Assembly (NCBI RefSeq): GCF_050320075.1
Contig: NZ_CP190018.1
Strand: one strand, 5' to 3'
Source: Escherichia coli
Lineage (GTDB): Bacteria > Pseudomonadota > Gammaproteobacteria > Enterobacterales > Enterobacteriaceae
Length of the DNA stretch: 64,000 nt
Each line of letters opens with the position of its first letter. Positions within the stretch are counted from its first letter, which is position 1. The notes beneath the pieces were generated by a model that worked only from the letters and a program-made list of their open reading frames with translations, had not been told where the DNA came from and made no database searches. Shown piece by piece: positions 1 through 64,000 of this stretch. The position numbers and the translations under genes were made by a program.

Positions 1-409
1 GCACACAGCCCATCGGGATGGCGCTTTTAATTTCTTTACCGCCCGTTTGCAGAATGTGCCACGGATCGATATTTTCCGGATAGTTAGCCGCTGCGGCGAT
101 AAATTTGGTGCCGTCCAGTACAGAACCGCCGCCAACCGCCAGCAGGAAAGTCACTTTTTGTTCGCGAACCAGTTTCACGGCGTTCATCAGCGTTTCATAA
201 GCCGGGTTTGGCTCAATACCGCCAAATTCCAGCACGTCCATGCCTTTCAGGGCATCCAGAACTTGATCGAGAACGCCGGTTTTTTTCACGCTGCCGCCGC
301 CGTAGGTAATCAATACGCGAGCATCGTGAGGAATTTGTTCGCGTAAACCAGCGATTGCGCCTTTACCAAACAGAATGCGGGTTGGGGTGTGCAGATTAAA
401 GTTGTTCAT
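1..409 (-). CDS. yqhD: NADPH-dependent aldehyde reductase YqhD (iron-containing alcohol dehydrogenase family), N-terminal part only; the gene runs off the left edge of the window
   Basis: Reverse-strand translation from the ATG (complement of 407-409) reads [50 protein letters not shown]..., matching recalled YqhD. Not in the ORF track because the stop lies outside the window. Confidence 0.9.
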
Positions 410-545
410 TACTTGCTCCCTTTGCTGGGCCAATATGAGGGCAGAGAACGATCTGCCTGATGTTTTTCATTGTGATCGCCAGCGCCCTGGCTCTCAATGC
501 TCATTTCTGCCAATGTCTTGCCTATTTCTCCAGAGTGCTGGAGAA
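410..545. promoter_or_regulatory. Divergent yqhD / yqhC promoter region
   Basis: Intergenic segment between divergently oriented yqhD and yqhC. No individual sites were mapped. Confidence 0.4.
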
Positions 546-1502
546 ATGCTACAAAATTGCGCACAATCAAATTGCCGCATTATTCCTAAGAAATTACGCG
601 ATATGAAACGTGAAGAGATTTGCCGCTTGCTGGCGGATAAAGTTAATACACTGAAAAATAAAGAAAATGGTTTGTCAGAGCTGTTGCCCGATGTGCGTTT
701 GTTGTATGGCGAGACGCCTTTCGCACGTACACCGGTAATGTACGAGCCTGGCATCATAATTCTCTTTTCCGGGCATAAAATCGGTTATATCAATGAACGC
801 GTGTTTCGTTATGATGCCAATGAATACCTGCTGCTGACGGTGCCGTTGCCGTTTGAGTGCGAAACCTATGCCACGTCAGAGGTGCCGCTGGCAGGGTTGC
901 GTCTCAATGTCGATATTTTGCAGTTACAGGAACTGTTGATGGACATTGGCGAAGATGAGCATTTCCAGCCGTCGATGGCAGCCAGCGGGATTAACTCCGC
1001 CACGTTATCAGAAGAGATTTTATGCGCGGCGGAGCGGTTACTCGACGTGATGGAGCGACCACTGGATGCGCGTATTCTCGGCAAACAGATCATCCGCGAA
1101 ATTTTGTACTACGTGCTGACCGGACCTTGCGGCGGCGCGTTACTGGCGCTGGTCAGTCGCCAGACTCACTTCAGCCTGATTAGCCGCGTGCTGAAACGGA
1201 TTGAGAATAAATACACCGAAAACCTGAGCGTCGAGCAACTGGCGGCAGAAGCCAACATGAGCGTATCGGCGTTCCACCATAATTTTAAGTCTGTCACCAG
1301 CACCTCGCCGTTGCAGTATTTGAAGAATTACCGTCTGCATAAGGCGCGGATGATGATCATCCACGACGGCATGAAAGCCAGTGCGGCAGCGATGCGCGTC
1401 GGTTACGAAAGCGCATCGCAATTTAGCCGTGAGTTTAAACGTTACTTTGGTGTGACGCCGGGGGAAGATGCGGCAAGAATGCGGGCGATGCAGGGGAATT
1501 AA
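546..1502 (+). CDS. yqhC: AraC-family transcriptional activator YqhC
   Basis: Track ORF 375..1502 trimmed to the ATG at 546 ([13 protein letters not shown]...). The C-terminus has an AraC-type helix-turn-helix. Divergent from yqhD as in E. coli. Confidence 0.88.
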
Positions 1503-1506
1503 ATAC

Positions 1507-1530
1507 GTTCCCGGTACAGCAACCGGGAAC
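1507..1530. terminator. Stem-loop between convergent yqhC and yghB (gttcccgg ... ccgggaac)
   Basis: 8-bp inverted repeat with an 8-nt loop, directly seen. No clean U-tract. Confidence 0.35.
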
Positions 1531-1541
1531 GGGAAAAATCG

Positions 1542-2201
1542 TCAGGCGTTACAGTATTTTTTTTTAATCACCACAAACAGCGTGCCTAACAAGCCAGCGG
1601 TTAACAAGGCAATTGGCAGGATCATCAGGATCGTCATTACCTGATCTTCATGGCGTTTAACGAACGGAATCATACTTAAGGCATAGCCGAAACTGGTTAC
1701 CACGCTGACCCACAGCAATCCACTTAACCAGTTGAAAAACTGGAAGCGGCGGTTTGGCAGACCGGAAATTCCCGCCATGGTTGGCAGCAACGTACGGACA
1801 AATGCAAGAAAACGTCCAGCCAGCAGCGCCAGCAGACCGTGGCGGTCAAACATGCAGGTGGCGCGCTGGTGATATTTAGCGGGAAGCTGTGCCAGCCAGC
1901 CTTTCACCGTTTTGGTATTCCCTAACCAGCGCCCCTGAATATAACTTAACCAGCAGCCCAGACTTGCTGCGGCGGTCAGAATCGCAATCGTAGGCAGAAA
2001 ATCCATAACCCCCTGGGCAATCAATGCGCCAGCCAATATCAACAAGCTGTCGCCTGGCAAAAATGAGGCGGGCAGCAGGCCGTTTTCTAAAAACAGCGTG
2101 GCAAACATGACAAAGTAAACAACGCTAACAATATGAGGATCCGCCAGCGCGGCAAAGTCGTGTTGCCAGAGCGCAGCGATGATATCTTGAATAACAGCCA
2201 T
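1542..2201 (-). CDS. yghB: DedA-family inner membrane protein YghB
   Basis: 219-aa hydrophobic ORF; translation matches recalled YghB. Confidence 0.88.
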
Positions 2202-2340
2202 GGACTTTCCTGTGGAACAGCGTTTAAGCCTTTATCTGCCTATTGTACTCCTGAATCGTCCGGGACGCCTTGATCCCGGACGCAACAATTTAAGACTTTT
2301 CACAATAAAATGTCTGCAAAATTGTCCAAAAGTGGCAATG

Positions 2341-3528
2341 TTATACAATTCGCGCAAAACCGGCGTCCAGATCGGCAATCAGATCGTCGACATCTTCCAG
2401 ACCAATATGCAGGCGAATCAAGGTCCCGCTAAAATCGATCTCGCCTTGTGGGCGAATGGCGGCGATATGTTCTGGTTGATTTGCCAGGATCAACGATTCA
2501 TACCCACCCCACGAGTAGGCCATGCTGAATAAACTGAATTTATCCAGATAGTTCGCCAGCTCTTCATCATTGAGTTTTTTCTTAAGCACAAAGGAAAATA
2601 GCCCGCTGCTACCTGTAAAGTCTCGTTTCCAGAATTCGTGGCCTTTACTGCCAGGCAGAGCAGGGTGGTTAACTCGCGCTACTTGCGGATGTCCTGCCAG
2701 CCACTCAGCCACTTTCAGACTGCTTTCATGATGTTGACGCAGGCGAACACCCAAAGTGCGCAGGCCACGGCTGGTTATATAGGCGGTATCGGCATCGACC
2801 ATCTGGCCCATCAGATAGGCATTCTCCCGCAGCTGCTCCCAGCAACGGGCATTGCATACGGCAGTACCAATCATCGCATCTGAATGCCCAACCAGATATT
2901 TGGTAGCGGCCTGAATGGAAACATCGATGCCAAAATCCAGCGCCTTAAACAGCACACCGGCCGCCCAGGTGTTATCGATCATAATGATGGCATCCGGCAC
3001 CACACTGCGCACGGCGGCAACAATCGCCGGAACGTCGTGGACTTCCATGGTGATGGAGCCTGGGGATTCCAGAAACACGATTTTAGTGTTTGGCTGCACA
3101 TGTTTAACGATATCTGCGCCAATCAGCGGATCAAACCACGATGTCGTTACGCCCAGTTTGCTGAGGATTTTGCTACAGAAATCCTGACTCGGTTCATAGG
3201 CGGTGTTGGTCATCAACACATGATCGCCCTGTTCGACAAAAGCAAGAATAGAATTAGCAACCGCCGCCGCCCCGCAGGGGAACAGCACGCAGCCTGCGCC
3301 ACCTTCCAGTTCACACATCGCTTGTTGTAAGGAAAAATGGGTTAACGTTCCGCGCCGTCCATAGAACAACTCGCCATTGGCGCGATTGCGCGTCGCGTGC
3401 TTTTTGGCTGCCACACTGTCAAAGACCAGCGAAGAAGCGCGCTGAATCACGCTATTTACCGCGCCGAGAGTGTATTTTTTGCTGCGTCCTGCATTCACCA
3501 GTTGAGTATCAAGCTTTTTGTCCGCCAT
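2341..3528 (-). CDS. metC: Cystathionine beta-lyase MetC (PLP-dependent)
   Basis: Track ORF 2341..3663 trimmed to the ATG at the complement of 3526-3528 ([25 protein letters not shown]...), 395 aa. Confidence 0.92.
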
Positions 3529-3546
3529 GTCGGGATTCCTGTTTTT

Positions 3547-3570
3547 ATACGTCTGGATGTCTAAACTAGC
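3547..3570. promoter_or_regulatory. Tandem MetJ-box-like octamers (atacgtct ggatgtct aaactagc) upstream of metC
   Basis: Three adjacent 8-mers resembling the AGACGTCT met-box consensus, 19-42 bp upstream of the metC start on its coding strand. Confidence 0.45.
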
Positions 3571-3693
3571 ATGAATATTCGCGGGCGCATCCTGAAGAAT
3601 TGGCATAAAGCAGAAAATTTTCGCAAATGGCGTGCTGGTGACTTTTATACTGCGTAAACGCAAGGAAAAGAAAGCAAAGGTACGGCAGTATGC

Positions 3694-3716
3694 AAATAGT
3701 AATGAGAACGACTATC
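3694..3716. promoter_or_regulatory. Possible Fur box upstream of exbB
   Basis: aaatagtaatgagaacgactatc partially matches the GATAATGATAATCATTATC consensus. exbBD is a known Fur-regulated operon. The match is imperfect. Confidence 0.35.
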
Positions 3717-3779
3717 AATTCGACGTCGTTTTGATATTATTATGCGCAGATTTTGTGACTTGCGTCCTGGAGATACACA

Positions 3780-4514
3780 GTGGGTAATAATTTAATGCAG
3801 ACGGACCTTTCCGTCTGGGGTATGTATCAGCACGCCGATATTGTCGTTAAGTGCGTGATGATTGGGCTTATTTTGGCCTCCGTAGTCACCTGGGCAATCT
3901 TCTTCAGTAAGAGCGTAGAGTTCTTCAATCAGAAGCGTCGCCTTAAGCGCGAGCAGCAACTGCTGGCTGAAGCGCGTTCCTTAAACCAGGCCAACGATAT
4001 TGCCGCTGATTTTGGTAGCAAAAGCTTAAGCCTGCATTTGCTCAATGAAGCGCAGAATGAGCTGGAACTGTCAGAAGGCAGCGACGATAACGAAGGTATT
4101 AAAGAACGTACCAGCTTCCGTCTGGAGCGTCGGGTCGCCGCAGTAGGTCGTCAAATGGGCCGCGGTAACGGCTATCTGGCAACCATCGGCGCGATTTCGC
4201 CGTTCGTTGGTCTGTTTGGTACGGTCTGGGGCATCATGAACAGCTTTATTGGTATCGCGCAAACGCAGACCACTAACCTGGCAGTCGTTGCGCCGGGTAT
4301 TGCAGAAGCTCTGTTAGCAACGGCAATCGGCCTCGTGGCAGCGATTCCGGCGGTCGTTATCTATAACGTATTTGCACGTCAGATTGGCGGCTTTAAAGCG
4401 ATGCTGGGTGATGTCGCAGCGCAGGTATTGTTGCTGCAAAGCCGTGACCTGGATCTGGAAGCCAGCGCCGCTGCGCATCCGGTTCGTGTCGCACAAAAAT
4501 TACGCGCAGGATAA
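3780..4514 (+). CDS. exbB: TonB-system energizer ExbB
   Basis: 244-aa ORF with a GTG start (MGNNLMQTDLSVWGMYQHADIVVK...), matching recalled ExbB. Confidence 0.95.
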   Translation: MGNNLMQTDLSVWGMYQHADIVVKCVMIGLILASVVTWAIFFSKSVEFFNQKRRLKREQQLLAEARSLNQANDIAADFGSKSLSLHLLNEAQNELELSEGSDDNEGIKERTSFRLERRVAAVGRQMGRGNGYLATIGAISPFVGLFGTVWGIMNSFIGIAQTQTTNLAVVAPGIAEALLATAIGLVAAIPAVVIYNVFARQIGGFKAMLGDVAAQVLLLQSRDLDLEASAAAHPVRVAQKLRAG

Positions 4515-4520
4515 TGTCCG

Positions 4521-4946
4521 ATGGCAATGCATCTTAACGAAAACCTCGACGATAACGGCGAAATGCATGATATCAACGTGACGCCGTTTATCGACGTGAT
4601 GTTGGTTCTGCTGATTATCTTTATGGTGGCGGCACCGTTAGCGACGGTAGATGTGAAGGTGAACTTGCCTGCTTCTACCAGCACGCCGCAGCCGCGCCCG
4701 GAAAAACCGGTTTATCTGTCGGTGAAGGCAGACAACTCGATGTTTATCGGTAACGATCCGGTCACCGATGAAACAATGATTACGGCGTTGAATGCGTTAA
4801 CCGAAGGCAAGAAAGACACCACCATCTTCTTCCGAGCGGACAAAACCGTCGATTACGAGACGTTGATGAAGGTAATGGATACGCTGCATCAGGCGGGTTA
4901 TCTGAAGATAGGTCTGGTCGGCGAAGAAACCGCCAAAGCGAAATAA
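4521..4946 (+). CDS. exbD: TonB-system energizer ExbD
   Basis: 141-aa ORF 7 nt after exbB; a single N-terminal TM segment; matches recalled ExbD. Confidence 0.95.
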   Translation: MAMHLNENLDDNGEMHDINVTPFIDVMLVLLIIFMVAAPLATVDVKVNLPASTSTPQPRPEKPVYLSVKADNSMFIGNDPVTDETMITALNALTEGKKDTTIFFRADKTVDYETLMKVMDTLHQAGYLKIGLVGEETAKAK

Positions 4947-4951
4947 AAATG

Positions 4952-4987
4952 ATGCCCGGTTGCTTTTCACAACCGGGCATTTTTTTA
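4952..4987. terminator. Bidirectional rho-independent terminator shared by exbD (+) and yghA (-)
   Basis: Perfect 11-bp stem (atgcccggttg / caaccgggcat) with a 7-nt loop, followed by TTTTTT on the plus strand and an A/T-rich run on the minus strand. Confidence 0.8.
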
Positions 4988-5869
4988 ACCTAAATGCTCG
5001 CCGCCGCACACGCCGTGCACTTCTGCGGTGACGTAGCTCGACTCCTGACTTGCCAGATAAACATATACAGGGGCCAGTTCCGCCGGTTGCCCCGCACGTT
5101 TCATCGGCGTTTGCTGACCAAACTGCGGGATCTTATCCTGCGTTTGCCCGCCGGAAATTTGCAGTGCTGTCCAGATCGGGCCTGGCGCAACAATATTCAC
5201 CCGAATACCTTTCTCTGCGACCTGTGTTGCCAGGCCACGGCTGTAGTTCAGAATCGCCGCCTTCGTAGCCGCATAGTCCAGTAAATGCGGGCTTGGCTGG
5301 TATGCCTGGATTGACGAAGTGGTGATGATACTGGCACCTTTCGGTAGCAGGGGGATCGCTTCCTGGGTTAGCCAGAACAGAGCGAAAACGTTAATGGCAA
5401 AGGTCTTTTGAAACTGTTCGCTGGTGAGGTCTGCAATATCAGGAATGGCAACCTGTTTCCCGGCGACCAGCGCCATAATATCCAGCCCGCCTAACGCCTT
5501 ATGCGCTTCGTGAACCAGCGAACGGGCGAATTTCTCATCGCTTAAATCGCCTGGCAGCAGGACGGCTTTGCGTCCGCATTCTTCAATGATCTTTTTCACA
5601 TCCTGAGCGTCTTGTTCTTCTACGGGAAGATAACTGATCGCCACGTCAGCCCCTTCACGCGCGTAAGCAATGGCGGCAGCGCGACCGATTCCGGAATCGC
5701 CCCCTGTCACCAGTGCTTTACGATCTTTCAGGCGACCGCTACCAACATAGGTTTTCTCGCCGCAATCCGGCACCGGTGTCATTTTCGCCTGGATGCCTGG
5801 CGTCGGTTGTTTCTGTTTGGGATATTCACCAGTGTAATACTGCGTGGTCGGGTCTTTTAAATGAGACAT
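4985..5869 (-). CDS. yghA: Short-chain dehydrogenase/reductase-family oxidoreductase YghA
   Basis: 294-aa ORF with a GxxxGIG Rossmann motif ([12 protein letters not shown]); matches recalled YghA. Confidence 0.88.
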
Positions 5870-5990
5870 CGTTTTTCTCCCTTCAGGTTCAACGTCCTTT
5901 AAGGGTAGACGCTCTCGATGCGTTGATAAGGGAACCAGGAAGATCCCTAAACCTCGGATTTATGCGACAAAGGTTTAACGGATATGTTGA

Positions 5991-6554
<564 letters not shown>

Positions 6555-6593
6555 TCTGATTCGGGCGCGGTTCTCGCGCCCGTTATTAACAGG

Positions 6594-7634
6594 TCATTTA
6601 TCGGAAGACGCCTGCCACAGATTCAGCTCGCCATCGGCGATATGCTGATCAATCTGCGCCAGCTCCTCGGTGCTAAATGTCAGATTATTCAGCGCCTGCA
6701 CGTTCTCCTCAAGTTGCTCCGCGCGGCTGGCACCAATCAATACCGACGTCACGCGATCATCTTTCAGCAACCAGCTTAACGCCATTTGCGCCATTGATTG
6801 TCCACGCTGCTGTGCCATTTCATTCAATAACCGCAGGCTGTTGAGGTTGGCTTCGGTGAGCATTTTCGGCGTCAGACCACGAACTTTATTCCCTTCACGA
6901 TGCATCCGTGAATCTTCAGGAATGCCGTTGAGATATTTTCCGGTCAGCAATCCCTGAGCCAGAGGAGTAAAGGCAATGCAGCCCACGCCGTTATGTTGCA
7001 GGGTATCCAGCAGGCCGCTTTTATCCACCCAGCGGTTCAGTAAATTGTAAGAAGGTTGATGAATTAACAGCGGAATTTTCCACTCGCGCAGCAACTCGAC
7101 CATTTTTTGCGTCCGCTCTGGCGAGTAAGAGGAGATCCCGACATAAAGCGCCTTACCGCTTTGTACCGCATGAGCCAGCGCAGAGGCGGTTTCTTCCATC
7201 GGCGTATTTTCATCGACGCGATGAGAGTAAAAGATATCGACATACTCAAGCCCCATCCGCTTCAGGCTTTGGTCGAGGCTGGCGAGCAGGTATTTACGTG
7301 AGCCGCCAGAGCCGTACGGGCCGGGCCACATATCGTATCCGGCTTTGGTAGAGATAATCAGTTCATCGCGATAAACAGCAAAATCCTCCCGAAGCAGGCG
7401 ACCAAAGTTCTCTTCTGCGCTTCCTGGAGGCGGCCCGTAATTGTTGGCTAAATCAAAGTGCGTAATGCCTAAATCAAACGCTTTACGCAGGATCGCACGC
7501 TGTGATTCCAGCGCGTTAACGTGACCGAAATTGTGCCATAAACCGAGCGATAACGCGGGCAGGCGTAAACCGCTTTTTCCGCAATAACGGTACTGCATCT
7601 GCCCGTAACGCTCGGGATTCGCTAACCAGACCAT
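6594..7634 (-). CDS. gpr: L-glyceraldehyde-3-phosphate reductase (aldo-keto reductase)
   Basis: 346-aa ORF (MVWLANPERYGQMQYRYCGKSGLRLPALSLGLWHNFG...), matching recalled Gpr/YghZ. Confidence 0.9.
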   Translation of the reverse strand: MVWLANPERYGQMQYRYCGKSGLRLPALSLGLWHNFGHVNALESQRAILRKAFDLGITHFDLANNYGPPPGSAEENFGRLLREDFAVYRDELIISTKAGYDMWPGPYGSGGSRKYLLASLDQSLKRMGLEYVDIFYSHRVDENTPMEETASALAHAVQSGKALYVGISSYSPERTQKMVELLREWKIPLLIHQPSYNLLNRWVDKSGLLDTLQHNGVGCIAFTPLAQGLLTGKYLNGIPEDSRMHREGNKVRGLTPKMLTEANLNSLRLLNEMAQQRGQSMAQMALSWLLKDDRVTSVLIGASRAEQLEENVQALNNLTFSTEELAQIDQHIADGELNLWQASSDK

Positions 7635-7787
7635 GACCTCTCCTTTCCACCATTCAATTTCGAAACAATGTTTCTAGTTTAGCGATTCATCAGCGCGTAT
7701 CCCGTAGTCTGGCTCACAGAGTGACGAAAAACTGGGCAAAAACACGTGCTTATGCTTTGCTTAAAAAAACACCAGCTGAGGAGTGCA

Positions 7788-8678
7788 ATGATGCCGCGTT
7801 TAACCGCCAAAGATTTCCCACAAGAGTTGCTGGATTACTACGACTATTACGCTCACGGGAAAATCTCGAAACGTGAGTTCCTCAACCTTGCGGCGAAGTA
7901 TGCGGTAGGCGGGATGACGGCATTAGCGTTGTTTGATTTGCTCAAGCCAAATTATGCGCTAGCGACTCAGGTAGAGTTTACCGACCCGGAGATTGTTGCT
8001 GAGTACATCACGTATCCTTCACCAAATGGTCACGGCGAGGTACGGGGTTATCTGGTGAAGCCCGCAAAGATGAGCGGCAAAACGCCAGCCGTGGTGGTGG
8101 TGCATGAGAATCGTGGACTGAATCCGTATATCGAAGATGTGGCACGGCGAGTGGCGAAGGCGGGGTATATCGCCCTGGCACCTGACGGCTTAAGTTCCGT
8201 TGGAGGTTATCCGGGTAATGATGATAAAGGTCGTGAGCTGCAACAGCAGGTTGATCCAACCAAACTGATGAATGATTTCTTTGCCGCAATTGAGTTTATG
8301 CAACGCTATCCGCAAGCGACAGGCAAAGTGGGTATTACCGGATTTTGCTATGGCGGTGGCGTATCGAACGCGGCGGCTGTCGCGTATCCGGAACTGGCCT
8401 GCGCGGTGCCGTTTTATGGTCGACAGGCACCCACCGCCGATGTGGCGAAGATTGAAGCGCCTTTACTACTCCACTACGCGGAACTGGACACCCGAATCAA
8501 CGAGGGCTGGCCTGCTTACGAGGCGGCGTTGAAAGCCAATAATAAGGTCTATGAGGCGTATATCTATCCGGGGGTTAATCACGGATTCCATAATGATTCC
8601 ACGCCCCGTTATGACAAATCTGCCGCCGATCTTGCCTGGCAAAGGACGCTGAAATGGTTCGATAAATATCTCTCCTGA
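7788..8678 (+). CDS. yghX: Dienelactone-hydrolase-family protein YghX, apparently intact
   Basis: Uninterrupted ORF. GAGGAG ribosome-binding site at 7778-7783, then tandem ATGs at 7788 and 7791; the start is uncertain by one codon. Confidence 0.8.
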   Translation: MMPRLTAKDFPQELLDYYDYYAHGKISKREFLNLAAKYAVGGMTALALFDLLKPNYALATQVEFTDPEIVAEYITYPSPNGHGEVRGYLVKPAKMSGKTPAVVVVHENRGLNPYIEDVARRVAKAGYIALAPDGLSSVGGYPGNDDKGRELQQQVDPTKLMNDFFAAIEFMQRYPQATGKVGITGFCYGGGVSNAAAVAYPELACAVPFYGRQAPTADVAKIEAPLLLHYAELDTRINEGWPAYEAALKANNKVYEAYIYPGVNHGFHNDSTPRYDKSAADLAWQRTLKWFDKYLS

Positions 8679-8796
8679 TAGGTTTATCTCTTACGGGATT
8701 ACGTCTTAAACAAGCATGAAAAAATAGCGTGCGCAAAAGTCGTTCTTTGCCTAAAATATCGCTATATATGGCAATATATAGCGAATGAGGTGAACG

Positions 8797-9084
8797 ATGA
8801 ATAACCATTTTGGTAAAGGCTTAATGGCGGGATTAAAAGCAACGCATGCCGACAGTGCGGTTAATGTGACAAAATACTGTGCCGATTATAAACGCGGTTT
8901 TGTATTAGGCTACTCACACCGGATGTACGAAAAGACCGGAGATCGCCAGCTTAGCGCCTGGGAAGCGGGTATTCTGACGCGCCGCTATGGACTGGATAAA
9001 GAGATGGTAATGGATTTCTTTCGTGAGAATAATTCCTGTTCTACGTTGCGCTTTTTTATGGCCGGTTATCGCCTCGAAAATTGA
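8797..9084 (+). CDS. yghW: Small protein YghW (DUF2623)
   Basis: 95-aa ORF in the conserved position upstream of hybO. Confidence 0.75.
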
Positions 9085-9272
9085 TCAAACATACGTATTA
9101 TCTTGCTTTAATTAATTACACTAATGCTTCTTCCCTTCGTTTTAGCGCCCCGCCGCAGTATCATGATATCGATAACCATAATAAATGTGTGGTAAATGGC
9201 GCATCGATCGCATTATTGATTTTGCGATTGAGGCAAAATATATGCCAGGTCTTCGCAACGGAATAACTATAA

Positions 9273-10391
9273 ATGACTGGAGATAACACCCTCATCCATT
9301 CTCACGGCATTAACCGTCGTGATTTCATGAAGCTTTGTGCAGCATTAGCCGCCACCATGGGGTTAAGTAGCAAAGCCGCTGCAGAGATGGCCGAATCGGT
9401 TACTAACCCGCAGCGTCCGCCAGTTATCTGGATTGGCGCGCAGGAGTGTACCGGTTGTACGGAATCTCTGCTTCGTGCAACGCATCCAACGGTAGAAAAC
9501 CTCGTGCTGGAGACTATCTCTCTGGAGTATCACGAAGTGCTTTCCGCCGCCTTCGGTCATCAGGTCGAAGAGAACAAACATAACGCTCTCGAGAAGTACA
9601 AAGGGCAGTATGTGTTAGTGGTGGATGGTTCCATCCCATTAAAAGATAATGGTATTTATTGCATGGTTGCCGGTGAGCCGATTGTGGATCACATCCGCAA
9701 AGCGGCGGAAGGCGCAGCAGCCATTATCGCTATCGGTTCCTGCTCTGCGTGGGGCGGTGTTGCCGCGGCTGGGGTTAACCCTACCGGCGCGGTCAGCCTG
9801 CAAGAAGTTCTGCCAGGCAAAACCGTTATTAACATTCCAGGCTGCCCGCCAAACCCGCACAACTTCCTCGCGACCGTTGCGCACATCATCACTTACGGCA
9901 AACCGCCGAAGCTGGATGATAAAAACCGTCCGACCTTCGCCTATGGTCGTCTGATTCACGAACACTGTGAACGTCGTCCGCACTTCGATGCTGGTCGTTT
10001 TGCCAAAGAGTTCGGCGATGAAGGCCACCGCGAAGGTTGGTGCCTGTACCACCTCGGCTGTAAAGGGCCAGAAACTTACGGCAACTGCTCAACGCTGCAA
10101 TTCTGCGACGTTGGCGGTGTGTGGCCGGTGGCAATTGGTCACCCATGCTATGGCTGTAACGAAGAAGGTATCGGCTTCCATAAAGGCATCCATCAGCTTG
10201 CCAACGTCGAAAACCAGACGCCGCGTTCACAAAAACCGGACGTCAACGCTAAAGAAGGCGGCAACGTCTCTGCGGGCGCTATTGGTTTGCTCGGCGGCGT
10301 GGTTGGGCTGGTTGCCGGTGTCAGCGTGATGGCGGTGCGTGAACTGGGGCGTCAGCAAAAGAAAGATAACGCTGACTCACGGGGAGAATAA
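9273..10391 (+). CDS. hybO: Hydrogenase-2 small subunit HybO (Tat-exported, [NiFe] hydrogenase)
   Basis: 372 aa with a twin-arginine signal (NRRDFMK) and Cys-rich FeS ligand motifs. Confidence 0.95.
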
Positions 10392-10393
10392 CC

Positions 10394-11380
10394 GTGAACA
10401 GACGTAATTTTATTAAAGCAGCCTCCTGCGGGGCATTGCTGACGGGCGCGTTGCCGTCTGTCAGTCATGCGGCTGCTGAAAACCGCCCGCCAATTCCGGG
10501 ATCGCTGGGGATGTTGTATGACTCGACCTTGTGCGTAGGCTGCCAGGCTTGCGTCACCAAGTGTCAGGATATCAACTTCCCTGAACGTAACCCGCAAGGG
10601 GAACAGACCTGGTCGAACAACGACAAACTGTCGCCGTATACCAATAACATCATTCAGGTGTGGACCAGTGGCACGGGTGTCAACAAAGACCAGGAAGAGA
10701 ACGGCTACGCGTACATTAAGAAACAGTGTATGCACTGCGTCGATCCGAACTGTGTCTCCGTGTGTCCGGTCTCTGCGCTGAAAAAAGATCCGAAAACCGG
10801 CATTGTCCATTACGACAAAGATGTGTGCACTGGCTGCCGTTACTGCATGGTCGCCTGCCCATACAACGTGCCGAAGTACGACTACAACAACCCATTTGGT
10901 GCGCTGCATAAGTGTGAACTGTGCAACCAGAAAGGTGTGGAACGTCTTGATAAAGGCGGTCTGCCTGGCTGCGTAGAAGTGTGCCCGGCGGGCGCGGTGA
11001 TTTTTGGTACGCGTGAAGAGCTGATGGCGGAGGCGAAAAAACGCCTGGCGCTGAAGCCTGGCAGCGAATACCACTATCCGCGTCAGACGCTGAAATCTGG
11101 CGACACTTACCTGCACACGGTGCCGAAATATTATCCGCATCTGTACGGCGAGAAAGAGGGCGGCGGTACTCAGGTTCTGGTACTGACGGGTGTGCCTTAT
11201 GAAAATCTCGACCTGCCGAAGCTGGACGATCTTTCTACCGGTGCGCGTTCCGAAAATATTCAACACACCCTGTATAAAGGCATGATGCTACCACTGGCCG
11301 TGCTGGCGGGCTTAACCGTGCTGGTTCGTCGCAACACCAAAAACGACCATCACGACGGAGGAGACGATCATGAGTCATGA
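10394..11380 (+). CDS. hybA: Hydrogenase-2 ferredoxin-type subunit HybA
   Basis: 328 aa with a Tat signal (MNRRNFIKA) and several CxxCxxCxxxCP 4Fe-4S motifs. Confidence 0.95.
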
Positions 11381-12548
11381 TCCACAACCGCTGGGCGGCA
11401 AAATCATCAGTAAACCGGTCATGATTTTTGGACCGTTAATCGTCATCTGTATGCTCCTGATTGTGAAGCGTCTGGTGTTCGGTCTGGGCTCTGTCTCTGA
11501 CCTGAACGGCGGTTTCCCGTGGGGCGTATGGATCGCGTTTGACCTGCTGATCGGCACCGGCTTCGCCTGTGGCGGCTGGGCGCTGGCGTGGGCGGTATAC
11601 GTCTTTAACCGTGGACAATACCATCCGCTAGTGCGTCCGGCGCTGTTGGCGAGTCTGTTCGGTTACTCACTGGGTGGCTTGTCGATCACTATCGACGTCG
11701 GTCGCTACTGGAACCTGCCGTACTTCTACATTCCGGGTCACTTCAACGTGAACTCGGTACTGTTCGAGACGGCGGTCTGTATGACCATCTACATCGGCGT
11801 GATGGCACTGGAGTTTGCTCCGGCACTGTTTGAACGTCTGGGCTGGAAAGTGTCGCTCAAACGGCTGAACAAGGTGATGTTCTTCATCATCGCGCTCGGT
11901 GCGCTGCTGCCAACTATGCACCAGTCTTCAATGGGGTCGCTGATGATCTCGGCGGGCTACAAAGTGCATCCGCTGTGGCAGAGCTATGAAATGTTGCCGC
12001 TGTTCTCACTGCTGACGGCGTTCATCATGGGCTTCTCGATTGTCATCTTTGAAGGTTCGCTGGTGCAGGCGGGTCTGCGTGGCAACGGTCCGGATGAAAA
12101 GAGTCTGTTCGTTAAGCTGACCAACACCATCAGTGTGTTGCTGGCGATTTTCATCGTGCTGCGCTTTGGCGAGCTTATCTATCGCGACAAGCTGTCGTTA
12201 GCGTTTGCCGGTGACTTCTACTCCGTGATGTTCTGGATTGAAGTCCTGCTGATGCTCTTCCCGCTGGTCGTTCTGCGTGTGGCGAAGCTGCGTAATGATT
12301 CCCGCATGCTGTTCCTGTCAGCACTGAGCGCACTGTTAGGTTGTGCAACCTGGCGTCTGACCTATTCGCTGGTGGCATTCAACCCGGGCGGCGGTTACGC
12401 CTACTTCCCGACCTGGGAAGAACTGTTGATTTCTATTGGTTTTGTGGCTATTGAGATTTGCGCTTACATCGTACTCATTCGTCTACTGCCGATACTTCCT
12501 CCTTTAAAACAAAACGATCATAATCGTCATGAGGCGAGCAAAGCATGA
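11370..12548 (+). CDS. hybB: Hydrogenase-2 integral membrane subunit HybB
   Basis: 392-aa polytopic membrane ORF that overlaps the hybA end by 11 nt. Confidence 0.92.
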
Positions 12549-14248
12549 GCCAGAGAATTACTATTGATCCGGTAACCCGTATTGAGGGGCATTTACGCAT
12601 CGATTGCGAAATCGAAAATGGTGTCGTTTCGAAAGCATGGGCTTCCGGTACCATGTGGCGCGGCATGGAAGAGATCGTGAAAAACCGCGATCCGCGCGAT
12701 GCATGGATGATTGTGCAACGTATCTGTGGCGTATGTACTACCACTCACGCGCTGTCTTCCGTTCGTGCGGCAGAGAGTGCGCTGAATATCGACGTTCCGG
12801 TTAACGCGCAATACATCCGTAACATCATTCTGGCTGCGCACACCACGCATGACCATATCGTTCATTTCTATCAACTTTCGGCGCTGGACTGGGTGGATAT
12901 CACTTCTGCACTGCAAGCTGACCCAACCAAAGCCTCCGAAATGCTGAAAGGCGTTTCGACCTGGCATCTGAACAGTCCGGAAGAGTTCACTAAAGTTCAG
13001 AACAAGATCAAAGATCTGGTTGCCAGCGGTCAGTTGGGTATTTTCGCCAATGGCTACTGGGGTCACCCGGCGATGAAACTGCCGCCGGAAGTGAACCTGA
13101 TTGCGGTAGCGCACTACCTGCAGGCGCTGGAGTGCCAGCGTGACGCTAACCGCGTCGTGGCGCTGCTGGGCGGTAAAACGCCGCACATTCAGAACCTGGC
13201 AGTAGGTGGGGTCGCTAACCCGATCAACCTCGACGGTCTGGGCGTGCTGAATCTTGAGCGTCTGATGTACATCAAGTCCTTCATCGACAAGCTGAGCGAC
13301 TTTGTTGAGCAGGTTTATAAGGTTGATACCGCGGTTATCGCCGCGTTCTATCCGGAATGGCTGACGCGCGGTAAAGGTGCGGTGAACTACCTGAGCGTGC
13401 CGGAATTCCCGACCGACAGTAAAAACGGCAGCTTCCTGTTCCAGGGCGGCTACATTGAGAATGCGGATCTGTCCTCGTATCGTCCGATCACTTCTCATTC
13501 CGATGAATACCTGATCAAAGGCATTCAGGAAAGCGCGAAGCACTCCTGGTATAAAGACGAAGCGCCGCAGGCACCGTGGGAAGGCACCACCATTCCGGCT
13601 TATGATGGTTGGTCTGACGACGGGAAATATTCCTGGGTGAAATCACCGACTTTCTACGGCAAAACGGTAGAAGTGGGTCCGCTGGCTAATATGCTGGTGA
13701 AACTGGCGGCAGGTCGCGAATCTACCCAGAATAAACTGAATGAAATCGTTGCGATTTATCAGAAACTGACTGGCAACACGCTGGAAGTGGCGCAGCTGCA
13801 CTCCACGCTGGGCCGTATTATTGGTCGTACCGTTCACTGCTGCGAATTGCAGGATATCCTGCAAAATCAATACAGTGCACTGATCACCAATATCGGCAAA
13901 GGCGATCACACCACCTTTGTGAAGCCGAACATTCCGGCAACGGGTGAGTTCAAAGGTGTTGGCTTCCTCGAAGCACCGCGCGGTATGCTCTCTCACTGGA
14001 TGGTTATTAAAGACGGTATCATCAGCAACTACCAGGCAGTTGTTCCATCAACCTGGAACTCTGGCCCACGTAACTTCAATGATGACGTCGGTCCTTACGA
14101 GCAGTCGCTGGTGGGTACACCGGTTGCCGATCCGAATAAACCGCTGGAAGTGGTGCGTACCATTCACTCCTTCGACCCGTGCATGGCCTGTGCGGTACAC
14201 GTAGTGGATGCCGACGGCAACGAAGTGGTTTCAGTGAAGGTTCTGTAA
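12545..14248 (+). CDS. hybC: Hydrogenase-2 large subunit HybC ([NiFe] centre)
   Basis: 567 aa with an N-terminal RICGVC motif and a C-terminal DPCMACAVH Ni-binding motif. Confidence 0.95.
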   Translation: MSQRITIDPVTRIEGHLRIDCEIENGVVSKAWASGTMWRGMEEIVKNRDPRDAWMIVQRICGVCTTTHALSSVRAAESALNIDVPVNAQYIRNIILAAHTTHDHIVHFYQLSALDWVDITSALQADPTKASEMLKGVSTWHLNSPEEFTKVQNKIKDLVASGQLGIFANGYWGHPAMKLPPEVNLIAVAHYLQALECQRDANRVVALLGGKTPHIQNLAVGGVANPINLDGLGVLNLERLMYIKSFIDKLSDFVEQVYKVDTAVIAAFYPEWLTRGKGAVNYLSVPEFPTDSKNGSFLFQGGYIENADLSSYRPITSHSDEYLIKGIQESAKHSWYKDEAPQAPWEGTTIPAYDGWSDDGKYSWVKSPTFYGKTVEVGPLANMLVKLAAGRESTQNKLNEIVAIYQKLTGNTLEVAQLHSTLGRIIGRTVHCCELQDILQNQYSALITNIGKGDHTTFVKPNIPATGEFKGVGFLEAPRGMLSHWMVIKDGIISNYQAVVPSTWNSGPRNFNDDVGPYEQSLVGTPVADPNKPLEVVRTIHSFDPCMACAVHVVDADGNEVVSVKVL

Positions 14249-14742
14249 TGCGTATTTTAGTCTTAGGGGTTGGCAATATTTTGCTGACCGATGAAGCCAT
14301 CGGTGTGCGGATTGTCGAAGCGTTAGAGCAACGATACATTCTGCCGGATTATGTTGAGATCCTCGATGGCGGCACGGCGGGAATGGAGCTGCTTGGCGAC
14401 ATGGCAAATCGCGATCATCTGATCATTGCGGATGCCATTGTGTCGAAGAAGAGCGCGCCGGGAACGATGATGATCCTGCGGGATGAAGAAGTTCCGGCGT
14501 TGTTTACCAACAAAATCTCTCCGCATCAGCTTGGCCTGGCCGACGTATTGTCGGCCCTGCGCTTCACCGGTGAGTTTCCGAAAAAGCTGACCCTGGTCGG
14601 CGTGATCCCGGAATCGCTGGAGCCACACATCGGCTTAACGCCGACGGTTGAAGCAATGATTGAACCTGCGCTTGAGCAGGTTCTGGCTGCGCTGCGCGAA
14701 TCAGGCGTGGAAGCCATCCCACGGGAGGCGACTCATGACTGA
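14248..14742 (+). CDS. hybD: Hydrogenase-2 maturation endopeptidase HybD
   Basis: Track ORF 14179..14742 trimmed to the ATG at 14248 (MRILVLGVGNILLTDEAIG...), which overlaps the hybC stop (TAATG). Confidence 0.9.
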   Translation: MRILVLGVGNILLTDEAIGVRIVEALEQRYILPDYVEILDGGTAGMELLGDMANRDHLIIADAIVSKKSAPGTMMILRDEEVPALFTNKISPHQLGLADVLSALRFTGEFPKKLTLVGVIPESLEPHIGLTPTVEAMIEPALEQVLAALRESGVEAIPREATHD

Positions 14743-15223
14743 AGAGATAGCAGGTTTCCAGACCTCCCCGAAGGCGCAAGTACAGGCAGCTTTTGAAGAA
14801 ATTGCCCGGCGTTCGATGCATGATCTCTCTTTTCTGCATCCTTCAATGCCGGTGTATGTTTCTGACTTTACGCTGTTCGAAGGTCAGTGGACGGGGTGTG
14901 TGATCACCCCGTGGATGCTGAGTGCAGTTATCTTCCCCGGCCCGGATCAACTCTGGCCGCTGCGCAAAGTGAGTGAAAAAATTGGTCTGCAACTGCCGTA
15001 TGGCACCATGACCTTTACCGTTGGCGAACTGGACGGTGTTTCGCAATACCTCTCCTGCTCGCTGATGTCGCCGCTTTCGCACAGCATGTCGATTGAAGAG
15101 GGCCAACGCCTGACGGATGACTGCGCACGAATGATCCTTTCGCTGCCAGTCACGAATCCGGATGTACCACACGCAGGGCGTCGCGCCCTGCTGTTTGGCC
15201 GCAGGAGTGGCGAAAATGCATGA
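14735..15223 (+). CDS. hybE: Hydrogenase-2 operon chaperone HybE
   Basis: Track ORF 14660..15223 trimmed to the ATG at 14735 (MTEEIAGFQTSPKAQ...). Confidence 0.88.
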   Translation: MTEEIAGFQTSPKAQVQAAFEEIARRSMHDLSFLHPSMPVYVSDFTLFEGQWTGCVITPWMLSAVIFPGPDQLWPLRKVSEKIGLQLPYGTMTFTVGELDGVSQYLSCSLMSPLSHSMSIEEGQRLTDDCARMILSLPVTNPDVPHAGRRALLFGRRSGENA

Positions 15224-15557
15224 GTTGTCGCTTTGCCAGAGCGCCGTTGAAATTATCCAACGGCAGGCGGAGCAGCACGATGTTAAGCGCGTCACCGCCG
15301 TGTGGCTGGAAATTGGCGCGCTCTCCTGCGTTGAGGAGAACGCCGTCCGTTTTAGTTTTGAAATTGTCTGCCACGGAACGGTGGCGCAAGGGTGCGATTT
15401 ACATATCGTCTATAAACCCGCCCAGGCCTGGTGCTGGGATTGCAGCCAGGTGGTGGAGATTCATCAGCACGATGCGCAGTGTCCGCTCTGTCATGGCGAG
15501 CGGTTGCGTGTCGATACCGGCGATTCGCTGATCGTCAAAAGTATTGAAGTTGAATAA
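15216..15557 (+). CDS. hybF: Hydrogenase nickel-incorporation protein HybF (HypA paralog)
   Basis: Track ORF 15162..15557 trimmed to the ATG at 15216 (MHELSLCQSAVEII...); C-terminal CxxC...CxxC zinc motif. Confidence 0.9.
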   Translation: MHELSLCQSAVEIIQRQAEQHDVKRVTAVWLEIGALSCVEENAVRFSFEIVCHGTVAQGCDLHIVYKPAQAWCWDCSQVVEIHQHDAQCPLCHGERLRVDTGDSLIVKSIEVE

Positions 15558-15569
15558 CCGGAGTTAACA

Positions 15570-15818
15570 ATGTGTATTGGCGTTCCAGGCCAGGTGCTGG
15601 CTGTCGGTGAGGATATTCACCAGCTTGCGCAGGTTGAAGTATGTGGTATCAAGCGCGACGTGAATATCGCCCTGATTTGTGAAGGTAACCCTGCCGATCT
15701 GCTGGGCCAGTGGGTGCTGGTACACGTCGGATTTGCCATGAGCATCATCGACGAAGATGAAGCCAAAGCCACATTAGACGCGCTGCGCCAAATGGATTAC
15801 GACATTACCAGCGCGTGA
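15570..15818 (+). CDS. hybG: Hydrogenase maturation factor HybG (HypC paralog)
   Basis: 82-aa ORF starting MCIGVPGQV (the HypC-family N-terminal Cys). Confidence 0.9.
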
Positions 15819-15826
15819 TGATTAAA

Positions 15827-15856
15827 GCCGGATGCGGCGTAAATGCTTTATCCGGC
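15827..15856. repeat. REP (repetitive extragenic palindrome) element
   Basis: gccggatgcggcgtaaatgctttatccggc matches the canonical E. coli REP pattern. It sits between convergent hybG and yghU. Confidence 0.7.
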
Positions 15857-15887
15857 TACATAGCGATAAGCCTGCCAATGTTGCGAC

Positions 15888-16754
15888 TTACCCCTGACGC
15901 TTATCTTCCGTATTCGTCTCGAAATCACTGGCGTCATGGCGTTCATGCAACTGCTCGTTCAGCGGTCCGTTGGTGCGGTTAACAATACGCCCACGCTTCA
16001 CCGCCGGACGTTCGCCCACTTCTTTCGCCCAGCGTTGTACGTGTTTATAACTACCTGCATCAAGAAACTCTGCGGCATCATACACGCCGCCTAACACCAC
16101 GTTGCCAAACCACGGCCAAATCGCCATATCCGCAATGGTGTACTCATCGCCCGCAACAAACTTATGCTGCGCCAGTTGCTTATCCAGCACGTCGAGCAGG
16201 CGCTTGGCTTCCATGGTAAAGCGATTGATGGCGTACTCAATTTTCACCGGCGCGTAATGGTAAAAGTGACCAAAACCACCGCCGAGAAACGGCGCAGCAC
16301 CCTGTAACCAGAACAACCAGTTCATTGCTTCAGTACGCTTTGCCAGATCCTGCGGCAGGAAGTAGCCAAATTTCTCCGCCAGATAAAGCAGAATCGATCC
16401 AGACTCAAACACGCGGATCGGCGGATTATGCGTATGATCGCGCAGCGCCGGGATCTTCGAGTTTGGGTTTACTTCGACAAAACCGCTGGAGAATTGATCG
16501 CCATCGCCTATGCGTATCAGCCAGGCGTCGTACTCTGCACCCGTAACGCCCAGCGCCAGCAGCTCCTCAAGCATAATCGTTACTTTCTGACCGTTCGGCG
16601 TTCCCAGTGAATAAAGTTGCAATGGATGTTTGCCAACGGGCAGCGTTTTTTCATGCGTCGGACCAGAAACCGGGCGATTGATATTGGCGAACGCGCCGCC
16701 AGCGGATTTATCCCACGTCCAGACTTTCGCGGGCTGATAAGTATTGTCTGTCAT
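15888..16754 (-). CDS. yghU: Glutathione S-transferase-like protein YghU
   Basis: Track ORF 15888..16802 trimmed to the ATG at the complement of 16752-16754 (MTDNTYQPAKVWTWDKSAGG...). Confidence 0.88.
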   Translation of the reverse strand: MTDNTYQPAKVWTWDKSAGGAFANINRPVSGPTHEKTLPVGKHPLQLYSLGTPNGQKVTIMLEELLALGVTGAEYDAWLIRIGDGDQFSSGFVEVNPNSKIPALRDHTHNPPIRVFESGSILLYLAEKFGYFLPQDLAKRTEAMNWLFWLQGAAPFLGGGFGHFYHYAPVKIEYAINRFTMEAKRLLDVLDKQLAQHKFVAGDEYTIADMAIWPWFGNVVLGGVYDAAEFLDAGSYKHVQRWAKEVGERPAVKRGRIVNRTNGPLNEQLHERHDASDFETNTEDKRQG

Positions 16755-16958
16755 AGTGAGTTGCCTTCTGAGTGGTAGTGTTGAAGCAGTGTAGCAGGTC
16801 ACTTGCTGTACAGAATGTGAATTTTTTAACCCTTTGCGCCAGCCGCTGCGATGAGGTGTATGATTAGTCTGACCTCTGTCCGGTTAATGTCGCTGAGCAG
16901 GTAATCAGAGCACAACAATTACGCCAACTGCTTAGGTTGTATTGTTAAAGGTAAAGTG

Positions 16959-18818
16959 ATGAGCAAAGGAACGACCAGCCAGGATGCCCCGTTCGGGACA
17001 TTATTGGGCTACGCCCCAGGTGGTGTAGCAATCTACTCTTCAGATTACAGTTCTCTCGATCCGCAGGAATACGAAGATGACGCCGTATTCCGTAGCTATA
17101 TCGACGACGAATATATGGGCCACAAATGGCAATGCGTTGAATTTGCTCGCCGTTTTCTCTTTCTGAATTACGGTGTGGTCTTTACTGACGTGGGTATGGC
17201 GTGGGAGATTTTCTCGCTGCGCTTCCTGCGTGAAGTGGTTAATGACAACATCCTGCCATTGCAGGCATTTCCTAATGGCTCGCCGCGTGCACCGGTCGCG
17301 GGCGCGCTTCTTATCTGGGATAAAGGCGGTGAATTTAAAGACACTGGCCATGTCGCCATCATTACCCAATTGCATGGCAACAAAGTCCGTATTGCGGAAC
17401 AGAACGTGATTCATTCCCCGTTACCGCAAGGGCAACAGTGGACGCGCGAGCTGGAGATGGTGGTCGAAAACGGCTGCTATACCCTTAAAGACACGTTTGA
17501 TGACACCACCATTCTCGGCTGGATGATCCAGACGGAAGATACTGAATACAGCTTACCGCAGCCGGAAATTGCAGGCGAGTTGCTGAAAATCAGCGGAGCG
17601 CGCCTGGAAAACAAAGGCCAGTTTGACGGTAAATGGCTGGATGAAAAAGATCCGCTACAAAACGCCTATGTGCAGGCCAACGGTCAGGTGATCAATCAGG
17701 ATCCGTATCATTACTACACCATTACCGAGAGTGCCGAGCAGGAGCTGATTAAAGCCACCAACGAGCTGCACCTGATGTATCTTCACGCCACCGACAAGGT
17801 GCTGAAAGATGACAACCTGCTGGCGCTGTTCGACATCCCAAAAATCCTCTGGCCACGTTTGCGTCTCTCCTGGCAGCGTCGCCGTCACCATATGATCACC
17901 GGTCGTATGGATTTCTGTATGGACGAACGTGGCCTGAAGGTCTACGAATACAACGCCGATTCCGCCTCCTGTCATACCGAAGCGGGCTTGATCCTCGAAC
18001 GTTGGGCGGAGCAGGGCTATAAAGGCAACGGCTTCAATCCGGCGGAAGGGCTGATTAACGAACTGGCCGGTGCCTGGAAACACAGTCGTGCACGTCCGTT
18101 TGTCCATATCATGCAAGACAAAGATATCGAGGAAAACTATCACGCGCAGTTTATGGAGCAGGCGCTGCACCAGGCGGGCTTTGAAACGCGTATCTTGCGC
18201 GGGCTGGATGAACTGGGCTGGGATGCTGCCGGGCAACTGATTGATGGGGAAGGGCGACTGGTTAACTGCGTGTGGAAAACCTGGGCGTGGGAAACCGCGT
18301 TTGATCAGATTCGTGAAGTTAGCGACCGTGAGTTTGCTGCGGTGCCGATCCGTACCGGTCATCCGCAAAATGAAGTGCGTCTTATCGACGTATTGCTGCG
18401 CCCGGAAGTGCTGGTCTTTGAACCTCTGTGGACAGTGATCCCCGGCAACAAAGCGATTCTGCCGATCCTCTGGTCGCTGTTCCCGCACCATCGTTACCTA
18501 CTGGATACCGATTTCACTGTTAATGATGAACTGGTAAAAACAGGTTACGCAGTGAAACCGATCGCCGGTCGCTGTGGCAGTAACATCGACCTCGTCAGCC
18601 ATCATGAAGAGGTGCTGGACAAAACCAGCGGTAAATTTGCCGAGCAGAAAAACATCTATCAGCAACTGTGGTGTTTGCCGAAAGTGGACGGTAAATACAT
18701 TCAGGTATGTACCTTCACCGTTGGCGGCAACTACGGTGGGACGTGTTTGCGCGGTGATGAATCACTGGTCATCAAAAAAGAGAGTGATATTGAACCGCTA
18801 ATTGTGGTGAAAGAGTAA
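16959..18818 (+). CDS. gss: Bifunctional glutathionylspermidine synthetase/amidase
   Basis: ATG at 16959 (MSKGTTSQDAPFGTLLGYAPGG...), 619 aa, matching recalled Gss/Gsp. Confidence 0.92.
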   Translation: MSKGTTSQDAPFGTLLGYAPGGVAIYSSDYSSLDPQEYEDDAVFRSYIDDEYMGHKWQCVEFARRFLFLNYGVVFTDVGMAWEIFSLRFLREVVNDNILPLQAFPNGSPRAPVAGALLIWDKGGEFKDTGHVAIITQLHGNKVRIAEQNVIHSPLPQGQQWTRELEMVVENGCYTLKDTFDDTTILGWMIQTEDTEYSLPQPEIAGELLKISGARLENKGQFDGKWLDEKDPLQNAYVQANGQVINQDPYHYYTITESAEQELIKATNELHLMYLHATDKVLKDDNLLALFDIPKILWPRLRLSWQRRRHHMITGRMDFCMDERGLKVYEYNADSASCHTEAGLILERWAEQGYKGNGFNPAEGLINELAGAWKHSRARPFVHIMQDKDIEENYHAQFMEQALHQAGFETRILRGLDELGWDAAGQLIDGEGRLVNCVWKTWAWETAFDQIREVSDREFAAVPIRTGHPQNEVRLIDVLLRPEVLVFEPLWTVIPGNKAILPILWSLFPHHRYLLDTDFTVNDELVKTGYAVKPIAGRCGSNIDLVSHHEEVLDKTSGKFAEQKNIYQQLWCLPKVDGKYIQVCTFTVGGNYGGTCLRGDESLVIKKESDIEPLIVVKE

Positions 18819-18833
18819 TACATGTTGTAGCAA

Positions 18834-18868
18834 CCCCGTACTGATTATGAAGAATAATCAGTACGGGG
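18834..18868. terminator. Perfect 15-bp stem-loop downstream of gss
   Basis: ccccgtactgattat-gaaga-ataatcagtacgggg, 16 nt after the gss stop. No U-tract, so it may be a structural or processing element rather than a classic terminator. Confidence 0.45.
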
Positions 18869-19109
18869 ATTAATCAAAACATTCAACATTTATATATTCC
18901 AATATTTATTTATTTAATATATGAATATATTAACCAGTGGAATACCTGTGTTTTGATTATTTCTAAAGGTTTTGAATGAATGCTTATTATCTGATACACA
19001 AGAAATAACACTCTTTTTATCGTTAAAAAATGATATTTCACTTTGCCCACGCCGTTAAAGTCACTGATAATGCGTCCGTTCGTAAATTCAAAATGGCGTA
19101 ATCTAATAT

Positions 19110-20609
19110 ATGCTAAATTTATTTGTTGGCCTTGATATATACACGGGGCTTTTGTTATTACTTGCTCTGGCATTTGTGTTGTTCTACGAAGCAATCAATG
19201 GTTTTCATGATACGGCGAATGCGGTGGCAACCGTTATTTATACTCGTGCCATGCAACCACAACTTGCTGTGGTGATGGCGGCATTTTTTAACTTTTTTGG
19301 CGTATTGCTAGGCGGACTTAGCGTTGCCTATGCCATTGTCCATATGTTGCCAACCGATTTGTTGCTGAATATGGGGTCAACTCACGGCCTGGCGATGGTC
19401 TTTTCCATGCTGCTGGCGGCGATTATCTGGAACCTGGGAACGTGGTTCTTTGGTTTACCGGCCTCCAGTTCGCATACCTTGATTGGTGCGATTATCGGCA
19501 TCGGTTTAACCAACGCGCTGTTAACCGGCTCATCGGTGATGGATGCGTTAAACCTGCGTGAAGTGACCAAAATTTTCTCCTCGCTGATTGTTTCCCCTAT
19601 CGTCGGCCTGGTCATTGCGGGAGGCCTGATATTCCTGCTGCGCCGCTACTGGAGCGGGACGAAAAAGCGTGACCGTATTCACCGCATTCCGGAAGATCGC
19701 AAAAAGAAAAAAGGCAAACGTAAGCCACCATTCTGGACGCGTATTGCGCTGATTGTTTCCGCTGCGGGCGTGGCGTTTTCGCACGGTGCTAACGACGGGC
19801 AGAAAGGGATCGGCCTGGTGATGCTGGTACTGGTGGGGATTGCCCCTGCTGGCTTCGTCGTCAATATGAACGCGTCCGGCTATGAAATTACCCGTACCCG
19901 CGATGCCGTCACCAACTTCGAACACTACCTGCAACAGCATCCTGAACTGCCGCAGAAGTTGATTACGATGGAACCTCCATTGCCTGCGACATCGACTGAT
20001 GGCACGCAAGTAACAGAGTTTCACTGTCATCCGGCAAATACCTTTGATGCGATTGCGCGCGTTAAAACGATGCTGCCAGGCAATATGGAAAGCTACGAGC
20101 CGTTAAGCGTGAGTCAGCGCAGCCAGCTGCGCCGCATTATGCTGTGCATCTCTGATACCTCTGCGAAGCTGGCGAAACTGCCAGGTGTCAGTAAAGAAGA
20201 TCAGAACCTGCTGAAAAAATTGCGCAGCGATATGTTAAGCACCATTGAGTACGCTCCGGTGTGGATCATCATGGCGGTAGCACTGGCGCTCGGCATTGGT
20301 ACCATGATTGGCTGGCGTCGTGTAGCGATGACCATCGGTGAGAAGATTGGTAAGCGCGGCATGACGTATGCGCAAGGGATGGCGGCGCAGATGACGGCGG
20401 CGGTATCTATCGGCCTTGCCAGTTATATTGGGATGCCCGTCTCCACAACACACGTCCTCTCGTCTGCGGTAGCAGGGACGATGGTGGTGGACGGCGGTGG
20501 GTTACAGCGTAAAACGGTAACCAGCATCCTGATGGCGTGGGTGTTTACTTTACCGGCGGCGATTTTTCTTTCTGGTGGGTTGTACTGGATAGCATTGCAG
20601 TTGATTTAA
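19110..20609 (+). CDS. pitB: Low-affinity inorganic phosphate transporter PitB
   Basis: 499-aa polytopic ORF matching recalled PitB; preceded by an AT-rich leader. Confidence 0.9.
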
Positions 20610-20618
20610 TCTTCCTGA

Positions 20619-20656
20619 AAATGCCCGGTCCTGGCGATCGGGCATTTCCATTTTTG
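20619..20656. terminator. Bidirectional terminator shared by pitB (+) and yghT (-)
   Basis: 9-bp stem (aaatgcccg / cgggcattt) with an 11-nt loop, followed by a cca-TTTTT run. Confidence 0.6.
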
Positions 20657-20657
20657 A

Positions 20658-21350
20658 CTAGTGATAACCACGCGCGGTCATAAAATCCGTAATCGCTTTT
20701 TCTGCATCAACCAGTACCTTTTCCAGTGGCTGATTGGCGTCGATATCAACCAGTTGTGCACCACCAAAGGTTAACTGTGGCGTTATGGCTATCTTTCTTG
20801 CCAGCGATTCCCTTTTGTGGTCAGGCTTACGCGCGCAGGCCACATCTAGATCGACATTGAGTTTGATGACCAGATCAGGTTTATGGCTCGCCATCCAGTG
20901 AAACGCTTTACGTTCCTGGCTTGCCAGCCATGAGACAAAACGACCGCCTTCAACGTTAGGTGGGAACACTGTACCATCGTAAGCGCCAGGAATTTGGTCC
21001 TGAGGATAACGGTCGGTTAGAACAATTAACCCGCGACGACGACAGGCAAGCATATGACGAAAGCGCAGTAAGCGACGGGCGACAAACGCTGTAATTACCA
21101 GCGCCGGAACAGGGCCAGGCAATTTTTTTGCTGTTTTCACCTGATTTCGTTCAATTGTTTTATGTAAGGATTTTCCCATCAACGGTAATTTTGTCACTGC
21201 ACGACCGACATTTCCGGCCTGTTTTCCTAAATGAACTCTTTCGGCTGCACCATATTTTTCGACAACGGTAATGAGATGTTCACACACCGTTGACTTGCCT
21301 GAACCATCGCTACCAATAACGGCAATTAATGGAGGTGTTATTGACTGCAT
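20658..21350 (-). CDS. yghT: P-loop NTPase (putative kinase) YghT
   Basis: 230 aa with Walker [10 protein letters not shown] near the N-terminus; paralogous to the next two genes. Confidence 0.85.
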
Positions 21351-21523
21351 GAATATATCCTTTAATTTAAATATCCATTAAAAATATTTATTTGGTTAAT
21401 ATGTTTTTATGAAAGCGTAATTCAGGTCAATGTCACAATTAACCATTGTCACAATAAGGTTGAACGGATATTCTGAGCACGGACCACGTAATATTCAATA
21501 CATTATTTGCTGCCGGGTTTTTC

Positions 21524-22237
21524 GTGAATCAACGTAATATGTCAATAATTAATTCCACGCCAGTGCGTGTTATTGCCATTGTAGGATGTGATGGTTCAGG
21601 TAAATCGACCCTCACGGCAAGCCTGGTAAATGAACTGGCAGCAAGAATGCCAACAGAACACATTTATCTCGGGCAATCGTCCGGGCGAATTGGCGAATGG
21701 ATTTCACAGCTCCCTGTTATTGGCGCACCTTTTGGGCGTTATTTGCGAAGTAAAGCGGCACATGTGCACGAAAAGCCCTTAACACCGCCTGGCAATATTA
21801 CTGCGCTGGTTATCTATCTGCTTTCCTGCTGGCGGGCGTACAAGTTTCGCAAAATGTTGTGTAAAAGCCAGCAAGGCTATCTGCTCATCACCGACCGCTA
21901 CCCGCAGGTTGAAGTGCCGGGTTTTCGCTTTGATGGCCCGCAATTGGCAAAAACCACGGGCGGTAACGGCTGGATAAAAATGTTAAGGCAGCGCGAGCTG
22001 AAGCTGTACCAATGGATGGCGTCTTATTTGCCCGTATTGTTGATTCGTCTTGGCATTGATGAACAAACCGCGTTTTCGCGTAAACCTGACCATCAACTGG
22101 CGGCGTTACAGGAAAAAATCGCCGTTACGCCGCAACTGACATTCAATGGCGCAAAGATCCTTGAACTGGATGGTCGGCAACCAGCCGATGAAATTATGCA
22201 AGCGTCACTACGCGCAATTCACGCCGCGCTTTCCTGA
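21524..22237 (+). CDS. yghS: P-loop NTPase (putative kinase) YghS
   Basis: 237 aa with Walker A GCDGSGKST; paralog of YghT and YghR (shared DRYPQ and ISRKPDH/FSRKPDH motifs). Confidence 0.85.
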   Translation: MNQRNMSIINSTPVRVIAIVGCDGSGKSTLTASLVNELAARMPTEHIYLGQSSGRIGEWISQLPVIGAPFGRYLRSKAAHVHEKPLTPPGNITALVIYLLSCWRAYKFRKMLCKSQQGYLLITDRYPQVEVPGFRFDGPQLAKTTGGNGWIKMLRQRELKLYQWMASYLPVLLIRLGIDEQTAFSRKPDHQLAALQEKIAVTPQLTFNGAKILELDGRQPADEIMQASLRAIHAALS

Positions 22238-22268
22238 TCACCAAAATGGATAGGGGATGATTTAACGA

Positions 22269-23027
22269 ATGGATGCACTACAAACACAAACTGTTAATAG
22301 TACAACCGCGCCGCAGCCCAACTACATTCCGGGGCTGATTGCGGTGGTCGGGTGTGATGGCACCGGTAAATCCACGCTGACCACCGACCTGGTGAAATCG
22401 CTGCAACAACACTGGCAAACCGAGCGCCGCTATTTGGGGCTGCTCTCCGGCGAAGACGGCGACAAAATCAAACGATTGCCGTTGGTTGGCGTCTGGCTGG
22501 AACGGCGACTGGCGGCCAAATCCTCGAAAACCCAAAGCATGAAAACCAAATCTCCAGCGCTATGGGCGGCGGTGATTATGTACTGCTTCTCGCTGCGAAG
22601 AATGGCGAATCTACGCAAGGTTCAGCGACTGGCGCAAAGTGGCGTTCTGGTGGTCAGCGATCGCTTCCCGCAGGCTGAAATTTCGGGCTTTTATTATGAC
22701 GGACCGGGGATTGGCGTCGAGCGCGCGACCGGGAAAATCAACCAATTTCTGGCGCAGCGCGAGCGACAGTTATACCAACAAATGGCGCAGTATCGTCCTG
22801 AATTAATCATTCGTTTGGGGATTGATATTGATACTGCCATCTCCCGCAAGCCTGACCATGACTATGCCGAGCTGCAGGACAAAATCGGCGTCATGTCGAC
22901 GATTGGCTATAACGGCTCAAAAATTCTTGAGATTGATTCCAGAGCGCCCTACAGCGAAGTGCTGGAACAGGCACAGAAGGCGGTTTCTCTGGTTGCCATC
23001 GTTTCTGACCGCCGAAGTTTAACTTAA
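22269..23027 (+). CDS. yghR: P-loop NTPase (putative kinase) YghR
   Basis: 252 aa with Walker A GCDGTGKST; paralog of YghS and YghT. Confidence 0.85.
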   Translation: MDALQTQTVNSTTAPQPNYIPGLIAVVGCDGTGKSTLTTDLVKSLQQHWQTERRYLGLLSGEDGDKIKRLPLVGVWLERRLAAKSSKTQSMKTKSPALWAAVIMYCFSLRRMANLRKVQRLAQSGVLVVSDRFPQAEISGFYYDGPGIGVERATGKINQFLAQRERQLYQQMAQYRPELIIRLGIDIDTAISRKPDHDYAELQDKIGVMSTIGYNGSKILEIDSRAPYSEVLEQAQKAVSLVAIVSDRRSLT

Positions 23028-23072
23028 GGCTGGCGGGATACTTTTTACTATCAACGATAAGGTCAGGCTGAA

Positions 23073-24422
23073 TTGGCGGGTTTTAACATCAAACATTGGT
23101 TTGCAGATGGCGCGTTTCGCACCATTATTCGCAATAGCGCCTGGTTAGGCTCCAGTAATGTCGTGAGCGCTTTGCTGGGTCTGTTGGCGCTCTCGTGTGC
23201 CGGTAAAGGGATGACGCCCGCCATGTTTGGCGTACTGGTGATTGTGCAATCGTACGCCAAGTCGATCAGCGATTTTATTAAGTTTCAGACATGGCAGTTG
23301 GTGGTGCAGTACGGAACGCCAGCCTTGACCAACAATAATCCGCAGCAATTTCGCAATGTCGTCTCATTTTCCTTCTCGTTGGATATCGTCAGCGGCGCGG
23401 TGGCGATTGTCGGCGGCATTGCCTTACTCCCTTTTCTTTCCCATTCATTAGGTCTGGATGACCAAAGCTTTTGGCTGGCAGCGCTGTATTGCACGCTCAT
23501 TCCTTCAATGGCTTCCTCCACGCCGACCGGCATTCTGCGTGCGGTAGATCGCTTCGACTTAATTGCTGTACAGCAGGCGACGAAACCTTTTCTGCGCGCA
23601 GCGGGGAGCGTCGTTGCCTGGTATTTTGACTTTGGTTTTGCGGGTTTTGTTATTGCCTGGTACGCCTCGAATCTTGTTGGCGGCACCATGTACTGGTGGT
23701 TTGCCGCACGTGAATTACGCCGCAGAAATATCCATAACGCGTTCAAATTGAATCTGTTTGAGTCTGCCCGACACATCAAAGGCGCGTGGAGTTTTGTCTG
23801 GTCAACCAACATTGCCCATTCCATCTGGTCGGCGCGTAATTCGTGCAGCACAGTGTTGGTGGGGATCGTGTTAGGACCCGCTGCCGCCGGGTTATTTAAA
23901 ATCGCCATGACATTCTTCGACGCCGCCGGAACGCCAGCGGGTTTACTGGGTAAAAGTTTTTACCCAGAGGTGATGCGTTTAGATCCGCGCACCACCAGAC
24001 CGTGGTTGTTAGGCGTGAAGTCCGGTTTACTGGCGGGCGGAATCGGTATTCTGGTGGCGCTCGCGGTGTTGATCGTCGGCAAGCCGCTCATTTCGCTGGT
24101 GTTTGGCGTTAAGTATCTCGAAGCGTATGACCTGATTCAGGTGATGCTGGGCGCAATTGTGATCTCGATGCTGGGCTTCCCTCAGGAGTCATTGCTATTG
24201 ATGGCGGGAAAACAGCGCGCTTTTCTCGTGGCGCAAACCATCGCCTCAATCGGCTACATCGTATTGCTGTTCATGTTCTGTCATCTGTTTGGCGTGCTGG
24301 GGGCTGCATTTGCTTACTTCGGTGGGCAATGTCTGGATGTGGTGTTCTCGCTAATTCCGACCTTAAAGGCATTTTTTCAGCGCCATTCCTTGCTTTATAA
24401 CTCAGCCGGAGAGAAATCCTGA
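23073..24422 (+). CDS. yghQ: Polytopic membrane protein YghQ, flippase-like (MOP/Wzx-type polysaccharide or lipid translocase fold inferred)
   Basis: Track ORF with a TTG start at 23073. The true start is uncertain; an ATG such as 23211 is possible. About 12 predicted hydrophobic segments. Its stop overlaps the next ORF's ATG. Confidence 0.75.
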   Translation: MAGFNIKHWFADGAFRTIIRNSAWLGSSNVVSALLGLLALSCAGKGMTPAMFGVLVIVQSYAKSISDFIKFQTWQLVVQYGTPALTNNNPQQFRNVVSFSFSLDIVSGAVAIVGGIALLPFLSHSLGLDDQSFWLAALYCTLIPSMASSTPTGILRAVDRFDLIAVQQATKPFLRAAGSVVAWYFDFGFAGFVIAWYASNLVGGTMYWWFAARELRRRNIHNAFKLNLFESARHIKGAWSFVWSTNIAHSIWSARNSCSTVLVGIVLGPAAAGLFKIAMTFFDAAGTPAGLLGKSFYPEVMRLDPRTTRPWLLGVKSGLLAGGIGILVALAVLIVGKPLISLVFGVKYLEAYDLIQVMLGAIVISMLGFPQESLLLMAGKQRAFLVAQTIASIGYIVLLFMFCHLFGVLGAAFAYFGGQCLDVVFSLIPTLKAFFQRHSLLYNSAGEKS

Positions 24423-25246
24423 TGATGAGAAAATATTTCCCGCTTGAGGCGAGCGAGCGTCTATTTGTTGCGATTGAAGAAGATGATGTTGTTGATGCAC
24501 AGGTCAGTTTGCCGCCGACTATCGCACTAAGTTGTACCACCGAAATCATCCATGATAATTACGCGTTATGCCTGCAATTCTGGCTCAATGGCGTCAATCG
24601 CCAGGAGTTACTGCGTTTAATATGCAAACAGGCCAAAGGCGATGAGCTGACTGCTGATGAGCGCAAACAATTTAAATACATGCGAGCGCGCTACAAGCAC
24701 CTGCGTTTTGCGCAACGGCTGTATTTAAAAAAGCATCAGGCCGGATTTTTATTCGGCAAAACGACCGTTTTTTTGGGGCGTTTTCAGGACGGCTTTCGTA
24801 ACGGTAAGAAAAATATTGTGTCGTATTACGGCAACCTGTTACGGGTTTATTTAAGCTCTCCGGTCTGGTCGTTGGTGAACTATTCATTACGCCATAGCCA
24901 GTTAGAAAGCGTAAGCGGTTTTATTGCCTATCGGCAAAAGCAAATGCATACCCTGAAAGAGATAATTGCCAAATCGCGACTAACTGGCAGGGAATTTCAT
25001 GATGTGCGAAAAATCATCAGCCAGCAGGTTTCTTATTACGACACCCTAAGATCGCTTGATCCTGAAAATAAAGAGGCGTTACAGATTTCCCGCTTCCTCG
25101 CCGCCATTAATGGCCTGATGGGGGATAAACACGACGACATGGTGGCGGATGATATGGAAAACCGCCAGTCGTATGATGCACCGATGGCGCTGGATAGCGA
25201 TATTCGTCAGCGCTTAGAACTGCTGATTTCGCGTTTTCCGCTATAA
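24422..25246 (+). CDS. Hypothetical soluble protein, 274 aa, translationally coupled to yghQ
   Basis: The ATG at 24422 overlaps the yghQ TGA. No signal peptide or TM segment and no family recognised; basic composition. Confidence 0.55.
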   Translation: MMRKYFPLEASERLFVAIEEDDVVDAQVSLPPTIALSCTTEIIHDNYALCLQFWLNGVNRQELLRLICKQAKGDELTADERKQFKYMRARYKHLRFAQRLYLKKHQAGFLFGKTTVFLGRFQDGFRNGKKNIVSYYGNLLRVYLSSPVWSLVNYSLRHSQLESVSGFIAYRQKQMHTLKEIIAKSRLTGREFHDVRKIISQQVSYYDTLRSLDPENKEALQISRFLAAINGLMGDKHDDMVADDMENRQSYDAPMALDSDIRQRLELLISRFPL

Positions 25247-25254
25247 CCGGAGCA

Positions 25255-25818
25255 ATGATGTCATCTCGTTTGATTATTGCGCTGGTTATCATGCTCTTAG
25301 CCCCGGGTGTGCAGGCGCACAATTTCGTCACTGGTAAAACGGTTACCCCTGTTTATATCCAGGAAGGCGGCGAGCTGCTTCTGAATAGCGAAGACGAAAT
25401 TCACTACCAAAAGTGGAACAGCACACAGCTGGCGGGAAAAGTCCGCATTATTCAGTATATCGCCGGGCGTAAGTCGGCGAAGAAAAAGAACTCACTGTTA
25501 ATTAAAGCGGTTGAAGCGGCAAACTTTCCGCAGGATCGTTTTCAGCCCACCACCATTGTGAACACTGATGATGCCATCTTTGGTACCGACTATTTTGTCG
25601 TTGGCAAAATCGAAAAAAATAAACGCCGCTATCCATGGGCGCAATTCGTTATTGACGGCAATGGACAGGGACGCGTTGCCTGGCACTTGCAGGAGCAGAG
25701 TTCAACCATTCTGGTGCTGAATAAAACCGGGCAAATTCAGTGGGCAAAGGACGGCAGTCTGACGCCGGAAGAGGTAGATCATGTCATTGCGCTGGCGCAG
25801 AAACTGATCAATGAATAA
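25255..25818 (+). CDS. YtfJ-family periplasmic protein (signal peptide)
   Basis: 187 aa with an N-terminal signal (MMSSRLIIALVIMLLAPGVQA). It resembles recalled E. coli YtfJ over its whole length (HNFVTGKTVTP..., TTIVNTDDAI..., WAKDGSLTPEEV). Confidence 0.7.
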   Translation: MMSSRLIIALVIMLLAPGVQAHNFVTGKTVTPVYIQEGGELLLNSEDEIHYQKWNSTQLAGKVRIIQYIAGRKSAKKKNSLLIKAVEAANFPQDRFQPTTIVNTDDAIFGTDYFVVGKIEKNKRRYPWAQFVIDGNGQGRVAWHLQEQSSTILVLNKTGQIQWAKDGSLTPEEVDHVIALAQKLINE

Positions 25819-25848
25819 AAAATTCAAAGGATTGAGGGCGTTAGTGAG

Positions 25849-26919
25849 ATGAAGCTGGTTGAACACTACATCATGCGTGGTACGCGCCGTCTGGTGCTGA
25901 TTATCGTCGGTTTTCTGATCTTTATTTTCGCCAGCTACTCCGCACAGCGTTATCTGACCGAAGCGGCAAATGGGACATTAGCTCTTGATGTTGTGCTGGA
26001 TATCGTTTTCTACAAGGTGCTGATTGCACTGGAGATGTTGTTACCTGTTGGACTGTATGTGTCAGTTGGCGTGACGCTAGGGCAGATGTATACCGACTCG
26101 GAAATTACCGCTATCTCTGCGGCGGGGGGCAGTCCGGGACGCTTGTACAAAGCCGTTCTTTATCTGGCGATACCGCTAAGTATTTTTGTCACCCTTCTGT
26201 CGATGTATGGTCGTCCGTGGGCTTATGCACAGATTTATCAACTGGAGCAACAGTCACAGTCGGAGCTGGATGTTCGCCAGTTGCGGGCAAAGAAATTTAA
26301 CACTAACGATAACGGACGAATGATCCTTTCGCAGACGGTTGATCAGGATAATAATCGCCTGACTGACGCGCTGATTTATACTTCTACTGCCAATCGAACC
26401 CGCATTTTCCGCGCCCGTTCGGTTGATGTGGTTGACCCATCACCTGAGAAACCGACCGTTATGTTGCATAACGGGACCGCCTATCTTCTCGATCATCAGG
26501 GGCGTGACGACAACGAACAGATCTACCGTAATCTGCAATTACATCTGAATCCGCTGGATCAAAGCCCTAACGTCAAACGCAAAGCAAAATCGGTCACGGA
26601 GCTGGCGCGCTCCGTCTTTCCAGCCGATCATGCCGAACTGCAATGGCGACAAAGCCGTGGCCTGACAGCGTTGTTGATGGCGCTGCTGGCCATTTCATTA
26701 AGTCGGGTAAAACCGCGGCAAGGGCGATTTTCAACGTTATTGCCACTGACGTTGCTGTTTGTTGCCATTTTTTATGGCGGCGACGTCTGCCGTACGCTGG
26801 TGGCTAACGGCGCGATTCCCCTCATTCCTGGTTTGTGGTTAGTACCCGGACTCATGCTAATGGGCCTGCTGATGCTGGTCGCACGCGACTTCTCTTTGCT
26901 GCAGAAATTTTCCCGATGA
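25849..26919 (+). CDS. LptF-like permease (YjgP/YjgQ family) paralog
   Basis: 356 aa with the LptF/LptG architecture: three TM segments, a large periplasmic insert, then three TM segments. N-terminus MKLVEHYIMRGTRRLVLIIVGFL. Distinct from housekeeping lptF. Confidence 0.75.
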   Translation: MKLVEHYIMRGTRRLVLIIVGFLIFIFASYSAQRYLTEAANGTLALDVVLDIVFYKVLIALEMLLPVGLYVSVGVTLGQMYTDSEITAISAAGGSPGRLYKAVLYLAIPLSIFVTLLSMYGRPWAYAQIYQLEQQSQSELDVRQLRAKKFNTNDNGRMILSQTVDQDNNRLTDALIYTSTANRTRIFRARSVDVVDPSPEKPTVMLHNGTAYLLDHQGRDDNEQIYRNLQLHLNPLDQSPNVKRKAKSVTELARSVFPADHAELQWRQSRGLTALLMALLAISLSRVKPRQGRFSTLLPLTLLFVAIFYGGDVCRTLVANGAIPLIPGLWLVPGLMLMGLLMLVARDFSLLQKFSR

Positions 26920-27995
26920 ATGTTTTCAGTCGCTATTTAATCCGTCATCTCTTTCTCGGTTTTGCCGCCGCCGCAGGGCTATTGCTGCCGCTTTTTACTA
27001 CCTTCAACCTGATTAACGAACTGGATGATGTCAGCCCGGGCGGTTATCGCTGGACTCAGGCGGTGCTGGTGGTGCTGATGACCTTACCGCGTACACTGGT
27101 CGAACTTTCGCCGTTTATCGCCTTATTGGGAGGGATTGTTGGCCTGGGGCAGTTATCGAAAAACAGTGAGCTTACCGCCATTCGCAGCACAGGGTTTTCT
27201 ATCTTCCGTATTGCACTGGTGGCGCTGGTTGCCGGGATATTGTGGACTGTTTCGTTAGGCGCGATAGATGAGTGGGTGGCGTCGCCATTGCAGCAACAGG
27301 CGCTGCAAATCAAATCGACTGCCACCGCGTTGGGGGAGGACGATGACATTACCGGCAATATGCTTTGGGCCAGGCGCGGTAATGAATTTGTGACGGTGAA
27401 ATCGCTGAACGAGCAGGGCCAGCCTGTGGGCGTGGAGATATTTCATTATCGCGACGATCTCTCGCTCGAATCCTACATTTTTGCACGCAGTGCCTCCATT
27501 GAAGACGACAAAACATGGATCCTGCATGGTGTGAATCATAAAAAATGGTTGAATGGCAAAGAAACGCTGGAAACATCAGATAATCTTGCCTGGCAATCGG
27601 CCTTCACCAGTATGAATCTTGAAGAGTTATCGATGCCGGGAAATACTTTTTCTGTCCGTCAACTTAATCATTACATCCATTATTTGCAGGAAACTGGGCA
27701 ACCCAGCAGCGAATACCGCCTTGCACTGTGGGAAAAACTGGGACAACCCATCCTGACCCTGGCGATGATTTTGCTGGCTGTGCCGTTTACCTTTAGTGCC
27801 CCGCGTTCGCCAGGGATGGGTAGCCGTCTCGCTGTAGGCGTCATCGTTGGCTTACTCACCTGGATCAGCTATCAAATCATGGTCAATCTGGGGTTGCTAT
27901 TTGCGTTGAGCGCACCTGTTACCGCGCTCGGTTTACCGGTAGCGTTTGTGCTGGTGGCGTTGAGCCTGGTGTATTGGTATGACAGACAACATTAA
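26916..27995 (+). CDS. LptG-like permease (YjgP/YjgQ family) paralog
   Basis: Track ORF 26835..27995 trimmed to the ATG at 26916 (MNVFSRYLIRHLFLGFAAAAG...), which overlaps the stop of the preceding permease (ATGA). Same architecture as LptG. Confidence 0.75.
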   Translation: MNVFSRYLIRHLFLGFAAAAGLLLPLFTTFNLINELDDVSPGGYRWTQAVLVVLMTLPRTLVELSPFIALLGGIVGLGQLSKNSELTAIRSTGFSIFRIALVALVAGILWTVSLGAIDEWVASPLQQQALQIKSTATALGEDDDITGNMLWARRGNEFVTVKSLNEQGQPVGVEIFHYRDDLSLESYIFARSASIEDDKTWILHGVNHKKWLNGKETLETSDNLAWQSAFTSMNLEELSMPGNTFSVRQLNHYIHYLQETGQPSSEYRLALWEKLGQPILTLAMILLAVPFTFSAPRSPGMGSRLAVGVIVGLLTWISYQIMVNLGLLFALSAPVTALGLPVAFVLVALSLVYWYDRQH

Positions 27996-28029
27996 ACCCG
28001 CCGTGGCGCAGCGCCACAGCGGGCTCACA

Positions 28030-29202
28030 TTACTGCTTCAGAGTAGCGAACGCTTGAATGATGGCATCAATTTGCTCACGACTGTGGGCAGCGTTTACGC
28101 TACAGCGCAGCAGCGTGATGCCTGCAGGCGCGGCAGGTGGCAGGATAAGATTCACATAAACGCCCAGCGAAATAAGCTCGCGCCAGATGCGTAAACCGTC
28201 CTCTTTCGAACCGATTATTACTGGCACTACCGGGCTAATATGTGAACTTAACTCGTAACCCAGTTTTTGCAGACCGTCATACAGATGGTTGGCATTATCC
28301 ATCAGCTTTTGCCGCAACTCTGGTTGTGTAGCAATGGTTCTTAACGACGAGCGCACGGTCGCAATGCAGGACGGAGAAGGAGAGGCGGTAAAAATATACG
28401 GGCGGCTGCCGTAGCGCAGCACTTCCATCGCTTCCGAACCGACAGCAAAACCGCCAATCGAGGCCAGACTTTTACTGAAAGTACCAACGATAATATCCAC
28501 ATCATCTTCAACGCCAACGGCTTCAGCCAGTCCGCGCCCCGTTGCGCCTAACACGCCAAACGAATGCGCTTCATCGACAATCAAATAACCACCGAGACGA
28601 CGTTTGATATCAACAATTTCCGCCAGCGGCGCAACGTCACCGAGCATACTGTAGATGCCTTCAACGATGATAATCGCCTCTTTTGCCCGTTCACCGAGGC
28701 GAACCATGCGCCGTTCCAGATCTTTAGCATCGTTATGGCGGAAACGAATAATTTCCGCGCCACCGAGAGAACAGGCGTCATAAATACTGGCGTGGCTGTC
28801 GGCATCCAGTAACACCACGGCGTTATGGTCGGCAAGTGCGCTGATGACGCCTAAATTAGCGGTATAACCGGTTGAAAAAACGATAGCGGTAGGGCGATTA
28901 AAAAACTCGGCGATCTCTTTCTCTAACGCCAGATGCGGCGCATAACTGCCGTTTGCCATACGAGAACCGGTGGTGCCGGTGCCTTGGGCCGCTAACGCTG
29001 CCTGACCTTCGGCGATGGCATCATGATTGAAGGTTAATCCGAGATAATTATTGGTCCCGGCCAGAATCACTTTTTTATTGCCGATCCGGCCTTCGGTGGC
29101 GGAATACACTTCATCAATACAGGTACCAAACGGCGTTAACCCGTTGTCACTAAATTGCAGTCGCTCGCCAGCAAGACGCGCATATTTATCGTATAGCCCC
29201 AT
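28030..29202 (-). CDS. Alpha-oxoamine synthase (class-II aminotransferase), serine-palmitoyltransferase-like
   Basis: 390 aa with the PLP-lysine motif GTFSKSLASIGG and a HSFG motif, typical of the Spt/BioF/KBL family. Last gene of a four-gene minus-strand operon. Confidence 0.8.
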   Translation of the reverse strand: MGLYDKYARLAGERLQFSDNGLTPFGTCIDEVYSATEGRIGNKKVILAGTNNYLGLTFNHDAIAEGQAALAAQGTGTTGSRMANGSYAPHLALEKEIAEFFNRPTAIVFSTGYTANLGVISALADHNAVVLLDADSHASIYDACSLGGAEIIRFRHNDAKDLERRMVRLGERAKEAIIIVEGIYSMLGDVAPLAEIVDIKRRLGGYLIVDEAHSFGVLGATGRGLAEAVGVEDDVDIIVGTFSKSLASIGGFAVGSEAMEVLRYGSRPYIFTASPSPSCIATVRSSLRTIATQPELRQKLMDNANHLYDGLQKLGYELSSHISPVVPVIIGSKEDGLRIWRELISLGVYVNLILPPAAPAGITLLRCSVNAAHSREQIDAIIQAFATLKQ

Positions 29203-29450
29203 TATTTATTCTCCAGCCATGGAAGTAGTGTTTCCATTAATTGCGCAGGGGTTTTGACATCCAGCAGAATATTAATAGGAATGGAAATATCGAATCTGTC
29301 TTCCAGCATCATTAAGAGATCCATCACTTTGATCGACTCCAGGCCAAGATCGTTGACGAGATCGCTGTCGGGCTTAATTTCCACACCGTTTTCGACCAAA
29401 TCCTGTAAACAGGAAAGGATGTAATCCATTACTATTTCACGATTTACCAT
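29202..29450 (-). CDS. Standalone acyl carrier protein
   Basis: 82 aa with a phosphopantetheine-attachment-like motif (DLGLESIKVMDL). Its stop overlaps the start of the downstream alpha-oxoamine synthase. Confidence 0.75.
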   Translation of the reverse strand: MVNREIVMDYILSCLQDLVENGVEIKPDSDLVNDLGLESIKVMDLLMMLEDRFDISIPINILLDVKTPAQLMETLLPWLENK

Positions 29451-29481
29451 AGAAACGTTAACACACCTTTAAACAAGACAA

Positions 29482-30396
29482 TCAAAATAGCCCGTTGCGT
29501 AATGCGTGTTCCAGGCTAATCCCGGGAAACCAATTAATATCTTCAGAAATACGGTTATTACTTGCTGACCAGTCGGCGTGGGTTAATTCACGGATTTTCG
29601 AGCGGGTCAGCATAGGTTCTTTACCTGCCAGGCGACTCAACGTGGTACTGATATCCGCAAGGCAGGTGAGTACCGACAGAGGAATACCAACCATTCGAAC
29701 GGAACCACAACGGGCGTCGGCGGCAAGCTGTCTTACGCGTTGCCAGTCATAGCCGCCGGCGACGCCATCGCATAATTCATAGGTTTGCGTCTGTACAGTT
29801 TCGGCGCTTAACCACTGCCCCACGGCTTGCGCGAAATCGGTGACGTGCAGGAAAGAGAGCTGTGTATCTGGCGCACCAAGTCGTGGCAGCAGGCCGCGCA
29901 GCATCCAGTCAAACAGCGGTTTTAACTCTTTATCGCCGGGACCATACACGGCTGTCGGGCGAAAAATGCCCAGCGTAATTTCGTCAGCCATTGCGGTCAG
30001 TCGTTGTTCGGCGACGTGTTTGGAGTTTGCATACCAGGAGAGTTCGGGATGACGCGCCGCCAGCGAAGAGATAAACAGAAAACGTTGGCAAAAGCCGCTC
30101 TCTTTTGCCGCTTGCATCAGGCGCAGGCTGCCGTCAACGTTACAGCGGGTAAAAATCTCTTCTTTGTGTCCGCGCACTTGTCCGGCGCAATGGACCACCG
30201 CGCTGGCTCCGGCAACCAGTTCGCTAAGCGAATGTGTATCTTCCAGCGAACCGCGCACCCAGATGAGATTATCATTGACGTGAGCGCGGGCAGTACGCGT
30301 CAATGCGCGAACGTGAAAGCCGCGGGCGAGCAGGTTATCGATAATATATTTACCGATAAACCCGGTAGCGCCCGTCACCGCGACAGTTTGATTCAT
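29482..30396 (-). CDS. NAD(P)-dependent epimerase/dehydratase (extended SDR) family reductase
   Basis: 304 aa with an N-terminal GATGFIG Rossmann motif and a YANSK (YxxxK) catalytic motif. Its start overlaps the upstream ligase stop by 4 nt. Confidence 0.8.
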   Translation of the reverse strand: MNQTVAVTGATGFIGKYIIDNLLARGFHVRALTRTARAHVNDNLIWVRGSLEDTHSLSELVAGASAVVHCAGQVRGHKEEIFTRCNVDGSLRLMQAAKESGFCQRFLFISSLAARHPELSWYANSKHVAEQRLTAMADEITLGIFRPTAVYGPGDKELKPLFDWMLRGLLPRLGAPDTQLSFLHVTDFAQAVGQWLSAETVQTQTYELCDGVAGGYDWQRVRQLAADARCGSVRMVGIPLSVLTCLADISTTLSRLAGKEPMLTRSKIRELTHADWSASNNRISEDINWFPGISLEHALRNGLF

Positions 30397-32114
30397 GCCA
30401 GGGATTCCTGCACATGAAGGCTTGCAGCATAAGCCTTCTGATAACGTTTTTTCGCTTCCGCACGGGCAGGCTTGCCGGAGGACGTTCGGGGAATACTGTG
30501 GGGCGGCAACAGATCGATAGCCGCGGTCACGCCAAATTCGCTTTGGATCCGTGCTGCCAGCGCGTGGATAAGCTGCCCGCGACGTTCTTCATCGCTGATC
30601 CGACACTGGATCTGCAAAATGATTTTTTCCTGGGCGGTAACAAAAGCAATCGCATCGCCAGAATGAATTTCCGGTTCCTGTTCCGCAATATATTCAATAT
30701 CCTGCGGCCAGATATTGCGGCCACGAATAATAATCAGATCTTTAATGCGTCCGGTGACATACAGATAACCGTCCAGCAGATAACCGAGGTCGCCGGTGTC
30801 TAACCAGCCCGTCGCGGCAATCTCGTCTTGTGAAATCTGGTCGCCAAAGTAACCGCTCATCAGGCTAGGGCCGGAGATGCAAATATGGCCTACCACACGT
30901 TCCGCGACAGGTATACCTGCTTCATTGCGGATTTCAATGCCATGTTCCGGCAACGCTTTACCGCAGTTGACGAAAGTCGATACGGCGCGTGTTTCAGCAT
31001 CCGGCGCGACGGCTTTGCCCTGATATTCGAGGATGTCGCGATCCACTTCGTTAACCACAACCCCGGAAGCTTCATCAGAGAAGCTGACAGCCAGCGCATT
31101 TTCTGCCAGTCCGTAGCACGGCATGAACGTTTTATCGTCAAAGTTAACCTGACGAAAACATTCAGCGAATTGATGGAGTTGTTCTGCGGAGATCGGTTCT
31201 GCGCCAATACCAGCGACGCGCCAGCAGGAAAGATCCAGTTCAGCGAGATCTTTTTCATTCACGCGGCGCTGGCACAATTCATAGCCAAACGGCGGCGCAA
31301 CGGAAACGGTGCCGCGATTTTTACTGATCAATTTAAGCCATTGCAGAGGACGCATGGCAAAATCCTGAGTGCGCAAATAATCTACTGAGAGCTGCGTGGC
31401 GACGGGGGTCAGGAGAAAGCCGACCAGTCCCATATCATGGTAGAAAGGCAGCCAGGAGACGCAGCGGTCGCCAGGGCGTAATTTAATGCCATCGTGGCTT
31501 ATAGCACGTAGATTAGCCATCACTTCGCGATGGGTGATAATGACGCCACGGGGAAAACGGGTGCTGCCGGAGGTGTACTGGAGGTAGGCGATATCGTTCG
31601 GAACTGGACGCTGGAGTGCAACATCGGCTTCCGGTAATGCCTTAAACCAGGCGTGGCTTAAAACATGTAATTCGGGTTTGTTATGCGTCGCGGCATTGAC
31701 CAGCGGTAACCACTCATCACCAGTGATAATGGCTGCGGGCTGGCAACTTGCCAGTAAACCCTGCAGTTTGGCGCTCCAGGAATCCCGCTGACCGACGCCC
31801 ATTGGAATCGCCAACGGGACGGCGATTAAGCCGGCATACTGGCAGGAAAAAAAAGCCTCTACGAACCCGCTACTGGTTTCGGCAATCAGCGCCACGCGAT
31901 CGCCTTTTTTCAGGTTCAGCGATAACAACCGCTTCGCACCAGCTTCGGCACGCGCTTTTAACGTCTGATATTCCAGTTGATCTTCAAGTTGGCAACGTCT
32001 GTCATAAAAATTCATTCCGGCGCTACTCAGAGCGGCGTAGTCCAAAGCATCAACCAGCGTTGGAAAATCGGCATAGCGCATAGGTAGGGAATGCGTAAAG
32101 ATTTTATTAGACAT
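30393..32114 (-). CDS. AMP-binding enzyme, fatty-acyl-AMP ligase or acyl-ACP synthetase-like
   Basis: Track ORF 30393..32141 trimmed to the ATG at the complement of 32112-32114 (MSNKIFTHSLPMRY...). Adenylation core motif YTSGSTRFPRGV. First gene of the operon. Confidence 0.8.
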   Translation of the reverse strand: MSNKIFTHSLPMRYADFPTLVDALDYAALSSAGMNFYDRRCQLEDQLEYQTLKARAEAGAKRLLSLNLKKGDRVALIAETSSGFVEAFFSCQYAGLIAVPLAIPMGVGQRDSWSAKLQGLLASCQPAAIITGDEWLPLVNAATHNKPELHVLSHAWFKALPEADVALQRPVPNDIAYLQYTSGSTRFPRGVIITHREVMANLRAISHDGIKLRPGDRCVSWLPFYHDMGLVGFLLTPVATQLSVDYLRTQDFAMRPLQWLKLISKNRGTVSVAPPFGYELCQRRVNEKDLAELDLSCWRVAGIGAEPISAEQLHQFAECFRQVNFDDKTFMPCYGLAENALAVSFSDEASGVVVNEVDRDILEYQGKAVAPDAETRAVSTFVNCGKALPEHGIEIRNEAGIPVAERVVGHICISGPSLMSGYFGDQISQDEIAATGWLDTGDLGYLLDGYLYVTGRIKDLIIIRGRNIWPQDIEYIAEQEPEIHSGDAIAFVTAQEKIILQIQCRISDEERRGQLIHALAARIQSEFGVTAAIDLLPPHSIPRTSSGKPARAEAKKRYQKAYAASLHVQESLA

Positions 32115-32141
32115 ATACACCACGAAAAAATTGGATATCAA

Positions 32142-32485
32142 AAATAAAATGACAATAATGCGGTGGATTATATAGGCATAAAAGATAAATGAGATAGTAT
32201 TTTCATCAGTGTGAAAATGAACATTGATTTAAATAATGAGTTTGAGTTTTTTTGTTTTTATTGTGAATGATATTTAATTTATGAATGTATTAAGAAGAAG
32301 CCTTGTCCGGTCGCCTTAAATCGACAAAAGGCATTGTGGCGCTTCTGTGTAGTCTCTGACCTTATCGTAATCATTAATAAATACTATTTATTCGTCGTTT
32401 GTATTCATTGGGTTGATTATTAAGGTGCCGTTCGTTGCTGTTGCAACCTGTTTGTCACCGTTAATTATTTGTTACCCACAGAACT
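32142..32485. promoter_or_regulatory. AT-rich divergent promoter region between the ligase operon (-) and the yghO-like gene (+)
   Basis: 344-bp non-coding, visibly AT-rich segment. No individual sites were mapped. Confidence 0.4.
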
Positions 32486-33628
32486 ATGGAATGCGATCTG
32501 CTGATGATTAAAATTGAAAAAGTAATTAATAAAAATGACCTTAAGGCATTTATCGCTTTTCCGTCATCACTTTATCCCGACGATCCAAACTGGATACCCC
32601 CTTTATTCATTGAACGCAACGAGCATTTGTCTGCGAAAAATCCGGGGACGGACCATATCATCTGGCAGGCGTGGGTGGCAAAAAAAGCAGGGCAGATAGT
32701 TGGGCGTATTACCGCGCAAATCGATACCTTGCACCGCGAGCGTTACGGCAAAGATACCGGTCATTTCGGCATGATTGACGCCATTGATGATCCGCAGGTT
32801 TTTGCCGCGTTGTTTGGCGCAGCGGAAGCGTGGTTGAAGTCACAAGGTGCAAGTAAGATCAGCGGTCCTTTCAGCCTGAATATCAATCAGGAAAGCGGAT
32901 TACTGATTGAAGGTTTCGATACACCACCCTGTGCGATGATGCCACACGGCAAACCGTGGTATGCCGCGCATATTGAACAATTGGGTTATCACAAAGGCAT
33001 TGATTTACTGGCGTGGTGGATGCAGCGAACCGATCTCACTTTCTCTCCGGCCCTAAAAAAACTGATGGATCAGGTGCGCAAAAAAGTGACCATTCGCTGC
33101 ATCAATCGCCAGCGGTTTGCCGAAGAGATGCAAATCCTGCGTGAGATTTTCAACTCTGGCTGGCAGCACAACTGGGGATTTGTGCCGTTTACCGAACATG
33201 AGTTCGCGACCATGGGCGATCAACTTAAATATCTGGTGCCGGACGATATGATCTACATCGCTGAGATTGATTCTGCACCCTGCGCGTTTATTGTCGGCTT
33301 GCCGAACATCAACGAGGCGATTGCCGATCTGAACGGATCGCTCTTTCCCTTCGGCTGGGCAAAATTGCTGTGGCGTTTGAAAGTCAGCGGTGTGCGAACT
33401 GCGCGAGTACCGCTGATGGGCGTGCGGGACGAGTATCAGTTCAGCCGCATCGGCCCGGTGATTGCGCTGTTATTGATTGAAGCCTTACGCGATCCGTTTG
33501 CCCGCCGGAAGATCGATGCGCTGGAGATGTCATGGATCCTCGAAACCAATACAGGCATGAATAACATGCTGGAACGCATTGGGGCGGAGCCGTACAAGCG
33601 TTACCGATTGTATGAAAAGCAGATTTGA
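32486..33628 (+). CDS. yghO: YghO-like protein, intact; candidate acyltransferase (function inferred from context, not proven)
   Basis: 380-aa ORF (the start may instead be the ATG at 32504). Soluble, no signal peptide. Sits between the lipid operon and glcC, where K-12 has the yghO remnant. Confidence 0.65.
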   Translation: MECDLLMIKIEKVINKNDLKAFIAFPSSLYPDDPNWIPPLFIERNEHLSAKNPGTDHIIWQAWVAKKAGQIVGRITAQIDTLHRERYGKDTGHFGMIDAIDDPQVFAALFGAAEAWLKSQGASKISGPFSLNINQESGLLIEGFDTPPCAMMPHGKPWYAAHIEQLGYHKGIDLLAWWMQRTDLTFSPALKKLMDQVRKKVTIRCINRQRFAEEMQILREIFNSGWQHNWGFVPFTEHEFATMGDQLKYLVPDDMIYIAEIDSAPCAFIVGLPNINEAIADLNGSLFPFGWAKLLWRLKVSGVRTARVPLMGVRDEYQFSRIGPVIALLLIEALRDPFARRKIDALEMSWILETNTGMNNMLERIGAEPYKRYRLYEKQI

Positions 33629-33634
33629 TGGCAG

Positions 33635-34399
33635 TCACCCCTGCTTCATCTCCAGCGGCACCGCCGAGCGAATCAAATGGTGGCCTTCCAGCTCGATATA
33701 GTGGAGATTCTTTTTCACGGTCCGCACATGATCGCATGCTGCGCGCTGGGCGACGTGCGGCAGCCGCTGCAACACCGCGTTGTAGATCCGCGCATGCTGG
33801 CGATCGATCTGCTTTTTTTGCTGTGGTCGATGGTAGAGATTATTTACGCTGGCAAACACTGAATTAAACATCAGATCGGTCAATGATTGCAGCGTAAACA
33901 CCAACACCTGATTGTGAGAAGCCTGACAAATGGCGAGATGGAAAGCGTGATCCAACTGCGCATGTTCGATCAGCGAAATCTCTTTGTTGTTCTCACTGGC
34001 GGCGAGCATTTTTTCATAACAGCGGGTTATCACAACAAAATCAGCCTGGGTTCCCAGCGTTGCCGCAAGCCTTGCCGATTCACCCTCCAGCAATGCGCGA
34101 ACGTCGAGCAGATCGTACAGCGTTCGCGGCTGCGTGCTGAACAGATGAATTAGCGGGCTGGTATCCTGCACCCGATTAAGCCGTGCGACACGAGAATCGC
34201 GACCCTGCGCCGTTTCAATAATCCCGCGCCCGCGCAGCACGGTCAGCCCTTCACGCAGTGCGGAGCGTGAGAAGCCGAGCTTTTCACACAGTCGACGTTC
34301 CGAGGGAAGCGGCTGACCGACCTTCAGTACGCCGTCGATAATTAACCGTTCGATACTCTCTGCAACCACTTCGCAAATAGGGCGACGTTCATCTTTCAT
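33635..34399 (-). CDS. glcC: GntR-family regulator of the glc operon, GlcC
   Basis: Track ORF 33635..34459 trimmed to the ATG at the complement of 34397-34399 (MKDERRPICEVVAESIERLIIDG...). Confidence 0.9.
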   Translation of the reverse strand: MKDERRPICEVVAESIERLIIDGVLKVGQPLPSERRLCEKLGFSRSALREGLTVLRGRGIIETAQGRDSRVARLNRVQDTSPLIHLFSTQPRTLYDLLDVRALLEGESARLAATLGTQADFVVITRCYEKMLAASENNKEISLIEHAQLDHAFHLAICQASHNQVLVFTLQSLTDLMFNSVFASVNNLYHRPQQKKQIDRQHARIYNAVLQRLPHVAQRAACDHVRTVKKNLHYIELEGHHLIRSAVPLEMKQG

Positions 34400-34649
34400 T
34401 CCCGGACCTCGTGCACAGGTAGGACCAATTTTTCTGTTCTTGACTCGCAAAACACGCACATCACGTAAGTGATTATGTTACATCAATTTAACATTAAGTT
34501 AACCAAGACAAGGTCACAGAGCTGGAAAAAAAATGGTCTGACCGGTAGCTAAAGAGATAGACGAAAACGAAAAGCCCGCTTAATAACTGTTCACAGAAGC
34601 AGCGCGCAAAAATCAGCTGCCACACAACACAACAAAGCGAAGCCTACTC

Positions 34650-36149
34650 ATGAGCATCTTGTACGAAGAGCGTCTTGATGGCGCTTTACCCGATGTCGAC
34701 CGCACATCGGTACTGATGGCACTGCGTGAGCATGTCCCTGGACTGGAGATCCTGCATACCGATGAGGAGATCATTCCTTACGAGTGTGACGGGTTGAGCG
34801 CGTATCGCACGCGTCCATTACTGGTTGTTCTGCCTAAGCAAATGGAACAGGTGACAGCGATTCTGGCTGTTTGTCACCGCCTGCATGTACCGGTGGTGAC
34901 CCGTGGTGCAGGCACCGGGCTTTCTGGTGGCGCGCTGCCGCTGGAAAAAGGTGTGTTGTTGGTGATGGCGCGCTTTAAAGAGATCCTCGACATTAACCCC
35001 GTTGGTCGCCGCGCGCGCGCGCAGCCGGGCGTGCGTAACCTGGCGATCTCCCAGGCCGTTGCGCCGCATAATCTCTATTACGCGCCGGATCCTTCCTCAC
35101 AAATCGCCTGTTCAATTGGCGGCAATGTGGCGGAAAATGCCGGTGGCGTCCACTGCCTGAAATATGGTCTGACCGTACATAACCTGCTGAAAATTGAAGT
35201 GCAAACGCTGGACGGCGAGGCGCTGACGCTGGGATCGGACGCGCTGGATTCGCCTGGTTTTGACCTGCTGGCGCTGTTCACCGGATCGGAAGGTATGCTC
35301 GGCGTGACCACCGAAGTGACGGTAAAACTGCTGCCGAAGCCGCCCGTGGCGCGGGTTCTGTTAGCCAGCTTTGACTCGGTAGAAAAAGCCGGACTTGCGG
35401 TTGGTGACATCATCGCCAATGGCATTATCCCCGGCGGGCTGGAGATGATGGATAACCTGTCGATCCGCGCGGCGGAAGATTTTATTCATGCCGGTTATCC
35501 GGTCGACGCCGAAGCGATTTTGTTATGCGAGCTGGACGGCGTGGAGTCTGACGTACAGGAAGACTGCGAGCGGGTTAACGACATCTTGTTGAAAGCGGGC
35601 GCGACTGACGTCCGTCTGGCACAGGACGAAGCAGAGCGCGTACGTTTCTGGGCCGGTCGCAAAAATGCGTTCCCTGCGGTAGGACGAATCTCCCCGGATT
35701 ACTACTGCATGGATGGCACCATCCCGCGCCGCGCCCTGCCTGGCGTACTGGAAGGCATTGCCCGTTTATCGCAGCAATATGATTTACGCGTTGCCAACGT
35801 CTTTCATGCCGGAGACGGCAACATGCACCCGTTAATCCTTTTCGATGCCAACGAACCCGGTGAATTTGCCCGCGCGGAAGAGCTGGGCGGGAAGATCCTC
35901 GAACTCTGCGTTGAAGTTGGCGGCAGCATCAGTGGGGAACATGGCATCGGGCGCGAAAAAATCAATCAAATGTGCGCCCAGTTCAACAGCGATGAAATCA
36001 CGACCTTCCATGCGGTCAAGGCGGCGTTTGACCCCGATGGTTTGCTGAACCCTGGGAAAAACATTCCCACGCTACACCGCTGTGCTGAATTTGGTGCCAT
36101 GCATGTGCATCACGGTCATTTACCTTTCCCTGAACTGGAGCGTTTCTGA
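34650..36149 (+). CDS. glcD: Glycolate oxidase FAD-binding subunit GlcD
   Basis: 499 aa, matching recalled GlcD. Confidence 0.95.
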   Translation: MSILYEERLDGALPDVDRTSVLMALREHVPGLEILHTDEEIIPYECDGLSAYRTRPLLVVLPKQMEQVTAILAVCHRLHVPVVTRGAGTGLSGGALPLEKGVLLVMARFKEILDINPVGRRARAQPGVRNLAISQAVAPHNLYYAPDPSSQIACSIGGNVAENAGGVHCLKYGLTVHNLLKIEVQTLDGEALTLGSDALDSPGFDLLALFTGSEGMLGVTTEVTVKLLPKPPVARVLLASFDSVEKAGLAVGDIIANGIIPGGLEMMDNLSIRAAEDFIHAGYPVDAEAILLCELDGVESDVQEDCERVNDILLKAGATDVRLAQDEAERVRFWAGRKNAFPAVGRISPDYYCMDGTIPRRALPGVLEGIARLSQQYDLRVANVFHAGDGNMHPLILFDANEPGEFARAEELGGKILELCVEVGGSISGEHGIGREKINQMCAQFNSDEITTFHAVKAAFDPDGLLNPGKNIPTLHRCAEFGAMHVHHGHLPFPELERF

Positions 36150-37201
36150 TGCTACGCGAGTGTGATTACAGCCAGGCGCTGCTGGAGCAGGTGAATCAGG
36201 CGATTAGCGATAAAACGCCGCTGGTGATTCAGGGCAGCAATAGCAAAGCCTTTTTAGGTCGTCCTGTCACCGGGCAAACGCTGGATGTGCGTTGTCATCG
36301 CGGCATTGTTAATTACGACCCGACCGAGCTGGTGATAACCGCTCGTGCCGGAACGCCGCTGGTGGCGATTGAAGCGGCGCTGGAGAGCGCCGGGCAAATG
36401 CTCCCCTGCGAGCCGCCGCATTATGGTGAAGAAGCCACCTGGGGCGGGATGGTCGCCTGCGGGCTGGCGGGGCCGCGTCGCCCGTGGAGCGGTTCGGTCC
36501 GCGATTTTGTCCTCGGCACGCGCATCATTACCGGCACTGGAAAACATCTGCGTTTTGGTAGCGAAGTGATGAAAAACGTTGCCGGATACGATCTCTCACG
36601 GTTAATGGCCGGAAGCTACGGTTGTCTGGGTGTGCTCACTGAAATCTCGATGAAAGTGTTACCGCGACCACGCGCCACCCTGAGTCTGCGTCGGGAAATC
36701 AGCCTGCAAGAAGCCATGAATGAAATCGCCCAGTGGCAACTCCAGCCATTACCCATTAGTGGCTTATGTTACTTCGACAATGCGTTGTGGATCCGCCTTG
36801 AGGGCGGCGAAGGATCGGTAAAAGCAGCGCGTGAACTGCTGGGGGGCGAAGAGGTTGCGGGTCAGTTCTGGCAGCAATTGCGTGAACAACAACTGCCGTT
36901 CTTCTCGTTACCAGGTACCTTATGGCGCATTTCCTTACCCTGCGATGCGCCGATGATGGATTTACCCGGCGAGCAACTGATCGACTGGGGCGGGGCGTTA
37001 CGCTGGCTGAAATCGACAGCCGAGGACAATCAAATCCATCGCATCGCCCGCAACGCTGGCGGTCATGCGACCCGCTTTAGTGCCGGAGATGGTGGCTTTG
37101 CCCCGCTATCGGCTCCTTTATTCCGCTATCACCAGCAGCTTAAACAGCAGCTCGACCCTTGCGGCGTGTTTAATCCCGGTCGCATGTACGCGGAGCTTTA
37201 A
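36149..37201 (+). CDS. glcE: Glycolate oxidase subunit GlcE
   Basis: 350 aa; its ATG overlaps the glcD stop (TGATG). Confidence 0.93.
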   Translation: MLRECDYSQALLEQVNQAISDKTPLVIQGSNSKAFLGRPVTGQTLDVRCHRGIVNYDPTELVITARAGTPLVAIEAALESAGQMLPCEPPHYGEEATWGGMVACGLAGPRRPWSGSVRDFVLGTRIITGTGKHLRFGSEVMKNVAGYDLSRLMAGSYGCLGVLTEISMKVLPRPRATLSLRREISLQEAMNEIAQWQLQPLPISGLCYFDNALWIRLEGGEGSVKAARELLGGEEVAGQFWQQLREQQLPFFSLPGTLWRISLPCDAPMMDLPGEQLIDWGGALRWLKSTAEDNQIHRIARNAGGHATRFSAGDGGFAPLSAPLFRYHQQLKQQLDPCGVFNPGRMYAEL

Positions 37202-37211
37202 GGAGCAGGCT

Positions 37212-38435
37212 ATGCAAACCCAATTAACCGAAGAGATGCGGCAGAACGCGCGGGCGCTGGAAGCCGACAGCATCCTGCGCGCCTGTGTTCACTGCGGATT
37301 TTGTACCGCAACCTGCCCAACCTATCAGCTCCTGGGCGATGAACTGGACGGGCCGCGCGGGCGCATCTATCTGATTAAACAGGTGCTGGAAGGTAACGAA
37401 GTCACGCTTAAAACACAGGAGCATCTCGATCGCTGTCTCACTTGCCGCAATTGTGAAACCACCTGTCCTTCTGGTGTGCGCTATCACAATTTGCTGGATA
37501 TCGGGCGTGATATTGTCGAGCAGAAAGTGAAACGCCCACTGCCGGAGCGAATGCTGCGCGAAGGATTGCGCCAGGTAGTGCCGCATCCGGCTGTCTTCCG
37601 TGCGCTGACGCAGGTAGGGCTGGTGCTGCGACCGTTTTTACCGGAACAGGTCAGAGCAAAACTGCCTGCTGAAACCGTAAAAGCTAAACCGCGTCCACCG
37701 CTGCGCCATAAGCGTCGGGTTTTAATGCTGGAAGGCTGCGCCCAGCCTACGCTTTCGCCCAACACCAACGCGGCAACTGCGCGAGTGCTGGATCGTCTGG
37801 GGATCAGCGTGACGCCAGCTAATGAAGCAGGCTGTTGTGGCGCGGTGGACTATCATCTTAATGCGCAAGAGAAAGGGCTGGCGCGGGCGCGCAATAATAT
37901 TGATGCCTGGTGGCCCGCGATTGAAGCAGGTGCCGAGGCTATTTTGCAGACTGCCAGCGGCTGCGGCGCGTTTGTCAAAGAGTATGGGCAGATGCTGAAA
38001 AACGATGCGTTGTATGCCGATAAAGCGCGTCAGGTCAGTGAGCTGGCGGTCGATTTAGTCGAACTTCTGCGCGAGGAACCGCTGGAAAAACTGGCAATTC
38101 GCGGCGATAAAAAACTGGCCTTCCACTGCCCGTGTACCCTGCAACATGCGCAAAAGCTGAACGGCGAAGTGGAAAAAGTGTTACTTCGTCTTGGATTTAC
38201 CTTAACGGACGTTCCCGACAGCCATCTGTGCTGCGGTTCAGCGGGAACATATGCGTTAACGCATCCCGATCTGGCGCGCCAGCTGCGGGATAACAAAATG
38301 AATGCGCTGGAAAGCGGCAAACCGGAAATGATCGTCACCGCCAACATTGGTTGCCAGACGCATCTGGCGAGCGCCGGTCGTACCTCTGTGCGTCACTGGA
38401 TTGAAATTGTAGAACAAGCCCTTGAAAAGGAATAA
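37212..38435 (+). CDS. glcF: Glycolate oxidase iron-sulfur subunit GlcF
   Basis: Track ORF 37065..38435 trimmed to the ATG at 37212 (MQTQLTEEMRQNARALEADSILRACVHCGFCTATCPTYQ...), 407 aa with two Cys clusters. Confidence 0.93.
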   Translation: MQTQLTEEMRQNARALEADSILRACVHCGFCTATCPTYQLLGDELDGPRGRIYLIKQVLEGNEVTLKTQEHLDRCLTCRNCETTCPSGVRYHNLLDIGRDIVEQKVKRPLPERMLREGLRQVVPHPAVFRALTQVGLVLRPFLPEQVRAKLPAETVKAKPRPPLRHKRRVLMLEGCAQPTLSPNTNAATARVLDRLGISVTPANEAGCCGAVDYHLNAQEKGLARARNNIDAWWPAIEAGAEAILQTASGCGAFVKEYGQMLKNDALYADKARQVSELAVDLVELLREEPLEKLAIRGDKKLAFHCPCTLQHAQKLNGEVEKVLLRLGFTLTDVPDSHLCCGSAGTYALTHPDLARQLRDNKMNALESGKPEMIVTANIGCQTHLASAGRTSVRHWIEIVEQALEKE

Positions 38436-38439
38436 CAAA

Positions 38440-38844
38440 ATGAAAACTAAAGTCATTCTTAGCCAGCAAATGGCGAGTGCAATTATTGCCGCAGGTCAGG
38501 AAGAGGCGCAGAAAAATAACTGGTCTGTTTCCATTGCTGTTGCCGATGACGGCGGTCATCTGCTGGCGTTAAGTCGCATGGACGATTGCGCGCCGATTGC
38601 GGCTTACATCTCCCAGGAGAAAGCGCGTACCGCCGCGCTGGGGCGTCGTGAAACTAAGGGCTATGAAGAGATGGTGAACAACGGACGTACCGCGTTCGTG
38701 ACTGCGCCGTTATTAACGTCGCTGGAAGGCGGCGTACCGGTTGTTGTTGATGGGCAAATTATTGGTGCCGTGGGCGTTTCTGGTTTAACCGGAGCACAGG
38801 ATGCGCAGGTCGCGAAAGCGGCAGCAGCGGTGTTGGCGAAATAA
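38440..38844 (+). CDS. glcG: GlcG (heme-binding, DUF336-like)
   Basis: Track ORF 38422..38844 trimmed to the ATG at 38440 (MKTKVILSQQMASAI...), 134 aa. Confidence 0.88.
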   Translation: MKTKVILSQQMASAIIAAGQEEAQKNNWSVSIAVADDGGHLLALSRMDDCAPIAAYISQEKARTAALGRRETKGYEEMVNNGRTAFVTAPLLTSLEGGVPVVVDGQIIGAVGVSGLTGAQDAQVAKAAAAVLAK

Positions 38845-38865
38845 GCGAAAACGAGGAGAGAAACA

Positions 38866-41037
38866 ATGAGTCAAACCATAACCCAGGGCCGTTTACGCAT
38901 TGACGCCAATTTTAAACGTTTTGTGGATGAAGAAGTTTTGCCGGGAACAGGGTTGGACGCTGCGGCGTTCTGGCGCAATGTTGATGAGATCGTTCACGAT
39001 CTGGCACCAGAAAATCGTCAGTTGCTGGCAGAACGCGATCGCATTCAGGCGGCGCTTGATGAGTGGCATCGCAGCAATCCGGGGCCGGTTAAAGATAAAG
39101 CGGCCTATAAATCTTTCCTGCGTGAACTGGGCTACCTGGTGCCACAACCGGATCGCGTGACGGTGGAAACCACGGGCATTGACAGCGAAATCACCAGCCA
39201 GGCGGGGCCACAGCTGGTGGTTCCGGCAATGAACGCCCGCTACGCGCTGAACGCGGCGAACGCTCGCTGGGGCTCACTGTACGATGCGTTATACGGCAGC
39301 GACATCATCCCGCAGGAAGGGGCGATGGTCAGCGGCTACGATCCGCAGCGCGGTGAGCAGGTTATCGCCTGGGTTCGGCGTTTCCTCGATGAATCACTAC
39401 CGCTGGAAAACGGCAGCTATCAGGATGTGGTGGCGTTTAAGGTGGTTGATAAACAATTACGCATCCAGTTGAAAAATGGTAAAGAAACCACGTTACGCAC
39501 CCCGGCGCAGTTTGTCGGTTACCGTGGCAATGCCGCTGCGCCGTCCTGCATTTTGCTGAAAAATAACGGCCTGCATATTGAGCTGCAAATCGATGCCAAC
39601 GGGCGGATTGGCAAAGACGATCCGGCGCATATCAACGATGTTATCGTCGAAGCGGCCATCAGTACCATTCTCGACTGCGAAGATTCGGTCGCGGCGGTTG
39701 ATGCGGAAGATAAAATCCTGCTGTACCGCAACCTGCTGGGCCTGATGCAGGGGACTCTGCAAGAGAAAATGGAAAAAAACGGTCGGCAAATCGTGCGTAA
39801 ACTGAATGACGATCGTCATTACACCGCCGCCGATGGCTCTGAAATTTCTCTGCACGGACGCTCGCTGCTGTTTATCCGCAACGTGGGTCATTTGATGACC
39901 ATTCCTGTGATTTGGGACAGCGAAGGCAATGAAATCCCGGAAGGCATTCTTGATGGCGTCATGACTGGCGCGATTGCCCTCTATGATTTAAAAGTGCAGA
40001 AAAACTCGCGCACTGGCAGCGTCTATATTGTGAAACCGAAAATGCACGGTCCGCAGGAAGTGGCGTTCGCCAACAAACTGTTTACCCGCATTGAGACAAT
40101 GCTCGGTATGGCACCGAATACCCTGAAAATGGGCATTATGGATGAAGAACGTCGGACCTCGCTGAACTTGCGTAGCTGTATCGCTCAGGCGCGCAACCGC
40201 GTGGCGTTCATCAATACCGGTTTCCTCGACCGTACCGGCGATGAAATGCATTCGGTGATGGAAGCTGGCCCGATGCTGCGTAAAAATCAGATGAAATCGA
40301 CGCCTTGGATCAAAGCCTACGAGCGTAATAACGTGCTTTCCGGTCTGTTCTGTGGGCTGCGCGGTAAAGCGCAAATTGGTAAAGGCATGTGGGCAATGCC
40401 GGACCTGATGGCAGACATGTACAGCCAGAAGGGCGACCAACTGCGTGCCGGGGCAAACACAGCCTGGGTTCCGTCACCAACCGCTGCTACGCTCCATGCG
40501 CTGCACTACCACCAAACCAACGTACAGAGCGTGCAGGCCAACATTGCCCAGAGCGAGTTCAATGCTGAATTTGAACCGCTGCTGGACGATCTGCTGACTA
40601 TTCCGGTGGCTGAAAACGCTAACTGGTCGGTGGAAGAGATCCAACAAGAGCTGGATAACAACGTGCAGGGGATTCTGGGGTACGTGGTGCGTTGGGTGGA
40701 GCAGGGGATTGGTTGTTCAAAAGTGCCGGATATTCACAACGTGGCGCTGATGGAAGACCGCGCAACGCTGCGTATCTCCAGCCAGCATATCGCCAACTGG
40801 TTACGTCACGGTATTCTGACCAAAGAACAGGTGCAGGCGTCGCTGGAGAATATGGCGAAAGTGGTTGATCAGCAAAACGCTGGCGATCCGGCTTATCGTC
40901 CGATGGCGGGGAATTTCGCTAACTCGTGTGCTTTTAAAGCTGCCAGCGATTTAATCTTCCTCGGCGTGAAACAGCCAAACGGCTATACCGAACCGTTATT
41001 ACACGCCTGGCGTTTACGCGAAAAAGAAAGTCATTAA
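38866..41037 (+). CDS. glcB: Malate synthase G
   Basis: 723 aa ([31 protein letters not shown]...), matching recalled GlcB. Confidence 0.95.
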
Positions 41038-41050
41038 TAGCGTCAAAAAA

Positions 41051-41076
41051 GCCCCGGCAAGTTTTATTGTCGGGGC
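41051..41076. terminator. Stem-loop after glcB (gccccggcaa / ttgtcggggc)
   Basis: 10-bp stem with one G-U position and a T-rich loop. No downstream U-tract, so the call is uncertain. Confidence 0.35.
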
Positions 41077-41391
41077 TATGATAGTAACTGCGGTAGTACA
41101 TTTATCCCGGAAATAACCGGAGCGATTATCAGGGTTTAACAATATTAAATACCCGTAGCGCATTACTAGCGGGCCTAAAACAACAATATGGACATCTTAA
41201 CGATACTCTGCGCCTGCGTGTGCGGAACAGAAACCCTTACCCGATATACTTGTTATGCCAGAGGTAGCAATTGCGTTAGCAGCGTACTGTTGCTGTAAAG
41301 TATAACGCCTATATTTTACAGTTCAGTCCTCTTTTGCTTATTACAACCTTAAGTATATCAAGCATATAAAGATAATAAGAGACTGAACAAT

Positions 41392-43074
41392 ATGGTTACC
41401 TGGACCCAAATGTATATGCCGATGGGAGGACTGGGGCTATCCGCTCTGGTCGCCCTGATCCCGATAATATTCTTCTTCGTTGCACTCGCGGTATTACGTC
41501 TGAAAGGACATGTCGCTGGAGCAATAACCCTTATATTATCTATCCTGATTGCAATATTCGCCTTTAAAATGCCGATTGATATGGCATTTGCTGCTGCGGG
41601 CTATGGCTTTATTTATGGTTTATGGCCTATTGCGTGGATTATTGTCGCGGCGGTATTCTTGTATAAATTAACCGTTGCCAGCGGCCAGTTCGATATTATC
41701 CGCAGCTCGGTTATCTCCATCACCGACGATCAGCGTTTGCAGGTGTTACTGATTGGTTTCTCCTTTGGCGCGTTGCTGGAAGGGGCGGCTGGCTTTGGTG
41801 CGCCGGTGGCGATTACCGGTGCGCTGCTGGTGGGCCTGGGCTTCAAACCGTTATACGCGGCGGGGCTGTGTCTGATTGCCAACACTGCGCCGGTGGCGTT
41901 TGGTGCGTTGGGCGTGCCGATTCTGGTCGCCGGTCAGGTAACGGGAATCGATCCGTTCCACATTGGCGCAATGGCGGGACGTCAGTTACCGTTCCTGTCG
42001 GTTCTTGTGCCGTTCTGGCTGGTAGCAATGATGGACGGCTGGAAAGGGGTGAAAGAGACGTGGCCAGCGGCGCTGGTTGCTGGGGGAAGCTTCGCTGTCA
42101 CTCAGTTCTTTACCTCTAACTATATTGGTCCGGAACTGCCGGATATTACTTCGGCGCTGGTGAGTATCGTCTCACTCGCTTTATTCCTTAAAGTCTGGCG
42201 GCCGAAAAATACCGAAACGGCAATCAGCATGGGACAATCCGCAGGTGCGATGGTGGTGAATAAACCATCTTCTGGCGGTCCCGTGCCTTCAGAATATAGT
42301 CTGGGGCAAATCATTCGTGCGTGGTCACCGTTTTTAATCTTAACGGTGCTGGTCACCATCTGGACCATGAAGCCGTTTAAAGCGTTATTTGCTCCGGGCG
42401 GCGCGTTTTATTCACTGGTGATTAATTTCCAGATCCCTCATTTGCATCAACAAGTGTTGAAAGCGGCACCCATTGTCGCCCAACCAACGCCAATGGATGC
42501 GGTGTTTAAATTAGACCCTCTCTCGGCTGGCGGCACCGCTATTTTTATTGCGGCGATTATCTCTATCTTCATCCTCGGCGTGGGCATCAAGAAAGGGATT
42601 GGCGTCTTTGCCGAAACGCTAATTAGTCTGAAGTGGCCGATATTGTCGATTGGCATGGTGCTGGCGTTCGCCTTCGTCACCAACTATTCCGGTATGTCCA
42701 CCACGCTGGCGCTGGTACTGGCAGGTACAGGCGTGATGTTCCCGTTTTTCTCACCGTTTCTCGGCTGGCTGGGCGTATTCCTTACCGGCTCGGACACCTC
42801 CTCTAACGCCCTGTTTGGTTCACTGCAATCGACCACGGCGCAGCAAATCAACGTCTCTGACACTCTGCTGGTGGCAGCAAATACCAGCGGCGGCGTAACT
42901 GGCAAGATGATCTCCCCGCAATCTATCGCCGTGGCCTGCGCCGCGACGGGCATGGTGGGCCGAGAATCTGAACTGTTCCGCTACACCGTGAAGCACAGTC
43001 TGATTTTTGCCAGCGTTATCGGCATTATCACGCTGTTGCAGGCGTATGTGTTTACCGGGATGTTAGTTTCGTAA
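41392..43074 (+). CDS. glcA: Glycolate/lactate permease GlcA
   Basis: 560-aa polytopic ORF matching the recalled GlcA/LldP family. Confidence 0.92.
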
Positions 43075-43083
43075 GTCAATAAT

Positions 43084-43110
43084 GCCGGATGATCGTTAAT
43101 ATCATCCGGC
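43084..43110. terminator. Hairpin terminator after glcA
   Basis: Perfect 10-bp stem (gccggatgat / atcatccggc) with a 7-nt loop, followed by a moderately T-rich tract. Confidence 0.55.
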
Positions 43111-43559
43111 TACATTTACATTATTCTGTCTTATTAATTGAAAATTATTTCCCTCTTTATTATCCATGCAGCAATAATGTTTTGCGTTCAGATAACCTGC
43201 TAAATAATTAAGAACGTGAGAATATCTATTTTTTTATCACGCAAAACAAGTTTGTACTAATTATGTTCGCTTGATGAGCAAACACCGTGCTATCTGTTGC
43301 TTTTGCAATCGCAATCGTTAAAACTATCAACAACTTGGGATAGTTACATTGTGAATAATTGTTACTTTTTTGTTTGTTGAATCTTTTTATAAATACCCCG
43401 TCTGACATCGAATAGGGGTTATTCTTATAAATTTTACCTGCTTTGCTATCAATGATGCCGTTTTATTAAGAATGGAGGAAGTTATTAGAGAAGATAAAGC
43501 ATAAAACTATTTCTCCCAGTTACGAATTTTTTAACATTGTTTTGTCACTTGCGTTATTA

Positions 43560-46500
43560 ATGAATAAGAAATTTAAATATAAGAAATCGCTTTTAGCGGC
43601 TATTTTGAGCGCAACCCTGTTAGCCGGTTGTGATGGCGGTGGTTCCGGATCTTCCTCCGATACGCCGCCTGTAGATTCTGGAACAGGGTCTTTGCCGGAA
43701 GTGAAACCTGATCCAACACCAAACCCGGAGCCGACGCCTGAGCCAACGCCGGACCCAGAACCTACGCCGGAACCGACACCTGATCCTGAGCCAACACCAG
43801 AACCGGAGCCAGAACCTGTTCCTACGAAAACGGGTTATCTGACCCTGGGCGGAAGCCAGCGGATAACTGGTGCTACTTGTAATGGTGAATCCAGCGATGG
43901 CTTTACCTTTACGCCAGGCGACAAAGTCACCTGTGTGGCAGGGAACAACACGACAATTGCTACCTTCGACACCCAGTCAGAAGCTGCGCGTAGCCTGCGT
44001 GCGGTTGAAAAAGTGTCGTTTAGTCTTGAGGATGCGCAAGAACTGGTGGCTTCCGATGACAAGAAAAGCAATGCGGTTTCGCTGGTAACGTCCAGTAACA
44101 GCTGTCCGGCGAATACAGAACAGGTTTGCCTGACGTTCTCCTCTGTGATCGAGAGTAAACGTTTCGACTCACTGTATAAGCAAATCGATCTGGCACCGGA
44201 AGAGTTCAAAAAGCTGGTCAATGAAGAGGTGGAAAACAATGCTGCGACCGATAAAGCGCCATCCACTCATACCTCACCGGTTGTGCCTGTCACCACGCCG
44301 GGAACAAAACCGGATCTGAACGCTTCCTTCGTGTCGGCTAACGCGGAACAGTTTTATCAGTATCAACCTTCGGAAATCATTCTCTCCGAAGGCCGACTGG
44401 TCGATAGCCAGGGATATGGTGTTGCTGGCGTCAACTACTACACCAATTCAGGCCGTGGCGTGACAGGGGAAAATGGTGAATTTTCCTTTAGCTGGGGCGA
44501 AACCATCTCCTTTGGTATCGATACCTTTGAACTGGGCTCAGTGCGCGGCAATAAGTCGACCATTGCATTGACTGAACTGGGTGATGAAGTTCGCGGGGCG
44601 AATATTGATCAGCTTATTCATCGCTATTCGACGACCGGGCAAAATAATACCCGTGTTGTTCCGGACGATGTACGCAAGGTCTTTGCCGAATATCCCAACG
44701 TGATCAACGAGATTATCAATCTCTCGTTATCCAACGGTGCGACGCTGGATGAAGGTGAGCAAGTTGTTAATCTGCCAAACGAATTTATTGAGCAGTTTAA
44801 GACGGGTCAAGCCAAAGAGATCGATACCGCAATCTGTGCGAAAACTGGCGGTTGCAACCAGGCACGCTGGTTCTCGCTGACGACGCGCAATGTTAATGAC
44901 GGCCAGATTCAGGGCGTTATCAACAAGCTGTGGGGCGTGGATACAAGTTACAAATCTGTCAGCAAGTTCCATGTATTCCATGACTCCACCAACTTCTATG
45001 GCAGCACCGGTAATGCGCGCGGTCAGGCGGTGGTGAATATCTCTAACGCGGCCTTCCCGATTCTGATGGCGCGTAATGATAAAAACTACTGGCTGGCCTT
45101 CGGCGAGAAACGCGCCTGGGATAAAAACGAGCTGGCGTACATTACGGAAGCGCCTTCTCTTGTTGAGCCGGAAAACGTTACGCGCGATACCGCCACCTTT
45201 AACCTGCCGTTTATTTCGCTGGGGCAAGTCGGTGAGGGCAAACTGATGGTTATCGGTAACCCGCACTACAACAGCATTTTGCGTTGTCCGAACGGTTACA
45301 GCTGGAACGGGGGCGTTAATAAAGACGGGCAGTGTACGCTCAGCGGTGATTCAGATGACATGAAGCACTTCATGCAGAACGTACTGCGCTATCTGTCCGA
45401 CGATAAATGGACTCCGGACGCGAAAGCCAGCATGACCGTAGGCACCAACCTGGATACTGTCTATTTCAAACGTCATGGTCAGGTTACAGGAAATAGCGCT
45501 GAGTTCGGCTTTCATCCGGATTTTGCGGGTATCTCTGTTGAGCATTTAAGTAGCTATGGCGATCTCGACCCGCAGGAAATGCCGCTGCTGATCCTCAACG
45601 GCTTTGAGTATGTGACTCAGGTTGGTAACGATCCTTATGCAATCCCGCTGCGAGCAGATACCAGCAAACCGAAGCTGACTCAGCAGGATGTGACCGATCT
45701 GATCGCCTATCTGAACAAAGGTGGATCGGTGCTGATCATGGAAAACGTGATGAGCAATCTTAAGGAAGAGAGCGCGTCTGGCTTTGTACGTCTGCTTGAT
45801 GCCGCAGGTCTGTCGATGGCACTGAACAAGTCGGTAGTAAATAACGATCCGCAAGGGTATCCGAACCGCGTTCGTCAGCAGCGCGCAACGGGCATTTGGG
45901 TCTATGAACGTTATCCTGCCGTAGATGGTGCGCTGCCGTACACCATCGATAGTAAGACAGGGGAAGTTAAGTGGAAATATCAGGTAGAAAACAAACCTGA
46001 TGACAAACCGAAGCTGGAAGTTGCCAGCTGGCTGGAAGATGTAGATGGCAAACAGGAAACGCGTTATGCCTTTATTGATGAGGCCGATCATAAAACAGAG
46101 GATTCTCTGAAGGCTGCGAAGGCAAAAATCTTTGAGAAGTTTCCTGGATTAAAGGAGTGTAAGGACCCAACTTACCACTACGAGGTCAACTGTCTGGAAT
46201 ATCGTCCTGGCACGGGGGTTCCGGTTACTGGTGGCATGTATGTTCCACAGTATACGCAACTAAGCCTTAACGCCGACACGGCAAAAGCGATGGTGCAGGC
46301 TGCGGATTTAGGCACCAACATTCAGCGTCTGTATCAGCATGAGCTCTACTTCCGGACCAATGGTCGCAAAGGTGAGCGTCTGAGCAGCGTCGATCTGGAA
46401 CGTCTGTACCAGAACATGTCGGTCTGGCTGTGGAATAAAATTGAATATCGCTATGAAAACGACAAGGATGACGAGCTGGGCTTTAAAACGTTCACTGAGT

Positions 46501-48128
46501 TCCTGAATTGCTACGCCAACAATGCCTATAGCGAAGGCACGCAGTGTTCTGCAGATCTGAAAAAATCGCTTGTCGATAACAACATGATCTACGGTGACGG
46601 TAGCAGCAAAGCAGGCATGATGAACCCGAGCTATCCGCTCAACTATATGGAAAAACCGCTGACGCGCCTGATGCTGGGTCGTTCCTGGTGGGATCTGAAC
46701 ATCAAAGTTGATGTCGAGAAGTATCCGGGAGCGGTATCGGCAGAAGGTGAGAAGGTTACTGAAACCATCAGCCTGTACTCGAATCCGACCAAATGGTTTG
46801 CGGGTAACATGCAGTCTACTGGCCTGTGGGCTCCGGCTCAGAAAGAGGTCACCATTGAGTCTACTGCATCAGTTCCTGTGACTGTCACCGTGGCGCTGGC
46901 CGACGATCTGACCGGACGCGAGAAGCATGAAGTCGCGCTGAACCGTCCGCCAAAAGTGACGAAAACCTATGATCTGAAAGCCAATGATAAGGTGACCTTC
47001 AAGGTGCCTTACGGTGGTCTGATTTATATCAAGGGCAACAGCCCAAAGAATGAGTCAGCCGAATTCACCTTTACTGGTGTGGTAAAAGCGCCGTTCTATA
47101 AAGACGGCGAATGGAAAAACGCTCTGAACTCCCCTGCGCCGTTGGGTGAGCTGGAGTCAGATTCTTTCGTCTACACTGCACCGAAGAACAACCTGAACGC
47201 CAGCAATTACAAGGATAAGGGTGGCCTGAAACAATTCGCTAAAGATCTGGATACCTTTGCCAGCTCGATGAATGATTTCTACGGTCGTAATGATGAAGAC
47301 GGTAAGCACCGGATGTTTACCTATAAAAACTTGACGGGGCACAAGCATCGTTTCACCAACGATGTGCAGATCTCCATCGGTGATGCGCACTCTGGTTATC
47401 CGGTAATGAACAGCAGCTTCTCGACGAACAGCACCACGCTGCCGACGACGCCGCTGAACGACTGGCTGATCTGGCACGAAGTTGGTCACAACGCCGCCGA
47501 AACGCCGCTGACTGTTCCTGGCGCAACTGAAGTAGCGAACAACGTGCTGGCGCTGTACATGCAGGATCGCTATCTCGGCAAGATGAACCGTGTCGCTGAC
47601 GACATTACCGTCGCGCCGGAATATCTGGAGGAGAGCAACGGTCAGGCATGGGCGCGCGGCGGTGCGGGGGACCGTCTGCTGATGTACGCACAGCTGAAAG
47701 AGTGGGCAGAGAAAAACTTTGATATCAAGACGTGGTATCCAGATGGCAATCTGCCAGAGTTCTACAGCGAGCGTGAAGGGATGAAAGGCTGGAACCTGTT
47801 CCAGTTGATGCACCGTAAAGCGCGCGGCGATGAGGTTGGCAATAACAAGTTCGGCAGTAAGAACTACTGTGCTGAATCTAACGGTAACGCTGCCGACACG
47901 CTGATGCTGTGTGCCTCCTGGGTCGCCCAGACGGATCTTTCGGAGTTCTTTAAGAAATGGAATCCGGGCGCGAATGCTTACCAGTTGCCGGGAGCGACGG
48001 AGATGAGCTTCGAAGGCGGTGTGAGCCAGTCGGCTTACAACACGCTCGCGTCACTCGATCTGCCGAAACCGAAGCAAGGGCCGGAAACCATTAATAAGGT
48101 TACCGAATATTCGATGCCTGCTGAATAA
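43560..48128 (+). CDS. sslE: SslE/YghJ surface lipoprotein, M60-like zinc metalloprotease (mucinase), substrate of the adjacent type II secretion system
   Basis: Track ORF 43542..48128 (TTG start) trimmed to the ATG at 43560 (MNKKFKYKKSLLAAILSATLLAGC). LAGC lipobox, a Pro/Glu/Thr-rich linker, and an HEVGH zinc-binding motif (LIWHEVGHNAAE). Confidence 0.9.
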   Translation: MNKKFKYKKSLLAAILSATLLAGCDGGGSGSSSDTPPVDSGTGSLPEVKPDPTPNPEPTPEPTPDPEPTPEPTPDPEPTPEPEPEPVPTKTGYLTLGGSQRITGATCNGESSDGFTFTPGDKVTCVAGNNTTIATFDTQSEAARSLRAVEKVSFSLEDAQELVASDDKKSNAVSLVTSSNSCPANTEQVCLTFSSVIESKRFDSLYKQIDLAPEEFKKLVNEEVENNAATDKAPSTHTSPVVPVTTPGTKPDLNASFVSANAEQFYQYQPSEIILSEGRLVDSQGYGVAGVNYYTNSGRGVTGENGEFSFSWGETISFGIDTFELGSVRGNKSTIALTELGDEVRGANIDQLIHRYSTTGQNNTRVVPDDVRKVFAEYPNVINEIINLSLSNGATLDEGEQVVNLPNEFIEQFKTGQAKEIDTAICAKTGGCNQARWFSLTTRNVNDGQIQGVINKLWGVDTSYKSVSKFHVFHDSTNFYGSTGNARGQAVVNISNAAFPILMARNDKNYWLAFGEKRAWDKNELAYITEAPSLVEPENVTRDTATFNLPFISLGQVGEGKLMVIGNPHYNSILRCPNGYSWNGGVNKDGQCTLSGDSDDMKHFMQNVLRYLSDDKWTPDAKASMTVGTNLDTVYFKRHGQVTGNSAEFGFHPDFAGISVEHLSSYGDLDPQEMPLLILNGFEYVTQVGNDPYAIPLRADTSKPKLTQQDVTDLIAYLNKGGSVLIMENVMSNLKEESASGFVRLLDAAGLSMALNKSVVNNDPQGYPNRVRQQRATGIWVYERYPAVDGALPYTIDSKTGEVKWKYQVENKPDDKPKLEVASWLEDVDGKQETRYAFIDEADHKTEDSLKAAKAKIFEKFPGLKECKDPTYHYEVNCLEYRPGTGVPVTGGMYVPQYTQLSLNADTAKAMVQAADLGTNIQRLYQHELYFRTNGRKGERLSSVDLERLYQNMSVWLWNKIEYRYENDKDDELGFKTFTEFLNCYANNAYSEGTQCSADLKKSLVDNNMIYGDGSSKAGMMNPSYPLNYMEKPLTRLMLGRSWWDLNIKVDVEKYPGAVSAEGEKVTETISLYSNPTKWFAGNMQSTGLWAPAQKEVTIESTASVPVTVTVALADDLTGREKHEVALNRPPKVTKTYDLKANDKVTFKVPYGGLIYIKGNSPKNESAEFTFTGVVKAPFYKDGEWKNALNSPAPLGELESDSFVYTAPKNNLNASNYKDKGGLKQFAKDLDTFASSMNDFYGRNDEDGKHRMFTYKNLTGHKHRFTNDVQISIGDAHSGYPVMNSSFSTNSTTLPTTPLNDWLIWHEVGHNAAETPLTVPGATEVANNVLALYMQDRYLGKMNRVADDITVAPEYLEESNGQAWARGGAGDRLLMYAQLKEWAEKNFDIKTWYPDGNLPEFYSEREGMKGWNLFQLMHRKARGDEVGNNKFGSKNYCAESNGNAADTLMLCASWVAQTDLSEFFKKWNPGANAYQLPGATEMSFEGGVSQSAYNTLASLDLPKPKQGPETINKVTEYSMPAE
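43705..43825 (+). repeat. In-frame tandem repeat encoding the (P-E-P-T-P-D)n low-complexity linker of SslE
   Basis: Reiterated ccggagccgacgcct / ccagaacctacgccg-type units; protein reads PDPTPNPEPTPEPTPDPEPTPEPTPDPEPTPEPEPEPVPT. Confidence 0.8.
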
Positions 48129-48267
48129 CCCGGATAAGGCGTTCGCGCCGCATCCGGCATGAAATAAGGCGCATCGGGTTGCGCCAGCTTATCGGGCCTG
48201 GAGGAAAGCCGTATGGCATACACCTGCAGGCCCGCATCCGGCAAGTTACAATAAATAACCTTTAACC

Positions 48268-49077
48268 ATGTTTTTTGATGTTTTTCAGCAATACCCCGCG
48301 GCGATGCCCGTCCTGGCTACCGTCGGAGGATTGATTATCGGCAGTTTTTTGAATGTGGTGATTTGGCGTTACCCCATCATGCTGCGCCAACAAATGGCGG
48401 AGTTTCACGGTGAAATGCCGAGTACGCAGTCAAAAATAAGCCTGGCGCTGCCACGCTCGCACTGTCCGCATTGCCAGCAGACTATCCGCGTTCGTGACAA
48501 TATTCCGCTGCTCTCCTGGTTGATGCTCAAAGGGCGCTGCCGTGATTGTCAGGCGAAAATCAGCAAGCGTTATCCGCTGGTCGAGTTATTGACAGCACTC
48601 GCTTTTTTGCTGGCGAGTCTGGTCTGGCCGGAAAGTGGATGGGCGCTGGCGGTGATGATATTATCCGCCTGGCTGATTGCTGCGAGCGTCATCGACCTCG
48701 ACAACCAATGGCTGCCCGATGTTTTTACTCAGGGCGTATTGTGGACCGGGCTGATTGCGGCATGGGCGCAACAGAGTCCGTTAACACTACAAGATGCAGT
48801 TACCGGCGTCCTGGTGGGGTTTATCACTTTTTACTCTCTGCGCTGGATAGCCGGAATAGTTCTGCGTAAAGAAGCATTAGGCATGGGCGATGTATTATTG
48901 TTCGCTGCGTTAGGTAGTTGGGTGGGGGCGTTATCACTGCCCAACGTTGCTTTAATCGCCTCATGCTGCGGCCTGATATATGCCGTTATTACAAAAAGAG
49001 GATCAACCACACTGCCTTTTGGACCGTGTTTAAGTCTGGGCGGTATAGCAACACTTTATCTACAGGCATTGTTTTAA
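48268..49077 (+). CDS. pppA: Prepilin (type 4 leader) peptidase PppA
   Basis: 269 aa with two CxxC pairs (CPHC...CRDC) and a polytopic membrane domain. Confidence 0.88.
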
Positions 49078-49142
49078 TGATAACCACGTCATTATCGAAG
49101 TGACATTTTTACTCTTATTAATAACCTTAGAGATTATTTACC

Positions 49143-49553
49143 ATGTCGATAAAACAAATGCCAGGGAGGGTATTAATATCGCTATTGTTGAGCGTTACAG
49201 GATTATTAAGTGGCTGTGCCAGTCATAATGAAAATGCCAGTTTACTGGCGAAAAAACAGGCGCAAAATATCAGCCAAAACCTGCCGATTAAATCTGCGGG
49301 ATATACCTTAGTGCTGGCGCAAAGTAGCGGCACGACGGTAAAAATGACCATTATCAGCGAAGCGGGTGCTCAGACCACGCAGACGCCTGATGCCTTTTTA
49401 ACCAGCTATCAACGACAAATGTGCGCTGACCCGACGGTGAAATTAATGATTACCGAGGGAATTAATTACAGCATAACGATTAATGATACACGTACAGGTA
49501 ACCAGTATCAGCGGAAACTGGATCGTACCACCTGTGGAATAGTCAAAGCATAA
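49143..49553 (+). CDS. yghG: Type II secretion pilotin lipoprotein YghG (GspS-type)
   Basis: 136 aa with a signal peptide and LSGC lipobox (LLSGCAS); conserved position before gspC. Confidence 0.8.
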   Translation: MSIKQMPGRVLISLLLSVTGLLSGCASHNENASLLAKKQAQNISQNLPIKSAGYTLVLAQSSGTTVKMTIISEAGAQTTQTPDAFLTSYQRQMCADPTVKLMITEGINYSITINDTRTGNQYQRKLDRTTCGIVKA

Positions 49554-49570
49554 CGTCGGGTAGATATAAA

Positions 49571-50530
49571 TTGGCGCGGGTTGTTTTTCGTGACGCACGA
49601 ATTTATCTCATTCAATGGCTGACAAAAATTCGTCACACTCTTAACCAGAGACAATCTCTTAATACAGACAAAGAGCATCTGCGAAAAATTGTACGCGCGA
49701 TGTTCTGGCTGATGCTGCTTATTATTTCTGCAAAAGTGGCGCATTCACTCTGGCGCTATTTCTCCTTTTCTGCGGAATATACGGCGGTTTCCCCATCGGC
49801 GAATAAACCGCCCCGTGCAGATGCAAAAACGTTCGATAAAAATGACGTGCAATTAATCAGCCAGCAAAACTGGTTTGGCAAATATCAGCCTGTCGCCGTG
49901 CCGGTAAAACAACCTGAACCTGCGCCTGTGGCAGAAACACGTCTTAATGTGGTGCTGCGCGGGATCGCCTTTGGTACCAGACCTGGCGCGGTTATTGAAG
50001 AAGGCGGCAAACAGCAGGTCTATTTGCAGGGGGAACGGCTTGGTTCTCACAACGCGGTGATTGAGGAAATCAACCGCGACCATGTGATGCTGCGCTATCA
50101 GGGAAAAATAGAGCGCCTGAGCCTGGCAGAAGAGGAGCGTTCCACCGTAGCCGTGACCAACAAAAAAGCCATCAGTGACGAAGCAAAGCAAGCTGTTGCT
50201 GAGCCTGCTGCCAGTGCGCCAGTTGAGATCCCGACTGCTGTGCGTCAGGCACTGGCGAAAGATCCGCAGAAAATTTTTAACTATATCCAGCTTACGCCTG
50301 TGCGTAAGGAGGGGATTGTCGGTTATGCAGTGAAGCCGGGGGCAGATCGTTCTCTGTTCGATGCCAGCGGTTTCAAGGAAGGCGATATCGCCATTGCGTT
50401 AAATCAGCAGGATTTCACTGATCCACGAGCAATGATTGCTCTGATGCGGCAGTTACCTTCAATGGATTCCATTCAACTTACGGTTTTACGCAAGGGTGCG
50501 CGCCACGACATTTCCATCGCGCTGCGCTAA
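49571..50530 (+). CDS. gspC: Type II secretion system protein GspC
   Basis: Track ORF with a TTG start; the true start is uncertain (possibly the ATG near 49700). One TM segment then a periplasmic domain. Confidence 0.75.
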   Translation: MARVVFRDARIYLIQWLTKIRHTLNQRQSLNTDKEHLRKIVRAMFWLMLLIISAKVAHSLWRYFSFSAEYTAVSPSANKPPRADAKTFDKNDVQLISQQNWFGKYQPVAVPVKQPEPAPVAETRLNVVLRGIAFGTRPGAVIEEGGKQQVYLQGERLGSHNAVIEEINRDHVMLRYQGKIERLSLAEEERSTVAVTNKKAISDEAKQAVAEPAASAPVEIPTAVRQALAKDPQKIFNYIQLTPVRKEGIVGYAVKPGADRSLFDASGFKEGDIAIALNQQDFTDPRAMIALMRQLPSMDSIQLTVLRKGARHDISIALR

Positions 50531-50559
50531 CCGCATTTAATCCAGGAGAATCATTCATC

Positions 50560-52620
50560 GTGTTTTGGCGTGATATTACGTTGTCGGTCTGGCGTAAGAA
50601 GACAACTGGCCTCAAAACAAAAAAGCGTTTACTGCCGCTGGTGCTGGCAGCGGCATTATGCAGTTCACCGGTCTGGGCGGAAGAAGCCACTTTCACCGCT
50701 AATTTTAAAGATACCGACCTGAAATCGTTCATCGAAACCGTCGGCGCTAACCTTAATAAAACCATCATTATGGGGCCGGGCGTACAGGGGAAAGTGAGTA
50801 TTCGTACCATGACTCCGCTCAATGAACGCCAGTATTACCAGCTATTCCTTAACCTGCTGGAAGCACAGGGGTATGCCGTCGTACCGATGGAAAACGACGT
50901 GCTGAAGGTGGTGAAATCCAGCGCCGCGAAAGTCGAGCCACTGCCGTTGGTCGGTGAAGGCAGCGACAACTACGCGGGCGATGAAATGGTCACCAAAGTA
51001 GTGCCGGTACGTAATGTGTCGGTCCGCGAACTGGCACCGATTTTGCGCCAGATGATCGACAGCGCAGGCTCAGGCAACGTTGTTAATTACGATCCCTCCA
51101 ACGTAATTATGCTCACCGGACGCGCCTCCGTCGTGGAGCGGTTGACAGAAGTGATCCAGCGCGTGGATCACGCGGGTAATCGCACTGAAGAGGTGATCCC
51201 GCTGGATAACGCCTCGGCTTCGGAAATCGCCCGCGTGCTGGAAAGCCTGACCAAAAACAGCGGCGAGAACCAGCCAGCAACGCTGAAATCTCAAATTGTC
51301 GCCGATGAACGCACCAACAGTGTGATTGTCAGTGGTGACCCCGCCACGCGGGACAAAATGCGCCGTCTGATCCGTCGCCTGGACTCAGAAATGGAGCGCA
51401 GCGGCAACAGCCAGGTTTTCTATCTCAAATACAGCAAAGCCGAAGATCTGGTCGATGTACTGAAGCAGGTCAGCGGCACGCTCACGGCGGCTAAAGAAGA
51501 GGCGGAAGGCACGGTCGGTAGCGGGCGTGAGGTTGTCTCCATCGCCGCCAGCAAACACAGTAATGCCCTGATTGTTACCGCGCCGCAGGACATCATGCAG
51601 TCGCTGCAAAGCGTGATTGAACAACTGGATATTCGCCGTGCTCAGGTGCATGTCGAGGCGTTGATCGTGGAAGTTGCTGAAGGCAGCAATATCAACTTCG
51701 GCGTGCAGTGGGCGTCGAAAGATGCCGGATTAATGCAGTTTGCTAACGGTACGCAGATCCCTATCGGTACGCTGGGCGCAGCGATTTCTCAGGCGAAACC
51801 GCAGAAAGGCTCGACGGTGATCAGTGAAAACGGCGCTACCACCATTAATCCGGATACCAACGGCGATCTCTCCACGCTCGCCCAGCTTCTTTCCGGCTTC
51901 AGTGGTACGGCGGTTGGCGTGGTGAAAGGCGACTGGATGGCACTGGTACAGGCGGTCAAAAACGACTCCAGCTCGAACGTGCTCTCCACGCCGAGCATCA
52001 CCACGCTGGACAACCAGGAAGCCTTCTTCATGGTGGGCCAGGACGTTCCGGTATTAACCGGCTCTACCGTTGGCTCCAATAACAGCAATCCTTTCAATAC
52101 AGTAGAAAGGAAAAAAGTCGGCATCATGCTGAAGGTCACGCCGCAGATTAACGAAGGTAACGCGGTACAGATGGTGATTGAGCAGGAAGTGTCGAAGGTG
52201 GAAGGACAGACCAGCCTCGATGTGGTGTTTGGCGAGCGCAAACTGAAGACTACCGTGCTGGCTAACGATGGTGAGTTGATTGTGCTTGGCGGTCTGATGG
52301 ACGACCAGGCGGGAGAAAGCGTGGCGAAAGTGCCGTTGTTGGGCGATATCCCGTTGATTGGCAACCTGTTTAAGTCCACGGCAGATAAAAAAGAAAAACG
52401 TAACCTGATGGTGTTTATCCGTCCGACCATTCTGCGTGACGGTATGGCGGCAGACGGCGTGTCGCAGCGCAAATATAACTATATGCGCGCCGAGCAGATC
52501 TATCGCGATGAGCAAGGCTTAAGCCTGATGCCGAACACTGCGCAGCCGGTACTACCAGCGCAAGACCAAGCCTTACCGCCGGAAGTTCGCGCGTTCCTTA
52601 ATGCCGGGAGAACGCGTTAA
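50560..52620 (+). CDS. gspD: Type II secretion system secretin GspD
   Basis: 686 aa with a signal peptide and the secretin C-terminal domain pattern ([15 protein letters not shown]). Confidence 0.9.

Positions 52621-64000: not shown

What the first reader, a model, noticed from the sequence alone, without database searches (positions are those of the whole stretch)
43705..43825. Repetitive Pro/Glu/Thr-rich linker in SslE encoded by a DNA tandem repeat
Seen in sequence: the region just after the lipobox encodes PDPTPNPEPTPEPTPDPEPTPEPTPDPEPTPEPEPEPVPT from reiterated roughly 15-18 bp units. Inference: such in-frame repeats are prone to expansion and contraction, giving strain-to-strain variation in linker length that could alter surface exposure of the protease domain.
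Basis: partly seen in the sequence, partly recalled or inferred. Interest (0 to 1): 0.3.

Follow-up and report, generated by a model that had tools for sequence, protein, structure and literature searches.

The report
Proline-rich tether of E. coli SslE
This is the already-described proline-rich spacer that holds the E. coli surface mucinase SslE away from its lipid anchor; its length differs slightly between strains (34 to 42 residues, 83% have 40), which is real but ordinary.

Summary
They form a strict (Pro-X)20 tract in sslE, starting 25 residues after the lipobox Cys24.

The DNA period is 6 nt, with higher orders of 12, 18 and 30 nt; there is no 15-nt period. The DNA repeat is degenerate: 70-75% match, longest exact repeat 11 nt. 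It is no more repetitive than the same peptide written with permuted synonymous codons.

Among 4,091 sslE-positive complete E. coli genomes, tract length is polymorphic at 34, 36, 38, 40 and 42 residues. The spread is narrow. Two systematic samples (118 genomes) gave 83% with 40 aa, 14% with 38 aa, and about 1-2% each with 42 and 36 aa; one further genome has 34 aa.

Every indel is a multiple of 6 nt and keeps the Pro-X register. Three of the four indel types lie exactly on short direct repeats of matching spacing, which points to slippage. The 12-nt deletion occurs on at least three unrelated haplotypes.

Alleles look stable within lineages, for example in K-12 and BL21 stocks. No effect on surface exposure has been shown, and one is unlikely for changes of at most 2 nm.

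The literature already calls this segment SslE's flexible linker or proline-rich loop. The finding is ordinary and of low interest.

The parts
43560..48128 (+). sslE (yghJ) coding sequence, 1522 codons plus stop; a lipoprotein M60 zinc metalloprotease (mucinase)
   Evidence: ORF and translation, with HEVGH present. Pfam DUF4092, M60-like_N and Peptidase_M60 above their cutoffs. 100% identical to an annotated sslE. Full-length match to PDB 23px.
43560..43631 (+). Signal peptide with lipobox L-A-G-C (43620-43631); Cys24 is the lipidated residue
   Evidence: Read directly from the translation. Cys24 is invariant across the 12-sequence family alignment.
43632..43706 (+). Gly/Ser-rich proximal part of the tether (residues 25-49, DGGGSGSSSDTPPVDSGTGSLPEVK). 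It includes Asp at +2 and a PPV motif at 43665-43673.
   Evidence: Translation. AF2 pLDDT is 40-48 with no secondary structure. This stretch has no indels in any of the 24 alleles read.
43707..43826 (+). The finding itself: a strict (Pro-X)20 tract, residues 50-89, with X = E8 T7 D3 N1 V1
   Evidence: Pro occupies every odd position in all 24 alleles. AF2 gives no helix or strand here.
43734..43750 (+). Direct repeat ACGCC (43734-43738 and 43746-50), 12 nt apart. This is the site of the 12-nt deletion that gives the 36-residue alleles.
   Evidence: Repeat listing. Alleles L005, L020, L021 and L022 lack CCT GAG CCA ACG.
43746..43771 (+). Direct repeat ACGCCGGA (43746-43753 and 43764-43771), 18 nt apart. 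This is the site of the 18-nt deletion that gives the 34-residue allele.
   Evidence: Repeat listing. Allele L019, strain MB50.
43779..43789 (+). Direct repeat CCTGA (43779-43783 and 43785-43789), 6 nt apart. This is the site of the 6-nt duplication (CCT GAT) that gives the 42-residue allele.
   Evidence: Repeat listing. Allele L015, found in 40 records.
43791..43799 (+). CCA ACA CCA: site of the 6-nt deletion that gives the 38-residue alleles. Only a 3-nt CCA microhomology is present.
   Evidence: Alleles L002, L004, L008, L017 and L018. At least 463 records carry this deletion.
43827..44249 (+). Start of the first globular domain (NT1 of Corsini et al.), beginning KTGYLTLGG
   Evidence: AF2 pLDDT exceeds 90 from residue 90 onward, with strands and helices. 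The recombinant constructs in PMC8881592 start here.

Best explanation
The tract is the distal, stiff half of a 65-residue tether. The tether joins the lipidated Cys24 of SslE to its first folded domain.

Shown here:
- The tract is a strict alternation of Pro with Glu, Thr or Asp.
- It has no predicted helix or strand.
- It sits between the lipid anchor and a well-folded domain.
- Homologues at 31-88% identity all carry a Pro-rich, acidic tether of 31-65 residues at this position, with unrelated sequences.
- Within E. coli the Pro positions never change, while their third codon bases and the X residues do.

Inferred:
- A (Pro-X)n chain cannot form helix or sheet and tends toward an extended polyproline-II-like rod of about 0.3 nm per residue. 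That gives up to about 12 nm for 40 residues.
- Its negative charge keeps it off the anionic membrane and LPS.
- It therefore acts as a passive stalk. The stalk lets the 160-kDa mucinase move freely, first at the inner membrane (Asp at +2 is the Lol-avoidance signal known from PulA), and then on the cell surface after export by the adjacent type II secretion system.

Length changes arise by occasional replication slippage between 3-8-nt direct repeats spaced 6, 12 or 18 nt apart. Only multiples of 6 nt are seen, which preserves the Pro-X register.

The mixed use of CCT, CCA and CCG keeps exact repeats at 11 nt or less, so slippage is rare. Most strains keep 40 residues. The variants (34-42) are probably neutral or nearly so.
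For: Strict (P-X)20 and composition. Pro is at every odd position in all 24 alleles.

Among the 7 distinct 40-residue DNA alleles, 8 of 20 Pro codons are polymorphic and all those changes are synonymous. Of the 11 polymorphic X codons, 6 carry replacements, confined to D/E/T/N/I.

AF2 with a 12-sequence alignment gives residues 1-89 no secondary structure, with pLDDT of 40-83. Residue 90 onward is folded with pLDDT above 90.

Family comparison: the tether is 31-65 aa, 15-36% Pro, with D+E of 4-15 and K+R of 0-2, and its sequence is not conserved.

Length census: two systematic samples give 98/118 with 40 aa, 17 with 38, 2 with 42 and 1 with 36. A 34-aa allele also exists.

Indels lie on direct repeats of matching spacing.

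Codon evidence: CCG makes up 6/20 Pro codons in the tract against 44/68 in the rest of sslE (Fisher p = 0.009). DNA repetitiveness does not exceed that of codon-permuted versions.

The adjacent genes are pppA, gspS2 and gspC-E.

Literature: described as an 'unstructured ~5 kDa region' and 'flexible linker', and removed from all recombinant constructs (PMC8881592). Also described as an 'N-terminal proline-rich loop' (PMC10637626).
Against: No experiment or computation here measures stiffness, reach or function of the tract. The extended-rod geometry comes from general knowledge of Pro-X peptides.

The dominance of exactly 40 residues, and the recurrence of the same deletion on different haplotypes, could also reflect selection on length rather than neutrality.

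The tract's Thr residues may be O-glycosylated. In that case it would be more than a passive spacer.

The census rests on 118 sampled genomes plus targeted searches, not on all 4,091. Rare longer alleles could have been missed.
Confidence: 0.7

Rival explanations
1. The repeat is a tuning knob: expansion and contraction change how far the protease projects, and strains differ adaptively in linker length.
For: Length is polymorphic across five classes. The 12-nt deletion sits on at least three very different haplotypes: L020, L021 and L005/L022. The 42- and 36-residue alleles differ from a 40-residue allele by 0-2 SNPs in 702 flanking nt, so the indels are recent and recurrent. Across the family, tether length ranges from 31 to 65 residues.
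Against: 83% of sampled genomes share one length, and the range is only -6 to +2 residues. That is about -1.9 to +0.6 nm on a tether of 65 residues. No expansion beyond one extra Pro-X unit was seen. The codons are scrambled, which works against slippage. Length classes showed no obvious link to host or pathotype in the rows listed; for example, the 38-aa allele occurs in BL21, an O25:H4 clinical strain, poultry and yak isolates.
Confidence: 0.1
2. The tract is a mucin-like O-glycosylated, immunogenic stalk. Its Thr residues carry sugars, and substitutions or indels at X positions (T to I, E or D; loss of a P-T unit) change glycosite number and antigenicity under antibody pressure.
For: The window allele has seven Thr residues in Pro-Thr context. 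YghJ is heavily O-glycosylated, with 54 mapped sites (PMC8417355). Rabbits immunised with glycosylated YghJ, but not with the non-glycosylated form, enrich proline-rich phage motifs (PMC10637626). Replacements are concentrated at X positions, and the common 6-nt deletion removes one Thr.
Against: No glycosite has been mapped inside residues 50-89. The first modified tryptic peptide starts at residue 91, and the tract is a single 41-residue tryptic peptide that was probably never observed. The diversity is low: 5 distinct peptides among 13 alleles of 40 aa. That is not what strong diversifying selection would give.
Confidence: 0.12
3. The tract matters at the mRNA level. It is a C-rich, G-poor stretch lying 35-160 nt downstream of a PPV stall motif. 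It could let Rho load when the ribosome stalls, making sslE and the downstream secretion genes depend on EF-P.
For: PPV lies at residues 36-38. GC skew is -0.31 at 43700-43799. yghJ is listed among PPX genes down-regulated in a delta-efp strain, 4.4-fold at RNA level and 2.3-fold at protein level (PMC5021804).
Against: The paper did not test yghJ and found no Rho effect for two other candidates. The C-richness follows automatically from the Pro codons. The tract RNA is neither more nor less structured than shuffled versions (z = 0.45). The peptide-level constraint (invariant Pro, scrambled codons) explains the sequence without any RNA role.
Confidence: 0.04
4. It is a hypervariable coding tandem repeat of the contingency-locus or VNTR type. 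It would change length at high frequency within clones.
For: The repeat is in frame in a surface virulence factor, and indels are concentrated in the tract. At least 5 events fall in 120 nt, against about 2 in the 402 coding flank nt of the same 24 sequences.
Against: The DNA units are only 70-75% alike and the longest exact repeat is 11 nt. One length dominates. All K-12 and BL21 derivative assemblies that appeared in the tables keep their parental length. Identical alleles recur in tens to hundreds of independent genomes. No frameshifting indels appear in complete genomes.
Confidence: 0.03

Closest known systems
The 'flexible linker' or 'unstructured ~5 kDa region' of SslE/YghJ, as drawn by Corsini et al. 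[quoted passage not shown]
   Same: It is the same segment of the same protein. It lies between the lipobox and NT1, is omitted from recombinant constructs, and is drawn as undefined in structure models.
   Different: Those papers do not describe its strict Pro-X register, its codon scrambling or its length polymorphism. Nesta et al. 2014 state only that variability is spread along the whole protein.
Pro-X spacer rods of other envelope proteins: the TonB (Glu-Pro)n-(Lys-Pro)n region, the OmpA Ala-Pro hinge, and the EP repeats of trypanosome procyclin
   Same: All share alternating Pro-X dipeptides, no regular secondary structure, and a position between a membrane anchor and a functional domain. 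Procyclin EP repeats are also acidic. This resemblance is the reason for the sub-threshold Pfam Trypan_PARP hit.
   Different: There is no homology: 32 bits against a cutoff of 100. SslE's tract mixes Thr with Glu and Asp, and lacks the basic Lys-Pro half of TonB. The comparison with TonB and OmpA rests on general knowledge and was not tested here.
The N-terminal tether of the lipoprotein pullulanase PulA (Klebsiella), the model lipidated type II secretion substrate
   Same: Both are lipoproteins with Asp at +2, are exported by a T2SS encoded next door, and end up surface-anchored and then released. In both, a low-complexity segment follows the Cys. This comparison is from general knowledge; the SslE side is shown.
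   Different: The catalytic domains are unrelated. PulA's tether was not examined here.
Pro/Thr-rich O-glycosylated interdomain linkers, such as those of cellulases and mycobacterial lipoproteins
   Same: Both have Pro-Thr-rich composition, an extended conformation, and frequent small in-frame length changes between relatives.
   Different: Glycosylation of this tract is unproven. Here acidic residues are as common as Thr.

Membership tests
SslE/AcfD lipoprotein M60 metalloprotease (identity of the gene) | Domain set DUF4092 + M60-like_N + Peptidase_M60 with an HExxH motif | tested here: met
   Pfam scores of 307.8, 41 and 124 bits, all above their cutoffs. HEVGH is present in the translation.
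SslE/AcfD lipoprotein M60 metalloprotease (identity of the gene) | N-terminal signal peptide with a lipobox Cys | tested here: met
   LLAGC with Cys24. This Cys is invariant in the family alignment.
SslE/AcfD lipoprotein M60 metalloprotease (identity of the gene) | Encoded next to the T2SS-beta genes (pppA, gspS-beta, gspC-M) | tested here: met
   Annotation of the 100%-identical strain MLI106K3. Matching ORFs lie in the window downstream of 48268.
Extended Pro-X spacer (polyproline-II-like tether) | Regular alternation of Pro with non-Pro residues over tens of residues | tested here: met
   Pro is at all 20 odd positions and at none of the even ones. This holds in all 24 alleles.
Extended Pro-X spacer (polyproline-II-like tether) | No helix, strand or globular packing; flanked by an anchor and a folded domain | tested here: met
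   In the AF2 model, DSSP assigns no secondary structure to residues 1-89, and the fold starts at residue 90.
Extended Pro-X spacer (polyproline-II-like tether) | Composition conserved among homologues, but not sequence or length | tested here: met
   In 11 homologues at 31-88% identity the tether is 31-59 aa against 65 aa in the window protein. It is 15-36% Pro and acidic, and cannot be aligned.
Extended Pro-X spacer (polyproline-II-like tether) | Measured extended or stiff conformation (CD, NMR, SAXS) | not testable with these tools
   This needs the peptide in solution.
Hypervariable coding tandem repeat (VNTR or contingency locus) | Near-identical DNA units in tandem | tested here: not met
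   TRF reports 70-75% match. The longest exact repeat is 11 nt, and there is no excess over codon-permuted controls.
Hypervariable coding tandem repeat (VNTR or contingency locus) | Broad copy-number distribution among strains | tested here: not met
   83% of genomes have 40 aa, 14% have 38 aa, and the total range is 34-42 aa.
Hypervariable coding tandem repeat (VNTR or contingency locus) | Length changes within a clone or lineage | tested here: inconclusive
   All K-12 and BL21 derivatives that appeared in the tables keep their parental length. No lineage was censused completely.
Pfam PF05887 Trypan_PARP (procyclic acidic repetitive protein) | Score at or above the curated gathering cutoff | tested here: not met
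   32.2 bits against a cutoff of 100. The hit is compositional only.
O-glycosylated Pro/Thr linker | Modified Ser or Thr mapped inside the tract | not tested
   The published BEMAP map starts at residue 91. The tract is one 41-residue tryptic peptide that is not reported (PMC8417355).

The most novel reading that the evidence does not exclude
The tract may be a mucin-like, O-glycosylated and immunodominant stalk. Its small indels and its Thr-to-Ile, Glu or Asp replacements would then change the number of glycosites: 7 Thr in this allele, 6 in the 38-residue and K-12 alleles. In that case the polymorphism would be antigenic variation rather than neutral slippage. This would matter for SslE-based vaccines made from unglycosylated, linker-less protein.
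Probability: 0.1. Interest if true: 0.4.

Novelty: already known. Interest (0 to 1): 0.12.

Why it matters
It matters little. SslE is a vaccine candidate and a colonisation factor, so it is useful to know three things: its tether is a strict Pro-X rod, 83% of strains share one length, and the few variants differ by one to three Pro-X units. This argues that the linker can be ignored, as structural and vaccine work already does.

The only open point with practical weight is whether the tract's seven Thr residues are glycosylated and immunogenic. Published glycoproteomics could not see this peptide.

Tried and rejected
1. The search for homologous proteins with residues 1-230 returned only truncated or frameshifted E. 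coli fragments of at most 390 aa, and no full-length or cross-species proteins. It added a few allele sequences, plus one divergent fragment (P0041). The family comparison therefore came from the search of protein representatives.

2. I first tried to use BLAST identity classes as evidence that length is tied to haplotype. I rejected this as circular, because the gap itself lowers identity. It was replaced by SNP counts in flanks with the tract removed.

3. The Pfam Trypan_PARP hit was rejected as compositional, at 32 bits against a cutoff of 100.

4. An RNA structure role was rejected. The tract's fold energy equals that of its shuffles (z = 0.45).

5. I tested whether the DNA repeat reflects recent unit duplication. 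It does not: codon-permutation controls are as repetitive or more so.

6. A 15-bp unit was rejected. Lag-15 identity is 0.22, below random.

7. I did not attempt a full census of all 4,091 genomes. The tool lists at most 60 rows per search, so I used two systematic 'spread' samples and allele-specific queries instead.
Full report
**What is there**

The ORF at window 43560-48128 (+) encodes a 1522-residue protein. Pfam finds DUF4092, M60-like_N and Peptidase_M60 above their cutoffs. The translation contains HEVGH. The first 501 nt are 100% identical to the annotated sslE of E. coli MLI106K3. In that strain the gene lies between the glcDEFGBA genes and pppA-gspS2-gspC-gspD-gspE. A full-length match exists in the PDB (23px, 'Putative lipoprotein AcfD homolog').

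The N-terminus has four parts:
- A signal peptide ending in the lipobox LLAGC, with Cys24.
- A Gly/Ser-rich stretch, residues 25-49.
- Residues 50-89, window 43707-43826, reading PDPTPNPEPTPEPTPDPEPTPEPTPDPEPTPEPEPEPVPT.
- The first folded domain, starting KTGYLTLGG.

Its coordinates are 2 nt off, and 'just after the lipobox' skips 25 residues.

**Nature of the repeat**

The tract is a strict (Pro-X)20. Pro occupies all 20 odd positions, and the X positions are E8, T7, D3, N1 and V1.

At the DNA level, self-identity is high only at lags that are multiples of 6: 0.53 at 6, 0.56 at 12, 0.64 at 18 and 0.70 at 30. It is low elsewhere, for example 0.22 at lag 15. TRF reports periods of 30 (2.5 copies, 75% match), 18 (2.7 copies, 70%) and 12.

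The periodicity is far beyond chance for shuffled DNA; 0 of 2000 shuffles reached it. It is fully explained by the peptide. Permuting synonymous codons within the tract, or redrawing them from the rest of sslE, gives equal or greater DNA repetitiveness (lag-12 identity 0.565 observed against 0.635 expected from gene usage, P = 0.006).

The longest exact direct repeat is 11 nt. Pro codons are spread over CCT 7, CCA 7 and CCG 6. The rest of the gene uses CCG for 44 of 68 Pro codons (Fisher p = 0.009).

In short, this is a peptide repeat written in scrambled codons. It is a poor substrate for slippage.

**Variation among strains**

4,091 of 5,426 complete E. coli genomes carry this 5' end of sslE. 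I read 24 alleles directly (analysed).

Two systematic samples were taken down the whole ranking. The query ended before the first flanking indel, so record span gives tract length directly.

| Sample | 40 aa | 38 aa | 42 aa | 36 aa |
|---|---|---|---|---|
| (59 genomes) | 49 | 9 | 1 | 0 |
| (59 genomes) | 49 | 8 | 1 | 1 |
| Pooled (118 genomes) | 98 (83%) | 17 (14%) | 2 | 1 |

Allele-specific queries gave these record counts:
- One 38-residue allele: 463 records at 99% identity or better.
- The 42-residue allele: 40 records.
- 36-residue alleles: at least 18.
- A 34-residue allele: one record, strain MB50.

Nothing outside 34-42 residues was seen. In one search, only 17 records fell below 90% identity, which leaves little room for large hidden indels.

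**How the variants arise**

The four indel types are:
- 6-nt deletion of CCA ACA, giving 38 aa.
- 6-nt duplication of CCT GAT, giving 42 aa.
- 12-nt deletion of CCT GAG CCA ACG, giving 36 aa.
- 18-nt deletion, giving 34 aa.

All are multiples of 6 nt, so the Pro-X register is kept in every allele.

In the window allele, three of the four coincide with direct repeats of exactly the right spacing: CCTGA at 6 nt, ACGCC at 12 nt and ACGCCGGA at 18 nt. The fourth has only a CCA microhomology. That is the footprint of slipped-strand mispairing.

With the tract removed, flanking SNP counts show the following:
- The 42-residue allele has 0 SNPs in 702 flanking nt relative to a 40-residue allele.
- A 36-residue allele has 2 SNPs relative to a 40-residue allele.
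- The 34-residue allele has 0 SNPs relative to a 40-residue allele.
- The 12-nt deletion occurs on at least three haplotypes that differ from one another by 37-100 flank SNPs.

In L020 and L021 the tract SNPs on both sides of the deletion match the respective backgrounds. The events are therefore recent and recurrent, and indels are denser in the tract than in its coding flanks.

Each allele is also stable. K-12 and BL21 derivatives keep their lengths wherever they appear, and alleles recur unchanged in tens to hundreds of genomes.

**Constraint**

Among seven distinct 40-residue DNA alleles, 8 of 20 Pro codons are polymorphic, and every one of those changes is synonymous. Eleven X codons are polymorphic. 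Six carry replacements, all within D/E/T/N/I. A P-to-S variant exists in a truncated fragment cluster (P0015).

Across the family, representatives at 31-88% identity all have a tether at this position. It is 31-65 residues long, 15-36% Pro, acidic (D+E 4-15, K+R 0-2), and has no conserved sequence. The strict Pro-X form is confined to the Escherichia-like sequences; P0067 has 34 residues.

AF2 with a 12-sequence alignment gives no helix or strand for residues 1-89. pLDDT rises from 40 to 83 across that stretch. From residue 90 the model is confidently folded.

**Most likely function**

These features fit a passive spacer. The tether has a flexible Gly/Ser part and then a stiff, acidic Pro-X rod. 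The rod holds the large enzyme away from its lipid anchor.

From general knowledge of Pro-X peptides (about 0.3 nm per residue), 40 residues span up to about 12 nm, and the observed range of 34-42 residues spans about 10.5-13 nm. Asp at +2 after Cys24 is the classical Lol-avoidance signal, as in PulA. This suggests the tether first works at the inner membrane, before export by the neighbouring T2SS. That step is inference.

The literature already labels this segment an 'unstructured ~5 kDa region' and 'flexible linker', and removes it from constructs (PMC8881592). [quoted passage not shown] Nesta et al. 2014 note only that variability is spread along the whole protein.

**Rivals**

- Adaptive length tuning is not excluded. 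It is weakened by the narrow range, the dominance of one length and the anti-slippage codon pattern.
- A glycosylated, immunogenic stalk is the most interesting alternative. YghJ carries 54 mapped O-glycosites, but the tryptic map starts at residue 91 and could not see the tract (PMC8417355). Sera against glycosylated YghJ enrich proline-rich motifs.
- An mRNA role has no direct support. The idea is a C-rich, rut-like stretch after a PPV stall motif, and yghJ is down-regulated in delta-efp (PMC5021804). GC skew is -0.31, but that follows from the Pro codons, and the RNA folds like its shuffles.
- A contingency-locus reading fails its defining tests.

**Verdict**

The feature is nonetheless the known SslE linker, with a modest slippage-type length polymorphism. 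Novelty: already known. Interest: low.

Noticed in passing
window 43260-43559 (glcA-sslE intergenic region): The 300 nt upstream of sslE differ by 28-31 mismatches from most E. coli alleles, while the first 147 coding nt differ by only 0-3. The nearest upstream type (13 mismatches) belongs to the divergent strain 100248. This suggests a recombination breakpoint near the start codon and a divergent promoter region in this strain and in MLI106K3.
   Followed up: partly
window 43632-43634 (Asp25, +2 after the lipobox Cys): Asp at +2 is the classical Lol-avoidance (inner-membrane retention) signal, as in the T2SS lipoprotein substrate PulA. It fits export of SslE by the adjacent T2SS. This rests on general knowledge only.
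   Followed up: no
window 43665-43673 (PPV, residues 36-38): A polyproline stall motif lies 12 codons upstream of the tract. yghJ is listed among PPX genes down-regulated in a delta-efp strain, 4.4-fold at RNA level and 2.3-fold at protein level (PMC5021804). The downstream tract is C-rich and G-poor.
   Followed up: partly
window 43869-43874 and downstream; loci L001, L011, L014: A separate 3-nt indel lies just after the tract (TG-ATCNG against TGDITCND). The 5' region of sslE is also mosaic. For example, NA3664 (L008) has a window-like tract with UTI89-like downstream sequence, and an O25:H4 strain carries the non-B2-type 38-residue allele. Together these point to intragenic recombination.
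   Followed up: partly
E. coli genome searches: 1,335 of 5,426 complete E. coli genomes have no match to the sslE 5' end. Five matches lie on plasmids, and some genomes have 2-3 matching places.
   Followed up: no
L007 (strain 0H15); H60 (SWYHX138.33gt); P0006, P0066: sslE decay is common. It is annotated as a pseudogene in 0H15, and only 58 nt remain in SWYHX138.33gt. Some protein clusters have an SslE N-terminus fused to GspM-like or secretin-like sequence (P0006, P0066). These fusions imply deletions inside the sslE-gsp locus.
   Followed up: no
L007 (strain 0H15), tract: This 40-residue allele has a rearranged end (PDPDPEPEPEPEPVPT) containing four perfect CCA GAG units. That is a cleaner tandem repeat than in any other allele, and it probably arose by compensating slippage or conversion events.
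   Followed up: no
P0020, P0028: Single-member assembly-derived proteins read through the tract in a shifted frame and then return to frame. These are probably sequencing or assembly errors in the C-rich tract rather than real alleles.
   Followed up: no
P0041 / P0143: A divergent AcfD-like fragment (53% identity) is labelled E. coli. It has a much shorter, non-strict tether (…HPSDPSSENTPIIKPTPQPEATPT) before the same KTGYLTLGGSQ start of NT1.
   Followed up: no
PDB 23px, 23py, 23pz: Three solved entries of a 1520-residue 'Putative lipoprotein AcfD homolog' match the whole protein. Whether the tether is resolved in them could not be checked with these tools.
   Followed up: no
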